From positions 1 to 55,857 of IMG/VR virus record IMGVR_UViG_3300029309_000050: a stretch of DNA of 55,857 nt. The stretch is one strand, 5' to 3'. Of this stretch, positions 1-55,857 are shown piece after piece. The notes below the pieces were generated by a model. The model searched no databases, was not told where the DNA came from, and was given only the letters and a program-made list of their open reading frames with translations. The DNA is from a virus. Lineage: Duplodnaviria > Caudoviricetes. How positions within the stretch are numbered: position 1 is the first letter of the stretch; each line of letters starts with the position of its first letter. The position numbers were made by a program, and so were the translations under genes.

Positions 1-440
1 TTTGAACCTGAATCAGCAGCTATAGTTAAACTTGAGCTTATTGAAGCTGTACTTGCTGCTGTTATTTGACCTTGTGCATTTACTGTTATAACTGGTATTG
101 CTGTTGAAGATCCATAAGAATTCGCAGTTACACCTGTATTAGTAATTGATATATCATCTGCATTTGCTGTAATACCGGTGCCACCAACAACATTTAAAGT
201 TACTGAGCCATTTGATCCGCCGCCTGTTAAACCTGCACCTGCTAAAACATCGGTAATATCTCCAGACATGTTTACAAAAGCAGAACCATTATAAAAATAA
301 ATTGATTTATCCCCTGTGCTAGAGTCATAATATATTTGACCCTCTACAGGAGAACTAGGCGCTGATCCTAAATTTTGAATTACAGCATTTTGCAATTCAT
401 TTTTATTTAGATTAATATCTGTTAAGTATGTGAGTGCCAT
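1..440 (-). CDS. Tail fibre protein, N-terminal part (runs off left edge)
   Basis: Manual translation from ATG at 440: [39 protein letters not shown]...GAGLTGGG...[13 protein letters not shown], open to base 1; Gly/Thr-rich fibre motifs. Confidence 0.8.
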
Positions 441-445
441 ATTTT

Positions 446-1144
446 TTAATTTACGTGTACTTTACCTATAAAAGAAGAGGTAAATGTTATTTTGAATGAG
501 TTTTTATCTATATGTTGTATATCTCCAAAAACATGAGATCCTGCTGAGTCTACTATTGTTACTGATGGAAATTTTCCTAAATTATGTGAAATTGTTTCTG
601 CAGTGTTAGCAGAAAAATTAATATTATTAGAAACAAAATTTTTATCTGTTTGACCTTTTGGTGAATAAGCTATTGCATAATGTTTATCTATTATTACGCT
701 GCCATTGCCTTCTATAAAAGTAACATTAAATGTTGAATGAGTTGCTCCTTCTCCACCGCCTGTAATACTATTAACACTATATAAACCAAAATTATTTTGA
801 TTATCGGTTTGTGTAATTAGTATTCTTAAATCTAAAAAATAATTTAAATAAGTTTCAATATTTTGATCATTAGTATTAATATGCGAAAACACAAAATTTG
901 TTATTGCTGAAAAAGCACTAACACCACCACCAGACTTATTAAATTCACCATTATCAGGCGTTGATCCTCCTTTAAATTTATATACTACTTGACCATTTAC
1001 ATTTATTAAACTAGAAGTATTTAAAAATCCAGCAATATCTTCTAGCTTAAAATTTTTAGTAGTACTACCACCTGAATCTGTACCAATAACTTTATCATTT
1101 TTAGATACGGTAGTGTCTAAATTGTAACTACTAATTTTTGCCAT
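446..1144 (-). CDS. Tail/fibre-associated structural protein
   Basis: MAKISSY...DKVIGTD start and [14 protein letters not shown]-terminal motif typical of phage tail proteins; directly upstream of fibre gene. Confidence 0.6.
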
Positions 1145-1150
1145 TTAGTT

Positions 1151-1612
1151 TTATTTTTTAAATATGCTTGTAACCTTTTCTCCACTACGCCCACCGAAAT
1201 AGGCCAGAACAACGGCCATCATGACCTTTTCAAAAGTGTCATTCCATGTTTCACCTATGTGAAAGGGTATTGAATCTACACTATCAAGTAATCCTGCTAG
1301 TGAAAATATAACAATACACCACACTAAAACTAATGGGCGTACATTTTTTGAAAGCCATGAATCAGATGCAGAATCCGCCTGCCACCTTGAAGTGATAGAT
1401 TCCATTTCTTTATTCTGTTGCTCGTATATTAATTGTTGTAATTTTATTTTATCGTCGTTACTAACATCTGATTTTCCGATTGCTGCTATAGCTTCTGCGG
1501 GTGACGTTACTCCCTTAAGTACGTTTCCTAATGCTGGGTTTACTATTGAAGCTGCACCAAATAAAAGTTTACCTACGGTGCTTTCTGCAAATGGTTTTTT
1601 ATTTTTACTCAT
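1151..1612 (-). CDS. Holin (3TM/GTA-holin-like)
   Basis: SWLSKNVRP motif, hydrophobic helices, AYFGGRS-EK C-terminus. Confidence 0.7.
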   Translation of the reverse strand: MSKNKKPFAESTVGKLLFGAASIVNPALGNVLKGVTSPAEAIAAIGKSDVSNDDKIKLQQLIYEQQNKEMESITSRWQADSASDSWLSKNVRPLVLVWCIVIFSLAGLLDSVDSIPFHIGETWNDTFEKVMMAVVLAYFGGRSGEKVTSIFKK

Positions 1613-1797
1613 TAAGATATTAAATTTTTAATTTCTGTTTTTGTGTAAGGAGACTCTTGATGTAGCCAATCATCAAATAGTTGATTTGCTTTATTATGTA
1701 TTTCTTCTGATCTTTGTTCTATACCTTGTGTTCTGCCAATTTCGTAAGAAACTAAAACAACAACAATAAGTACAAAACTTATTATAATTTTATTCAT
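1612..1797 (-). CDS. Small membrane protein, possibly lysis-associated
   Basis: N-terminal hydrophobic helix; stop overlaps holin start. Confidence 0.5.
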   Translation of the reverse strand: MNKIIISFVLIVVVLVSYEIGRTQGIEQRSEEIHNKANQLFDDWLHQESPYTKTEIKNLIS

Positions 1798-1821
1798 ATT
1801 TAATTTTATTTATATTTAATT

Positions 1822-2718
1822 TTATCTAGGTATTACAGGTTGTTCCCTGTTATATTGGTCTTTATATAAAAACTGATAAGCCCTTCTGTATGGTCGTACA
1901 AATTCATCAATATTTGATATTGTGTTTTTTGCTCTTTCTAGCATTGCTTTACCAGTAGCATCTGAATCGCCGCTAATTGTAGTTTGAAAAGTACCGTCTT
2001 TTGTTTTAAATCTACCTAATGGAGAATCTCCCAGTGGTCTTGTTATTATATCTCTAACGCCTCTATATTGTCCTTGACCTGTAAATGTTTTATCTCCAAA
2101 TCTTTCTTCGTCTGTTCTATCAATTCTATATAAAATTTGATCAATATTTTCATTACTCATATCGCTACCTTTAAGAAATATTCCCTGACTTGCTAGAAAA
2201 CCTAAATCTCCTTCTGGCTCTTCACCCTCGGTTAAGCCTGTTTTACCAAATTTATTTTTTATTTCTACATTTACAAAATTAGTAAAATCTTGTTCGTCCA
2301 TATTCATAAATCCTCCTTTATCCCTAACGAATGCGGCCCCTGGATTAAATGGACCCACTTTTTCCATTTGCATAACTCTTGCTATTTGCTCAGAATTTTT
2401 ACTAATTTTCGGATATTCTTTTGAAAATTTTTTGCCGGTACTAGCTTCATAATTTTGTATTAAAACAGCCGGAGGTACTTTAGATAAACTTTCTAAATTC
2501 ATTCCAGCTAATTCATAGTTTGAAGAATATGCAGGATCTTCTATTCCAATGTTTTTAATACCAACTTTTGGCGGCTCTTCTGTTCCGGAAAGACTTAATG
2601 CGTTTGCCACTTGTTTTGCATTCATCGCTTTTACAGGTGGATCTTCTTTTTTCGGGTCGTTTATATTAGGGTTTACTTTTGCTAGTAATGCTCCTGAATT
2701 TTTACCAAATACACTCAT
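1822..2718 (-). CDS. Hypothetical protein (298 aa)
   Basis: Long ORF in late operon orientation; no recognised motif. Confidence 0.6.
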   Translation of the reverse strand: MSVFGKNSGALLAKVNPNINDPKKEDPPVKAMNAKQVANALSLSGTEEPPKVGIKNIGIEDPAYSSNYELAGMNLESLSKVPPAVLIQNYEASTGKKFSKEYPKISKNSEQIARVMQMEKVGPFNPGAAFVRDKGGFMNMDEQDFTNFVNVEIKNKFGKTGLTEGEEPEGDLGFLASQGIFLKGSDMSNENIDQILYRIDRTDEERFGDKTFTGQGQYRGVRDIITRPLGDSPLGRFKTKDGTFQTTISGDSDATGKAMLERAKNTISNIDEFVRPYRRAYQFLYKDQYNREQPVIPR

Positions 2719-2891
2719 TATTTTTTTAATTTAAATTCTTTATTATAAGGTACTAAATTATTTAAAGCTTGTCTTCTAGCTTCACACCCGCAAGGTATAT
2801 TTAAACCTTTAGATACTTTGTTTACCATTGTTTTTATACCGGTTGCTGTAGTAAATTTATGTATACTATCTCCTAGTCCTCTTGATTTCAT
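2718..2891 (-). CDS. Small protein with CGC motif (57 aa, not in ORF track)
   Basis: MKSRGLGDSIHKFTTATGIK...PCGCEARRQALN; TAATG overlap with next gene. Confidence 0.75.
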   Translation of the reverse strand: MKSRGLGDSIHKFTTATGIKTMVNKVSKGLNIPCGCEARRQALNNLVPYNKEFKLKK

Positions 2892-2892
2892 A

Positions 2893-3180
2893 TTAACAAT
2901 TCCATTTTCTTCTGGCAGCTTTACCTCTTTCGCTTGTCCAGCTACGAGATCTAGCGCAAAATGCTTTTCTCCTTTTATATGCTTTACTACCTTTCTTTAA
3001 TTTAGAAGGTGGTGTCGTTACCGCTGTTTTTAGTTTACTTCCAGGGTTATCTCTTCTATATTTAGCAACGCCTTTAGCAGTCATACCGCCGCCGGCTTTT
3101 TTACCTCTGCCTTTACCTTTTTTTATCTTAGCATAATATCCTAGAGATTTTTTTCTTGAAGGAGCATTTTTTCTTGCCAT
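2893..3180 (-). CDS. Small basic protein
   Basis: GGMTAKGVAKYRRDNPGSKLK...RRKAFCARS...ARRKWNC, a type I recognise from marine phages. Confidence 0.75.
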   Translation of the reverse strand: MARKNAPSRKKSLGYYAKIKKGKGRGKKAGGGMTAKGVAKYRRDNPGSKLKTAVTTPPSKLKKGSKAYKRRKAFCARSRSWTSERGKAARRKWNC

Positions 3181-3182
3181 GA

Positions 3183-3305
3183 TTATTTTTTCTTTTTCGT
3201 GCCTTTTTTTCTTCTTAATTTTTTAAAATCGGCACCCGTAATTTTATTAAACGGCTTAGCCATTCTAGCTATAATTAATTGCTTTGCTGTGAGTTTTTTT
3301 GCCAT
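3183..3305 (-). CDS. Lys-rich peptide (40 aa, not in ORF track)
   Basis: MAKKLTAKQLIIARMAKPFNKITGADFKKLRRKKGTKKKK; tightly packed between neighbours. Confidence 0.65.
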   Translation of the reverse strand: MAKKLTAKQLIIARMAKPFNKITGADFKKLRRKKGTKKKK

Positions 3306-3309
3306 TTTA

Positions 3310-3393
3310 CTATTTTCTGCTTTTTTTAGCTTTTTTAACTTTTTTCTTTTTCATGACTTTTTTAGTCATTGGTGATTTTTTTCCGTAGGGCAT
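3310..3393 (-). CDS. Lys-rich peptide (27 aa, not in ORF track)
   Basis: MPYGKKSPMTKKVMKKKKVKKAKKSRK; 2-4 nt gaps to neighbours. Confidence 0.55.
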   Translation of the reverse strand: MPYGKKSPMTKKVMKKKKVKKAKKSRK

Positions 3394-3395
3394 AA

Positions 3396-3503
3396 CTATT
3401 TTCTTTTTTTACGTTTAACTTTTCTTTTTCTTTTTGCTTTTTGTTTTTGTTCATTTCTTGAAGCCCAAACTGCTTTGCGTTGGGCCGCACTTATATAAGG
3501 CAT
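3396..3503 (-). CDS. Lys-rich peptide (35 aa, not in ORF track)
   Basis: MPYISAAQRKAVWASRNEQKQKAKKKKKVKRKKRK; 2 nt gaps to neighbours. Confidence 0.6.
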   Translation of the reverse strand: MPYISAAQRKAVWASRNEQKQKAKRKRKVKRKKRK

Positions 3504-3505
3504 AA

Positions 3506-3841
3506 TTATTTATTTTGTAATCTGTTTAATCTTTTTTGCATTCTAACAGATTTTGACATATTCCCGCCTCTAAGGCCAATAAAATTTTGTTTATTAGAAT
3601 CTTTAGCTTGTTGAAGTTTCATTTGTGTTTTAGCAATTCTTCGCGCTTTACGTGGAGATGCGCTTTTGCTTTCTAAATCTACTTGTTTAAATTGAGTTGG
3701 TCCAAATGAAGCTGGTTGGAAATAAGTATTAGGGCTAAAAGAATTTGTTAACCCCATTCTTTGAGAATCCATTGCATTAAAAGGGCCGGGAGTATCAATT
3801 TCTTTGCTGCCCACGCCGCCCATGTTGTAGTGATTTGGCAT
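3506..3841 (-). CDS. Hypothetical protein, basic C-terminus
   Basis: ORF in operon; low-complexity. Confidence 0.6.
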   Translation of the reverse strand: MPNHYNMGGVGSKEIDTPGPFNAMDSQRMGLTNSFSPNTYFQPASFGPTQFKQVDLESKSASPRKARRIAKTQMKLQQAKDSNKQNFIGLRGGNMSKSVRMQKRLNRLQNK

Positions 3842-3852
3842 AATTTTAATTT

Positions 3853-4293
3853 TTATCTGTGTTTATCTTTAATCATATCATCTATAGCTTTATTATAAAC
3901 TTTATCAGTATATGATTTATTATTATAAAATATACTACGCTCGCTAGTAGGTAAATCCTCTTCAGCAAGCATTATTCTATATATACGAGATATAAGTTGA
4001 CTACATTTGAATGATGTTTTGTATATACTATATTTTATAGTTGTTCTATTTCTGTGGCGCCATACTTCAATCCAACCTTGTCTTCTTAATCTTTCCCACC
4101 GGTTTTTATCCCAGCTATAAGTATAAGTGCCTTCAATAAATTCATTACGTGTAAATCTATTTTTACAATCTAAATATATTAAAAGTTCAAGATCTGAATC
4201 ACTTAGGCTATAAGTTTTACAGGCCCATTTACGAATGAGCCTATAGTATTTTAATAAATTTAATTCTTTTATGTCGGTAGCAGTTAGTCTCAT
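3853..4293 (-). CDS. Putative winged-helix DNA-binding protein
   Basis: LSDSDLELLIYL...WERLRRQGWIEVW pattern resembles MarR-like wHTH; overlaps groES stop. Confidence 0.5.
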   Translation of the reverse strand: MRLTATDIKELNLLKYYRLIRKWACKTYSLSDSDLELLIYLDCKNRFTRNEFIEGTYTYSWDKNRWERLRRQGWIEVWRHRNRTTIKYSIYKTSFKCSQLISRIYRIMLAEEDLPTSERSIFYNNKSYTDKVYNKAIDDMIKDKHR

Positions 4294-4547
4294 TCAACCA
4301 ATACTATATCGCCTAATTTTAAAACATAGTATAAATGTTCATTTAATTCTATACCATGCCCTGCATGCTTGTCATAATGAATTATATCATTTTTTTTAAG
4401 CATATCTGCCATAGGCCCGGATGATACTACTTTACCTTTTAAATACCTTACGTCTTTATTTTGATCTTCCGTAAGTTCTAACCCACCTATCTTTTTAGGT
4501 GGCTCTTTTATTTTTTCAACAATTACGTAATAACTAAGCGCTTCCAT
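4290..4547 (-). CDS. groES: Co-chaperonin GroES-like
   Basis: YVIVEK...GGLEL...KGKVVSSG...DIIHYDKHAG...DIVLV; adjacent to groEL. Confidence 0.85.
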   Translation of the reverse strand: MEALSYYVIVEKIKEPPKKIGGLELTEDQNKDVRYLKGKVVSSGPMADMLKKNDIIHYDKHAGHGIELNEHLYYVLKLGDIVLVE

Positions 4548-6099
4548 TTATCACTCTTACATTATTAATTACACAATCGGCTGAAAATATGGTATTCACA
4601 ACGCTAACTGCATTTTTTAATGCTGTTTTAGTTACAAGAACTGGATCTATGATTCCAGCTTCAACCATATTTATTTCTTTATTATTTACAACATCTATTC
4701 CAACGCCTGGTTTACCAGACTCATAATGTTCTAATGCTGCATTATCGAGTATTGCTGCATAAGGGGAGCATATAGCTTTTAACAATATTTCTTCACCTTC
4801 GTTTTCAGGAGCAATAAAATGTGCTGCATCTAATAATGCAACACCCCCGCCTGGAACAATCCCTTCTTGCAGTGCGGCTTTAGTTGCATATATAGCGTCT
4901 TCAACTCTGTCTTTCTTTTCTTTCATTTCAACTTTTGAGTCCGCTCCAACTTTTATCATCGCTACTTTACCGTTTAGCATAGCTAACCGTTCTTGCAGCT
5001 TCTTCTTAAAGTATGGATTTTTTTCTTCAGCAACTTTATTTTCAACTATATTTATACGTTCTTGTAATATTGTATTTTGACTAGTTATTTGTAAAACAGT
5101 GTTAGTATCATCGGTAATAGATTTTTTACATTCACCTAAAACATTTGGTTCAATTAAATCTAAATCATCGCCAAGTTCTTCATTTATAACTATAGCACCT
5201 GTTAATATAGCTAAGTCCTCAATTGTTTCTTGTTTAGTTGGGCCAAAGCCAGGTAAATCTATAATATTTACTTTTATATTACCTTTAACTTTATTTGCTA
5301 ATAAAGCTGCTTTTGGCTGCTGTTCTACATTTGCAACAATTAATAAACTTCTTTTTTGTTTTATAACAAACTCTAATACTTTTTGTATTTTACGAATATT
5401 AGATATAGGTGATGAAACTATTAATACATAAGGATTATGCAATTCAGCTTTACCTTTATCTTTATCAGTTGCAAGATAGGGTGATGTTAAGCCACAGCTT
5501 ATTCTTGTTCCTTCAACAAATACTACATGTGTTTCGTGTGTATCTGATTCTTCCATAAGAACAACACCGTCTTTACCAACTTTTGAATATGCTTCTGCTA
5601 TTATAGCACCTAGCTCTTTATCGTTATTACAGCTAATAGTACTTACATTATGTAACATTTTTTTAGTTACTTTTATAGCTTTATTATCTAAATACTTAAT
5701 TACTTTATTAGTAGCAGTAGTTATGCCTTCTTTAATAGGTCTTACGCTCTGAGCATATTTTTTTTCGTTTGCTAAATGTAATAGTGATTGAGCAAGCACA
5801 GTAGCTGTAGTAGTACCGTCGCCTGCTTCTTTCACTGTATTTCTAGCTGCTTCTTTTATTAAAGTTGCACCTATATTTTCAACCGGATCATATAAGACTA
5901 CGGATTCAGCTACCGTTACACCGTCTTTTGTAATCACCGGTTTACCTAATGCATCTTCATATATGACACATTTACCTGAAGCACCTAGGGTTGACTTCAC
6001 TGCGTTAGCAAGTTTATCAACCCCGTGCATTATCTTTTCTTTAGCTTCTGCCCCGAAAGACAGATTCTTAACTATCTCACTCGGATTATTATATTCCAT
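4534..6099 (-). CDS. groEL: Chaperonin GroEL (phage-encoded)
   Basis: ITKDGVTVA, AGDGTTTATVLA, GIVPGGG, GIIDP motifs; no GGM tail. Confidence 0.97.
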   Translation of the reverse strand: MEYNNPSEIVKNLSFGAEAKEKIMHGVDKLANAVKSTLGASGKCVIYEDALGKPVITKDGVTVAESVVLYDPVENIGATLIKEAARNTVKEAGDGTTTATVLAQSLLHLANEKKYAQSVRPIKEGITTATNKVIKYLDNKAIKVTKKMLHNVSTISCNNDKELGAIIAEAYSKVGKDGVVLMEESDTHETHVVFVEGTRISCGLTSPYLATDKDKGKAELHNPYVLIVSSPISNIRKIQKVLEFVIKQKRSLLIVANVEQQPKAALLANKVKGNIKVNIIDLPGFGPTKQETIEDLAILTGAIVINEELGDDLDLIEPNVLGECKKSITDDTNTVLQITSQNTILQERINIVENKVAEEKNPYFKKKLQERLAMLNGKVAMIKVGADSKVEMKEKKDRVEDAIYATKAALQEGIVPGGGVALLDAAHFIAPENEGEEILLKAICSPYAAILDNAALEHYESGKPGVGIDVVNNKEINMVEAGIIDPVLVTKTALKNAVSVVNTIFSADCVINNVRVINGSA

Positions 6100-6121
6100 T
6101 TAATTAAATTTATTAAAGTGG

Positions 6122-6430
6122 TTACTTAAATGTTTTTACAACTTTAGGCCCTTTGGAGAACTCTAATCTTTTATTGTAATGTTCGATACTTGCATCGATT
6201 GCATTTTCTGCGGATTCAATGGTTTCTCTTCTGGTTATATCTGTCCATTCGCCACTTGGCTCGCCATCAGCATTTAAGCTTTGGCATTCAGTTTGGTAAT
6301 AGCCATTTGGTAGTTGTACAATTCTCCAGTTTTTTTTGTCTGCGAAAAATTCCCAAGTTTTTTTGGTTTCTTCGGATATTCCTTGGTTACTATTATTCGC
6401 CCAGGAATAGGTTTTGTAATAAAATGTCAT
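6122..6430 (-). CDS. Hypothetical protein (first gene of chaperonin operon)
   Basis: 102-aa ORF, WRIVQLPNGYYQTE motif; preceded by motif-B promoter candidate. Confidence 0.7.
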   Translation of the reverse strand: MTFYYKTYSWANNSNQGISEETKKTWEFFADKKNWRIVQLPNGYYQTECQSLNADGEPSGEWTDITRRETIESAENAIDASIEHYNKRLEFSKGPKVVKTFK

Positions 6431-6450
6431 GGTTTTGGTTTTATTATATT

Positions 6451-6463
6451 TATATAATTACAT
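6451..6463 (-). promoter_or_regulatory. Motif B promoter candidate (ATGTAATTATATA)
   Basis: Intergenic; matches AWGTRATWATA seen before five other operon starts. Confidence 0.5.
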
Positions 6464-6481
6464 GATTGTAAATTATTTTAA

Positions 6482-6781
6482 TTAACTACAGTTGTCTACA
6501 GAAACAACTACCCCCGCGTTACCAAATATTGTAAATCTTGTATTATTATCTAATCTATATACTCCACTTGATAAAACATTATTCCCAGCAGAATCTGTAT
6601 ATACTTTATCATTAGCAACTGGTCTAGCCCCGGAGCCATCATGATGATATGTTTGATTTAATGTTTGGCTACATGACTCTAGACCCGTCTCTGCTTGCGC
6701 TGATGTAAAACTAGTTAATGTTGAACAATCCTGGTCGTAACCGTAAAAATCAGACATTCTATAAGGTGTTGCTACTGGCAT
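6482..6781 (-). CDS. Small virion/tail-associated protein
   Basis: MSDFYGYD motif and Cys-flanked domain shared with muzzle C-terminus. Confidence 0.6.
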   Translation of the reverse strand: MPVATPYRMSDFYGYDQDCSTLTSFTSAQAETGLESCSQTLNQTYHHDGSGARPVANDKVYTDSAGNNVLSSGVYRLDNNTRFTIFGNAGVVVSVDNCS

Positions 6782-6784
6782 AAT

Positions 6785-7261
6785 TTATATATTTACAATT
6801 TGTCCTCGATCTGTTATTTGGCCTTGACTATTAACTTCTATTAATTGAACTTTTTGGCCCGCGCCTGCTATTGTATTAGTATTAGAATTTCCGTCCTGTC
6901 TTCCGAATACTATTCCAGGTATTGGAGTTGTTAATGATGAATTACTAAATAAAACATCACCCACTGCTAAATTAGCCGCAGCTCCTATATTAGCGTTATA
7001 AAAAGCTGTACCAGAAAAGCTACCCATTTCGTCTACAAAGTTTGGAAGTTGTGCAGAAGTCCTATTTGCTGGATTTGGTAAACAACCAGTATTAACAGCA
7101 GGATAGTTATCTCCAGAAGTTACAGCGCCTCCCGTATTTCCACCATTTACTAAATTATACATAGATATAGGGCCAGACACATTGCCACTACCGTAGGTAC
7201 TGTTTAATCTTTCTTGTGCAATATCTTGCATAGATAATGATCCTGAATTTGGTACTGCCAT
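6785..7261 (-). CDS. Virion/tail-associated protein
   Basis: MAVPNSGSLSMQDIAQE N-terminus typical of fibre-accessory proteins; Gly/Asn-rich. Confidence 0.6.
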   Translation of the reverse strand: MAVPNSGSLSMQDIAQERLNSTYGSGNVSGPISMYNLVNGGNTGGAVTSGDNYPAVNTGCLPNPANRTSAQLPNFVDEMGSFSGTAFYNANIGAAANLAVGDVLFSNSSLTTPIPGIVFGRQDGNSNTNTIAGAGQKVQLIEVNSQGQITDRGQIVNI

Positions 7262-7263
7262 AA

Positions 7264-7755
7264 TTATTTAATAAATGCTATTGCTGTATATCTATTTTTA
7301 TTACTAGTGTTTTCTATAGCGTGAAATATTGGTGGTTTTGTTCGCAATATATGAAAAACACCTTTATTTTTTTTATTTGGGCCTTTGCAAAGAAATTTTT
7401 TTTCTACATCATAAAACATAGTTGAATCTATATTATTAGTTAGATTAAACATAAGAAAAGCTTTATGGTGAGGAGCATCTTCGTGCGGAAATAATTTAAA
7501 ACCTGGTATATCCTTGAATATTTTAATATCTATTTCTTTATGTTCGGGTACTTTTTCTTTTATAAAATTAATATTTAAAGAATTTTTTATTTTTTTTAAC
7601 AATAAAATATTTTTATTTTCAAATCTTGTAGATAAACCCCCAAATAAACTGCCGTCTTGTAATTTATAATCTAAATTTTCTGCATCTATACCTAAATCTA
7701 GCATTTCTATTTCCCATGCTAACACATCTGGATGCAATTTATTTTTTACAATCAT
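7264..7755 (-). CDS. Putative 2OG-Fe(II) oxygenase
   Basis: PHED (HxD) ... FHAIE (distal H) ... RY motif spacing. Confidence 0.6.
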   Translation of the reverse strand: MIVKNKLHPDVLAWEIEMLDLGIDAENLDYKLQDGSLFGGLSTRFENKNILLLKKIKNSLNINFIKEKVPEHKEIDIKIFKDIPGFKLFPHEDAPHHKAFLMFNLTNNIDSTMFYDVEKKFLCKGPNKKNKGVFHILRTKPPIFHAIENTSNKNRYTAIAFIK

Positions 7756-7757
7756 TA

Positions 7758-7988
7758 TTATTCTTTCTTAGTTCCTTTTCCTCTGTTACCTCTGTTCTTT
7801 TTTACGCTTGTAAACCTACCTGTTTTGTGATCATAGTCTTTTCCTCTCAAATTTACACCTTTTTTCTTAGCCGCACGTCTTTTTCTTTGATTTTCCGCTT
7901 TTTTTCTTCTACGATTAGCAGTCATTGCATACTTTTTGTCTCGCTTTAGCTTAGCGGCTTTTGCTTTTTTACTTAGTTTTTGTGCCAT
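7758..7988 (-). CDS. Small basic protein, degenerate HNH-like
   Basis: Lys/Arg-rich, GKDYDH...NRG motif. Confidence 0.55.
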   Translation of the reverse strand: MAQKLSKKAKAAKLKRDKKYAMTANRRRKKAENQRKRRAAKKKGVNLRGKDYDHKTGRFTSVKKNRGNRGKGTKKE

Positions 7989-7991
7989 ATA

Positions 7992-8004
7992 AATATTATC
8001 ACTT
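7992..8004 (-). promoter_or_regulatory. Motif B promoter candidate (AAGTGATAATATT)
   Basis: Just upstream of first leftward gene at the strand switch. Confidence 0.45.
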
Positions 8005-8026
8005 AAAAAACAAAATTATTAATAGC

Positions 8027-8071
8027 ATGACACTAGCCTGTTACTAATTATATTAATATACCTTATGTCAC
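8027..8071. repeat. Inverted-repeat site 1, GACA-N33-TGTCAC
   Basis: ATGACActAGC...ATGTCAC; same 33-nt spacing at 9296-9340 and 14681-14725. Confidence 0.7.
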
Positions 8072-8283
8072 ATAAAAATGTTGTAAGAAATATAGAGGTT
8101 ATGGGTTGTCCATTAATATACGTGTTTAGCTTGTATAACAAAAACGCTTATTTTTACCCCACCGGGGCCTTTTTTAGCCGGTTTGCCGCAAAGTTTTTGG
8201 CTTTTGCCGGCGGCCTGGCCTGATTATCCGCCGTCTGGCTGCCCGTGCTCGGCTATCCGTACCAGCCAATTACGTATAGCAAA

Positions 8284-8316
8284 ACGGACTTAACACGTGG
8301 TACTTTGGATAATATA
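8284..8316 (+). promoter_or_regulatory. Motif A copy 1 (early promoter candidate)
   Basis: ACGGACTTAACACG-N9-GGATAATATA. Confidence 0.75.
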
Positions 8317-8331
8317 AGTGAATATAAAATT

Positions 8332-8478
8332 ATGAATATAAATTTAAATAGGTTGAGAGAAGAAATGAGAGTCGATATGATTCAGTCCAACCCTGAGTTA
8401 TCTCATGAAGAAATTGTCGAAGTATTAGACGAAGTGTTTAATGTTGGGAAAGATTACATTGATAATCTTACGAAGTAA
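8332..8478 (+). CDS. Small early protein (48 aa)
   Basis: ATG 15 nt after motif A; preferred over the GTG at 8245. Confidence 0.6.
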   Translation: MNINLNRLREEMRVDMIQSNPELSHEEIVEVLDEVFNVGKDYIDNLTK

Positions 8479-8502
8479 ATACGTTCTCTAATGGATAATA
8501 AA
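8470..8502 (+). promoter_or_regulatory. Motif A copy 2
   Basis: ACGAAGTAAATACG-N9-GGATAATAAA. Confidence 0.75.
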
Positions 8503-8526
8503 GTAAATAAATATAATTTAATAATA

Positions 8527-8838
8527 ATGAAAAATACTCAATTAAATAAAGCAATAGCTAAATTAAGTAAGAAAGAATTAAAAGAAATCTTTCCACCAAT
8601 AACTAGAAAGAACTTTGTAGTAAGAAAGTCTTGGCTAGGTAGAAATCAAATCATAACATTTGTAAATAATAAAAATCAAAAAGTTACTTACAACCATGAT
8701 GAAGTATTAAAAATCATGTTACCTAAACTAAGCATTATGCCATGCTGGCTTAAGAGAGGCTACTGGTCTCAATCGACTGACATGCCATCTAATACTAGAG
8801 AATGTATAATCGAAAGAGTAGACCTTCAAACTAAATGA
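8527..8838 (+). CDS. Early hypothetical protein
   Basis: MKNTQLNKAI...RKNFVVRKSWLGRNQII; start placed downstream of motif A. Confidence 0.7.
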   Translation: MKNTQLNKAIAKLSKKELKEIFPPITRKNFVVRKSWLGRNQIITFVNNKNQKVTYNHDEVLKIMLPKLSIMPCWLKRGYWSQSTDMPSNTRECIIERVDLQTK

Positions 8839-8978
8839 GAAGGTTTACTCACTACGTCTTGCTCTCATGCGCATTTACCCTGGGAGCAATGGCGTTCACT
8901 GGAATAGGATATATGATATTCTTACTAGTGACTGGACAAATAGCAGATGTTCATATTGCTTGCGCAATCTGCGATTAA
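8835..8978 (+). CDS. Small membrane protein ending CAICD (47 aa, not in ORF track)
   Basis: MRRFTHYVLLSCAFTLGAMAFTGIGYMIFLLVTGQIADVHIACAICD; ATGA overlap with upstream stop. Confidence 0.65.
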   Translation: MRRFTHYVLLSCAFTLGAMAFTGIGYMIFLLVTGQIADVHIACAICD

Positions 8979-8991
8979 TCTTAACTAAGAA

Positions 8992-9127
8992 CGAGTTTGA
9001 AGCTATAGCCTGCAAAGACAGGGTTCATCTGAAAAGATATATAAGCGAGGTATAAAGTGACGTTAAGAGCTGAGACCCAAAGGCAAGATATGCGGAAAGC
9101 ATCACTCGGCACCGGAGGGTTTCGGTG
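8992..9127 (+). ncRNA. Putative structured ncRNA
   Basis: CGAGT/ACTCG closing stem, hairpins CCTG-caaaga-CAGG, TCT-GAAA-AGA, TGC-ggaaa-GCA, then CACCGGA/TTCGGTG; contains 15-mer shared with 11916. Confidence 0.5.
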
Positions 9128-9214
9128 TATAGCAAATGTATAGCATTGCGTATAGCATTCGGTGGATGCGGTATAAAGAGAATACGGAGTTTTTAATGTA
9201 TAGCATGTACAGCA
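9127..9214 (+). repeat. GTATAGCA direct repeats (iteron-like)
   Basis: Exact copies at 9127, 9138, 9150, 9198; GTACAGCA at 9207; also 8274. Confidence 0.7.
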
Positions 9215-9240
9215 AAAATCGCGCCGGAATTCTCACCGTA

Positions 9241-9282
9241 TGACGTATTGTCATATAAAGTTATTAACGTGACGTATTGTCA
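9241..9282. repeat. Two copies of TGACGTATTGTCA (TGAC-N5-GTCA palindrome)
   Basis: Exact 13-mer at 9241-9253 and 9270-9282. Confidence 0.75.
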
Positions 9283-9295
9283 GTAGGTAAATAGT

Positions 9296-9340
9296 GTGAC
9301 AAAAGCTACCTATTATTCTATATTATGTAGTAAATGTCAC
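9296..9340. repeat. Inverted-repeat site 2, GACA-N33-TGTCAC
   Basis: GTGACAaaAGC...ATGTCAC. Confidence 0.7.
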
Positions 9341-9422
9341 TATTTTTAACTATACTTACTACGAGACTTAGTATAATACTATATTTCCTTTTTATACTAT
9401 TAAACAAAGTAACTACTTTTAT

Positions 9423-9455
9423 ACATACTGAATACGTAAAGTAAAGGATAATATA
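9423..9455 (+). promoter_or_regulatory. Motif A copy 3
   Basis: ACATACTGAATACG-N9-GGATAATATA. Confidence 0.75.
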
Positions 9456-9468
9456 ATAAATTAGAAAT

Positions 9469-9759
9469 ATGAATATAAAACACTTAATAAATAAGGAAAT
9501 TGAAAACCATACTGACTTAGAGTATTGGGGAACAGAGGAAAATATAAATAATGAAAATATTATATTTGACTATGTATTAGATAATAATATAGTAAATCAA
9601 GATTGGTTTGACACTAAATTAAAATATACTAGTCCAGAGTTATTAGAGGAATTATTAAAAGTTGTAAAGTTTTTTGAAGCTCACCAACTAAGTAATGAAG
9701 AAATGAAAGATAAAGAATATATGGAAAGTTTACTTGAAAATTATAATGAAAATAAATAA
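9469..9759 (+). CDS. Early acidic hypothetical protein
   Basis: ORF directly after motif A. Confidence 0.65.
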   Translation: MNIKHLINKEIENHTDLEYWGTEENINNENIIFDYVLDNNIVNQDWFDTKLKYTSPELLEELLKVVKFFEAHQLSNEEMKDKEYMESLLENYNENK

Positions 9760-9768
9760 ATTCGAATA

Positions 9769-10035
9769 ATGGAAAAAAAATATATAAAATTAAGTATAGA
9801 TGGGTGGTATACCCAGGACGAAGAGTATGCAAAGAAATTTAATAACTCTTTAGTAAACAACGAAAGTATATACCATGAGATTGCAAAAAACTATATAATC
9901 TCAATGAATATAAAATACGGTGGTTTAGCTATGGTATCATTAGATGATTTCCTATGCGAATATGGCGATGATTTAAAATATGAGGATTTAAAGCTCGGTG
10001 AATCAATATTAAGATTATTTGATTTACGAACTTAA
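9769..10035 (+). CDS. Early hypothetical protein
   Basis: ORF; stop lies inside motif A copy 4. Confidence 0.65.
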   Translation: MEKKYIKLSIDGWYTQDEEYAKKFNNSLVNNESIYHEIAKNYIISMNIKYGGLAMVSLDDFLCEYGDDLKYEDLKLGESILRLFDLRT

Positions 10036-10058
10036 TACGAAATCTAAAGGATAATATA
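10026..10058 (+). promoter_or_regulatory. Motif A copy 4
   Basis: ACGAACTTAATACG-N9-GGATAATATA. Confidence 0.75.
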
Positions 10059-10079
10059 AGTGAATTTAAAAATTAAAAT

Positions 10080-10262
10080 ATGAATTTATCTTACCACATA
10101 TACTACAATAAAGAATTTAAAATCTATGACTTAGTAATTAAAAAAGACAACAAGCCTTTTTCTAACTACCATATTCATAACAAAAAAGATTTGATTAAAT
10201 TAATTAACAATAAAAACTATGACTACGAGTCAGATAAATATAGTGCTTATGAAATTAAATAA
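10080..10262 (+). CDS. Early hypothetical protein
   Basis: ORF after motif A. Confidence 0.55.
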   Translation: MNLSYHIYYNKEFKIYDLVIKKDNKPFSNYHIHNKKDLIKLINNKNYDYESDKYSAYEIK

Positions 10263-10458
10263 AGTAAATAACATGAAAGAGCTTTTAGAGTATGTAGCTA
10301 ACAAACAGAAAAAACAAACTCACGACCACTACGAAATAGTGAAAGTATATGGTCCTTGCAAAGGCATGGGTAATAGAAGATATAAAGTACCACAAAAAAG
10401 TACTTTTAGAAAAGGTAAAAGCTATGCTTATAATAAGAAATGGACGTACACGAACTAA
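10219..10458 (+). CDS. Early hypothetical protein (start uncertain)
   Basis: ORF; GPCKGMGNRRY motif; stop in motif A copy 5. Confidence 0.55.
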   Translation: MTTSQINIVLMKLNKVNNMKELLEYVANKQKKQTHDHYEIVKVYGPCKGMGNRRYKVPQKSTFRKGKSYAYNKKWTYTN

Positions 10459-10482
10459 ATACGACTAGTATTGGATAATATA
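10450..10482 (+). promoter_or_regulatory. Motif A copy 5
   Basis: ACGAACTAAATACG-N9-GGATAATATA. Confidence 0.75.
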
Positions 10483-10502
10483 ATAAATTAAATTAAATAA
10501 TA

Positions 10503-10745
10503 ATGAGTAGATTAAAAACACTTTATGATAGACTTAATACTAATTTAAAGTCTGAATTGCAAGCTAGCGCTAGAAAATATGACACAGCTAAGAGATTAAA
10601 GTATAAACTCATGAGTAGTACATTATGGTATGATTTATCAGTTGATGATATTAGCCAGTTAATGAGTTATTCAGGACTATATACAAATGAAGTAACTGCT
10701 AGTGATGTACTATATGGCACTAGATTTATTAAACAAGATAAATAA
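10503..10745 (+). CDS. Early hypothetical protein
   Basis: ORF after motif A. Confidence 0.65.
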   Translation: MSRLKTLYDRLNTNLKSELQASARKYDTAKRLKYKLMSSTLWYDLSVDDISQLMSYSGLYTNEVTASDVLYGTRFIKQDK

Positions 10746-10786
10746 GAGGAGCGCACTAAATTGGTAAGCCGGAATCCCAGTCCTCT

Positions 10787-10892
10787 TGCGTGTTATGGTA
10801 AATATCAAAAGCGTACACAAGGAATAAATGAGTGTATGTGCATTAAAAGTTCTGATGTAGGATAATGAGGTTCGAATCCTCAGCACGCGCTA
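10787..10892 (+). ncRNA. tRNA-like RNA 1 (acceptor stem + T-arm, no D stem or anticodon arm)
   Basis: TGCGTGT/GCACGCG stem, TGAGG-TTCGAAT-CCTCA T-arm, TATGGTA after acceptor strand, inner stems ATATCA/TGATGT and GCGTACAC/GTGTATGT. Confidence 0.6.
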
Positions 10893-10904
10893 AAAATTAA
10901 GAAT

Positions 10905-11132
10905 ATGAAGAAATTTAAAGATACTAAATTTAAAGAACTAGAAGCTAAAGGTTTAATCAGTGAAAAGCTTAAACAAATTGATACCTTTGAAGCTAAGTAT
11001 TCACCGTGCACCGAATCAAAAGCAATGAGAAAATGGTGTACTGATTATGAATATCGTAAAAGAGAATGGCAATTTAGAAATAGCGTTGCCGAATATGCAA
11101 AGTATAACGCACATAAAGCATTTATGAAATGA
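10905..11132 (+). CDS. Early hypothetical protein
   Basis: ORF with A-rich leader; KWCTDYEYRKREW. Confidence 0.65.
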   Translation: MKKFKDTKFKELEAKGLISEKLKQIDTFEAKYSPCTESKAMRKWCTDYEYRKREWQFRNSVAEYAKYNAHKAFMK

Positions 11133-11308
11133 ATAATTTAACAGATTATATGGCAGTCGGATTAGCCGAAGGCTTTGAAAAAGGTACTGAAGACCAAGTA
11201 ATTGAAGCTTGGCAGTACCTACACGACACAGGTTTAGCTTACAAACTACAAGGTTGGTTTGGTAGGACAGCTCAACGATTAATAGAACAAGGAATTATAA
11301 ATGAATAA
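11129..11308 (+). CDS. Small early protein (59 aa, not in ORF track)
   Basis: MNNLTDYMAVGLAEGF...AWQYLHDTGLAYKLQGWFGRTAQRLIEQGII; overlaps both neighbours by start/stop. Confidence 0.75.
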   Translation: MNNLTDYMAVGLAEGFEKGTEDQVIEAWQYLHDTGLAYKLQGWFGRTAQRLIEQGIINE

Positions 11309-11505
11309 TGAGAAAATTTGATAGATATAAAGAAAACTTAAGGCAAGTAGGTAATGAGATATATTCTTATTCTACAAACGTCGCAACAATTGAATACCCA
11401 AATTTAATACAACACGGTTGGTGGAGTGTTACAACTCAGAAACATATCAACTATGTTGCAAAAGAATTAGGTTTAACAATTAAAAAACCATATTTAGATG
11501 AGTAA
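11308..11505 (+). CDS. Early hypothetical protein
   Basis: IYSYSTNVA...WSVTTQKHINY motif. Confidence 0.7.
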   Translation: MRKFDRYKENLRQVGNEIYSYSTNVATIEYPNLIQHGWWSVTTQKHINYVAKELGLTIKKPYLDE

Positions 11506-11692
11506 AATGAAAGAACTAGAACACATTGCGGATTGCGTAGTAGATGTATTAGAAGAACATTTAGAACATAATATCGCTTGGGCGGTAGATGACACAATTG
11601 TAGATGGATTAGAGCACGACGAATTTGCCGATGCTATACATTATATCCGCAAAGCTGTAGTGCACAAACTAAATACGAAATACAATGGATAA
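11498..11692 (+). CDS. Early hypothetical protein
   Basis: ORF; ends within motif A copy 6. Confidence 0.6.
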   Translation: MSKMKELEHIADCVVDVLEEHLEHNIAWAVDDTIVDGLEHDEFADAIHYIRKAVVHKLNTKYNG

Positions 11693-11696
11693 TATA
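11664..11696 (+). promoter_or_regulatory. Motif A copy 6
   Basis: ACAAACTAAATACG-N9-GGATAATATA. Confidence 0.75.
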
Positions 11697-11701
11697 ATTG
11701 T

Positions 11702-11890
11702 ATGAAATGTAAATGTCAAAATATAATTCCGCCAGGTCGAGTAGCACTAGGTTACAATATATGTGTCAAGTGTAGTACCACACAACAATACAGCTATGTA
11801 CCTATAATAGCTAACAAGCAAGTACTCGAAGTACAAATTGTGTCACCCGAAGTAAGTGCTAGCGTGCACAAGGCTTGGCGAAGAAAATAA
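11702..11890 (+). CDS. Small zinc-finger protein (DksA/TraR-like C4 finger)
   Basis: CKC...IPPGRVALGYNICVKC resembles the IPxxRL...CxxC finger. Confidence 0.55.
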   Translation: MKCKCQNIIPPGRVALGYNICVKCSTTQQYSYVPIIANKQVLEVQIVSPEVSASVHKAWRRK

Positions 11891-11893
11891 AGG

Positions 11894-11952
11894 TGAAAAA
11901 GAAATAGGAGGCAATTTAAGAGCTGAGACCATTTGTCACACTAACTTTTTCA
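11894..11952 (+). ncRNA. Putative hairpin RNA element with shared 15-mer
   Basis: TGAAAAAG/CTTTTTCA outer stem, GGCAA/TTGTC inner stem, loop contains TTAAGAGCTGAGACC (11916-11930). Confidence 0.4.
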
Positions 11953-11955
11953 TAC

Positions 11956-12080
11956 AGGTGAGGTTTAAGGTTGGAAGACTAAAACGTCGTACCCACAAAT
12001 GCGTGGTCGTTGGCGTTGAAGTAAGAAAGACAGTATAAACAGAGAAATCGTACGCCATTCCAGTGCTGTCCGCCTCACCT
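11956..12080 (+). ncRNA. Putative structured ncRNA
   Basis: Perfect 8-bp closing stem AGGTGAGG/CCTCACCT; inner TGGCGT/ACGCCA and CCAC/GTGG. Confidence 0.45.
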
Positions 12081-12087
12081 TTTATAT

Positions 12088-12196
12088 AGACATGATATGG
12101 TATTAAAGAGATAACACTAATGTATGCTGGAACAGTTAAGACACACGCTATCGTATAAGAACTCTTACGCAGGTTCGACTCCTGCCATGTCTTCTA
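12088..12196 (+). ncRNA. tRNA-like RNA 2 (acceptor stem + T-arm, no D stem or anticodon arm)
   Basis: Perfect AGACATG/CATGTCT stem, GCAGG-TTCGACT-CCTGC T-arm, ATATGGTATT after acceptor strand, AAGAG/CTCTT connector helix. Confidence 0.65.
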
Positions 12197-12206
12197 AATT
12201 AAAATT

Positions 12207-12425
12207 ATGAAATACTTATTTATACTAGATTTTACAGACGGTAAAGTTTACAGATACAATATGAAAGACATGTGCCAGCTGTTAAACCTGACTGATTCTC
12301 ATCGTGTATGGTCTTTTCCAGATGACTTTGAAGATTTTATAGTTACTGAAGGTTTTTCACTCAGTAACGTAGAATGGATGGCAACTAACAGCGGTAAACT
12401 CTATACATATATGGACACAGACTAA
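12207..12425 (+). CDS. Early hypothetical protein
   Basis: MKYLFILDFTDGKVY...SNVEWM; stop in motif A copy 7. Confidence 0.7.
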   Translation: MKYLFILDFTDGKVYRYNMKDMCQLLNLTDSHRVWSFPDDFEDFIVTEGFSLSNVEWMATNSGKLYTYMDTD

Positions 12426-12449
12426 ACACGAAGTAATCTGGATAATATA
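12417..12449 (+). promoter_or_regulatory. Motif A copy 7
   Basis: ACAGACTAAACACG-N9-GGATAATATA. Confidence 0.75.
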
Positions 12450-12474
12450 ATTGTATGAAAAAAAAATGTAACAA

Positions 12475-12693
12475 ATGATATATAATAGTAATTTAAAAAA
12501 TAAAGCCTACGATAAAATTTACTCTAAAATACAAACAGTAAATAATGAAATTAAAGCTGATGAGTACGATATTAAAAACGGTTTAGTGACTAAATTTGTA
12601 CCTAAAGAGCTGCATATCAGTGCTTTAAACTTTAAGAAAAAAGAAAAAAAAATATATAAATACATACTTAAATTAATTAAAAATTATGGATAA
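12475..12693 (+). CDS. Early hypothetical protein
   Basis: ORF after motif A. Confidence 0.55.
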   Translation: MIYNSNLKNKAYDKIYSKIQTVNNEIKADEYDIKNGLVTKFVPKELHISALNFKKKEKKIYKYILKLIKNYG

Positions 12694-13147
12694 ATTTAAC
12701 TACGATGATGTCGTTCAAGCTTTAGAGGCCGACGGCATAATGCAAGAACCTGATGCGCCTTGGCTTCTTGAATATATACTTCAAGAGCATGGAGGCGAAT
12801 TAGATACCACTAGTGATTGGGCTAGAGGTTACGAAAGACTGCTAGTATACTCTGAGTCTACTGCAGATAGCTATGATGTATATGTGTGTACAGACAACCA
12901 TAATGGACCATCAGATTTTAGTAACGACGTATACTACTATGAAGACCATGAAGCTTGGTCTGAAAGAGTTCTTGACACCTTATTTCAAGGTTGCAATGTG
13001 TGGGTTGACAGTCACATTTGGGACGATATGGAATATGATTTCAATATCGTATTAGAGGAAGCTTGGATTGACATATACGAAGGCTTGCATGCGGACAAAG
13101 TATGCGAAATGGAATCCGACGGCGGAGAATATATTGAAGAAGAATAA
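12686..13147 (+). CDS. Highly acidic early protein (possible DNA mimic)
   Basis: Very high Asp/Glu content, almost no Lys/Arg. Confidence 0.65.
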   Translation: MDKFNYDDVVQALEADGIMQEPDAPWLLEYILQEHGGELDTTSDWARGYERLLVYSESTADSYDVYVCTDNHNGPSDFSNDVYYYEDHEAWSERVLDTLFQGCNVWVDSHIWDDMEYDFNIVLEEAWIDIYEGLHADKVCEMESDGGEYIEEE

Positions 13148-13148
13148 T

Positions 13149-13628
13149 ATGGCAACTAGAAATTTAACAATGGTAGTCGATAGATATCACTACGAAGACT
13201 TTACAGAAAGAATGATGGACATTACTCCACATTCTATGCAAGAATACAGCAGGGTTAATATGTACTTACACCATGATGGTTATCCAGAGTGGCAAGGCGT
13301 ACAATTAGCAAACTGGGTGCTTGCAAATAATAGACAAGATGGGGCAGCAATGGCGGCAAAGCTAGTGCACGATATGTATTATAGTAGTTGCTATTTATAT
13401 AATAGCCCTGACCAGATAGACCATCAATATACTTATATAGTATTTACAGATGATACTGACCCATTAATATATTGTTACGACCAATATACAGATAAAGAAG
13501 TATTTTGTTTAGAACCTAAAGATGTTATTAAAGAATATTTTGATAATATGGAATACACTAATTTTGCAGGTGGTGAAATTAGAAATGCACAGGAAAAACA
13601 AGAGTTTGATACTATAAGAACAAGCTAA
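13149..13628 (+). CDS. Early hypothetical protein
   Basis: MATRNLTMVV...YLHHDGYPEWQG motif; start moved to ATG 13149. Confidence 0.7.
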   Translation: MATRNLTMVVDRYHYEDFTERMMDITPHSMQEYSRVNMYLHHDGYPEWQGVQLANWVLANNRQDGAAMAAKLVHDMYYSSCYLYNSPDQIDHQYTYIVFTDDTDPLIYCYDQYTDKEVFCLEPKDVIKEYFDNMEYTNFAGGEIRNAQEKQEFDTIRTS

Positions 13629-13652
13629 ATACGTAAAAACATGGATAATATA
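13620..13652 (+). promoter_or_regulatory. Motif A copy 8
   Basis: ACAAGCTAAATACG-N9-GGATAATATA. Confidence 0.75.
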
Positions 13653-13655
13653 AAC

Positions 13656-13943
13656 ATGAATGAAGAGCAATACAAAGCTTTATATAATAAAATTAAAATA
13701 GATTTATATAATGAATTTATTAATCCTGAAACAGCTACTTATGGACTTGATGTCATACGACAACAGGAAGTTAAGGATAATAAACCTGATATTGCATATT
13801 TTAATGTCCCCCTTGAACAGCAAATTATATGGGACGAAATAAAACAGCTTGAAGTAGTAATGAAAAAATACGAGGATGACGAAGAATACGAAAAAGCTGG
13901 ATTCATAAAAAAAAGAATTGAAAATCTTAAAAAACAATTATGA
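13656..13943 (+). CDS. Protein with C-terminal UVR-like (UvrB/C) motif
   Basis: EDDEEYEKAGFIKKRIENL; start placed after motif A. Confidence 0.55.
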   Translation: MNEEQYKALYNKIKIDLYNEFINPETATYGLDVIRQQEVKDNKPDIAYFNVPLEQQIIWDEIKQLEVVMKKYEDDEEYEKAGFIKKRIENLKKQL

Positions 13944-14455
13944 ATATATTTTATTTACACGAAGACCCACGCTTGGCGGCTAGTTATGTATACGATAAGC
14001 ATAAAGTAAAAATGATTTTAGAATCAGCTCAAATGCTTTGCACTGCACATAGATATTATGGGAATGAAAATGTCCCCTATAAGACTGCACATTTAAACCA
14101 TCCGTCAAGTATTTGGGTTAGAGAAAATACACATCATTACTATTGGTTATACGAGCACATGCTAGCTTTAGGTAATGAATATACTAAACGATATGGCAAA
14201 AGGCATTTAACAATTACTAAATGTGCTGAGCCATTAATGAGGCACCCTGAGGGTATGCCAACTATAGAATATAAACAACCGCCTCAATGTATGCCAGACG
14301 AGTTCAAACGGTCTAATGCTATACATGGTTATTGGCGATATTATATTATTGATAAACGTAAAATTTGTAATAAAAATGAAATACCATATACTTTTAAAAC
14401 AGTTCCGACAGATGTTATGGATATGTACTATAGTGGTGTTTGTAGCATTAACTAG
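13940..14455 (+). CDS. Pyrimidine-dimer DNA glycosylase-like (DenV/Pyr_excise) protein
   Basis: MNIFYL...DKHKVKMILESAQML...HLNHPSSIWVRE...EYTKRYGKRH. Confidence 0.75.
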   Translation: MNIFYLHEDPRLAASYVYDKHKVKMILESAQMLCTAHRYYGNENVPYKTAHLNHPSSIWVRENTHHYYWLYEHMLALGNEYTKRYGKRHLTITKCAEPLMRHPEGMPTIEYKQPPQCMPDEFKRSNAIHGYWRYYIIDKRKICNKNEIPYTFKTVPTDVMDMYYSGVCSIN

Positions 14456-14591
14456 CTCCATAGCTACTATGATATGGTGCATTGGGCTACCAGCAGACGA
14501 ACATATACAGATAACAAACCGATACCTTAACTGGCCGGAAAAAGAGTGCTATTCAGCAACAGATTTAGAAATGATAATAGAAGGACCATAA
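14376..14591 (+). CDS. Small membrane protein (start uncertain)
   Basis: Hydrophobic helix followed by soluble tail; overlaps upstream gene end. Confidence 0.4.
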   Translation: MKYHILLKQFRQMLWICTIVVFVALTSSIATMIWCIGLPADEHIQITNRYLNWPEKECYSATDLEMIIEGP

Positions 14592-14701
14592 TGAGTAAAC
14601 AAAAAAAACATATTCAACATCAAATAAAGGTAAACCTTTTTGGTTTGAAAGATAAAATAAAACAGCTCAGAAAGCGAAGAGCGACAAGAGCTAATAAATA
14701 A
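14591..14701 (+). CDS. Small basic peptide (36 aa, not in ORF track)
   Basis: MSKQKKHIQHQIKVNLFGLKDKIKQLRKRRATRANK; TAATG overlap. Confidence 0.45.
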   Translation: MSKQKKHIQHQIKVNLFGLKDKIKQLRKRRATRANK

Positions 14702-14725
14702 TATTTAGTAATAAGCTAATGTCAC
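14681..14725. repeat. Inverted-repeat site 3, GACA-N33-TGTCAC
   Basis: GCGACAagAGC...ATGTCAC; right arm overlaps the ATG of the HTH gene. Confidence 0.7.
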
Positions 14726-15366
14726 AGGAAAGAAATATGAAGTGGCTTAATAATAATAGGGTTATATATAGAAGAAATCCCATTACGGATGTGCCAACCG
14801 AAAGTACTGATCTATATGATTATTACGCAGAAGGTACGTTTGAATGTTATAGTTTATTTAGAAGTAAAGCAAAAATAACAACATACAAATCTTTAAAATG
14901 GCACTTGCTAGTTATACATTATTTAAATTATGATGGCAATCCGCATCCGTATCAGTGGTTTAGCAAAGTAGCTAGGTTTATTGCTGATAAAGAAAATGGA
15001 TTTGTAACATTTTATATTAAATGGAAAATACTAGAACAAATGATATTAGATGTGATACTACAAGGAGATACGCCACCTCGTAATAGAATACGTAAGGTTA
15101 TATTTAAAGAAAAAGCAAGATTATTAACTTTAAGCGAAAAGCTAAGTATAGTTGGTAAATTAATAGGAAAAAGTAAAAGAGTAACTCAAGAAGATATTTA
15201 TGAGTGTATGATTGATTTAAATAGTAATAATAAAAAAATTACTATATCTAAGTTAGCAGACATGTTGAAATGCACAACAAGAACTATACATAGAAATATG
15301 GGAAACCAATTAAAAGCAGAAAAAGAATATTTAAATAAGGAATATGAAAAAATACAATATAGCTAA
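14719..15366 (+). CDS. DNA-binding protein with C-terminal HTH (possible replication initiator/regulator)
   Basis: KITISKLADMLKCTTRTIHRNM helix-turn-helix. Confidence 0.65.
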   Translation: MSQERNMKWLNNNRVIYRRNPITDVPTESTDLYDYYAEGTFECYSLFRSKAKITTYKSLKWHLLVIHYLNYDGNPHPYQWFSKVARFIADKENGFVTFYIKWKILEQMILDVILQGDTPPRNRIRKVIFKEKARLLTLSEKLSIVGKLIGKSKRVTQEDIYECMIDLNSNNKKITISKLADMLKCTTRTIHRNMGNQLKAEKEYLNKEYEKIQYS

Positions 15367-16108
15367 TTATATTAGATATAAGAAAGAAATTGAGGAAGTT
15401 TTAAAAAGAACTAGAAAACCTGAAAACGGTGATTACACTATATTAACAGATGAAGAAATAAAAATTAATTTTCTTCCTTTAGTAATAACTTTAGCACATA
15501 GGCAATCAACATCAGACCAAGCATCCGGTGTATTAAGTATACTAGACTTGTTTCAAGAAGGTAATGCTGGATTATGTGCTGCAGTTAATAAATTAGATAG
15601 AGCTGTTTTAAGCGAGTCTGAGGACCAAGAAAAAACTTTAAAATCATTTCTATCAAAAAGAATTAAAGGCGCGATACGAAGAGCTGTAGATATTAATAGA
15701 GCTGACGTACGCATACCTGAACATAAATTAAATGAGATTAGGCGCAATCCAAAAGATGAAAAAATGGTAGCAATGTTTTTTAATAGCGTTTTTGCTAGCA
15801 TTGATGATAATCCTAATCAAGATGAAAATATGGCTTATCAAGTTGTAGATAAGTCAGAACCATATAATATTGCTTTATTAAATGCTTATTTATTACAATT
15901 AATGAAAAAACATTTAACAATGCAACAATATGAAGTCCTTAGGTTAAGCTTTGGGCTAGACTGTGATAAGCACTCTGCTAATGATATAGCGGAAAAATTA
16001 AATATAAATGTTAATACTGCTCATGTACGTATCTCACAAATAAAAAGAGATGCCATACAGGTATTAATAGATAATGTAGATAGTTCGCAAGTGCTTGATT
16101 ACCTGTAA
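15344..16108 (+). CDS. Phage sigma70-family RNA polymerase sigma factor
   Basis: Region 2 (NFLPLVITLA...LDLFQEGNAGLCAAVNKLD...IKGAIRRAVD...VRIPEH) and region 4 (VLRLSFGL...DIAEKLNI...RISQIKRDAI). Confidence 0.85.
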   Translation: MKKYNIANYIRYKKEIEEVLKRTRKPENGDYTILTDEEIKINFLPLVITLAHRQSTSDQASGVLSILDLFQEGNAGLCAAVNKLDRAVLSESEDQEKTLKSFLSKRIKGAIRRAVDINRADVRIPEHKLNEIRRNPKDEKMVAMFFNSVFASIDDNPNQDENMAYQVVDKSEPYNIALLNAYLLQLMKKHLTMQQYEVLRLSFGLDCDKHSANDIAEKLNINVNTAHVRISQIKRDAIQVLIDNVDSSQVLDYL

Positions 16109-16111
16109 GTT

Positions 16112-16138
16112 ACGGTATAAAATACCGTTTAAGTTTAA
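16112..16138 (+). terminator. Possible weak terminator hairpin after sigma gene
   Basis: ACGGTAT-AAA-ATACCGT followed by T-rich tract. Confidence 0.35.
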
Positions 16139-16146
16139 TTAAAATT

Positions 16147-16159
16147 ATGTAATTATATT
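16147..16159 (+). promoter_or_regulatory. Motif B promoter candidate (ATGTAATTATATT)
   Basis: Upstream of recombination/replication operon. Confidence 0.5.
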
Positions 16160-16162
16160 ATT

Positions 16163-16705
16163 ATGACCATAAACCAAAAGTTAGCAACCATTCAAACAAA
16201 ATTTAAATCGAAGAAGAGTAGATTTAATTCATTCGGCAAATATTACTTTCGCAGTGCCGAAGACATTCTCGAAGCAATTAAACCTTATCTATTAGAGATT
16301 GGAGTTGCAGTAACAATTAATGAAAAATTAATTGCCACTGATCCTATGCCTATAATTAAAACAACTGCAAAGTTGATTGATGAAAAAGGCATGGAAGTAT
16401 CTGCTGTTGCAATAGTAGGTGTAGACCTAAATCAAAAAGGTATGCAAACACCGCAGCAGTTTGGTAGTGCGTCGAGTTATGCAAAAAAATATGCGTTAGG
16501 AAATCTATTATTAATAGATGATACACAAGATAGCGACGCTACAAATAATCATGGCAAAGCGCCTGTAAGTAAAGTTATGACAAAACAAAAACTTGCTGAC
16601 GTACAAAAAGCAATTGATTATATAAAAGCAGGTGGAAAAATAGAAGCTATCAAAGCTAAATATGATTTAACTTCTGCACAAGAAAATAAATTATTACAAG
16701 CTTAA
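16163..16705 (+). CDS. ERF-family ssDNA annealing protein
   Basis: FNSFGKYYFRSAEDIL...QQFGSASSYAKKYALGNLLLIDD...DSD. Confidence 0.85.
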   Translation: MTINQKLATIQTKFKSKKSRFNSFGKYYFRSAEDILEAIKPYLLEIGVAVTINEKLIATDPMPIIKTTAKLIDEKGMEVSAVAIVGVDLNQKGMQTPQQFGSASSYAKKYALGNLLLIDDTQDSDATNNHGKAPVSKVMTKQKLADVQKAIDYIKAGGKIEAIKAKYDLTSAQENKLLQA

Positions 16706-16728
16706 TACGAATCAATTCGGATAATGAA
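16696..16728 (+). promoter_or_regulatory. Motif A copy 9 (overlaps next ATG)
   Basis: ACAAGCTTAATACG-N9-GGATAATG. Confidence 0.6.
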
Positions 16729-17455
16729 AAAAGAAAAGGTTATTGAAAAGCTTAGAAACGATGAAGACTATTACGGAGATTTTGGTAAACAATATTTAAG
16801 TAATAGCGACATTAAAACTTTGCTTACTAACCCTTTAGCGCTTGGAGAACAATCTAAGCCTAGCCCAGCGTTTCTTGTTGGCGGATATTTTCACACCGCT
16901 ATACTTGAACCGGATAAGTTGAAGAAATACCGAGTAATACCTTCGTCAACTAGAAACACTAAGGCTTATAAAGAAATGTCTGGCGGCGAGCTATGTTTAT
17001 TACAGCATGAAGTTGACCAGATTGAATTGATGACTAATAAATTATTAAAGAACAATATATGTCGCGAGCTAATTCGTGGTATTGATGTTGAGTATGAAAA
17101 GCCGGGTATTGCAGAGCTTGAAGGAACAATGTGGAAAGGTAAAGCTGATATAGTAAATCACGATGATAAATTTGTGATTGACTTGAAGACTACTTCAGAT
17201 ATTAATTCTTTCAAGCGGTCTGCATACCGTTGGAATTACGATTCACAAGCATATATTTATAGTAAATTATTTGGTTATGAATTTATATTTATTGCTATTG
17301 ATAAAAATACACATCAAATAGCAGTTATAGATTGTTCATCTGATTTTTATGAATCAGGCAAAGACAAAGTAAAGAGAGCGGTAGAAGCTTACGATTTATT
17401 CTACAAAACAGAAGGCTTTGAACCTTCACAATATTTTATTAATTTAACACTTTAA
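16724..17455 (+). CDS. PD-(D/E)xK exonuclease (RecE/ExoVIII-like)
   Basis: LSNSDIK, GGYFHTAILEP, KGKADIV...IDLKTT, YDSQAYIY. Confidence 0.85.
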   Translation: MKKEKVIEKLRNDEDYYGDFGKQYLSNSDIKTLLTNPLALGEQSKPSPAFLVGGYFHTAILEPDKLKKYRVIPSSTRNTKAYKEMSGGELCLLQHEVDQIELMTNKLLKNNICRELIRGIDVEYEKPGIAELEGTMWKGKADIVNHDDKFVIDLKTTSDINSFKRSAYRWNYDSQAYIYSKLFGYEFIFIAIDKNTHQIAVIDCSSDFYESGKDKVKRAVEAYDLFYKTEGFEPSQYFINLTL

Positions 17456-17465
17456 TTTAATTCAA

Positions 17466-17633
17466 ATGGCTAGAACTAAAAAAAGAACCTGTACAGTAAC
17501 AGGAATGACTACAAGTACTAACAATTTTTATGGAAATCAAAATCACGTAAAAGCTGTTGATAACTTGAGAAGAGTAACTGGTGCAACAAAAGACCAGTTA
17601 TCTAGAATGTTTAATCAATTACAAACATATTAA
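17466..17633 (+). CDS. Small hypothetical protein (55 aa, not in ORF track)
   Basis: MARTKKRTCTVTGMTTSTNNFY...KAVDNLRRVTGATKDQL; fills intergenic gap. Confidence 0.65.
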   Translation: MARTKKRTCTVTGMTTSTNNFYGNQNHVKAVDNLRRVTGATKDQLSRMFNQLQTY

Positions 17634-17634
17634 T

Positions 17635-17940
17635 ATGGCAAGTATTATAGCAACAAGTATTGACCTTACAAAAATACCGAAAGATAAAATTATTGACGGT
17701 GCAAAAGGAAAGTACTTACCTATTACTATTACTATCAATGATGAAGTTGATCAGTTTGGAAATCAAGGTCCTGTTATAGTTAGACAAACTAAAGAGGAAA
17801 GGGATGCTAAAACTGAAAAAGTTTATCTTGGTAATGTAAAAGTAGTATGGACGAATGGTGATAATGTAAATGTAGCACCTAGAGATGAAGCTACAGCTGC
17901 ACCAGTACAAGCACAACCAGCTGATGATTTACCATTTTAA
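17635..17940 (+). CDS. Single-stranded DNA-binding protein
   Basis: Acidic DDLPF C-terminal tip; between exonuclease and primase; start moved to ATG 17635. Confidence 0.7.
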   Translation: MASIIATSIDLTKIPKDKIIDGAKGKYLPITITINDEVDQFGNQGPVIVRQTKEERDAKTEKVYLGNVKVVWTNGDNVNVAPRDEATAAPVQAQPADDLPF

Positions 17941-17951
17941 ATAAATAATAA

Positions 17952-19688
17952 ATGCAAACTGAGATTAACGGATTTTTAATTGATAATTTTAATCAATACG
18001 ATCTAGAAGTTGGGAAAACACAGGGCATATGTCCTTTGTGTTCTCACACAAGAAAACCCGAAAATAAAAAAGCAAAATGTTCTTCTTATGATTGGGAAAG
18101 AGGTCTCGGTACATGCCACAATTGTAATACATCATTTCAACTACATACATATAAGCGTAAAGGTGGTGAAGATAAAATCTACACAAAACCTGAACAACCA
18201 GAATGGGATTCAGAAAGACCTGGTATGAATTTTGGTTTAGATGATAAAGTAGTTGACTGGTTTAAATCAAGAGGAATATCACGAGGAACTTTGATTGACT
18301 TAGGTGTTGGTCAAGGTTCCGAGTATATGCCTCAAACCGGCAAAGCCGAGAACACAATAAAGTTCAATTATTTTGTAGGAGGTGAATTAATTAATATTAA
18401 ATACCGAGACGGAAGAAAGAACTTTAAATTATTTAAAGGGGCTGAAAAAGTTTTTTACAATATTGATAGTATTGTAGGATATGATTCTTGTGTTATCACA
18501 GAGGGTGAGATGGACACATTAGCGTTGCATGAAGCTGGAATAACTAATGTAGTATCTGTGCCAAACGGGGCTACATTAAATCATAATAATTTAGATTATT
18601 TAGATAACTGTATAGATTATTTTGAAGATAAAGAAAAAATAATATTAGCAGTTGATCAAGATGAAGCGGGTATAGCATTACAAAATGAATTAGTTAGAAG
18701 ATTAGGGGCAGAAGTATGTTACTTAACTAATTTTGTAGATTGCAAAGACGCTAATGATTATTTACTTAAATATGGCAAAGAAGAGTTAATTAAAGCAATA
18801 AATGAGTGTAGACCTGTGCCTCTTGAAAATGTTACAACATTTAAAGATATAGAACATGAAGTTACAGACTTTGTACAAAATGGTTTCAAAAAAGGTTATC
18901 AAATTGGTTTGGATAATTTTGATAGTATTTTTAGTACATATACTGGTCAATTTATTACAGTTACTGGTATTCCTTCGTCTGGTAAATCAGATTTTGTAGA
19001 CCAAATGTGTGTAGGTTATAATCAAAATTATGGCTGGAAAACAGCTTTTGCATCACCAGAAAATGCTCCAACATATTTACATGCCCATAAGCTAATGCGT
19101 AAAGTATGGCAAGATATGCCGAGAAAATCTGATATTGGTTCAGATAAATGGAAACAAGTTGCGGAACATGTTAACGATAACTTTTTCTTTATTGATATGG
19201 AACGTTATACTCTTGAAACAGTATTACGAAAAGGAGCTGAGCTTGTTAAACGTAAAGGTATTAAATGTTTAGTTATAGACCCTTTTAATAAAATAAGAGA
19301 CGTAGATGCACATTCAGATGATGTTAATAGATATACTATGGATTATCTTACAAAGATTGAAAGCTTTGCTAAGAAATATGATGTATTGGTATTTATAGTA
19401 GCGCATCCAACTAAAATGTATAAAGATAGTAATGGTAAAATTGAAGAGCCAACTATGTACAATATCAAAGGTGGTGGCGAATGGTATGATGCAAGTTATC
19501 ATGGTTTATTAGTTCATAGAGATTATCAAGAAAAAACTTGTAAGGTAAAAGTTTTAAAAGTTAAGTTTCAAAATTTAGGAGAGAATGGCGCTGAAGCACA
19601 CTTTACTTGGGAGCCAAGGTCTGGATGTTTTGTTCCACATTATTTAGAAGCTATAGGTGAAGATGAGCCTATGCCTTGGGAAACATAA
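17952..19688 (+). CDS. Primase-helicase (T7 gp4/Twinkle-like)
   Basis: Zn finger CPLC...CHNC, TOPRIM EGEMD and DQDEAG, Walker A GIPSSGKS, VIDP, VAHP. Confidence 0.92.
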   Translation: MQTEINGFLIDNFNQYDLEVGKTQGICPLCSHTRKPENKKAKCSSYDWERGLGTCHNCNTSFQLHTYKRKGGEDKIYTKPEQPEWDSERPGMNFGLDDKVVDWFKSRGISRGTLIDLGVGQGSEYMPQTGKAENTIKFNYFVGGELINIKYRDGRKNFKLFKGAEKVFYNIDSIVGYDSCVITEGEMDTLALHEAGITNVVSVPNGATLNHNNLDYLDNCIDYFEDKEKIILAVDQDEAGIALQNELVRRLGAEVCYLTNFVDCKDANDYLLKYGKEELIKAINECRPVPLENVTTFKDIEHEVTDFVQNGFKKGYQIGLDNFDSIFSTYTGQFITVTGIPSSGKSDFVDQMCVGYNQNYGWKTAFASPENAPTYLHAHKLMRKVWQDMPRKSDIGSDKWKQVAEHVNDNFFFIDMERYTLETVLRKGAELVKRKGIKCLVIDPFNKIRDVDAHSDDVNRYTMDYLTKIESFAKKYDVLVFIVAHPTKMYKDSNGKIEEPTMYNIKGGGEWYDASYHGLLVHRDYQEKTCKVKVLKVKFQNLGENGAEAHFTWEPRSGCFVPHYLEAIGEDEPMPWET

Positions 19689-19954
19689 TGTTTAGAAGAA
19701 AAGGAAAACCAATGCCATCATACTTTGCTTCAAATGAAGAAATGGAAGCGTGTTTATTTTGTAGAAGAAACAATATAAGAATATCTCCTATAGGTATAAA
19801 AAATGATTTAGACCACTGGAGAATAACAATTAATATTGGTCCATATAAAAAAGGTGAAAAGCCACATATATCGCCTAAAATATATGATAGAAAAAATATA
19901 TGGCCAGAATATTATAAAATGTGTAAATATTATTATGACAAATATAGAAAGTGA
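19688..19954 (+). CDS. Hypothetical protein
   Basis: TAATG overlap with primase stop. Confidence 0.6.
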   Translation: MFRRKGKPMPSYFASNEEMEACLFCRRNNIRISPIGIKNDLDHWRITINIGPYKKGEKPHISPKIYDRKNIWPEYYKMCKYYYDKYRK

Positions 19955-20783
19955 ATATAGAGCTTTATTAGCAAACTTATTAAATGCTCCTAAGAAAGAA
20001 GATAGAACAGGCGTTGGTACTACATCTTTATTTGGCAGGCAGATAGAGCATGATATGTCATTAGGCTTCCCGTTATTAGTTGGAAAGAAAATGTATTTTA
20101 ATCATGCTGTAACTGAATTGTTATGGATATTAAATGGTAGAACAGACTTAGGTTATTTACATCAGAATGGTGTTCATTATTGGGATGATGATTATGAAAG
20201 ATCTGGTAGACAAGACGGAAAGCTGGGCCCTGTATATGGCGCACAATGGCGTGACTTTAATGGTTATGACCAGCTTATGAATTTAATTTACGGCATGGTT
20301 ATTGATCCTTATTCAAGGAGACATATTATAAATGCTTGGAGACCAGATAAGCTAAAAAACATGGTATTACCCCCATGTCATTATGCAATGCAAATAAATA
20401 TAAATAGCAATGACACAATGGATTTAATGTGGATTCAACGTTCAGCTGATGTATTTTTAGGTTTACCTTATGATATTGCAATGTACGGTATATTACTAGA
20501 ATTGCTTTGTGTTAATACACAATATAAACCTGGCAAACTAATAGGTCAGCTTGGTGATTGTCATTTATATAATAATCATCGTGATGCTGCAACAGAATAT
20601 ATATATAGAGAGGAAGCTTGGGATATTGAATTACCAAAATTAAAAATACATGGTAATGGTATTATATTTAAAGGAGGCCATAGAAGTAATCCTGGATTAG
20701 AAATACCTAAGAAAAAACAATTTGAATTAATTAATTATACCCCTTTATCTGCTATCAAAGCAAAATTAAACGTTGGAAAATAA
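19935..20783 (+). CDS. thyA: Thymidylate synthase
   Basis: DRTGVGT, ELLWIL, GPVYGAQWR, LPPCH, QRSADVFLGLPYDIA, GDCHLY; start moved to ATG 19935. Confidence 0.95.
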   Translation: MTNIESEYRALLANLLNAPKKEDRTGVGTTSLFGRQIEHDMSLGFPLLVGKKMYFNHAVTELLWILNGRTDLGYLHQNGVHYWDDDYERSGRQDGKLGPVYGAQWRDFNGYDQLMNLIYGMVIDPYSRRHIINAWRPDKLKNMVLPPCHYAMQININSNDTMDLMWIQRSADVFLGLPYDIAMYGILLELLCVNTQYKPGKLIGQLGDCHLYNNHRDAATEYIYREEAWDIELPKLKIHGNGIIFKGGHRSNPGLEIPKKKQFELINYTPLSAIKAKLNVGK

Positions 20784-21592
20784 TGTATTATTTATATCAC
20801 ATTCCTGGTAAAAAAATTGGCGTAACACGTAATCTTAATAAAAGAGTTACGCAAGAGCAGGGCTATAAGCCTGACGAATACGAAGTTTTAGATTCTTCTA
20901 AAGATATTGATTATATATCAGAAAAAGAACTAGAACTTCAAAAGTATTTCGGATATAGAGTAGACCGTAAACCATATAAAAATTTATATAAAATGAAAAT
21001 AAACGTAACCGAACAAACTACAACATTTCCTTGCCCATTAAATAAATTAAAAGGGCAGTTAATGGATAATTCAGAATTAACTTGGGAAACATCTTTTGGT
21101 AAAGTATTATTAGATACAAAGTTAATTCATTGGATTGTAAATAATGCTCATGAATCAATGTATAATACAAATAGATGTTATGTATACAATAAAGCTTTAT
21201 GGGAAGCATTCACAAAAATAAATAGCTTAGAAAGCCTTATTTCTAAATTCAAACCTGGTACAACTGAAAAAATTAATCATCAGCTATCAGACTTAAAATT
21301 AAATCATTTTGATTTAATTAGAGATTGGGCTGCTGAAAGAGGTATATATGAAAAAGGTAATGCTCATACACAATATGTTAAGCTTCAGGAAGAAGCTGGC
21401 GAATTAGCAAAAGCTTTACTTAATAAAGATAAACCTGAAATTAAAGATGCTATTGGTGATACAGTTGTTGTGTTAACAAACCTAGCGTATCTTGAAGGAT
21501 TTACCATAGAAGAATGTATTGAATCAGCTTATGCTGAAATATCAAATAGAAAAGGTAAAATAGTTAATGGAACATTTATAAAAGATGAATAG
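20783..21592 (+). CDS. MazG-like NTP pyrophosphohydrolase with GIY-YIG-like N-terminus
   Basis: KLQEEAGELA...DAIGDTVVVL...AYAEISNRKG; N-terminal YYLYHIPGKKIGVTRNLNKRV. Confidence 0.75.
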   Translation: MYYLYHIPGKKIGVTRNLNKRVTQEQGYKPDEYEVLDSSKDIDYISEKELELQKYFGYRVDRKPYKNLYKMKINVTEQTTTFPCPLNKLKGQLMDNSELTWETSFGKVLLDTKLIHWIVNNAHESMYNTNRCYVYNKALWEAFTKINSLESLISKFKPGTTEKINHQLSDLKLNHFDLIRDWAAERGIYEKGNAHTQYVKLQEEAGELAKALLNKDKPEIKDAIGDTVVVLTNLAYLEGFTIEECIESAYAEISNRKGKIVNGTFIKDE

Positions 21593-21848
21593 AGATAAAA
21601 TAATCGAGCGAGTAATTAATAAGATTAAAAGCCGCTCAGACGTAGGTTACGCAAAATACAAAGTTACTTTGCATGACGATGACCAACCATTAGACGTTTG
21701 GTTAACACATATTCAAGAAGAATTAATGGATGCTGTAAATTATATTGAAAAAGCTAAAGCTGTTTTAACAGATGAAGTTGAAGAGATTGCTTTAAAAAGA
21801 TTTTCAAGCGCCGACGATATTGAAGTTCATGAAGAAGAGATACTATAG
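21585..21848 (+). CDS. Small all-alpha NTP-PPase-like protein
   Basis: RSDVGYAKY.VTL...WLTHIQEELMDAVNY. Confidence 0.55.
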   Translation: MNRDKIIERVINKIKSRSDVGYAKYKVTLHDDDQPLDVWLTHIQEELMDAVNYIEKAKAVLTDEVEEIALKRFSSADDIEVHEEEIL

Positions 21849-22281
21849 AAAAAAAAGAGGTCCTGTAGTTTCTAAGAAAGTGATACATGATGGTATTACT
21901 TTTCAATCTAATTTAGAAAAATATATGTATTGCGCATTAAAAAAAGCAAACATAAAAGCAAGTTATGAAGGTGAAACATTTGTATTATTAAATGGTTTTC
22001 ATTTTGATAATGAATGCTGGGAAAGACAATCAAATAGTAAAGGAGTATTTAAAAATAGAGGTGAGAAAAGAATCTTACCTATAAAATATACGCCAGATTT
22101 TATTGGTAAAAATTTTATTATTGAAACTAAAGGTAGACCCAATGAATCATTTCCAATGAGATGGAAATTATTTAAGAAACTTGTTATGCAACAGTTTCCT
22201 AATTATACTTTATTTAAACCGCAAAATCAAAAAGAATGCGACAAGGTAATAGAAATACTAAAGAGTCAGCAAAACATTTAG
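21829..22281 (+). CDS. Endonuclease I-like Holliday junction resolvase
   Basis: FQSNLE...YE...YTPDF...IIETKG. Confidence 0.75.
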   Translation: MKKRYYRKKRGPVVSKKVIHDGITFQSNLEKYMYCALKKANIKASYEGETFVLLNGFHFDNECWERQSNSKGVFKNRGEKRILPIKYTPDFIGKNFIIETKGRPNESFPMRWKLFKKLVMQQFPNYTLFKPQNQKECDKVIEILKSQQNI

Positions 22282-22409
22282 CTAGACGAAAATATAAAGA
22301 ACGTAAAATCGATTCTTTTATAAAATGGTCGCTATCAAAACGTGGTTATTTAAAGTGGAAAGACTTAGAATTTATACATAACGAATACGGAATAAAATGC
22401 TATGGCTAA
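22236..22409 (+). CDS. Small hypothetical protein (57 aa, not in ORF track)
   Basis: MRQGNRNTKESAKHLARRKYKERKIDSFIKW...; fills gap. Confidence 0.5.
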   Translation: MRQGNRNTKESAKHLARRKYKERKIDSFIKWSLSKRGYLKWKDLEFIHNEYGIKCYG

Positions 22410-22539
22410 AAGAATAAATATATTTCAATATAGAAAAAAAACAAAAAAGAGAAGGCCGGGCGTTCACGCTAAGTCAAAATCAAGTAATCTAAAATCAAGT
22501 AAAAATTATGTCAAAAAATACAAAGGGCAGGGAAGATAA
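22402..22539 (+). CDS. Small basic peptide ending YKGQGR (45 aa, not in ORF track)
   Basis: KKRRPGVHAKSKSS...KNYVKKYKGQGR. Confidence 0.6.
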   Translation: MAKRINIFQYRKKTKKRRPGVHAKSKSSNLKSSKNYVKKYKGQGR

Positions 22540-22666
22540 TTGGACAATGGCTCTAGGGCTATATCCTGGATTATTGTTCGGTGTAAGAACTTATGAAGGG
22601 CCAGTATGGTCACAAGTAGTTTTTTATATACCATTTATTGACCTGGCTATAGAATGGAAAAATTAA
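22508..22666 (+). CDS. Small hypothetical protein (52 aa, not in ORF track)
   Basis: LGLYPGLLFGVRTYE...FYIPFIDLAIEW; ends 1 nt before nrdB. Confidence 0.55.
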   Translation: MSKNTKGREDNWTMALGLYPGLLFGVRTYEGPVWSQVVFYIPFIDLAIEWKN

Positions 22667-22667
22667 T

Positions 22668-23657
22668 ATGAAAGCACCTATATTTACAGAAAGAATACCT
22701 TATAAACCTTTTGAATACCCAGAATATTATACAGAAGGCTGGTTAAAACAAGCTCAAGCATTTTGGTTACATACTGAAATACCAATGAGCGGTGATGTAA
22801 AAGACTGGAACGAAAAATTAACACCAGAAGAAAAAAACTTAGTAGGTAATATATTATTAGGTTTTGCACAAACAGAATGTGCAGTGTCTGATTATTGGAC
22901 ACAAAAAGTCGTATCATGGTTTCCTAAACACGAGATACAGCAAATGGCTATGATGTTCGGCTCACAAGAAACAATACATGCTGTAGCTTATAGCTATTTA
23001 AATGAAACACTTGGACTTGAAAACTACGAAGCTTTTTTACATGAGCCAGCTACGGCTGCTCGTTTTGACAATCTCGTTGCATATGATGGCAACGATCCCG
23101 TCGGTATCGGAAAGTCATTGGCTGTTTTTTCTGCTTTCGCAGAAGGAGTATCTTTATATAGTGCTTTTGCAGTTCTTTATTCTTTTCAGCTTCGCAATTT
23201 ACTTAAGGGTATTGGCCAACAAATGAAATGGTCTGTAAGAGATGAATCATTACATAGTAAAATGGGTTGTCAATTATTTAGACAAATGTGTTCACAAATA
23301 CCGGGATTAAAACAAGAATGTGAACCACATATATTTAAAGCTGCATTAGAAATGCACAATGCTGAAATGACTTACATTAGTAAAATATTTGAAGCAGGCG
23401 ATATAGAAAATTTAACAAAATATGACCTTACACACTTCATTAAGAAAAGACTTGGTGATAAACTTGCAGAACTGGGTTACACAAGTAAAAAGTATAAACA
23501 ATGGGACTTCACGTTTTATGACCCCAAATGTATTGAAAATATGTCTTGGTTTGATCATCTTACCGGTGGTCATACCCATACTGATTTCTTTGCTATTAGG
23601 CCGACTGATTATTCAAAAGCTAACGAAGGAGAAGATTTTGAAGACATATGGGAATAA
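22668..23657 (+). CDS. nrdB: Ribonucleotide reductase class I beta subunit
   Basis: FWLHTEI, ETIHAVAYS, EGVSLYSAF, RDESLH, TDFF. Confidence 0.95.
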   Translation: MKAPIFTERIPYKPFEYPEYYTEGWLKQAQAFWLHTEIPMSGDVKDWNEKLTPEEKNLVGNILLGFAQTECAVSDYWTQKVVSWFPKHEIQQMAMMFGSQETIHAVAYSYLNETLGLENYEAFLHEPATAARFDNLVAYDGNDPVGIGKSLAVFSAFAEGVSLYSAFAVLYSFQLRNLLKGIGQQMKWSVRDESLHSKMGCQLFRQMCSQIPGLKQECEPHIFKAALEMHNAEMTYISKIFEAGDIENLTKYDLTHFIKKRLGDKLAELGYTSKKYKQWDFTFYDPKCIENMSWFDHLTGGHTHTDFFAIRPTDYSKANEGEDFEDIWE

Positions 23658-23905
23658 AAAGAAGAATACTAGAGTTACTAGTAAGAACTAGAAAGTTAAC
23701 GCCAGGCGAAAAGCTAGCTAGTAGAATAGGTTATTTTGGTGCAGGATGTCTATTATCGGCTCACTGGACATTAGAACCTAAACTATATATAGCAGGTTTT
23801 ATTTGTATATTAGTACAGGTAGCATCAAGAAAACAATGGAATTTAGTTGTTTTAAATATTAACGGGCTGGTTGCGTGGACAAGACATTTAATAAATAGTT
23901 TATAA
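23648..23905 (+). CDS. Small membrane protein between RNR subunits
   Basis: Several hydrophobic segments. Confidence 0.6.
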   Translation: MGIKRRILELLVRTRKLTPGEKLASRIGYFGAGCLLSAHWTLEPKLYIAGFICILVQVASRKQWNLVVLNINGLVAWTRHLINSL

Positions 23906-25602
23906 TGTGGAATAAAAATTGGAAAAAAGGAATTGATTACCCTGAATGGGGAGATACAGATGTTTATAAAAAAACAATATCTGGTGGCTATTTATTTAAC
24001 GGTGAATCACCTAGAGATGCTTATATGCGTGTTGCAACTAAAGTCGCTAAAAGATTGTATAAGCCAGAAATGACTGAAACGTTTTTTGAATATATCTGGA
24101 ACGGTTGGTTATGTTTAGCTTCACCTGTGTTATCTAATACTGGTTTAGATAGAGGCTTGCCTATTAGTTGTTTTGGTATTGACGTTGCTGATAGCATACA
24201 AGATATTGGACAAAAAAATTTAGAAATGATGCTACTCGCAAAACACGGCGGCGGAGTTGGCATTGGTATAAATATGATTAGACCCGCCGGAGCAAATATT
24301 ACAGGAAATGGAACATCAGACGGAGTTGTACCCTTCTGCAAGATTTATGATTCAACAATTCTTGCAACAAACCAAGGATCAGTTAGAAGAGGAGCTGCAA
24401 GTGTCAATATCAACATTGAACACGACGATTTTGAAGAGTGGCTTGAAATACGAGAACCTAAAGGAGACGTTAACAGACAATCGCTTAACTTACATCAGTG
24501 CGCAGTTGTTGGTGACAAGTTTATGCGAAAACTTGAACAAGGAGATGAAGAAGCAAGGCGTAAATGGAGTAAACTGCTTAGAAAAAGAAAAGCAACTGGA
24601 GAGCCGTATATCTTGTTTAAAGGAAATACTAACAAAGCAAATCCAAAAGCATACAAAGACAACGCACTAAAAGTGCATATGACTAATATATGTAGCGAGA
24701 TAGTATTGCACACAGATGAATCTCATAGTTTTGTTTGCTGCTTATCAAGTTTAAATATAGCTAAATATGATGAATGGAAAAATACGAACATTATACATGA
24801 CAGTATATGGTTTCTTGATGGCGTTTTGGAAGAGTTTATACAACGCGCTAAATATAGAAAAGGTTTCGAAAATGCAGTTAGATCTGCAGAAAAAGGTCGT
24901 GCCTTGGGCTTGGGTGTTCTTGGCTGGCACACTTATCTACAGGAAAAAAATATACCATTTGAAGGTTTACTTGCTCAATTTGAAACAAGAAAAATATTTT
25001 CACAAATTAAAATCGAAAGTGAAAGGGCTAGTAGAGCATTGGCAGAAATATACGGAGAACCTCTTTGGTGTCGTGGAACTGGTCTTCGTAATACTCACTT
25101 ACGCGCTGTTGCTCCTACTGTTAGCAATAGCAAGCTTAGCGGGAATGTGTCGCCGGGTATTGAGCCGTGGGCGGCAAATGTTTTCACGGAACAGTCTGCT
25201 AAAGGTACTTTCATACGTAAAAATCCGACACTAGTTAAAGTATTAAGAAAACATAAACTCAACAACAAAGACACATGGGATCAAATATTAAAAGACGGAG
25301 GTTCCGTACAAAATTTAGAAGGATTAGACGAAAATACAAAAGAAGTATTCAAAACTTTTAAAGAAATAAATCAGCTAGAATTAGTTAAACAAGCAGGATT
25401 AAGACAACAATATGTTGACCAATCTGTTAGTTTAAATCTAGCGTTTCCAAATACAGCATCTCCTAAATGGCTAAATAAGGTACATATAGAAGCCTGGAAA
25501 AATGGTATTAAAACTTTGTATTATATGCGTACGGAATCTGTACTAAGGGGAGATATTGCTGATAAAGCAATGAGTGAAGATTGTATTGCCTGTGATGGTT
25601 AA
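23905..25602 (+). CDS. nrdA: Ribonucleotide reductase class I alpha subunit
   Basis: ISCF, GGGVG, TNICSEI, CCLSS, APTVSNS, DQSVSLN, KTLYY, C-terminal CIAC; no ATP cone. Confidence 0.95.
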   Translation: MWNKNWKKGIDYPEWGDTDVYKKTISGGYLFNGESPRDAYMRVATKVAKRLYKPEMTETFFEYIWNGWLCLASPVLSNTGLDRGLPISCFGIDVADSIQDIGQKNLEMMLLAKHGGGVGIGINMIRPAGANITGNGTSDGVVPFCKIYDSTILATNQGSVRRGAASVNINIEHDDFEEWLEIREPKGDVNRQSLNLHQCAVVGDKFMRKLEQGDEEARRKWSKLLRKRKATGEPYILFKGNTNKANPKAYKDNALKVHMTNICSEIVLHTDESHSFVCCLSSLNIAKYDEWKNTNIIHDSIWFLDGVLEEFIQRAKYRKGFENAVRSAEKGRALGLGVLGWHTYLQEKNIPFEGLLAQFETRKIFSQIKIESERASRALAEIYGEPLWCRGTGLRNTHLRAVAPTVSNSKLSGNVSPGIEPWAANVFTEQSAKGTFIRKNPTLVKVLRKHKLNNKDTWDQILKDGGSVQNLEGLDENTKEVFKTFKEINQLELVKQAGLRQQYVDQSVSLNLAFPNTASPKWLNKVHIEAWKNGIKTLYYMRTESVLRGDIADKAMSEDCIACDG

Positions 25603-26063
25603 ATAACTTTATATTTAGTTTTATTATTAGAATCTCTATACGCTTTTAAGCATCTATTACGATTGTCATCTTCATTTACATAAGACACGTGAACCCAGTC
25701 AGGATTTTCATCCGTACCAAATTCCCATATCATTTGATCATAATCCAAATTATTTCTAATAAAGTTAAACATTTCAGCATTAGTAGCGTATGCGTAAGTG
25801 TCATCAATATCAATTGCCTGCCCTTTACAATGCTGTGATTTTGTTGACCCGCCAATTGCTTTATTAAGTTCAGGCGAACGATAGAATGAATTAATCTTTA
25901 TAGGGCCATTTACGTGCTTTCTAAGAGGCTCAAATATTTTTTCAGCAATCAACTCCATATTAGATAATTCGTCGCCTGTGGGCGTGTTATCTATTCCTAA
26001 TCTTTTTGCTGTAATGCTATACACTCCTTCTTTATAGCTTACGTTTTCACTTATTTTTTTCAT
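25599..26063 (-). CDS. Endolysin, peptidase M15 family
   Basis: SFYRSPELNKAIGG...SQHCKGQAIDI...WVHVS. Confidence 0.85.
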   Translation of the reverse strand: MKKISENVSYKEGVYSITAKRLGIDNTPTGDELSNMELIAEKIFEPLRKHVNGPIKINSFYRSPELNKAIGGSTKSQHCKGQAIDIDDTYAYATNAEMFNFIRNNLDYDQMIWEFGTDENPDWVHVSYVNEDDNRNRCLKAYRDSNNKTKYKVI

Positions 26064-26095
26064 TTACAAATACAAATTGGACAATACGGACACAT
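26060..26095 (-). CDS. Cys-rich 11-aa micropeptide MCPYCPICICK
   Basis: Fills the gap between genes; ATGA overlap with endolysin start; leader AATTATG like other starts. Confidence 0.45.
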   Translation of the reverse strand: MCPYCPICICK

Positions 26096-26099
26096 AATT

Positions 26100-26510
26100 T
26101 TAAAATTTACTTGCTGTGTTAACTTCATTTATTGCTTCTTGAATTTCTTCTATTGTTACGGGTAATTCTAAATCTAATCCCGCTTTCCATGAATTTTCTT
26201 TAAATCCATCTTTAAATAATATTATTGTTGGCGCCATACGAACTTTATATTTTTTTTTAGCACTTGGTGCTTTTGCTAAATCAACTCTATAATATAAAGC
26301 GTTTTCTATTTTATTCCAGTCATTTAAACAATTCGCTTCATTAAATTTAGCCCAAAATTCTATAACTACGGGTAAATTATTATCATCACCAAAAGCTTTT
26401 TTTTCATTTATTTTATCTTCAAAATTATTATCGTCAATCCAATATTCATTTGGCACATCAGATTGAGTAAAAGATAAAAAAGGTATTAAAATTAAAATTA
26501 AATATTTCAT
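26100..26510 (-). CDS. Exported thioredoxin-fold protein lacking CxxC
   Basis: Signal peptide; VVIEFWAKFN in place of WCxxC; YRVD...KYKVRMAPTIILFKDG with cis-Pro loop. Confidence 0.7.
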   Translation of the reverse strand: MKYLILILIPFLSFTQSDVPNEYWIDDNNFEDKINEKKAFGDDNNLPVVIEFWAKFNEANCLNDWNKIENALYYRVDLAKAPSAKKKYKVRMAPTIILFKDGFKENSWKAGLDLELPVTIEEIQEAINEVNTASKF

Positions 26511-26512
26511 TA

Positions 26513-26794
26513 TTAATCTTTTTGTAATTCGTATAGTCTTTCGTCTATTTTTTCTAAACTTTCTTTAATTTCTTCAACATCTTCTTGAGTGTCCATAATA
26601 GTTTGACGTATTAATTCATCTTTTAAATCATACTCTATTCTATCAATCACAGGGGCAGGTAATTCTTTTGCTTCAGCTATATCAGCTTGTAAAGCAAACC
26701 ACATACCAACTAAGGCGGCTATACCAGCACCTATTGTACCTAATGTTTTTAAATCGAGTGTTACTTTAGTTTCTTCTGATAGTTCTTTTGCCAT
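26513..26794 (-). CDS. Membrane-anchored coiled-coil protein
   Basis: One TM helix then heptad-rich C-terminus. Confidence 0.65.
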   Translation of the reverse strand: MAKELSEETKVTLDLKTLGTIGAGIAALVGMWFALQADIAEAKELPAPVIDRIEYDLKDELIRQTIMDTQEDVEEIKESLEKIDERLYELQKD

Positions 26795-26796
26795 GA

Positions 26797-27975
26797 TTAT
26801 CTAAATGTAAAATTTATTCCAAGGTTTGAGTTAAACATTTCTGAATCCCAAAATTTAGTATATTCACCTTCAACAAATAAACCAATTGCTTTACTTATTT
26901 TAACACCAAATACCAAACCAGCTTGGTAATCAGACCATTGTTCACCTTCTAGTAAATCGTTATGTCCACCTTTACCCCAACTATTTCTATGTAGATAACT
27001 AAAATCTTCGTTACCTTGTACGTATTTATGATAAGGTAATATCCAGCTGCCGTATGTGTGAAGCCAGAAATTATTTTTATAATGATAAAAATCAAATCCA
27101 ACAATAGGTGCAACTTCAGCAAAAGCATCCAGCTCAGCCCAAGCTTCTTTATTATATCTATTTAATAATCCAGGCATTATAAGGTCTCTGAACTGTCTAT
27201 CAGTCCAAGCTACTATATTACCCTCTGGATCAGTCCAATACCAATCAAAAATACTACCGCCATTTTCATCTGAACCTTGATACCACCAATCGTCATAACC
27301 GTATTCAAACCCTAATGTGTACCACGGATTTAACGCATCGCCATTTTCATCTTCCATGTTTAGCCATATTTCTACAGGATTATAACCGTAAGGGCGTTGA
27401 TGTGTTCTATATATTGCGCCAGCAGATATACTAAACTTTTTTCCGATAGGTAATCTAGCTCTTATTTCACCAGACATATATTCAAAATCTATTTTGCCGG
27501 TTTCTCTAGCTTCAAATTTAGCTATATGATAATTACCAGTATGTCTAACAAATAATCTTTTATTATCAAATTCATTACCATTATGTCTTTCCTTTTCCCA
27601 GTGTAACAAATATTCTAAACCTTTTACAGCTGATGTAGGTGCTGATAAACCAACTTGTTTTTCTACTTTATTATCTCCTGTCCAAAAATTACCAGGTTTT
27701 ACCTCATAATCAAAACGAGCTAATTTACGAATACCAAATCCATATCTATAATTAAATGGATGATATTGAGCTCTATCCTCAACTTGAGGTATACCGTAAA
27801 AATCTTCGGGATCTGTACGTATAAAATAATTTGGCTGCACAGCTTGTGCATTTTCTATATTACCAGCAGCATAAAATGTACCGTACTTTAAGAAATCGTT
27901 ATATACTTCTTTAAAAAATTGACCGTTAATATTAAAGGATATTAATAGTATTAATATGGTTAAAATATTTTTCAT
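26797..27975 (-). CDS. Exported, probable outer-membrane beta-barrel protein
   Basis: Signal peptide; aromatic-rich alternating strands; C-terminal LGINFTFR resembling a beta-signal. Confidence 0.6.
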   Translation of the reverse strand: MKNILTILILLISFNINGQFFKEVYNDFLKYGTFYAAGNIENAQAVQPNYFIRTDPEDFYGIPQVEDRAQYHPFNYRYGFGIRKLARFDYEVKPGNFWTGDNKVEKQVGLSAPTSAVKGLEYLLHWEKERHNGNEFDNKRLFVRHTGNYHIAKFEARETGKIDFEYMSGEIRARLPIGKKFSISAGAIYRTHQRPYGYNPVEIWLNMEDENGDALNPWYTLGFEYGYDDWWYQGSDENGGSIFDWYWTDPEGNIVAWTDRQFRDLIMPGLLNRYNKEAWAELDAFAEVAPIVGFDFYHYKNNFWLHTYGSWILPYHKYVQGNEDFSYLHRNSWGKGGHNDLLEGEQWSDYQAGLVFGVKISKAIGLFVEGEYTKFWDSEMFNSNLGINFTFR

Positions 27976-27994
27976 GTGTGACTTTAGTTTATTA

Positions 27995-28007
27995 TTTATT
28001 ATTACTT
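27995..28007 (-). promoter_or_regulatory. Motif B promoter candidate (AAGTAATAATAAA)
   Basis: Upstream of barrel-thioredoxin-endolysin operon. Confidence 0.45.
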
Positions 28008-28284
28008 ATTTTCTTCTTCTTTTAACGTTTTTTACTCTTCTTGGTTTACCAGCTGGTTGCCCTAATCTTTTTTTCTCAGCTATTTTAGCTCTTTTTTCAG
28101 ATGATGACATTTCAGATGCTGTTTTTGGTGTTTTACTTGATACTCGTTTACTTGGTCTACAATACGGTGTACCTCTTTTTTCGCCTTTACGTCTACCACA
28201 AGGTTTACCGGTTCTTACGTCAACCCATTTTTCTTTAAACCAACGTTTAAGCGCTAATCCTTTTTTAGTTTTTCTTACCGCCAT
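28006..28284 (-). CDS. Small basic protein
   Basis: LKRWFKEKWVDV...CGR...PYCRPSKRVS.KTPKT, a type I recognise from marine viruses. Confidence 0.75.
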   Translation of the reverse strand: MAVRKTKKGLALKRWFKEKWVDVRTGKPCGRRKGEKRGTPYCRPSKRVSSKTPKTASEMSSSEKRAKIAEKKRLGQPAGKPRRVKNVKRRRK

Positions 28285-28552
28285 GTTTTCTTTTTAATGC
28301 AGCTTTACATCTTTTAGCAATAGCTGCTTGTTTAGGTTTTTTACCAAATCTTGATCTTTGTTCCATTACAGTTAATATCTGTATTTTACGCGCATAAGGT
28401 TTACTTATACCCTTAACTTTAGCACAAGTAGCTCTAGCATCTGCTACAGTCGCATATTTTATGCTAACTGTGTCTTTTGGATTTTCATCCGTGTATAAAC
28501 GCCTGCCAGAGCCTTTTGGTTTTTTGCCTGTGCCTTTTATTGGATCAGCCAT
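28265..28552 (-). CDS. Small basic protein
   Basis: GTGKKPKGSGRRLYTDENPKDTVSIK...RKIQILTVMEQR. Confidence 0.75.
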   Translation of the reverse strand: MADPIKGTGKKPKGSGRRLYTDENPKDTVSIKYATVADARATCAKVKGISKPYARKIQILTVMEQRSRFGKKPKQAAIAKRCKAALKRKHGGKKN

Positions 28553-28555
28553 TAT

Positions 28556-28714
28556 TTATTTTTTCATTGGACTATGACCACATCCCATTTTTTTAAACAT
28601 TAAATGTTGTTCATATGTTTTTGCCATATTAGTTTCTTTTGCCTTTCCAGTTTTAACAACTTTTTTTGGACAATACATTTTATGTGGTTTAAAATTTGCT
28701 TTATCTTTTTTCAT
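28556..28714 (-). CDS. Small basic protein (52 aa, not in ORF track)
   Basis: FKPHKMYC...AKTYEQHLMFKKMGCGH. Confidence 0.6.
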   Translation of the reverse strand: MKKDKANFKPHKMYCPKKVVKTGKAKETNMAKTYEQHLMFKKMGCGHSPMKK

Positions 28715-28851
28715 TTTTTTGATTTTTTAGATGATTTACCATAATTTGCGGCACCCACTTTTCTACATTTTGCGATAGCACCGCTAGCGTATGCAGAAGG
28801 AAATACTTTATACCTTGCCTTTACTTTGTAATAACATGCGTCTTTTGCCAT
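28711..28851 (-). CDS. Small basic protein (46 aa, not in ORF track)
   Basis: MAKDACYYKVKARYKVFPSAYASGAIAKCRKVGAANYG. Confidence 0.7.
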   Translation of the reverse strand: MAKDACYYKVKARYKVFPSAYASGAIAKCRKVGAANYGKSSKKSKK

Positions 28852-28854
28852 AAT

Positions 28855-31800
28855 TTACCAACTTTTTTTACCCCAGGTATTTTTACCCCATGGATTTTTT
28901 CTTTTTTCTTTTTTATTTAAATCTACGTCAAGCTGCCATGCCGGCCAGCCTAACGCAATCATAATTTTTTTCCAAAACTCAACATCTGCTCTTGACATAT
29001 ACATAACATCGTCCATAGTTTGTACCGCTCTATCAAAAGGTATATTTGTTCCAGCAGCGGCTAATTTTGCAATAGCCATATTAGCGGGATTTTCAAATGA
29101 TAATCCTTCGCTTTTAATTTTTTTCATTTCATAACTAAATGTATATCCCGCTTCTCTTAGCTTTTTGTATTTTGAACTAACAGGCGGAGATACATCAAAT
29201 ATATTATCCGCAACTTCAAAATATTTAGGATTAGATAATTCACTTTTTCTTATTACATCTCTAATCATATTTTTACCTACCGCGGCAAAATTACCCATAA
29301 ACCCAGATCCTCTTAATATAGAATCCGCCATTTGATTTGCTATATCTGCATATTTTTGTCTTTCTCTTTCAGTATCTACATCATCATCAAATCCCATAGC
29401 GATTAGAGCTTGCTGCATTGCATTAAAGAAAAAGTTTTGTACAAATCCATAATAAGCTATTTTAGACATATTGGTTTTCCAATCCCCTCTGCCATTTGCT
29501 AAATCTTGTATAGCTCTTTTCATTAATCTATTGTATTGCATAGGCGTATTAGCAAATGCTAAAAGTATTCTTCCCCCTATGCTTGCTTGTTGTGCAGATA
29601 TTCTATCAGGTCTACTAGACTGTTGAGCTTCTTCAGTTAGTTCTCTAAAATCAGTAAAAGCTTTTTCTTGAGCTTCTTGTTCAGATAAACCTTGTTTTTC
29701 ATAAGTTTTTATTCTATTTCTATACATTGTTGCACCACCTGAAGCAATAGCAAAACTATCCGCAATTCTTGTTAATATAAACCCTTTGTCTAATAAATAA
29801 GATATAGCACCTTGTACACCACCTTTATTAGCCATCTCCGCTATTTCATTTTCATTAATATTAATTCTATTACCTCCTCTTCTATTTTGAAGATAACTAG
29901 AATTAAATATTGTTACGAAATCTTTCCAATATTGTGGCTGATTTGCAAATGCAGCACCTGCTCTTAATATATTATTATCACTCCAATTTATATAGTTTAC
30001 ATTAGATATTAATTGTAATACCGACGAGCGTCTATTAAGGAACATTATATTACCAACTGCAGAATTCAACCATATTAAATAATTATCAATACTTTTATTT
30101 CCTGTTGTTAATCTATTGTTGCCAGTTTTCATTCTTTTTAAAATATTTTGCAAAGCATCAACATAATTAGCTCCAAAAGCAGCCTCTAATTTATTATAAT
30201 TTTCTTGAGTAAATATAGCGTTTATATTTTCTTGCCATTTTTTTAAATGATATTCTCTTACGTTAGTCTGTATATTTGTTTGTAAATCTAAAGTTATATT
30301 ACCAACATCCCATGCTGCAGAAGGTTTTACATAACCTGCAGGACCATTTATTACTAATAATTGTCTTGCAAAGTCTCGTAATTCTTTGTTATCAAAAACA
30401 TATTTGTTAAGCATTTTATTGTCAGATTTAGTAAGGCCGGGTATGTCCATTCCTTGTTTATTCCAAATATAAACTCTTATTGCATCTTCAAAAGTAAAAA
30501 CTCCATCAGGTGTTTTATTACGTAATTGTTTAGGAACGTTACTAATTTTTTTCTTAAGCTCTTTCCATCTACTCATTAACGCAGCTCTTTCGTTATCTAT
30601 ATTTTCATTAGCTATGCCAAACGGCCTAAATAGATTATTTTTCATCCAAGCAAAAGCTTTATTTCCTTGCTCACCTTTGGGCAGTACTTGATACATTAAA
30701 CCTTGAAAATCTTCTGCGCCGTAAGGTATAAACATATTCATTATACCTGTTTTAGCTCTTTTTCCTCTTTTTCTACCTATAACTGGACTTATAACGGCGG
30801 CCGCATCAATACCTGTTGATTGTTCTATAATATTATTAAATTCAATGTCTAATTTTTGTGATTCTTTACTAAAATCAAGCATTCCTGTAGCTTTTTCAAA
30901 ATCCGGTCTTGAAAATAATATAGAGGCATCTAAATCTTTTCCTTTATTAACTAAAAAGTTACTTCCTCTTAATACTAAAGTTACTTTGCCATCGGCTCTT
31001 GTTCCGCTTGATCTTAAAGATATATATACGCCGGCTTTAGCATTAAATACAGGGACATTTAATTTTGATTGACCTTGGCCCATATAATATAAACCTTTAT
31101 TACCTATATATATATATTCTATACCTTTATCGCGATAAAATTTAGTTATTTTGCTAGCGTCCTCAAATACTATTCTTTGATTTCTTTTTCTACCGCTAAA
31201 TTCTTTTTTAAGTATATTCCAGGTATCTAAATCATATTCAGTTTGAGGAAATTTAAAAGGTATTTCTTCACCTTGTATTTCTTCAGCTCTTTCATGCATT
31301 TTAATATATATATCTAAATTTGCTGCAACATCTGGCAACATACTAAACAACTGCTTGTTTGTTACCGTAAAATTTCCAAGCTCATCTACTTTTATACTTC
31401 CACTTCCAGCTTGATCTGATCCGTTTAATTTAACTTCTACTGGAATACTAATTTTACCTTGATTTTTAGTTTCAATTATTAATCTAATATCTGTTCCTGT
31501 TGGTCCCATTTTACCGTCGCCTCTAGCTGTTAAAATATCAGATGCTTTATCGTTTATTACTTTTACTTGAAAAGCTTCAAAAGTTACTCCTTTAAATGCT
31601 TTTGGTACATTTAAACCTAATCTTTTAGCTTCATTAACTATTTGTTTATATACATTAGGAAATTTTTCTTGAATAGTATTATCTAATATAGCTCTTCTAA
31701 TTTCATATAATAGCTGCGCGTTATTAGCTTCTTTACTAAATTGAAAATCTACACCTCTATCAATTTTTGATGCTACCTGAGATAAATAATTGTCAGCTAT

Positions 31801-34800
31801 ATCTATTTCTTGCATACTAGCAACTACTTTAACTTTTTCAAGTATTGCAGGATTTCTTAATACATCTAATGTAGCATCAAATGCTATTTCTTGCGCTAAA
31901 CTTTCTGATAAAGCTGTTTTTCTAGCTCCTCTTGTAGAAGCTTTAACTTCAGGCCCAATAAAATAATCAATAAATTCTTGTTTAGTTATTTTCTTTTTCT
32001 TAAATATTTTATTTCCTTGCTGAGTTCTTTCTCTTAACTGTTTACCATTTTCATCAACAACTGGCTCTGCAAACGGAGCAAATCTTCTATTTATAGTTGA
32101 TTGAGGTAAAATATCATATATTAATTTAAAATTATTATCAAGAAAATTTCTATAACTTTGATCTGTTCCTAAAACACTATTAATAGTTGGTTTTAAAAAT
32201 GTTTTATAGTTACTAATTAATTTTTTCTTAAACTGATTTGAAGCAATATCCGGTAGTCTTGTCCCAAAAGTTTTTATTACGGCATCTCTAACCTTATCAA
32301 TAACATCTTGTGTTAAATTTAAAGATAATCTTAAGCTTGGTCTTTGTTCTTGCTCTTGTACTTCACTTGTTGTTATTGCTCCTGATATATTTTTTTGTTC
32401 AGTAATGTCTACTGCAAAATTCGTATCTAAATTTCTATTAGCTATTTCAATTACCCTAGAAGGTAAAAACTTATTTATATAAGCGGCTAATGGCACGCCG
32501 GAACCGGGGTTATAAGATCGTATTAAATCGATAACACCTCTTCTACCTGTTAATATATCATCAACAAGTATATCTTTCATAGTAGCAAAACCAGGAACGT
32601 CTCTGAAGCGTTGAGCATGTTTATTAGCCATGCCCTCATATTCATTTATTATATCTAAAGCTCCATCAAACCCTTTAGTTTCATATATATTTTGTATTTT
32701 ATTAGATATTTCGGATTTTTGTATATTATCACCAATTGCTTTAGCTTCTTTTACCGCTTTTAAATCTAAAGCCCCTAATACATCTTTATTTAGTTTACCG
32801 TCTTTAATGCTTTTATCATATGCTTTTAAAAAATTATAAACACCCCTACCGCTTCTAAAATCAATATTTTTAAATCCTTTACCTTTATATAAACTAGTTA
32901 AAAATTCTTTTATTGATTCTCCAAAATTTAAATCAAAAGTAAGCCCGCTCCCGGGTTTTGCAAGACCTTCTGAAAACACAGTTATATATTCTTGATAATA
33001 TTCTGAAGTACCTTTAACTTTGTTTTGTCTTTCCATTTCATTATCAGTCCATCTTCTTTGCCTGCGCGTTAATGTATTTCTAAAATCTTCAACAATTGTT
33101 TGTTGAGCCTGTGTATTACCTATCATTGCATTTAATATTGGATGCAATATTTCGTGAGAACCTACACCAACAGCGCCTAATTTTAAAGCAACATCTTCAT
33201 TAATAACTATTTGGCCTTTTCCAATAAATACACCATTAACACCGCTAGAATCTTTTATTGTTTGACCGCTTAAATCTTTTACTATTTTATTAAATTCATT
33301 AGTATTTTTTGCTCTTTTAATTTTTTTAAAACCTAATTGTTTAGCGGCAACTTCAGCAAATGTTATATTTTCACCATAATTTTTTGTAAGAGCTGTATTA
33401 AATATATTATTATTTTCCTCAACTAATTCGTTAATTTCTTTTTGAATAACCTTATCTAAACCAGCTATAGTTGTAATATCTTTTGTTTTATTTTCTTTTA
33501 TAAGTGCATTTATAGCATCAACATTTTGTGAATATTTTTGTAAATCAACTCCAGTAATATTTTCTAATATTAACCTATTTGCTATTTGTATTTCATTTAG
33601 TTTTTTAAGAACAATTGTATTTCTTCCTTTTAATGCACTAATTACATTCGGATTTCCAGCTGGGCCAATTTGTTTTCCATCTTTATCTTTACCCTTAAGT
33701 TGTTTAATTTTTTCTAATCTATCATTGTATTCTTTAAGTAAAGCATTTCTTTTTTCTCTAACAGTTGCTGGCATCATTAATTCTTGAGCCCTTGTATACA
33801 AAGTTTGATTAGATTGTAAAGTTTTACCAACTGTTGTTACACCCCCACCCGTAAATGTTCCTATAATACCTTCATCAATAATACTATAAATATCTTTTAA
33901 TATAGAGCCTTTAACTATATTTCCATTTTCATCTATTTCACCAAATATACTTCCTTTATTAAACGTTAGCTTGCCATTTTCAAATTTACTATCAAATGTC
34001 ATTCTATCATTTATTCTTGTTAAAATAGCTTGTCCTATTTCAGTAGCGCCTTCTTTTAATCCAACACCTATAACATCAATTACTTTATCACGAAGTCCTT
34101 TTTGCATTTCATTAACAGCTTTTTCTGCTGCTTTTTTTCCGCTGCCACCTAAAACATTTGCGCTTCTTAAAAATCTTCTTGTAAGATAAGCATCTGCAAC
34201 TTCAATTGCGCCCGTACCAGCAGCATTAATGCCTAATCTAAATAAACTTTTATCAGGATCTTTTTCAAATTCTTGTATAAATTTGTCAGCACCTAACCCT
34301 ATACCCATTGCTGCAGCAGTATATGGGTTCATTGAAGCTAAAGTATAAGGTAAACTACCTATTCCATCTGCAAATATTCTTCCACCAATCGTTGCCCAAT
34401 CAGCATCCATTCCTTTAGCTATTTCTTCAGTAATTGTAGTGTTATGTTGTTTAATATGCCCTTTTAAATATTCTTGAGCTTTATCAATATTTTCTCTGCT
34501 TGTTAATCCTGAAAAAGCACCTAAAGGACCTAAACCAGTTGACTCATAAAGTTTGTCTTGAGCTTTTATTGCTTGTTTTGCAATAATTCCAATCATTCTT
34601 TTTTCATTTGCAGATAACTTAGATTTACCCGCTTTATACTGTGTATACCATGAAAGACCATATATAGCGCCCATTTCTTTTAAATCGTTCATGTTATCAA
34701 AAACCATTTCAAGAGATGTATCTGCAAATTTAGGTAAAGCTTCAACTGCATTATTAAAAAATCCTCTTGGATCTTCTATTAGTCCTCTAGTAGCAGCATA

Positions 34801-35250
34801 CCCTATACCAATATTTTCTTCAGATAAAGTTGGTTCATCAGGTTGCGTAATTGCATCAAAAGCCCCTACAAAACCTCGACCTACTTCTTTTGCTGCTGGT
34901 TTACCTACATTTTCAAAAGCTATATTTGTAATAGCCTGCACTGGGCCACCAACAGGGTTACCTATTCCTCTTAATCCAGGTATAATATAATTCTGTCCTA
35001 CAGGAGAGTTAATTATTTCTTTTAATACACCCGAAAAACCACCGTCCGATTGTGATTCCGTATTTTCTTTCGTCGGCCCACTCTCTAGGCCTTGCTGAAA
35101 AAAATTAGCAGTATATTCGTCATTATATTCTATTTCTTTAAGTCCCTTAGACTGCATTTGTGCTAGATAAGCATCAAACTCCATCTCATATGCTTGTGCC
35201 GCTTGCTGTAACTCAGCTAGCGAATATAATTTTCCATTGTATTCGTACAT
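28855..35250 (-). CDS. Giant internal virion/ejection polyvalent protein (zincin, sigma-region-2-like and PD-(D/E)xK-like segments)
   Basis: 2131 aa, last of three ejection-type genes after the muzzle; HEILH motif, sigma2-like block, G.TFE...D...VEVK motif, helical C-terminus. Confidence 0.7.
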   Translation of the reverse strand: MYEYNGKLYSLAELQQAAQAYEMEFDAYLAQMQSKGLKEIEYNDEYTANFFQQGLESGPTKENTESQSDGGFSGVLKEIINSPVGQNYIIPGLRGIGNPVGGPVQAITNIAFENVGKPAAKEVGRGFVGAFDAITQPDEPTLSEENIGIGYAATRGLIEDPRGFFNNAVEALPKFADTSLEMVFDNMNDLKEMGAIYGLSWYTQYKAGKSKLSANEKRMIGIIAKQAIKAQDKLYESTGLGPLGAFSGLTSRENIDKAQEYLKGHIKQHNTTITEEIAKGMDADWATIGGRIFADGIGSLPYTLASMNPYTAAAMGIGLGADKFIQEFEKDPDKSLFRLGINAAGTGAIEVADAYLTRRFLRSANVLGGSGKKAAEKAVNEMQKGLRDKVIDVIGVGLKEGATEIGQAILTRINDRMTFDSKFENGKLTFNKGSIFGEIDENGNIVKGSILKDIYSIIDEGIIGTFTGGGVTTVGKTLQSNQTLYTRAQELMMPATVREKRNALLKEYNDRLEKIKQLKGKDKDGKQIGPAGNPNVISALKGRNTIVLKKLNEIQIANRLILENITGVDLQKYSQNVDAINALIKENKTKDITTIAGLDKVIQKEINELVEENNNIFNTALTKNYGENITFAEVAAKQLGFKKIKRAKNTNEFNKIVKDLSGQTIKDSSGVNGVFIGKGQIVINEDVALKLGAVGVGSHEILHPILNAMIGNTQAQQTIVEDFRNTLTRRQRRWTDNEMERQNKVKGTSEYYQEYITVFSEGLAKPGSGLTFDLNFGESIKEFLTSLYKGKGFKNIDFRSGRGVYNFLKAYDKSIKDGKLNKDVLGALDLKAVKEAKAIGDNIQKSEISNKIQNIYETKGFDGALDIINEYEGMANKHAQRFRDVPGFATMKDILVDDILTGRRGVIDLIRSYNPGSGVPLAAYINKFLPSRVIEIANRNLDTNFAVDITEQKNISGAITTSEVQEQEQRPSLRLSLNLTQDVIDKVRDAVIKTFGTRLPDIASNQFKKKLISNYKTFLKPTINSVLGTDQSYRNFLDNNFKLIYDILPQSTINRRFAPFAEPVVDENGKQLRERTQQGNKIFKKKKITKQEFIDYFIGPEVKASTRGARKTALSESLAQEIAFDATLDVLRNPAILEKVKVVASMQEIDIADNYLSQVASKIDRGVDFQFSKEANNAQLLYEIRRAILDNTIQEKFPNVYKQIVNEAKRLGLNVPKAFKGVTFEAFQVKVINDKASDILTARGDGKMGPTGTDIRLIIETKNQGKISIPVEVKLNGSDQAGSGSIKVDELGNFTVTNKQLFSMLPDVAANLDIYIKMHERAEEIQGEEIPFKFPQTEYDLDTWNILKKEFSGRKRNQRIVFEDASKITKFYRDKGIEYIYIGNKGLYYMGQGQSKLNVPVFNAKAGVYISLRSSGTRADGKVTLVLRGSNFLVNKGKDLDASILFSRPDFEKATGMLDFSKESQKLDIEFNNIIEQSTGIDAAAVISPVIGRKRGKRAKTGIMNMFIPYGAEDFQGLMYQVLPKGEQGNKAFAWMKNNLFRPFGIANENIDNERAALMSRWKELKKKISNVPKQLRNKTPDGVFTFEDAIRVYIWNKQGMDIPGLTKSDNKMLNKYVFDNKELRDFARQLLVINGPAGYVKPSAAWDVGNITLDLQTNIQTNVREYHLKKWQENINAIFTQENYNKLEAAFGANYVDALQNILKRMKTGNNRLTTGNKSIDNYLIWLNSAVGNIMFLNRRSSVLQLISNVNYINWSDNNILRAGAAFANQPQYWKDFVTIFNSSYLQNRRGGNRININENEIAEMANKGGVQGAISYLLDKGFILTRIADSFAIASGGATMYRNRIKTYEKQGLSEQEAQEKAFTDFRELTEEAQQSSRPDRISAQQASIGGRILLAFANTPMQYNRLMKRAIQDLANGRGDWKTNMSKIAYYGFVQNFFFNAMQQALIAMGFDDDVDTERERQKYADIANQMADSILRGSGFMGNFAAVGKNMIRDVIRKSELSNPKYFEVADNIFDVSPPVSSKYKKLREAGYTFSYEMKKIKSEGLSFENPANMAIAKLAAAGTNIPFDRAVQTMDDVMYMSRADVEFWKKIMIALGWPAWQLDVDLNKKEKRKNPWGKNTWGKKSW

Positions 35251-35279
35251 AGTTTAATTTTTTCAATTAACATTTATTT

Positions 35280-36719
35280 TTATCTATTTGGATTTAAATC
35301 CGGATCTACCGCTATTATAGGCTGCCTTCCCGCCTTCATACCACTTACGTTTCTTAATGTTGCTAAACCAAAATTAACATCATATCCAGCAAGTATTAAC
35401 GGCATACTTTCAGTAAGCGACGCAACTGTTTTGTCATCTGAATTAACTTTAAATCCAGTTGCATTAATTCCATCAGGTATAACAGGTGTTAAAATTATTC
35501 CAGCTCCAGAAGCCGCATTTATTGCTTTTTGATATTGTGCTGGAGTCATATAAACTTGCTCCTTTTTCTTTGTTATATTATTAGGATTATTAAAAAATTT
35601 AGCAAGCTCAGTAATTTTAGCTTTATATTTTTCAGCATTTAAAAGAGCATATTTTCTATTTTCTTCACTAACTAATGTTCTTTCTTCAGTAGAGGTTTTT
35701 CTTTTATTTATTTTACTACCTATAGCTATACCAGCAAACTCATCTGTTATTTCATTAACTAACGTAGATTTTAATTCTTGTATTTGTTCTTCGCTACCTG
35801 TCCAACTGCCAAGTTCTTTTTTGATATTATCTTCGTAATATATTCTTTTTTGTTTTGCATCTAAAGTTGATAAAATAGCATCGCCTTTTGTATTTAAAAG
35901 AAACTGATTGATTTCATTTTTTTTGTTTATATCAATAAACTCTTGTTCTTTGTTGTCTTCAACATCGTTAAAAACAGTAAAACCTTGAGTTACAATATCT
36001 TTTTTTAAATCATTTTTTAATTTATTTAAATTAGGATTAGCCGCATTAATATAAGCTAATTCTGGCGTATATAATTTAGTATTTTGTAATAACTGCGTTA
36101 AGGGGGTATCTACAACTGCATATTCTTTTATTTCTTCACCAGTACCCATAGCGGATTGATACATGGGTAACTCAACATCAAACCCGTCTTCATAGTTTCC
36201 TTTTATTTTAAATTTACCATCTACTAAAGCTTGTAACTTAATATTAGCATCAAAAGCATCTGGATTATTCCTTAATTGTAAATCATCAATATCTTGACCA
36301 TTATTTACTTTACTTAAATCAGTAACTAAACCGCTTAATTGTTTTAATTGAGATAATAATCCTTGAGAAGCGCTTACTCTTTTTGTATAATCATCTAAAC
36401 TTATTTGTTTTAACGCAAATAATCTTTCTGTTTCTCCTCTAAATTGTTTTTGTTGAATTAAAAATGCTTTATTTTCTTCAGTAGCTGATTTTAAATAAGC
36501 ATCAGTTGCAGCTTGAAATTGAATTTGAGCTTTTGCAGAAGCTAAGTTAGCTGCATCTTCTTTTTTTCGTTTTTCCTGTGTTTGCCTAACAATTTCTTTT
36601 ACACCCGTTGTTATTCCTTGAGCTATACCTGCTCCAAATCCACCTGTAAATCTTATAGGTGTTGGGTTAGAATATTGTCCGTAATTATATTTTCCGTATG
36701 ATACTACTGGTAAACTCAT
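35280..36719 (-). CDS. Internal virion/ejection protein
   Basis: Helical, 479 aa; position between small and giant ejection proteins. Confidence 0.55.
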   Translation of the reverse strand: MSLPVVSYGKYNYGQYSNPTPIRFTGGFGAGIAQGITTGVKEIVRQTQEKRKKEDAANLASAKAQIQFQAATDAYLKSATEENKAFLIQQKQFRGETERLFALKQISLDDYTKRVSASQGLLSQLKQLSGLVTDLSKVNNGQDIDDLQLRNNPDAFDANIKLQALVDGKFKIKGNYEDGFDVELPMYQSAMGTGEEIKEYAVVDTPLTQLLQNTKLYTPELAYINAANPNLNKLKNDLKKDIVTQGFTVFNDVEDNKEQEFIDINKKNEINQFLLNTKGDAILSTLDAKQKRIYYEDNIKKELGSWTGSEEQIQELKSTLVNEITDEFAGIAIGSKINKRKTSTEERTLVSEENRKYALLNAEKYKAKITELAKFFNNPNNITKKKEQVYMTPAQYQKAINAASGAGIILTPVIPDGINATGFKVNSDDKTVASLTESMPLILAGYDVNFGLATLRNVSGMKAGRQPIIAVDPDLNPNR

Positions 36720-37558
36720 AATTTTATTTGTTTAAATTCAACATCCAATTTTGAATAATCTACTCTATCAAAACCATCAACATGTTTTATTACAGCGTAC
36801 TGTGGTATTTCATCCGACATAACACCTTGATAAACACCTTTACCAAATATTTTATTAATATATTCAAAGCTATATATTTTTAATCCGCTAGGAGATAATT
36901 TTAAAAATTTAATATTTTGTTTTAATCTTCTGTCTGAACCGGCACCACCGCCTCCACCAGCACCACCAAATGTTACAGCGCTTGCTAATCCACCTAATAC
37001 AGCGCCTGTACTCGCACCCATTTGTGTTAATGCATTCATTCTTTGTTGACCATATTGTTGGACCATTCCAGCTTGTCTTGAAATATCTGCAATATCTCTG
37101 CTTTCCTGTGCTTGAAATTGAAATGTTCTACCTAATATGTCTGCTTGTTGCATTCTTTGAGCTTCAGCCATTCTTCTTTGTTGAGCTGTTTGTTCGCCTT
37201 GTGCCCTTAATCTTGCGTTTTGAGCTTCTTGTTGTTCAATTGTTGCTGCAATGCCTTGCTGACTTCTTAATGCTGCTTGAGCTAATGCTGTTGCGCCTGC
37301 TGAGCCTGCACCCGTAGCCCTTAAAGTATCTAATGTACTGGCTAAAGCTATATCAGCTTCTTCTGCCTGCATTTCAGCAGCACCTGTAGCAACTTGTAAA
37401 TTAGCAAAAGGATTGCTAATCATATTGCTTAAATCCGTTACATTTGAATAAGGATTTATTATTTCTTGCCTATTAGCAATAGATCTATTTAAATCTTGCT
37501 GGGCACTTTTCTGAGCTTTTCTTGCTTTACCCGCAGCTATTGCACTAAATACTGCCAT
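36716..37558 (-). CDS. Ejection protein with C-terminal S74-like chaperone/autocleavage domain
   Basis: Ala/Gln-rich helix, GGAGGGGGAG linker, SDRRLKQNI...GVMSDEI...VDYSKL. Confidence 0.7.
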   Translation of the reverse strand: MAVFSAIAAGKARKAQKSAQQDLNRSIANRQEIINPYSNVTDLSNMISNPFANLQVATGAAEMQAEEADIALASTLDTLRATGAGSAGATALAQAALRSQQGIAATIEQQEAQNARLRAQGEQTAQQRRMAEAQRMQQADILGRTFQFQAQESRDIADISRQAGMVQQYGQQRMNALTQMGASTGAVLGGLASAVTFGGAGGGGGAGSDRRLKQNIKFLKLSPSGLKIYSFEYINKIFGKGVYQGVMSDEIPQYAVIKHVDGFDRVDYSKLDVEFKQIKL

Positions 37559-37559
37559 A

Positions 37560-37958
37560 TTATAAATTTTTAATTATTTCGTGTGAAGGAATTTTATCTA
37601 TTTCCCATTCTAATTCTTTATGTACATTTAATAAATTTTTATGACGTACAAAAGAAAACACATGTTTTATTCCTTGTCCTTTTAAAACGTTCTCTGTGGC
37701 TTGAATTAACAGCGTTATCGCGTCTTTTCTGTCACTTTCTCTGTATTCTGGGTTAGATATAACCCAATCAAATAAAGCGGCCTTAGAATTGGTCATATAA
37801 ATATAACCTGCAACTATACCAATACCATTTTTTTCTACTATAAGGCCTGTATCTGGTAATAGTGTTAAAGGCGGAGCTTGCCAACCCGGCCACCAATCCC
37901 ACCATTTAACTAATGTTTTGTAATCTGACTTATTAAGTCTGCGTATATTTAATTCCAT
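37560..37958 (-). CDS. GNAT-like acetyltransferase
   Basis: IRRL...DY..LVKWW...DWVISNPEYR...LLI pattern. Confidence 0.6.
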   Translation of the reverse strand: MELNIRRLNKSDYKTLVKWWDWWPGWQAPPLTLLPDTGLIVEKNGIGIVAGYIYMTNSKAALFDWVISNPEYRESDRKDAITLLIQATENVLKGQGIKHVFSFVRHKNLLNVHKELEWEIDKIPSHEIIKNL

Positions 37959-39251
37959 TTAACTTGATTGTACTATATTATGTGAAACCACAAATAATTC
38001 AACTTCATTTTCTGTTGTTGAGTTTTGCATTTTTACAGTTGTAAAAAATCCTTTTATACCTGAAGGATTTAATGATAAACCAGCATCACCTGTTATTTGT
38101 CCTTTTACGGCTGTTATTGTGCCATTATTCATTAAATGAGCATAATATTTATTTTCTTTTTTAACAAATCTAGGCAATATATCACCAGATAATGCAGTTG
38201 ATGAGCCATCTTGTGACGTTTCATTATTACCATAAATTTTAAAAGCTTTCATGCCTAAGTCTGTTTCAGATGATTGCATTCTCCAATTGGCGTCACCTTC
38301 ATAGTTTATTGTATTAAAGTTTTTAACCATCGATGGATCTGTATTAGAAACAAATGTTATAGTTGATGGAAAATTAAATCCATAAAAGCTATTATAAGCA
38401 TTACTTCCTTCGTTTGAATAATGCTTCCATATATTATCGCTATTAATTGTAAAGAAATCTTTATTTAAACTAAAACCAAAGTCAGGTCTATAGTTATAAA
38501 AACTTGTCCAACCTTTAGTTGATTCATCATATGCTAATGTATCAAATCCAGATTTTGATGAACTATTTGTAACATCAATTTCGGTTCCTTGTAAAGATAT
38601 AACATATGTATCAGAAGCATCATCATATGCGCCAACAATTTTATCCGCTAATTTTAAAGTATCTTTAAAATAATCTCGCATACCCGCGTTTGATATTTCA
38701 GTTAAGCCATCTCTTGATAATCTTAATACAGCGCCTCTATTTTTATCTGCGAAGTATTTTCTATTGCCTTTAAATGAAAAACTTTCAGCATTTTGTGTTC
38801 CGTATTTACCTAAATAAGGCACTATCTGCCCTATAACCTCCGCCCCCGACGCTGTTAATCTACCGCCTTCAGCCGTAAATAAAGCATCTTTATCTATTAA
38901 AGCATAACTAACTTTATCTTGTTGTAATATATTTAAATTAGTATCTTCAGCAAAAAGTTTTTCTATAGCTCCATCAGCTGGATTTACAGCTCTTGTTATT
39001 TTTTCACCTGCACTAAAAACATTAGTTCTATTTATTTCTGTTCTTGAATTATATATACCAGAATATATTAAAGCATTTGATCTTCTATTTTCTGCATAGT
39101 TTTCATTTACTAAATGTGCTTTAGGCCCAATACTAACAAAATCTTCATTAAACCCTCCTTTAATTCTAGACTCTTCTATATGTATATTATTAACAGATTC
39201 TGAGCGTAAAATAAAGGTGTTAAAAAATTGAACTTCAACTGTATGTGGCAT
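37959..39251 (-). CDS. Tail muzzle/stabilisation protein, C-terminal half
   Basis: IEESRIKGG, LIYSGIYNSRT, YFADKNRGAVLRLSRDGLTEIS, GWTSFY, KNFNTINYEG, KKENKYY. Confidence 0.7.
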   Translation of the reverse strand: MPHTVEVQFFNTFILRSESVNNIHIEESRIKGGFNEDFVSIGPKAHLVNENYAENRRSNALIYSGIYNSRTEINRTNVFSAGEKITRAVNPADGAIEKLFAEDTNLNILQQDKVSYALIDKDALFTAEGGRLTASGAEVIGQIVPYLGKYGTQNAESFSFKGNRKYFADKNRGAVLRLSRDGLTEISNAGMRDYFKDTLKLADKIVGAYDDASDTYVISLQGTEIDVTNSSSKSGFDTLAYDESTKGWTSFYNYRPDFGFSLNKDFFTINSDNIWKHYSNEGSNAYNSFYGFNFPSTITFVSNTDPSMVKNFNTINYEGDANWRMQSSETDLGMKAFKIYGNNETSQDGSSTALSGDILPRFVKKENKYYAHLMNNGTITAVKGQITGDAGLSLNPSGIKGFFTTVKMQNSTTENEVELFVVSHNIVQSS

Positions 39252-39254
39252 ACT

Positions 39255-39267
39255 ATTATTATTACAT
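39255..39267 (-). promoter_or_regulatory. Motif B promoter candidate (ATGTAATAATAAT)
   Basis: In 30-nt gap between the two muzzle ORFs. Confidence 0.45.
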
Positions 39268-39281
39268 AAATTATTAATTTT

Positions 39282-42200
39282 TTACTCTGGACATAATTGG
39301 CCAACTACTGATACAACACCTGAACTATTTATAGTGACTATATAACCACCAGTTCCAACAGAAGGGCCAACTCTATAATGAGCTCCTTGCCCGTTAAATG
39401 GACTATTTAAAAATATAGTTGTATGAACAACATCCCCATCGTCAGGTGTGCTAGTTCCGTTTGTATCATTAAAAAATACAGTTTGATTTGCGCTATCATT
39501 ACAAGCGTCGGCAAACGAAGTACTTCCTGGTGATCTAAAAAACGCAGTAGATACAGCTGAGCTAACATTAATAGTTAAAGCCGCGTCATTTGTTAATCCG
39601 CCAACATCTGTTGCTCTTAATGTTAAAACATATGCACCAGTTGGTAATGTGCTAGGAATTGTTGTTATTACTCCCGTTGTAGAATTTATAGAAAAATTAT
39701 TTGATGCGCTTCCGCTTAAAGTTTCACTTACTTTTGAAAAAGTTAAATTGTTAGTTTGAGCACTTGTTTTAGCTGTACCATTTACGGCAGTCACTGTTCT
39801 TACTTGAGTATTAGCAGGGACTCTATTTAAACTCATCGGCGTGGAACCAATTGATATGGCAGGCGCTACGTTAGCAACAGACATAGAAATATTTTTTTCT
39901 GTAAATTTAGTAGCGTCGCTATTATCTACAACTTTTATTCTAATTGTATAATTATCAGTATTAGAATTAGTAAATTCGAATAACTCATTAGTCTTTAAGC
40001 TTGTTCCTGTAATTGTAAAAGCACCGGATCTATCTGTATTGTTTGCGTCAACAATAGATATTATAGAAAATGTACCAGTTACATTTTGACCTTGAGTATC
40101 TGTTGCGGATAATGTAGCTATTGTTGTACCTGAGGTAACTGATTCATTAAAAGAATTACTAGTAACAGCTATACTCTGAGGAACAGCTTCTAGTGATAAT
40201 GATACTGCCTCTGCTAAATAATCTAATCGACCTGCTGTTGATGTTTCAAAATAAATATCTAAAACAGATATAAAAGGATTAGTTTCAAATACAACTAAGT
40301 TATCTCTTACGGTTCCTACACCAGCATAATTAACGCCTAGCCCATCTTCAAGCTCACCTAATAAAGGATTCTTTTTAGCTAAATAAAATTCATTATTTAT
40401 TGTGCTATTAGTATTTTGTTCAAACCCTTGATCACTCAAAGTACCTATAGAAATAACGTCTTTAAATTCAGTTCCGCTTTGTTGCGTTTGTGTTCCGGCT
40501 GTATCGATTATTTTAGGCAATAATTTTGCTTGAGAGCCCTGTGTTCCGTCTTCTTCATTTAAATCTGTAACATCTCTAGGAACTTTATTAACATTGTCCC
40601 CATGTAACACTATCCAAGACCTTGTTTCATTCGAAGGCGTGCCGTCAACAATTGTTGGTGCATATACATTATAATATTGTAATTGTGTTTGTTTAACAAC
40701 AAACTTATAAGAATACCAACCTAACGGATTAGTATTTTCATTATAAAAATCTTCATCGTCTAATAATTGATTAAAATCAACTTTTATAACGCTGTGTTTC
40801 CAAGAATCTTGTCCATTAGTAACAGTTCCTGTTTTAGGCTCTACAAACGTTGTTGATTTATCTGGTAAAAATACACTTGATTGTCTTCCATATCTATCAG
40901 AAAAAACAATACCTAAAGAATATTCTCTATTAGATTTTACAGAAGATAATAAATATTGATCATTATAACTACGATGCTGAGGTTGAAAATGAGAACTTTG
41001 ATCTCCACTTTTAACTTCAAAAGCGCTAGATTTTAATACGTTATTTAATCCTCTATTTTGTAAAAAATTACCATATATAATTCTATTTCCTGAAACTTCT
41101 TGAGTTTTTGCTTTTATAGGTATAATATCTGAAACTCTTATTAGTTCAGATTCAGGTAATGTTTGTACAGGTTTTGTTGATTCATAAATAAACTCATAAA
41201 CATAAGATAACTTAGCTGAATTAGTTGTTAGTTTTTCAGCTCTATATGTTATTTCACTATCTTGAGGGAAATCAATAGTATCTACAACTTTTATAGCAGG
41301 GCTATTTGATTCAGAATATAATATTTGTATTTTTTTAATTTTTAATGGATTACCATATGATGCTATATTATTAAAAAAGTATAATCTAGTATTGTTAACT
41401 ATAGATGGACTTATAGCTGTTGTTGTTGTTAATGTTGTGCTTTTATTTCCGCCATTAACTACATAAGTATCACCTCTTTCTGTAACTAGTGTATCTGTAT
41501 CTGCTATAGTGCCATTAACTTCATCTATAGTTTGACTGGTTCCAGATAGTATGCCATTGGCGTTACAAGAAGCGTGATTTGATTTTTCAACATTACAAGG
41601 TAAAGTTATTTTTAAATGTACTTTGTTCGCAAGATTTTGCATAACATTTACAGTTGTTTGCTTTACAATATTATCTTCATCTGCAGAAGTTAATAAACCA
41701 GCTTCATCATTGCCAATACCAAAAGCACCTAATTGCATGCTTTTGCCAAAACCCGGATGAAAACACGTTTGAGTAAATGGAGATATTAATGAATATTCAT
41801 TATTTTCATATTGAAACCTATATGCAAATTTTACAAATTTATCTTCTATATGTTCGCTTTTTATATTTGTATCAACAGCTAAAGCAACTGTTGGTGCGTC
41901 GTATGGTGCAAATTGAGCAACGCTAATTTTATCTTCTAAATATTTATCATTATCATAATATTCATTTCCTGTACTATCTGGTTTTAAATTAGCTAAAGCT
42001 GTTTTTATATTTATTCTTCTTGGTTGATTATAATTGTCTGTCCAAAATAATAAATCATCAATTATATTAACATGTAATATCGGATGAATTTTTGAAAAGT
42101 TTAATCTAAAACTATTGACTAACAACACTGGTTGATTGCTGCTGCCAACTTTATAATAATATATTCTACACAACTTATTACTAGCCGCTACTGTAAAGTT

Positions 42201-42491
42201 TTTTGTTTCATCTGAGGTAGTTCCAGTAAAATTAGTTACAAACCAAAATATCTCACCAGTAATACTATGAGCATAGTACCCTATAGTATCAACATCTGCG
42301 CCTAAGCTTAAAACACCGCTTGAGTATAAATAATCGTTTCCTTTTATACTTTGAACGGTGCCTACATTAGAACTATCAGATTTTGCTACAGTAATATTAA
42401 ATGCTTCTCTATATTGTCCATTAGGTAATATTCTATCATCAAGGTCTCTATTCATTTTACCTTGAAGAAAATTATTCTTTATTTCTGGCAT
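39282..42491 (-). CDS. Tail muzzle/stabilisation protein, N-terminal part with cadherin/Ig-like extension
   Basis: MPEIKNNFLQGKMNRDLDDR..PNGQYR, LLFWTDNYNQPRRIN, FAYRFQYEN.EYS, GNRIIYGN, DRYGRQS, LDIYFET; cadherin-like repeats (LSATDTQG, LRATDVGG). Confidence 0.75.
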   Translation of the reverse strand: MPEIKNNFLQGKMNRDLDDRILPNGQYREAFNITVAKSDSSNVGTVQSIKGNDYLYSSGVLSLGADVDTIGYYAHSITGEIFWFVTNFTGTTSDETKNFTVAASNKLCRIYYYKVGSSNQPVLLVNSFRLNFSKIHPILHVNIIDDLLFWTDNYNQPRRINIKTALANLKPDSTGNEYYDNDKYLEDKISVAQFAPYDAPTVALAVDTNIKSEHIEDKFVKFAYRFQYENNEYSLISPFTQTCFHPGFGKSMQLGAFGIGNDEAGLLTSADEDNIVKQTTVNVMQNLANKVHLKITLPCNVEKSNHASCNANGILSGTSQTIDEVNGTIADTDTLVTERGDTYVVNGGNKSTTLTTTTAISPSIVNNTRLYFFNNIASYGNPLKIKKIQILYSESNSPAIKVVDTIDFPQDSEITYRAEKLTTNSAKLSYVYEFIYESTKPVQTLPESELIRVSDIIPIKAKTQEVSGNRIIYGNFLQNRGLNNVLKSSAFEVKSGDQSSHFQPQHRSYNDQYLLSSVKSNREYSLGIVFSDRYGRQSSVFLPDKSTTFVEPKTGTVTNGQDSWKHSVIKVDFNQLLDDEDFYNENTNPLGWYSYKFVVKQTQLQYYNVYAPTIVDGTPSNETRSWIVLHGDNVNKVPRDVTDLNEEDGTQGSQAKLLPKIIDTAGTQTQQSGTEFKDVISIGTLSDQGFEQNTNSTINNEFYLAKKNPLLGELEDGLGVNYAGVGTVRDNLVVFETNPFISVLDIYFETSTAGRLDYLAEAVSLSLEAVPQSIAVTSNSFNESVTSGTTIATLSATDTQGQNVTGTFSIISIVDANNTDRSGAFTITGTSLKTNELFEFTNSNTDNYTIRIKVVDNSDATKFTEKNISMSVANVAPAISIGSTPMSLNRVPANTQVRTVTAVNGTAKTSAQTNNLTFSKVSETLSGSASNNFSINSTTGVITTIPSTLPTGAYVLTLRATDVGGLTNDAALTINVSSAVSTAFFRSPGSTSFADACNDSANQTVFFNDTNGTSTPDDGDVVHTTIFLNSPFNGQGAHYRVGPSVGTGGYIVTINSSGVVSVVGQLCPE

Positions 42492-42511
42492 ATTAATATT
42501 ATATATATGTT

Positions 42512-42961
42512 TTATTTTTTAAAAGTAAAATATCCTGAAGAAGATTTTTTAAGATTAGGATTATTCCTCATTTGTTTTTCTACATTTTTAAAAAACGATT
42601 CTGGCATTTTAGTTACTTTTTCTCTAGTAGTTTTTCTGCTAGATTTAACTTGTTGAGTAAAACTTTTTGGATTTTGCATTAATTTTTTTACTTGTTGACT
42701 AATCCCGCTAAATATATTTCTACCCACAAAACCTGATCTTGATAAATATTGTCCCGGAGTTCTAGAAAAAGCTTTTACTATATTAGATACTCTACCGAAA
42801 CCAGGAGCAGTACCTCCTTTAAATTTAGGCATATTAGAAGTATTGATTCTAGCATAACCTTCTTGTACAGTTTTTCTATTACCAGATTGTCCGCTGTAAT
42901 TTAAGGGCTTTTTTGTATTGTACATTTTTTCTGCACTTGTTTTTTTAGGAAATATTGGCAT
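42512..42961 (-). CDS. Basic hypothetical protein
   Basis: Lys/Ser-rich ORF within structural operon. Confidence 0.55.
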   Translation of the reverse strand: MPIFPKKTSAEKMYNTKKPLNYSGQSGNRKTVQEGYARINTSNMPKFKGGTAPGFGRVSNIVKAFSRTPGQYLSRSGFVGRNIFSGISQQVKKLMQNPKSFTQQVKSSRKTTREKVTKMPESFFKNVEKQMRNNPNLKKSSSGYFTFKK

Positions 42962-42978
42962 AACTTTATTTTTTATGG

Positions 42979-44079
42979 TTATTTAATTATTTTAGATTTA
43001 CCTCTCATAACTTGAGTAAGTTCACCTATTTTTAAACTAGATAATCTTATTTTAGCATTTCTAGTTGCTGCTCTTCTTTCCTTTCTAAATCTGTTTATAA
43101 TATATTCGGGGAAAGCTTGCATTGTGCTTGCTATAGCATATGTTATATATTTATACATAGCGTCTTCAGCAAACTTATGTATTTTCATTTCGTCATCGGT
43201 ACCTAAACCGTCAGATACATATTTTAATGTAATATTTTTATTTACTAATTCACTACTAAAACCTATTTTTCCGTTTGCTTCGTCAATTATAAAAACACCA
43301 TTTTGTTGTGATAGCTCAGGTTCTAATCCGTATCTTTTTCCAAACTCTGTAATTCTTTCAGCTAAATAAGACCCACTAAAATTAACTTGTTCGTCATTAT
43401 ATGTTCCTGTTATATTACCGTGCTCAAAGTTTTTAAAATTTGTATCTGTTACAGGAGTACCTGTTAATAAACTACCGTCATTATCAAAAAGATAGTTATA
43501 ATCATCGTCTTGTAATATAGATTGAGATGGCTTAGATGTATATCTTGCTGGATAAATAATATGTTCAACACCGGCTTCATCTATAAATGATATTCTAACA
43601 TAATGAACATAATCATGGGGCATAGGTACTGATAAACTAGTTCCAACTTGCAGCTCTTGTATTTTTTCAACTCTAGATATATCATAAGCAAATTCTTGTA
43701 TACCTCTTTTTGCATGAAATAAAACATCTGTTCTTTTGCATGTAGGTATTAATTTACCATCTCCAACAAATGCGAACATATAATTATTAATAATATCCTG
43801 CAAAGATACATATCTATAATCACCGTGCTTTTGTTTTAATAATATAACTAAAACTATATCACCAGCCGTTCTTCCTGAACCAAATGTTATTTGACCATTA
43901 CCGGAGTTATATGTATATAGATCGTCATCAACTTCAGAGCCGTTTATACGAATAAGAAATTCTGATTCTGCTGTTGGTAAACTAGCAAACGTTAATGTAA
44001 AAACCGTTTGGTTAGATGTAGCGGTAAACTGTTGACTATTATTATAGTACTGACGATTTGTTTGTGTTATTAACCCCAT
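42979..44079 (-). CDS. Tail ring/tubular protein
   Basis: DVLFHAKRGIQEFAYD, PHDYVHYVRIS, YVSDG, HKFAEDA. Confidence 0.7.
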   Translation of the reverse strand: MGLITQTNRQYYNNSQQFTATSNQTVFTLTFASLPTAESEFLIRINGSEVDDDLYTYNSGNGQITFGSGRTAGDIVLVILLKQKHGDYRYVSLQDIINNYMFAFVGDGKLIPTCKRTDVLFHAKRGIQEFAYDISRVEKIQELQVGTSLSVPMPHDYVHYVRISFIDEAGVEHIIYPARYTSKPSQSILQDDDYNYLFDNDGSLLTGTPVTDTNFKNFEHGNITGTYNDEQVNFSGSYLAERITEFGKRYGLEPELSQQNGVFIIDEANGKIGFSSELVNKNITLKYVSDGLGTDDEMKIHKFAEDAMYKYITYAIASTMQAFPEYIINRFRKERRAATRNAKIRLSSLKIGELTQVMRGKSKIIK

Positions 44080-44084
44080 TTATT

Positions 44085-44783
44085 TTAACTTTGTAATTGT
44101 ATTTGTTTATTTTCTTCAGCTGAAGCCGCTTGTATGACAGCGGTGTCTTCAATTACTAATCCAGCATATTTTAGTATTCCTATAACAAGTTGCACTCTAT
44201 CTGATTCATGCAAAGTAAAAGGAACATCAGCACTATCATTAAATGTTAATGCGCCGGTTACATTATTTACAGTATGAGCCCAAACTGGATCATCAGGTAC
44301 TTTTATATATTCAATAGATATACTTCCTGTTAAAGAAGGATTAGTTATAATCTCTGTGTCTGTTTGATAATATATAGGAAATGATGTTGTTGGTTTTGCT
44401 AAAGGTGAAGATAATAAGTATGATAAACTTTTTTTATCAACTTTTTCTAATTGAATAGTTTTATTAGTTATACTAATATTTATTGTTTTGTATAAATCAG
44501 TGGGTACGGCAACTTTACCATTAGATAAAGTTAAATCATTAGCTTTATAAAATGGATCAATTTTTTGTTCAATTTTTTCAGGTATATCACCATAATCGTT
44601 TACAGCAAACCCTCTTATATGTTTTACAACAGCTTTGTTATAATCATGAAAATTTTGATCTAGTATATCAAGCTGCACTTGTGCACCTATTTTATTAAAT
44701 TCATCTGGCGTAATAAAACCCCTAGATTCTTTATTTAATATTGATAATACTGTTTTATATACTTTATCAACTGATATTGCCAT
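44085..44783 (-). CDS. Head-tail adaptor/ring protein
   Basis: VYKTVLSILNKE.RGFITPDEFNKIG.QVQ; YIKVP.DP.W. Confidence 0.7.
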   Translation of the reverse strand: MAISVDKVYKTVLSILNKESRGFITPDEFNKIGAQVQLDILDQNFHDYNKAVVKHIRGFAVNDYGDIPEKIEQKIDPFYKANDLTLSNGKVAVPTDLYKTINISITNKTIQLEKVDKKSLSYLLSSPLAKPTTSFPIYYQTDTEIITNPSLTGSISIEYIKVPDDPVWAHTVNNVTGALTFNDSADVPFTLHESDRVQLVIGILKYAGLVIEDTAVIQAASAEENKQIQLQS

Positions 44784-44803
44784 AATGTTTTTTTATATAA
44801 TGA

Positions 44804-44826
44804 TTAAGCCGCATATAGCGGCCTAA
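44804..44826 (-). terminator. Intergenic hairpin (terminator or processing site)
   Basis: TTAAGCCGC-ATATA-GCGGCCTAA. Confidence 0.4.
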
Positions 44827-44839
44827 CCACTATAATAGA

Positions 44840-45592
44840 CTATTTAAGTTTTTTTTCTATTGTTTGATAAACTTCAACACCCTCATCTGTTTTAAACCAT
44901 GCAGCCAATGCTGAATATGGATTTTCATCAAACGGAACTGTTATAAGTTTTCTGCCAGTAGATGCCCACTCAAATGTTCTTTGGTCGCTTGAAAGAGTAA
45001 TTATATTATTTTCTACAGCTTTTATACCCATATTTCTAATATTGATATTTTCATCATTAGCTAATTCTAAGAATAGTTTTGGGTTGTTTCTAGCAAATAT
45101 TAATAAATCTCTTTTAAGTTCCTTAGAAGTCATTTTAGATACCTCATTTCCAATTTCTGACCTTAATATAGCTTCAGCTTGGCCAATTTCAATTGTTTGA
45201 GCAGTATTCATTGCTTTTAATTCCATTTGAAGTACATCTAAATCATCTTCAGCAATTTGAACAGCATTATATTCTGCAAATTTGCTTCCGTTTAAAGGAT
45301 GTAAATCTAAAAACTTTTGTAATGTTTGTTTTTCTTTTGGTACGAATAATTTTCCATCTCTAAACGATACATGCTCCAATCTTTCAACGCCTTTCATTTC
45401 ATCTGCAAATATTGTTTTTTGGTTTGAGCAATATTTTATTTCTCTTTCGTAACCTTTTTCTTCGTCAAACCATAATATACCTTTGCTTTTTAATATATAA
45501 ACAATAGGTGTTTCATTTATGGTTAATTCATATAACTTGTCTTTATAAACAGGCTTTACGACTGTTTGTTTTTTTTGTTTTGTTTTTTCCAT
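44840..45592 (-). CDS. Conserved hypothetical protein downstream of capsid gene
   Basis: 250-aa ORF; WFDEEKGYEREIKY, FRDGKLFVPKE, ELKRDLLIFA. Confidence 0.65.
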   Translation of the reverse strand: MEKTKQKKQTVVKPVYKDKLYELTINETPIVYILKSKGILWFDEEKGYEREIKYCSNQKTIFADEMKGVERLEHVSFRDGKLFVPKEKQTLQKFLDLHPLNGSKFAEYNAVQIAEDDLDVLQMELKAMNTAQTIEIGQAEAILRSEIGNEVSKMTSKELKRDLLIFARNNPKLFLELANDENINIRNMGIKAVENNIITLSSDQRTFEWASTGRKLITVPFDENPYSALAAWFKTDEGVEVYQTIEKKLK

Positions 45593-45618
45593 GATATAAT
45601 ATAATAAAAGTTAAAAAT

Positions 45619-45650
45619 AAAAGGCTGGGTGCCGGAGCACCCGTCCCTTT
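45619..45650 (-). terminator. Rho-independent terminator after major capsid gene
   Basis: Minus strand GGGACGGGTGC-TCCG-GCACCCAGCC followed by TTTT. Confidence 0.7.
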
Positions 45651-45664
45651 ATATAAAATAAGTA

Positions 45665-47068
45665 TTAAGAATCAAATCTGATAAAGTTGTTAGCAGCTTG
45701 AACTACTAAACATCTTTCTGATAGATAATGTACTTCCATCTTGTCAACACTGTTGCTAGTTGGTCCACCAACTGATCCAGTAATCCAAGTTTTTAGTTTT
45801 CTATCATCAGCTTCTGATGCTCTATATCTTACGTGCAAGAATGGTCTCTTGATGTTTTGACCAAGATTTTGATCATATACAGAAGACGTACCAGCTGGAA
45901 CTAGTACTCCTTCTAAACCACCAGTTAAACCTCTTGTTGACTTATCGTTTAGGTATTTCCAGTCAGTTTTATAGAAGTCATAAGAACCTCTTCTAAATCC
46001 TGTAAATCCTAAATTTAATGCCATGTCTTGAGAGTTATTAAATACGCCAAAAGATGTACCACCATCAAAGTTAGCGTTGATAGCTCCTAACATATCATCA
46101 ATTCCTAAATTAGCACCTCTATCTAAGAATAACATGTTTTCTTCAATAGATCCTTGCTTATCTAGTTCTTGTAATAATGTATCAAAACTTGCTAATACTG
46201 GGTCTGAAGCATCGTCAAAAATTCCAGTACCAACTATACCTCTAGAGCCAATTGCTGAAAGTAAACCTTCTGATCCAGCAGGAATATCAGCGTCGGCATT
46301 AGCGTGTGACTTTTCAGCCTCAACCATTACCATTTCTAAATAGTCTTCAAATCTTTTAGATGTATCTCCTTGAGATTTTAAATACCATAAGAATCCGCCT
46401 TGTCCGCTTTCACCAGAAACTTCAATCCAACCAATTTGCCCAGCATCTGATCCATTGATTTGAAAGTGATCTTTAATAATCAAAGGCTGATTACTTAAAG
46501 ACAAAAACTTCGGTTCAATAGATTCCTGCATTGTGTCAGTTCCTTTTCCAAATTCAGAACCATAAACAAAGAATTTAATTGTTGCGTTACCAGCTGAAAT
46601 ACCAGCAAGGTCATCCATATTCTCAGCCCCGTAAGGTTTAAGAACAGGATTAGCACCTACTGATTTAACAAAAGCCTTAAATACTACACCACTAACTTCA
46701 GCGACTACAGTATTACCAATTCTTAATGAATGAGCAACATCTGATCCGCTAACATCATCAATATTTTTAATTGCTGATAATGAACCAGTAGCTGTAGCAA
46801 CTGTAGCTTGATATGCAATGTGCAATCTACCTTGCTCAGACCAAATAACTTGATCAGAAGCCATAGGCATTTCCGCACCTAACATTTGAATGAATCCAGA
46901 AATTGATCTGTCTCCATATTTTTCTATCTCTTCAGAATATAATTCTGGTAGATATTGTTGAGCCCAGCCATTATTTCTTATATCTAAATAAGAACTAGCT
47001 AGAGTCATTTTTTGAGTGCTGGGAGTGACTAAACCGCCTGTCCCAACTGCAAAACTTGTACTTGCCAT
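45665..47068 (-). CDS. Major capsid protein
   Basis: Follows portal and scaffold; WAQQYLPELY, WSEQGRLH, LGFTGFRRGSYDFYKTDWKYLND; strong terminator downstream. Confidence 0.85.
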   Translation of the reverse strand: MASTSFAVGTGGLVTPSTQKMTLASSYLDIRNNGWAQQYLPELYSEEIEKYGDRSISGFIQMLGAEMPMASDQVIWSEQGRLHIAYQATVATATGSLSAIKNIDDVSGSDVAHSLRIGNTVVAEVSGVVFKAFVKSVGANPVLKPYGAENMDDLAGISAGNATIKFFVYGSEFGKGTDTMQESIEPKFLSLSNQPLIIKDHFQINGSDAGQIGWIEVSGESGQGGFLWYLKSQGDTSKRFEDYLEMVMVEAEKSHANADADIPAGSEGLLSAIGSRGIVGTGIFDDASDPVLASFDTLLQELDKQGSIEENMLFLDRGANLGIDDMLGAINANFDGGTSFGVFNNSQDMALNLGFTGFRRGSYDFYKTDWKYLNDKSTRGLTGGLEGVLVPAGTSSVYDQNLGQNIKRPFLHVRYRASEADDRKLKTWITGSVGGPTSNSVDKMEVHYLSERCLVVQAANNFIRFDS

Positions 47069-47090
47069 TTTTTAATTAATTTTTTAGGTT

Positions 47091-48353
47091 TTAATAATTT
47101 TTAAGTTTGAATTTTAGCTTTGAATTATTATCACCTGATATAGCTCTTACTTTTATTCCTCCGGTTTCAACATAACCATCTGCAGTTTTTCTAGGTTCCA
47201 TATTAATGTTCTTAGCTTCTGCAGACATTTGCTTAATAGCATCTGCCTTACCTTGCTCATAAAAATGATTAGCTATAGCATCAGGATTTGAAGCAGCAAA
47301 TAAAGATTTATGAAATTCACTAGCGTTGGTAAGAAGATTATTCTTATCAACAAATTTATCGAAAACATTTCCTAAATTTTGTGATTCAACTTTTTTAGTA
47401 TCATTAACATTGAAACGGTATTTTTTCTTTCCAACTTTGAAGTTAAAACCTTTAAATTCTTCGTTAAAAATTTTACTCGATTCTTGTTTAAAATGATCTT
47501 GTTGCCTCGCTAATAAATCATTAGCTGATTTTTGCTCTTTATTATATCGGTTAAAAAATTCTATTGCTTTTTGTTGCTCAGGAGCTAACTTAGAACCCAA
47601 CTTGACTTCCTTGTAATATTGATCCTTAAGCCCATTTAAAAAGCCTTTAGCATTTGCAACCTCTTCTTTAAGAGCTAGTTTTTTTCTTCTCACATCTTTT
47701 TCATTATCTAATTCTTCATCTACTGAAAATTTATCTTCCATTAAAAATTGAATTTCATCATAACTAAGATGTGGTTTTGTTTGTTTATAATACTCTACTA
47801 ATAAAGTATTATCTTCTACATTTGAATAATCCGCATTTAATCTAGCATAATCTTCTATACTTCCACCTGTTTCATTCATAAACTTTACTAAGTCTTGAAT
47901 ATTTTCAGGCAAATCTACTGAGGGCTCAGATTCTTGTGTTTCTTCTTCCTGTAATATTTTTTCTTGTTTCGGTGTGGGGTTGGGAGTCTCAAAGAAGTCA
48001 TCCACTCTTCCCTCGTCAGTTGTATCTGTTTTAACTGTATCTGTTTCATCTTCTGCAACTTCTTCTACTATTGGTGTTTCTATTTTTTCTTCTTCGCGTA
48101 CTCCTTGCAGTTCCACTTCGGCTTTTTCCCCAGTTTCTTCATTCTCGCTGCTTCCGCGTAGCACGCCATCCTCTGTTTTTTGTTCTTGAACGGCATCTTC
48201 TTTTGGTTTTTCTTCGTTAATTTTTGTTAAATCTAATTTATACATTCCAGACTCTTTATCAAAATTTGTTGATTTTTTCTGGACTTCTTGTTCTTTTTCT
48301 TGTATAGACTTTTCATCTGAGTCTAGTACTTTAGCTTTAATTTCTTCTGCCAT
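47091..48353 (-). CDS. Capsid scaffolding protein
   Basis: Very acidic N-half; HFYEQGKADA motif; between portal and capsid. Confidence 0.7.
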   Translation of the reverse strand: MAEEIKAKVLDSDEKSIQEKEQEVQKKSTNFDKESGMYKLDLTKINEEKPKEDAVQEQKTEDGVLRGSSENEETGEKAEVELQGVREEEKIETPIVEEVAEDETDTVKTDTTDEGRVDDFFETPNPTPKQEKILQEEETQESEPSVDLPENIQDLVKFMNETGGSIEDYARLNADYSNVEDNTLLVEYYKQTKPHLSYDEIQFLMEDKFSVDEELDNEKDVRRKKLALKEEVANAKGFLNGLKDQYYKEVKLGSKLAPEQQKAIEFFNRYNKEQKSANDLLARQQDHFKQESSKIFNEEFKGFNFKVGKKKYRFNVNDTKKVESQNLGNVFDKFVDKNNLLTNASEFHKSLFAASNPDAIANHFYEQGKADAIKQMSAEAKNINMEPRKTADGYVETGGIKVRAISGDNNSKLKFKLKNY

Positions 48354-48381
48354 AATAAAATATTATATAATTGTTAAAATG

Positions 48382-50796
48382 TTATCTTGGTTCAAATTGT
48401 TCTAAACCAAATCCGCCTAGATTATCAAAACCTGCAGATTCAAAATCTTTTGGCGGTTTACCAGTTTTTCTCTGGTCAATTAACTCGCTTTGTTGAGTTG
48501 CTTGTATTTTTGTTCTTTCGTCTTTTCGGTCTTCTTTATATTTGTCTTTATTTTTAATTACGTCTGCTTCGCGTTCTTTAAGCGACATGTTTAATTGAAA
48601 TTCAAATTCCATTAATTCTTTTTTAATTGCTGCTTCTCTTTCAAGTTTTGCAATATCAAATTGGCTCTGTGCTTGAGCGATTCTAACTTTGCTTTCGGCT
48701 AAGCTTTGTTGTTTTTGCATATCCGCTGCTGCTGCTGCTTGAGCTGATTGCGCATTAGCTTGAGATTGCATTTGAATATTTTGTTGTGCTAAAGCTCTAT
48801 CTGCTTCCTGTTTTTTCTTTCTTCTTAACTTTAACAACTGATTTGCTAATTTTAAATTTCTAATTTCTCTAACATCTATAGCATCTTCAAGTTCAATTTG
48901 TTTTTGAGCTAAAGCAACTTGTATATTATTTTCTAATAATTGTTTTTCTTCTGTATCAGGCGCTAACTCTAAAAATATTCCAAAGTCATGCAAGTGTAAT
49001 TCTTTTATTTCTTCTAATGTTGCAACATCAAATTTACCTAATGATTGTATAAATGATTGATTAGTATTTCCATATTCTAATACATCAGAAATTCTTAAAG
49101 AAACCGATTCTGCTGTTTTTAATGTTACATATAATCCACCCTGTAGTATATGTCTTGTAGCTGTATTACTATTAGCCGCTGCTAATTTTTGTACACCAAC
49201 CAAAGCATTTTTATCAGGTAGTGCCCCATCTCGTGCTTCATTCAATCCTGTAACATCTCTTAACATTTGCAAGTAATAATTATAGGATTGTATTAAACTT
49301 GCAATTTTAGTATTACCACCGCCTGCTCTTAATTCTTGAATAGGTACTCTTCCCTGATTAAATTCACCGTCTTGATTCATTGATCTACCAATAACGGAAC
49401 CTGTTTGAAAATACATATTCAACGCTTCTTGTGGATTGTAATTTGTACCATTACCTAAATCCACTTCAGCAATGCCGTCCGCATCTAGGAACACGCCGTC
49501 TGGTACCATTCTTGAAAGAACCTGCTGTAATTTTAGATGCGTTATTTGAATCATATCTGCAAATGTGGTCATTCTGCCGACTAATGATTCAGGCTTACCT
49601 TTATATATTCTTGGTGCTACAATATTATAACTCATTTGTACCTTTGTAATATCGGACTTTGGTCTTGTCATGTTAGTTGCTTTATTCCATCTTAACATCA
49701 TATCATGACCAACTATCTTAGCGCCTTCGTATAAACATTCAATTGAACGATTTACTTTTTCAAATCTTGCTCTTGCGTCTTTTGGTGGATCAAAGAAATC
49801 TGTTTTTTCTATTGCTTTATCAGCACCTGTTGCTGTTTGTTTAATTTTATAAACTTGATTTTCAAAAGTTTTATATTCAAAATATAATATTTGAACGTAA
49901 TTTTTATCTTGATCTAAAGAATCACTGTATGCTTTTCTAGATATTCTATTACCACCTTTGTTTTGTATATCTTCAATATCTTGATTGCTTAATTGAGGAA
50001 ATTGTTTTTTAAGCTCCATAATTGAAACTTTTCTTATTTCTCCTACATAATATATATCATCAAAATAAGGTGATTCTGTATATGAATATACTAAATCAGC
50101 CGGGTCTACGTATTCTAATTTTATTCCCTCCGCTGTGTTAAAGCTATTTTTAATACAACCAATACCTAAAACACATATATCGTAATCTAATCTTTTCTTT
50201 AATAAATTATATTTATTTGATAAAAACACATTATCAATAGCTTGTTCTTGTGCAATTTCTATAGATTGTTTATAGTTTAATTGCATATGAAGATTTAATT
50301 CTTCAGGATTTTCAGGTATAGATGCAGGATCATTTGATAATGTTCTCACTCCTAAAGCTTCCTCCATTTCCATTGCAAATTGTTTTGCATACATATCATT
50401 TAGCATATCTTGAACAAACTGCGTTCTTTGTTTAGAAGCGGATTCATCAACTGAAAATGCTTTTAAATTATATGTTCTTTCTTGTATTCCATTTACAACT
50501 ATATCTACAAACTTAGGTATAATAGGAACTGGTTTCCAATCTAAATTTAAATATGACAAATCGCCATTAATAGATAATTCGTCTTTATATTTTTGTATAC
50601 TCTGTTCTCCTCTTGCATATAACCTTAGTCTATGAAACTGGTCTCTATTTGCAAAATAACGTGTACTACCTGAATCTTTTTTAAACCATTCTGATTCTAT
50701 AGCTTTTGCAACTTGCAAACCATATTTTAAATCAGCTTTCTCAGCGCTAGGAACTGCCTGGCTTGGAAAAGAACCTTTTGTTACTACTTTTGACAT
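48382..50796 (-). CDS. Portal protein
   Basis: 804 aa directly after terminase; LDWKPVPIIPKFVDIVVNG, DVTGLNEARDG; Gln-rich coiled-coil C-terminus. Confidence 0.85.
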   Translation of the reverse strand: MSKVVTKGSFPSQAVPSAEKADLKYGLQVAKAIESEWFKKDSGSTRYFANRDQFHRLRLYARGEQSIQKYKDELSINGDLSYLNLDWKPVPIIPKFVDIVVNGIQERTYNLKAFSVDESASKQRTQFVQDMLNDMYAKQFAMEMEEALGVRTLSNDPASIPENPEELNLHMQLNYKQSIEIAQEQAIDNVFLSNKYNLLKKRLDYDICVLGIGCIKNSFNTAEGIKLEYVDPADLVYSYTESPYFDDIYYVGEIRKVSIMELKKQFPQLSNQDIEDIQNKGGNRISRKAYSDSLDQDKNYVQILYFEYKTFENQVYKIKQTATGADKAIEKTDFFDPPKDARARFEKVNRSIECLYEGAKIVGHDMMLRWNKATNMTRPKSDITKVQMSYNIVAPRIYKGKPESLVGRMTTFADMIQITHLKLQQVLSRMVPDGVFLDADGIAEVDLGNGTNYNPQEALNMYFQTGSVIGRSMNQDGEFNQGRVPIQELRAGGGNTKIASLIQSYNYYLQMLRDVTGLNEARDGALPDKNALVGVQKLAAANSNTATRHILQGGLYVTLKTAESVSLRISDVLEYGNTNQSFIQSLGKFDVATLEEIKELHLHDFGIFLELAPDTEEKQLLENNIQVALAQKQIELEDAIDVREIRNLKLANQLLKLRRKKKQEADRALAQQNIQMQSQANAQSAQAAAAADMQKQQSLAESKVRIAQAQSQFDIAKLEREAAIKKELMEFEFQLNMSLKEREADVIKNKDKYKEDRKDERTKIQATQQSELIDQRKTGKPPKDFESAGFDNLGGFGLEQFEPR

Positions 50797-53007
50797 CTAT
50801 TGTATTATTTTTGAAATATTTCCTTTGTTATTGTATTTAGCAAAACTAAAGTTAACTTTACTATTTAATTGTTTTATTTGTTTAGGTACGTATAAATTTT
50901 TATTACAAGCCATGATTGCTAACCCAGAGCTTATAGCCGCATCAAATTTTGTTCTTTTATTTATATCAAATTTTGACCAATCATTTAATGTCTCATTAAA
51001 ATACATATTTCCGTGAGAGCCGTCTATTTTAATTCCAACATGCTCGTTTATATAGCTTTCGATCGCTGAGGCATGAGCCTGCCTTATATCTTCACTTGAG
51101 TTTGGTATACCACCTATTTCTTTTTCAGCAACAGATAATTTATTCCAAACTTTATCAGGTCTATTCATTGAATAACCTCTATAGCCTCTTCTTTTTAAAT
51201 AATATAATAATCTTGGTTTATTATTTTCTGCTAATATCGGCATGCCATAAAACACTAAAGCCATTAAAACATCTTCAAAAAACATTTCAGCTGTTTGTGG
51301 TCTAGCTATATATTCAAGAAAAAATTGATTAGCAGGAATATTTTCCATACTAAATTTAGTTAAACCGTGTAAAGAGCCTTTAGAGCCTTTGCCGTCTGTT
51401 GTTCCTGATATATCATAGCTATCACAACCAAACGCGCCCATATGTTCATTACCAGGATATTTTATATTATTCTTTAATAATATATTGTTTTGATATTTTA
51501 AATCTGGTACCCAACTAACTTTAAATCTCCCATTTGGATTTGGTGTAAATTGTACTTTAGAATCTTTAATACCGTTTTTCCAAGAAAAAGTACCTTGCGT
51601 TAATAGCGCATTATATTTAGCTTCTTCATTAAAATCTATTTGCTCATAAATTTTTGCTAAATTAAAAATACTATTTTTTGTTTCATCCCTAAAGGCATGC
51701 TCTTCTGTTCTAGGGAATTGTCTATAAAATTCATTTAAAGCGTCTTGATCTCCTTTTAAGCCTTCAACTTCGTTTTCCCAATGTTCAATAACCCCGATGC
51801 CAATATATTGCCCGTAATTATCTTGAACTTCTTTTTCTGGTGTATTGAATACAGGTAATCCAAAAGAATCAATGAATCCCTCGAAGTTCCACTCCATAGG
51901 TATGAACAAACTATATAGTCCCGAGCGAGTCTGTCCATTGCGGTTTCTTTTTGTAACATCTGAGTCATTATATAATTTTTTAAAGTTCCCACCGCCTTTA
52001 TCTAATGAGTTGCTTGTTGAACCCATCATACACTTTCCTATAACTCGACTACCTAATCTAAGCGTTGTCTTAGTGACCCTCCAGTTGTTGAGGATGTTCT
52101 CGGGCCTCTCCCATTTGCCTGCTTCGTCGTGGACAAGGAGTGCAAGTTTTTCACCGTCATAGGAGTTGTCACCGGTGTTTTTCCAATCGATGGTGGTGTC
52201 CAATCCCTCGAGCTCCTCGGCCCTTTGCTTCGAGAGTAATTTCTTACGTGTAAATTTACTTGCGGGTACACGATATGCCAATTCGGTTTTGGGTCTATCC
52301 ATACCGTCTTGTATTGGTTTAAAAAAGAATGGGTAGTTAACTGATATGGGTACCACCTTATCAGTGAACATTTTTTTTGCGTCAGCTCCAGACTTGGATA
52401 AAATCCCGTACCTAGCATCACTTGATATGGTTGCCAAATTAACAACTTCTCCTGATGCCATAAATGAAAACCCAGATCTTCTGTTTTTAAGATAGCACAT
52501 TCCATAAGATCGCTCGTCCGCTTTACAGGCTTCCCAGAATAAAAAGAATAATCTGTTTGCTTCTCGAAACTCTGGCCTGCCAACATCAATCTTGGTCCAC
52601 TGCAAGTACATGTAATGAGTACCAGTAATATAAGTATTAACCCCTTTATTACTGAACCAATACCCTTGTTCCCTTTTAGTAAACTCTTCATCTATATAAT
52701 TATGCCACTTATTTTGAAATTCAACCGGTAAATCTTTCCAGTCAAATATTGTTTTAATCGCCTTTAATTCTTTAGGCAAAGGAAATACTTCCCATTTGTT
52801 ATTACCTTTAAAAACATTTTTAGGTTTTGGTAATGCTATCCGCAGATTTTGGATTTCATATATTTCACCAATTTCACCAGTTTTTGATATAACGATAATA
52901 TCGTGCTCTTTATTATATCCATATTTCCACTTTTTAGACTTGTTTAATCTTTTTATTGTGTTTATTTTAACAGGCTCTATAACCTTATATAAACTTTGTT
53001 GATACAT
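50797..53007 (-). CDS. terL: Terminase large subunit
   Basis: KNRRSGFS Walker A-like, HDEAGKW Walker B, GCDSYD nuclease Asp, FDAAIS. Confidence 0.9.
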   Translation of the reverse strand: MYQQSLYKVIEPVKINTIKRLNKSKKWKYGYNKEHDIIVISKTGEIGEIYEIQNLRIALPKPKNVFKGNNKWEVFPLPKELKAIKTIFDWKDLPVEFQNKWHNYIDEEFTKREQGYWFSNKGVNTYITGTHYMYLQWTKIDVGRPEFREANRLFFLFWEACKADERSYGMCYLKNRRSGFSFMASGEVVNLATISSDARYGILSKSGADAKKMFTDKVVPISVNYPFFFKPIQDGMDRPKTELAYRVPASKFTRKKLLSKQRAEELEGLDTTIDWKNTGDNSYDGEKLALLVHDEAGKWERPENILNNWRVTKTTLRLGSRVIGKCMMGSTSNSLDKGGGNFKKLYNDSDVTKRNRNGQTRSGLYSLFIPMEWNFEGFIDSFGLPVFNTPEKEVQDNYGQYIGIGVIEHWENEVEGLKGDQDALNEFYRQFPRTEEHAFRDETKNSIFNLAKIYEQIDFNEEAKYNALLTQGTFSWKNGIKDSKVQFTPNPNGRFKVSWVPDLKYQNNILLKNNIKYPGNEHMGAFGCDSYDISGTTDGKGSKGSLHGLTKFSMENIPANQFFLEYIARPQTAEMFFEDVLMALVFYGMPILAENNKPRLLYYLKRRGYRGYSMNRPDKVWNKLSVAEKEIGGIPNSSEDIRQAHASAIESYINEHVGIKIDGSHGNMYFNETLNDWSKFDINKRTKFDAAISSGLAIMACNKNLYVPKQIKQLNSKVNFSFAKYNNKGNISKIIQ

Positions 53008-53279
53008 TATTTTGATCTTTTTTCTGCAAAACCTTTAAATGTATCTTGCTTTTGTTCAATTGTTTTACCTTCTAATAATGCTTTTTCTTCTTCAATTCTG
53101 TTTAATATTTCAAATGCATCAAATATTGCAAGCTTTTTTGTTGCCGCCGCATTTTTTAATCTATCTGCAGAAATATCGTCTTCAGTTTCTACTATAGGTT
53201 CTTTAGCAACTTTAATAAGTTCTTTTACAGCTTTATGTCCAGCTTGGATTATATTCTGTTTCGTTTCCTTTACGTTCAT
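53007..53279 (-). CDS. Putative terminase small subunit
   Basis: Short helical protein directly upstream of terL; ADRLKNAAATKKLAIFDAFEIL. Confidence 0.5.
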   Translation of the reverse strand: MNVKETKQNIIQAGHKAVKELIKVAKEPIVETEDDISADRLKNAAATKKLAIFDAFEILNRIEEEKALLEGKTIEQKQDTFKGFAEKRSK

Positions 53280-53817
53280 ATTTAATAGTTATAAATTTAG
53301 TTAATACTCTATATAATCTTTCGCCATCAATAATGAATTCGTATTCACCACTGGGCATAAATCCAACCAAATCATTAACTTTAATTTTGTTAAAATTTTT
53401 ATTTAAATATTTAACTATACCTCGTAAAGGTATTTCTTTTTCTATAATATTATTTGATTTAATTGGTTTTATAAAACAATAATCTTTTGGTGCATACCAT
53501 ATATTATTTCTTTTATATAAAAATATTTGATCTGCTGTTACAAAATATTTATTTTCTTTCCAGTAGCTTCGACTATTTTTTTCTATACCCTTAGCATCAT
53601 GAAATCTTCTAAAAACATTATGGTGTACAATTACTTCATCGCCAACTTTTATTTCAGTTTTTTCTGATTTAGGCAATGCTGTCACTATACCGACACGACT
53701 AACATATCGATGATCAGCTAATTCTGAATTAAGAATTAACTCTGTACCATCGATATATTTTTTATTGTCGTATCTTTCTTGTTTTGGTTTGATTATAAAA
53801 TTAAATATACTCTGCAT
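53233..53817 (-). CDS. Tandem GroES-like domain protein
   Basis: Two GroES-type blocks: FIIKP...GIVTALP...IKVGDEVIV and CFIKP...GIVKY...IKVNDLVGF...EFIIDGERLY. Confidence 0.6.
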   Translation of the reverse strand: MQSIFNFIIKPKQERYDNKKYIDGTELILNSELADHRYVSRVGIVTALPKSEKTEIKVGDEVIVHHNVFRRFHDAKGIEKNSRSYWKENKYFVTADQIFLYKRNNIWYAPKDYCFIKPIKSNNIIEKEIPLRGIVKYLNKNFNKIKVNDLVGFMPSGEYEFIIDGERLYRVLTKFITIKYERKGNETEYNPSWT

Positions 53818-54035
53818 TAATATTCTAAATTATACTCAACTGCAATAGCCATATTTTTATTAAAATCTTTCCAAGGTAAAACTTCTTTACCTTTTTTTAT
53901 AAAAATTGAAAATTTATCAGATTGTTCAACTATTTCAGAAATAGTATGGCCGCCATAAACTTCTTGGCCAACAGAATAATGCATTGCATCATTTTTATAA
54001 TCTTTACCTATGCTGATTTTTCTTACCAGTGACAT
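53817..54035 (-). CDS. Hypothetical protein
   Basis: RKISIGKDYKNDAMHYSVGQEVYGGH. Confidence 0.7.
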   Translation of the reverse strand: MSLVRKISIGKDYKNDAMHYSVGQEVYGGHTISEIVEQSDKFSIFIKKGKEVLPWKDFNKNMAIAVEYNLEY

Positions 54036-54040
54036 GATTG

Positions 54041-54292
54041 TTATTCTGTGGTTTTAGCAACTTCCTCTACGTCCTTAAAAGTACCGTCTTGTAAATTAAC
54101 AGTAACTTTACCATATTGCTTTTCTAAATTATTTTGTAATTTATTAAGATCGCTTTGAAAATTGTTAGAGGCATGCAGTAGTTGGTGTTTTTGCATTTCA
54201 ATATTACCTAGCTGAGCAGCTGCATTATTTATTTTAGCTACTAATTCTTGTAATTCTTTTAATTGTTCTTTGGTTATTTTATTTTCACTCAT
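54041..54292 (-). CDS. Small coiled-coil protein
   Basis: Heptad pattern, YGKVTVNLQDG end. Confidence 0.7.
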   Translation of the reverse strand: MSENKITKEQLKELQELVAKINNAAAQLGNIEMQKHQLLHASNNFQSDLNKLQNNLEKQYGKVTVNLQDGTFKDVEEVAKTTE

Positions 54293-54328
54293 TGGTTTTA
54301 ATTTTTAAATATTTAATTATACTATATT

Positions 54329-54341
54329 TTATTAATTACTT
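54329..54341 (-). promoter_or_regulatory. Motif B promoter candidate (AAGTAATTAATAA)
   Basis: Upstream of packaging/head operon. Confidence 0.45.
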
Positions 54342-54364
54342 GTTTTACAGGTTTTCTAAATTAA

Positions 54365-54685
54365 TTATTCACCCGCAAAAGGACTATGGTATGTTTTAGA
54401 AACAGGATTCTTTTTTAAATCTATATTTTTTTTAATAGTTGCTTTTAAAGCATCTACTTCTAAACCAGCTTCTAACCATCCAATTATATCTGATTCTTTT
54501 AAATCAGCATATTCTGTAAAATTATCTTTATCAAAATCTACAGAATGAGTTCCAATCATATTATCAGTATAATCACCTTCTGACCCATTTAAACCGTAAT
54601 GAACAGTATAAATAACATCAGATTTACCTTCGTGAGATATATGCGCATCTAATGCATATATATTCCATTTATAAGTTATTGCCAT
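54365..54685 (-). CDS. Tail-fibre accessory protein
   Basis: Directly after fibre; YKWNI...VIYTVHY...FTEYADL...IIGWL pattern. Confidence 0.6.
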   Translation of the reverse strand: MAITYKWNIYALDAHISHEGKSDVIYTVHYGLNGSEGDYTDNMIGTHSVDFDKDNFTEYADLKESDIIGWLEAGLEVDALKATIKKNIDLKKNPVSKTYHSPFAGE

Positions 54686-55857
54686 TTTTTATTTGTTTTT
54701 TAAGTTGTTCTATTTCTGTTTTTAATTCTTTAACTGCTTCAATTAAATATCCAGTAAGGTTACCGTAGGCAACACTTAATGTACCGTCATTATCAGTTAC
54801 TAATTCTGGTGCTATTTTTTGTATTTCTTGCGCTATAACACCACTACTATCTTTACCGGTATCTTTTCTAGTAAAGCTAACACCACGCATATTGTATACT
54901 TTAGAGCCGTCTAAAGTTTTGATATTTTCTTTTAATTTTATATCTGAAAAAGCTACAACATCACTTGACGCTAATACAGACCCTGTAACGTGAAGTTTTT
55001 GAGATGGCGATGTATTTCCAATACCTATATTTCCAGTGTTTGCAATAACTAAATTATTACTAACATTATTTGATCCAAAAGACATCTGACCGCTATCTCT
55101 ATTATATATAAAAGCATTTGTTCCTGATTTATTAATTAATAAAGCATCACCAGTTCCTGTACCGTTATCAGCATCTGAAAGATATATTTGTCCTGAGCTG
55201 CCGGCTTGACCTACAACATGAAGATTACCGCCTGGCGAAGTTGTTCCAATGCCTACTCGACCTGAACTATCAATAGTAAATCTATCATTTGTGCCTAATT
55301 GACTGTTATCTGATATTTTAAATTTATCGCTATCAGAAGCATCTATACCCATACAAAAAGTGTTACCACCATTCGTAACAAAACTCATACTTGCATCTCT
55401 TGTTGTTGAGCCTGTTTCTATTTTAAAAGTCGGAAAATCAGTATCTGCTGAACTTTTAATATGTAAAATATTTGTATCTACTAAACTTGTTCTACCAATA
55501 GCTACTCCGCCGCCAGATGTTATACGCATTCTTTCTGTATCTTCAGTAAATAATTGTATAGTTTTACCTGAATCTTCAGCGTTAAATTTTAAATCACCAT
55601 CAGTTTTTATTTCAGCAGTTCCACTGCCAACATTTCTAAGTAATATTGTTTTTGATTGGTTTGCTGCACTATCTAATCTTAATGTATTTCCTGTTCCAAA
55701 AATTTCTAATTTAGCACCAGGCGAGGTAGTTCCGATTCCTACGTTTCCTGACGAATCCAGTCGCATTCTTTCTGTACCACTTGTATAACTTCTTATTTGG
55801 CTAATACTTCCACTTCCCGCCCTAAGTTGTAATAAACCACCATTACCTGATTCATTG
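54669..55857 (-). CDS. Tail fibre, C-terminal part with S74 intramolecular chaperone (runs off right edge)
   Basis: Repeats ERMRxxSxGNVGIGTTSP; SDIKLKENI...GVIAQE...VAYGNL...LIEAVKEL; frame open to base 55857. Confidence 0.85.
   Translation of the reverse strand, partial: NESGNGGLLQLRAGSGSISQIRSYTSGTERMRLDSSGNVGIGTTSPGAKLEIFGTGNTLRLDSAANQSKTILLRNVGSGTAEIKTDGDLKFNAEDSGKTIQLFTEDTERMRITSGGGVAIGRTSLVDTNILHIKSSADTDFPTFKIETGSTTRDASMSFVTNGGNTFCMGIDASDSDKFKISDNSQLGTNDRFTIDSSGRVGIGTTSPGGNLHVVGQAGSSGQIYLSDADNGTGTGDALLINKSGTNAFIYNRDSGQMSFGSNNVSNNLVIANTGNIGIGNTSPSQKLHVTGSVLASSDVVAFSDIKLKENIKTLDGSKVYNMRGVSFTRKDTGKDSSGVIAQEIQKIAPELVTDNDGTLSVAYGNLTGYLIEAVKELKTEIEQLKKQIKNGNNL

Follow-up and report, generated by a model that had tools for sequence, protein, structure and literature searches.

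One survey reports tmRNA genes in 402 of 18,146 phage genomes (PMC9004378), and reduction of a tmRNA to its tRNA-like domain (TLD) was known before from one mycobacteriophage and a few organelles. The tmRNA of mycobacteriophage DS6A is described as little more than the TLD (tmRNA Website entry; Hudson et al. 2014, PMC4131195; PMC11915505), and the passages on the 2009 work of Mao et al. in PMC4131195 and PMC11915505 state that a DS6A-like TLD molecule inhibited tmRNA whether it was chargeable or not, with titration of SmpB as the proposed cause. CDS-less tmRNAs reduced to the tRNA-like domain are also described for jakobid mitochondria and for the plastids of Mallomonadaceae, where they are ~65 bp long (passages in PMC11915505 and PMC3590771). 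The t-elements of plant mitochondria are intergenic tRNA-like structures thought to be cut by tRNA end-processing enzymes, setting the ends of mRNAs (PMC1920247).

The element described here, TL1 (10787-10893, + strand), is a diverged paralogue in a TLD-only phage-tmRNA family of many marine phages, the hosts of which are probably Flavobacteriia. Like the tmRNA of DS6A, TL1 is phage-encoded, comprises a TLD only and has no tag frame, but it differs in host phylum and phage type, in belonging to a multi-class and multi-copy family, in the loss of G3:U70, and in an insert of 56–79 nt. The CDS-less tmRNAs, as described, differ in being organellar and single copy and in co-occurring with SmpB, and no such Rfam family matches TL1; the t-elements belong to a eukaryotic organelle and have no sequence relation to TL1, the processing of which is a proposal. 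Cellulophaga phage phi38:1 and phage Calle (Pervagoviridae) fall within the same wider group of flavobacterial podophages as the phage studied here, but the phi38:1 tmRNA has an mRNA-like part and is about 360 nt long, whereas TL1 has no such part and no match to the tmRNA model RF00023. The tRNA-Met(CAT) genes of related phage contigs resemble TL1 in strand, intergenic slots, T arm type and N73-CUAA trailer, but TL1 has neither a D stem nor an anticodon arm and is called by no program. In our searches of the open-access literature we found neither the TL1 family nor TLD-only genes that are multi-copy and diversified, nor forms that lack alanine identity, and a whole family of this kind is present here in a very common group of marine phages.

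TL1 and its place among the early genes

The window, i.e. the whole stretch of DNA that was analysed, is an entire IMG/VR virus record of 55,857 bases with an estimated completeness of ~87%, and represents an uncultured marine podophage. It encodes a terminase, portal, primase-helicase, ribonucleotide reductase, thymidylate synthase, MazG and GroEL/GroES. The terminase is nearest to that of an uncultured 'Caudoviricetes sp.' (62% identity), followed by those of Flavobacterium 'elemo' phages (43%) and then of Cellulophaga, Tenacibaculum and Maribacter phages; with flavobacterial phages as its relatives, the phage probably infects a marine member of the Flavobacteriia. Genes for SmpB, a CCA-adding enzyme, peptidyl-tRNA hydrolase, RNA ligase or tRNA processing were not found among the window ORFs (60 compared with Pfam and 21 with PHROGs, in ~87% of the genome).

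TL1 lies between two small early ORFs of the same strand (10503-10745 and 10905-11132), which are separated by 159 nt, and is thus intergenic, on the coding strand, and within a same-strand array of early genes. It is preceded by a stem-loop (10744..10786, + strand) with an AGAGGA...UCCUCU closing stem in the predicted fold, the 3' end of which falls exactly at the start of TL1. This stem-loop is kept in three variant orthologues, with 5 of 44 aligned positions changed, and may be the protected 3' end of the preceding mRNA after cleavage by RNase P. Signal counts for a promoter or terminator belonging to TL1 are not above those of shuffled sequences, the sole 'terminator' in the region being the T arm of the second element, TL2, and a Bacteroidetes -7 promoter motif is not enriched.

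The initial annotation described a 7-bp acceptor-like stem, and this can be read directly, with UGCGUGU (10787..10793) opposite GCACGCG (10883..10889) and a G:U pair at both ends. This register gives the canonical 12 stacked pairs and leaves C as the discriminator. A 6-bp register is also possible, in which GCGUGU (10788-10793) pairs with GCACGC (10883-10888), U10787 becomes an optional seventh partner of 10889, and G10889 serves as discriminator ahead of CUAA; it gives 11 stacked pairs followed by G or A and CUAA, in agreement with the class 4 elements and the family trailer discussed below. The trailer itself (10890..10893) is CUAA, with CTA at 10890-10892, as reported earlier, and CCA is not encoded. 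The 3' end therefore reads G-CUAA (or C-UAA in the longer register) rather than A73-CCA, and is A-CUAA in three of the four distinct TL1 variants, which have A in place of the G of the window at 10889. Position 3:70 is G-C in the 6-bp register and C-G in the 7-bp register and is never G:U, in TL1 or in any of its orthologues, in keeping with the earlier statement that the G3:U70 alanine determinant is missing.

Directly after the acceptor, with no D stem, is a stemless D-loop analogue, UAUGGUAAA (10794..10802), which is the unpaired stretch that had been noted in place of a D arm. Motifs of the same class are present in related elements (AAAUGGUUAG, AAUGGUUAA), and its GG is expected to dock on the T loop. 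A weak UGGU/AUCA pairing in the minimum free energy (MFE) fold is an alternative to the stemless loop, and its removal costs only 0.9 kcal/mol. The T arm (10866..10882) is canonical, as first read, with UGAGG-UUCGAAU-CCUCA forming a 5-bp stem and a 7-nt UUCGAAU loop; GGTTCGAATCC at 10869-10879 is the sole exact copy of that sequence in the window. TL1 thus has two features expected of a tmRNA, a T arm with a GGUUCGAAUCC-type loop stacked on the acceptor, and a stemless D-loop analogue with no anticodon arm.

The hypervariable middle section (10803..10865, 63 nt) replaces the D stem, anticodon arm and variable arm. A long interrupted helix had been proposed here and is not supported, as the MFE fold has two hairpins instead (10811-10839 and 10840-10858; -25.9 kcal/mol, z -2.1), which in the model are possibly closed by a weak UAUC/GAUA helix, and the region is replaced in orthologues. 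The related claim that there is no room for a tag reading frame needs correction, since a 10-codon AUG ORF (10828-10860) does fit, but the absence of a conserved tag frame is upheld. Its frame is kept in one orthologue (L237) by means of a 3-nt insertion and is lost in two others (L238 and L239), and we rejected it as a tag peptide because the frame is not conserved. No tmRNA-like tag or peptide ending in AA is present in 52 translated family elements of at least 70 nt. The inserts of TL1 and TL2 have no significant complementary match elsewhere in the window, and a role for either as an antisense guide to a site in the window was set aside for this reason.

Standard searches do not report TL1. 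ARAGORN finds no genes in the window at default settings, Rfam gives no tRNA or tmRNA calls in it at the gathering threshold, and the Rfam tRNA, tRNA-Sec and tmRNA models have no match at E up to 10 on 10600-11000. The ARAGORN intron mode limited to 120 nt and the mitochondrial mode return nothing for TL1, and the unlimited intron mode yields only an artefact with a 777-nt 'intron'. With the threshold lowered to 70%, ARAGORN places a tRNA-Leu(taa) at 10811-10890, which we dismissed as noise, given that it is one of eight calls on both strands in 1.8 kb. The earlier view that TL1 is neither a canonical nor an intron-containing tRNA is consistent with this lack of a confident call by any ARAGORN or Rfam mode. 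The underlying structure is nonetheless well above chance: a T arm with a TTCGANT loop and 7/7 acceptor closure occurs twice in the window, as TL1 and TL2, against a mean of 0.02 in 200 first-order Markov simulations, none of which reached two. The absence of both a D stem and an anticodon arm, and the lack of conservation in the region that they would occupy, show that TL1 is not a tRNA. It is no working tmRNA either, as a tag frame and alanine identity are both missing and RF00023 matches only TL2 in the window, at 16.1 bits (cut-off 47).

In RNA libraries of one sample (X5, X12), contigs correspond to 10458-10736, 10740-10893 and 10903-11153 at similar depth. We did not accept these as proof that TL1 is transcribed, because DNA may be present in such libraries and the ends of an RNA cannot be read from contigs. 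At the 10736/10740 break there is also a variant of different upstream sequence; the uncovered stretch at 10894-10902 and the lack of cover of TL2 in X5 are uninformative.

Orthologues, paralogues and the wider family

The TL1 3' half, as an exact 22-nt query, has seven matches in JGI metagenomes, of which five are true, two of them with the sequence of the window and three as variants (L237, L238 and L239), and the other two are unrelated GC-rich coding sequence; the same exact search of IMG/VR gave no matches. In the variants, TL1 is preserved over its first 22 nt and its last 38 nt, as is the hairpin upstream of it. All four distinct variants, including that of the window, have the same acceptor 5' strand (10787..10793) and an identical 22-nt 5' core, with the adjoining insert replaced. 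The insert is 56 nt long in the window and 79, 72 and 74 nt in L237, L238 and L239, respectively, with largely different sequence, and in a contig of another run (X7) an extra 21 nt follow position 10808. In the T stem, the pair 10866:10882 takes three forms: C-G (L237, L238 and the X7 DNA contig), U-A (the window and L239) and U:G (the X5 contig). Conservation of the TL1 core has little statistical power, because these orthologues are close relatives and this is the single compensatory pair seen among them. The Rfam tmRNA model has no match to the TL1 orthologues at E up to 10.

We compared TL1 with the early regions of related phages. A search of IMG/VR with the primase-helicase identified 553 relatives, and the best 80 of these provided the loci compared. 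A structural scan of the 80 loci gave an alignment (A2) and a covariance model (R1), both built from 18 of its hits; an earlier broad pattern scan, which gave 118 mostly unrelated loci, was left out of the results. R1 has 55 matches at E up to 0.1 in 81 sources, true tRNA-Met genes included. All 55 are intergenic and on the coding strand of the early genes, with a median distance of 18 nt to the next ATG ORF, and 29 of the 37 loci that reach at least 8 kb upstream of the primase gene contain an element of at least 40 bits. Relatives have up to three elements and several classes per locus, and the window has two.

The predominant form, type A, accounts for 33 of the 38 R1 matches of at least 40 bits and lies in the same early-gene region of related contigs. 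It comprises GGGNGUG, a stemless AAAUGGUUAG-like loop, a connector helix around a variable insert of 20–70 nt, the T arm, CACNUCC, A and CUAA. Type A thus carries GGG...UCC-A, in which G1-C72, G2-C71, G3:U70 and A73 are fixed, and pair 4:69 occurs as C-G, A-U, G-C and U-A. The fixed alanine identity argues that type A is a charged, trans-acting RNA. Compensatory changes are present in 11 of the 15 modelled pairs, and the observed covariation score was reached by none of 500 shuffles; the elements of A2 and R1 were pre-selected for perfect stems, so their 100% pairing in the acceptor and T arm is not independent evidence, although the compensatory changes are unaffected. RF00023 aligns with type A from position 1 to 374 (33.4 and 35.5 bits, E 6e-10 and 8.5e-11, below the cut-off of 47) with 314–326 model positions deleted, and the deleted part is the whole mRNA and pseudoknot middle.

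ARAGORN finds 25 true tRNAs in the related loci, mostly Met(CAT), and no tmRNA and none of the elements, and a blastn comparison of type A with GenBank phages matched only the T arms of ordinary tRNAs. Among 185,579 species genomes, the 3' half of type A is present in six contigs of three MAGs and in no gene of that set that can be recognised as a host tmRNA, and we therefore discarded a host origin for it. With their genes unannotated, missed by ARAGORN and below the Rfam cut-off, the elements escape standard phage annotation.

TL2 (12088-12197, + strand) is a paralogue of TL1, with an AGACAUG/CAUGUCU acceptor, a GCAGG-UUCGACU-CCUGC T arm, AUAUGGUA as its D-loop analogue, and U73-CUAA at its 3' end. 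Its R1 score is 54 bits (E 6e-12). It occupies the syntenic slot in which relatives have a G3:U70 type A element, and is closest to the type B forms of those relatives (A1-U72, U73). In L125 this slot is filled by a tRNA-Met gene, behind 131 nt that are 97% identical. Among the other classes in relatives are minimal forms of 44–45 nt, with a 6-bp acceptor, AAUGGUUAA and the T arm, and class 4 (AACUAG...), with a 6-bp acceptor placed directly on the 5-bp T stem and A-CAAA at its end. The 17-nt T arm of TL1 is identical to that of class 4 elements in L138, L177 and L212.

The elements share features with true tRNA genes of the phage group. N73 followed by CTA is found in 50 of the 55 R1 matches, the tRNA-Met genes included, so that the CUAA trailer is common to TL1, other tRNA-like elements and true phage tRNA genes, and CCA is encoded nowhere in the group. 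In L138 and L177, the class 4 trailer of 4–5 nt runs directly into the initial G of type A, an arrangement like that of tRNA gene clusters, and a cut at this junction is needed for a mature type A 5' end. This abutment, the exchange of slots with tRNA-Met and the common trailer argue that the tRNA-like elements would be matured by the same enzymes as the phage tRNAs.

A full-length tmRNA gene is present in a cultured relative, phage phi38:1, the terminase of which is 37% identical to that of the window. This tmRNA scores 87.6 bits with RF00023, above the cut-off, and is unannotated in RefSeq; its 3' end is CCUCC-A-CUA, i.e. ACUA and not ACCA, and its 5' GGGGGCGACUGGUUUUGAC is similar to the GGGGGUGAUAUGGUUUUGAC subclass of type A. 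The gene is also detected by ARAGORN in Calle_3, and one tmRNA is reported for Calle (PMC8776804). The corresponding genes are unannotated in the GenBank records of the nearest isolates. R1 has no match in Cellulophaga phage phi18:3 or Flavobacterium phage elemoE, and its scores in phi38:1 and Calle_3 are only in the tRNA range. The simplest interpretation is a series from phage tmRNA through TLD-only type A to further diverged paralogues, and the natural series available, from the full tmRNA of phi38:1 through type A with its alanine identity to forms without it (TL2, TL1 and the 44-nt minimal form), makes testable the role of a tag-less tmRNA on or off the ribosome and the use by phages of tRNA-like modules to cut early transcripts.

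TL1 carries the features of this family, with an (A/U)AUGGU-type loop directly after the acceptor, the N73-CUAA trailer and an intergenic position on the early-gene strand. R1 finds it at 22.2 bits (E 9e-4 in the window, filters off), which is within the range of true tRNA-Met genes in the pooled search (20–27 bits), and its membership therefore rests on the motifs, the trailer, the class 4 T arm and the genomic context. The initial annotation had compared TL1 to the tRNA-like domain of tmRNA and named covariation and a covariance model from related phages as ways to examine it. The comparison is upheld by the RF00023 alignments of TL2 and type A over 1-374, from which the middle alone is deleted, and by the ACUA end of the cultured relative's full tmRNA; covariation is present in the type A family and in the TL1 T stem. 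We consider that TL1 is a real, selected tRNA-like RNA of this phage family, with a probability of about 0.85–0.9. It is a diverged derivative and not a typical member, because the Rfam tmRNA model misses it and the alanine identity set is absent, and it is probably an uncharged, TLD-only derivative of tmRNA.

Possible roles of TL1

Comparison with the family and with known systems suggests how TL1 may act. It would be transcribed within an early polycistronic RNA, with no promoter or terminator of its own. Host RNase P would cut at its 5' end, adjoining the conserved upstream hairpin, host 3' processing would strip the CUAA trailer, and the CCA-adding enzyme would complete the end, as for the phage tRNA-Met genes in interchangeable slots. 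Excision by tRNA maturation enzymes is, in our estimation, reasonably probable, and would also cut the early mRNA. The released RNA would stay uncharged because it lacks G3:U70, and would mimic the tRNA-like domain of tmRNA and titrate SmpB. We chose SmpB titration because of the DS6A precedent, and put it forward only tentatively as the main role of TL1, at less than even odds. Binding of SmpB is less likely for TL1 than for type A, because TL1 lacks the GAC...(G/A)AC junction nucleotides beside the T arm that are common to type A and the tmRNA consensus.

Nearly as likely as SmpB titration is a role for TL1 as a cis-acting processing signal alone, similar to a t-element. RNase P and the 3' enzymes would cut the early transcript, the upstream mRNA would be left ending in the 10744-10786 hairpin, the downstream ORF would receive a leader of ~12–15 nt, and the excised RNA would have no role. 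The acceptor, T arm and GG loop are the parts used by the tRNA end-processing enzymes RNase P and RNase Z, and these are the conserved parts of TL1, with the rest varying or deleted down to the 44–45 nt forms. A processing signal is also consistent with the position of the 55 matches, all intergenic, on the coding strand and a median of 18 nt from the next start, with the conserved hairpin that ends exactly at the TL1 5' end, with the occurrence in relatives of as many as three elements at one locus, in slots that a tRNA-Met gene can also fill, and with the lack of an aminoacylation identity set in TL1; the t-elements (PMC1920247) are a precedent. However, G3:U70 and A73 are kept in 33 of the 38 strong matches while the adjoining pair covaries, and as a pure cutting signal needs neither, at least part of the family acts in trans.

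A broader reading, which we regard as rather unlikely, is that marine phages carry a diversified kit of anticodon-less 'top-half' tRNAs derived from tmRNA. Type A would be an alanine-accepting mini-tmRNA that frees stalled ribosomes without tagging, and would be accompanied by uncharged or differently charged paralogues such as TL1. TL1 would act in trans on a target of its own, e.g. SmpB, a host defence enzyme directed at tRNAs, or an RNA to which the insert binds. The conserved TL1 scaffold would on this reading display a rapidly exchanged insert, and would be neither a relic nor a mere cutting site.

It is unlikely that TL1 is a pseudogene, i.e. a decaying paralogue of the type A mini-tmRNA or of a tRNA that is no longer selected. 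Decay would fit the loss of G3:U70 and A73 in the window, the low R1 score and absence of an Rfam match, an acceptor/T stack that may be one layer short (6+5), the rapid turnover of the insert, and the yield of the exact 3'-half searches, nil in IMG/VR and only five true matches in the JGI metagenomes. Pairing has nevertheless been kept in the T stem as U-A changed to U:G and C-G, the 22-nt 5' core has stayed identical in four distinct variants despite replacement of the insert beside it, and class 4 elements in distant contigs keep the same 6+5 design and T arm.

Quite unlikely, too, is a sponge for a tRNA-binding factor other than SmpB, such as EF-Tu, the CCA-adding enzyme, or a host anti-phage enzyme by which the acceptor end or elbow of tRNAs is attacked or modified. 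The coexistence in one genome of several classes that differ in their acceptor stems would suit decoys of different specificity, and an RNA with no anticodon loop could bind anticodon nucleases yet not be cut by them, but no defence or counter-defence context was found, and no experiment or precedent for the family was found in the open-access literature. Aminoacylation of TL1 by an anticodon-independent synthetase, for action on the ribosome or as an amino-acid donor, is very unlikely: the full alanine identity set kept in type A argues that charging matters in the family, and 10889 is A in three of the four variants, but TL1 has no G3:U70, no recognisable identity set, no D stem and no conserved variable arm. 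That TL1 is an ordinary or intron-containing tRNA gene missed by the programs, or a chance likeness, is scarcely credible, since the low-threshold tRNA-Leu(taa) call is countered by the negative default, 120-nt intron and mitochondrial ARAGORN runs, by the Rfam tRNA and tRNA-Sec models and by replacement of the supposed anticodon region in orthologues, and chance is excluded by the T-arm counts, the simulations and the orthologues. We note that experiments are made possible by the cultured phages phi38:1 and Calle, which carry a 74-nt look-alike in addition to the full tmRNA.

tmRNA and tRNA-like elements in the window and in related phages

TL2, the paralogue of the anticodon-less tRNA-like element TL1, lies at window 12088-12197 (plus strand), where it scores 54 bits with R1, the covariance model built from elements of related phages. 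It occupies the slot that in relatives holds the alanine-identity type A element, with pairs A1-U72 and A3-U70 followed by U73-CUAA, and it is the sole match within the window to the Rfam tmRNA family RF00023, at 16.1 bits.

A full-length tmRNA gene is present in Cellulophaga phage phi38:1 (NC_021796.1, about 26803-27164, minus strand; positions 404-765 of the piece L257), with an RF00023 score of 87.6 bits and a 3' end reading ACUA, not ACCA. The gene is unannotated in the RefSeq record, which places three small 'hypothetical protein' CDS over or beside the locus. The phi38:1 genome also carries an unannotated 74-nt tRNA-like element (15677-15750, minus strand; R1 29 bits), as does MT732434.1 (54370-54443, plus strand; R1 25.6 bits), the element lying between gp023 and gp024. 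This element has GGAGGU/ACCUCC, A-CUAA and the T loop UUCAACU; it receives no ARAGORN call and no Rfam match at E up to 1. The closest GenBank relative, MW202828.1, contains a further unannotated tRNA-like element (532-631; R1 26.8 bits) with a true D arm and a normal T arm; where an anticodon arm would be, it has a large loop on a helix of 8 bp.

A 44-nt minimal element consisting of a 6-bp acceptor, AAUGGUUAA, a T arm and A-CUAA is found in four related contigs: L237 (1497-1540), which also bears a variant TL1 orthologue and in which the element matches Rfam tmRNA end to end at 24.7 bits, L174 (3581-3624), L176 (3758-3801) and L184 (4233-4276).

Sequences within and upstream of TL1 and TL2

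The inserts of TL1 and TL2 each contain a short plus-strand AUG ORF, of 10 codons (window 10828-10860) and 12 codons (window 12119-12157), respectively. Among the variant TL1 orthologues, the frame of the TL1-insert ORF is preserved in L237 via a 3-nt insertion and is absent in L238 and L239; both ORFs are probably chance occurrences in AT-rich sequence.

Immediately 5' of TL1 is a conserved stem-loop (window 10744-10786, plus strand) that accompanies it in every orthologue. Because the AAUUGGUAAG within it is similar to the D-loop motif of the tRNA-like element family, the stem-loop could be a remnant of a further such element.

The 197-nt spacer upstream of TL2 includes a closed structure, AGGUGAGG...CCUCACCU (window 11956-12079, plus strand; MFE -36.3 kcal/mol, z -2.05), which matched no Rfam family and is overlapped by a GTG-start ORF (window 11856-12038) that may be spurious. 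The related contig L125 is 97% identical to the window here over 131 nt, and is followed by tRNA-Met, not TL2. The summed depth of contigs from the RNA-library run X5 is 155-241 at the structure versus about 14 alongside, which may merely reflect sequence common to several phages.

Other window genes and the host

Adjacent GroES (Cpn10) and GroEL homologues are encoded at window 4290-6099 (minus strand). An ORF of 2131 aa (window 28855-35250, minus strand) is flanked by structural genes and matches nothing in Pfam with an E value of 0.001 or lower. It could conceivably be a virion RNA polymerase, a type of protein known from related podophages.

The exact type A 3' half is present in L233 (QQUU01000066.1, a 56,091-base contig) and L228, both binned into 'Bacteroidetes bacterium' MAGs. 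These contigs are probably phage genomes placed in their host's bin, and if so they give a weak hint to the host.
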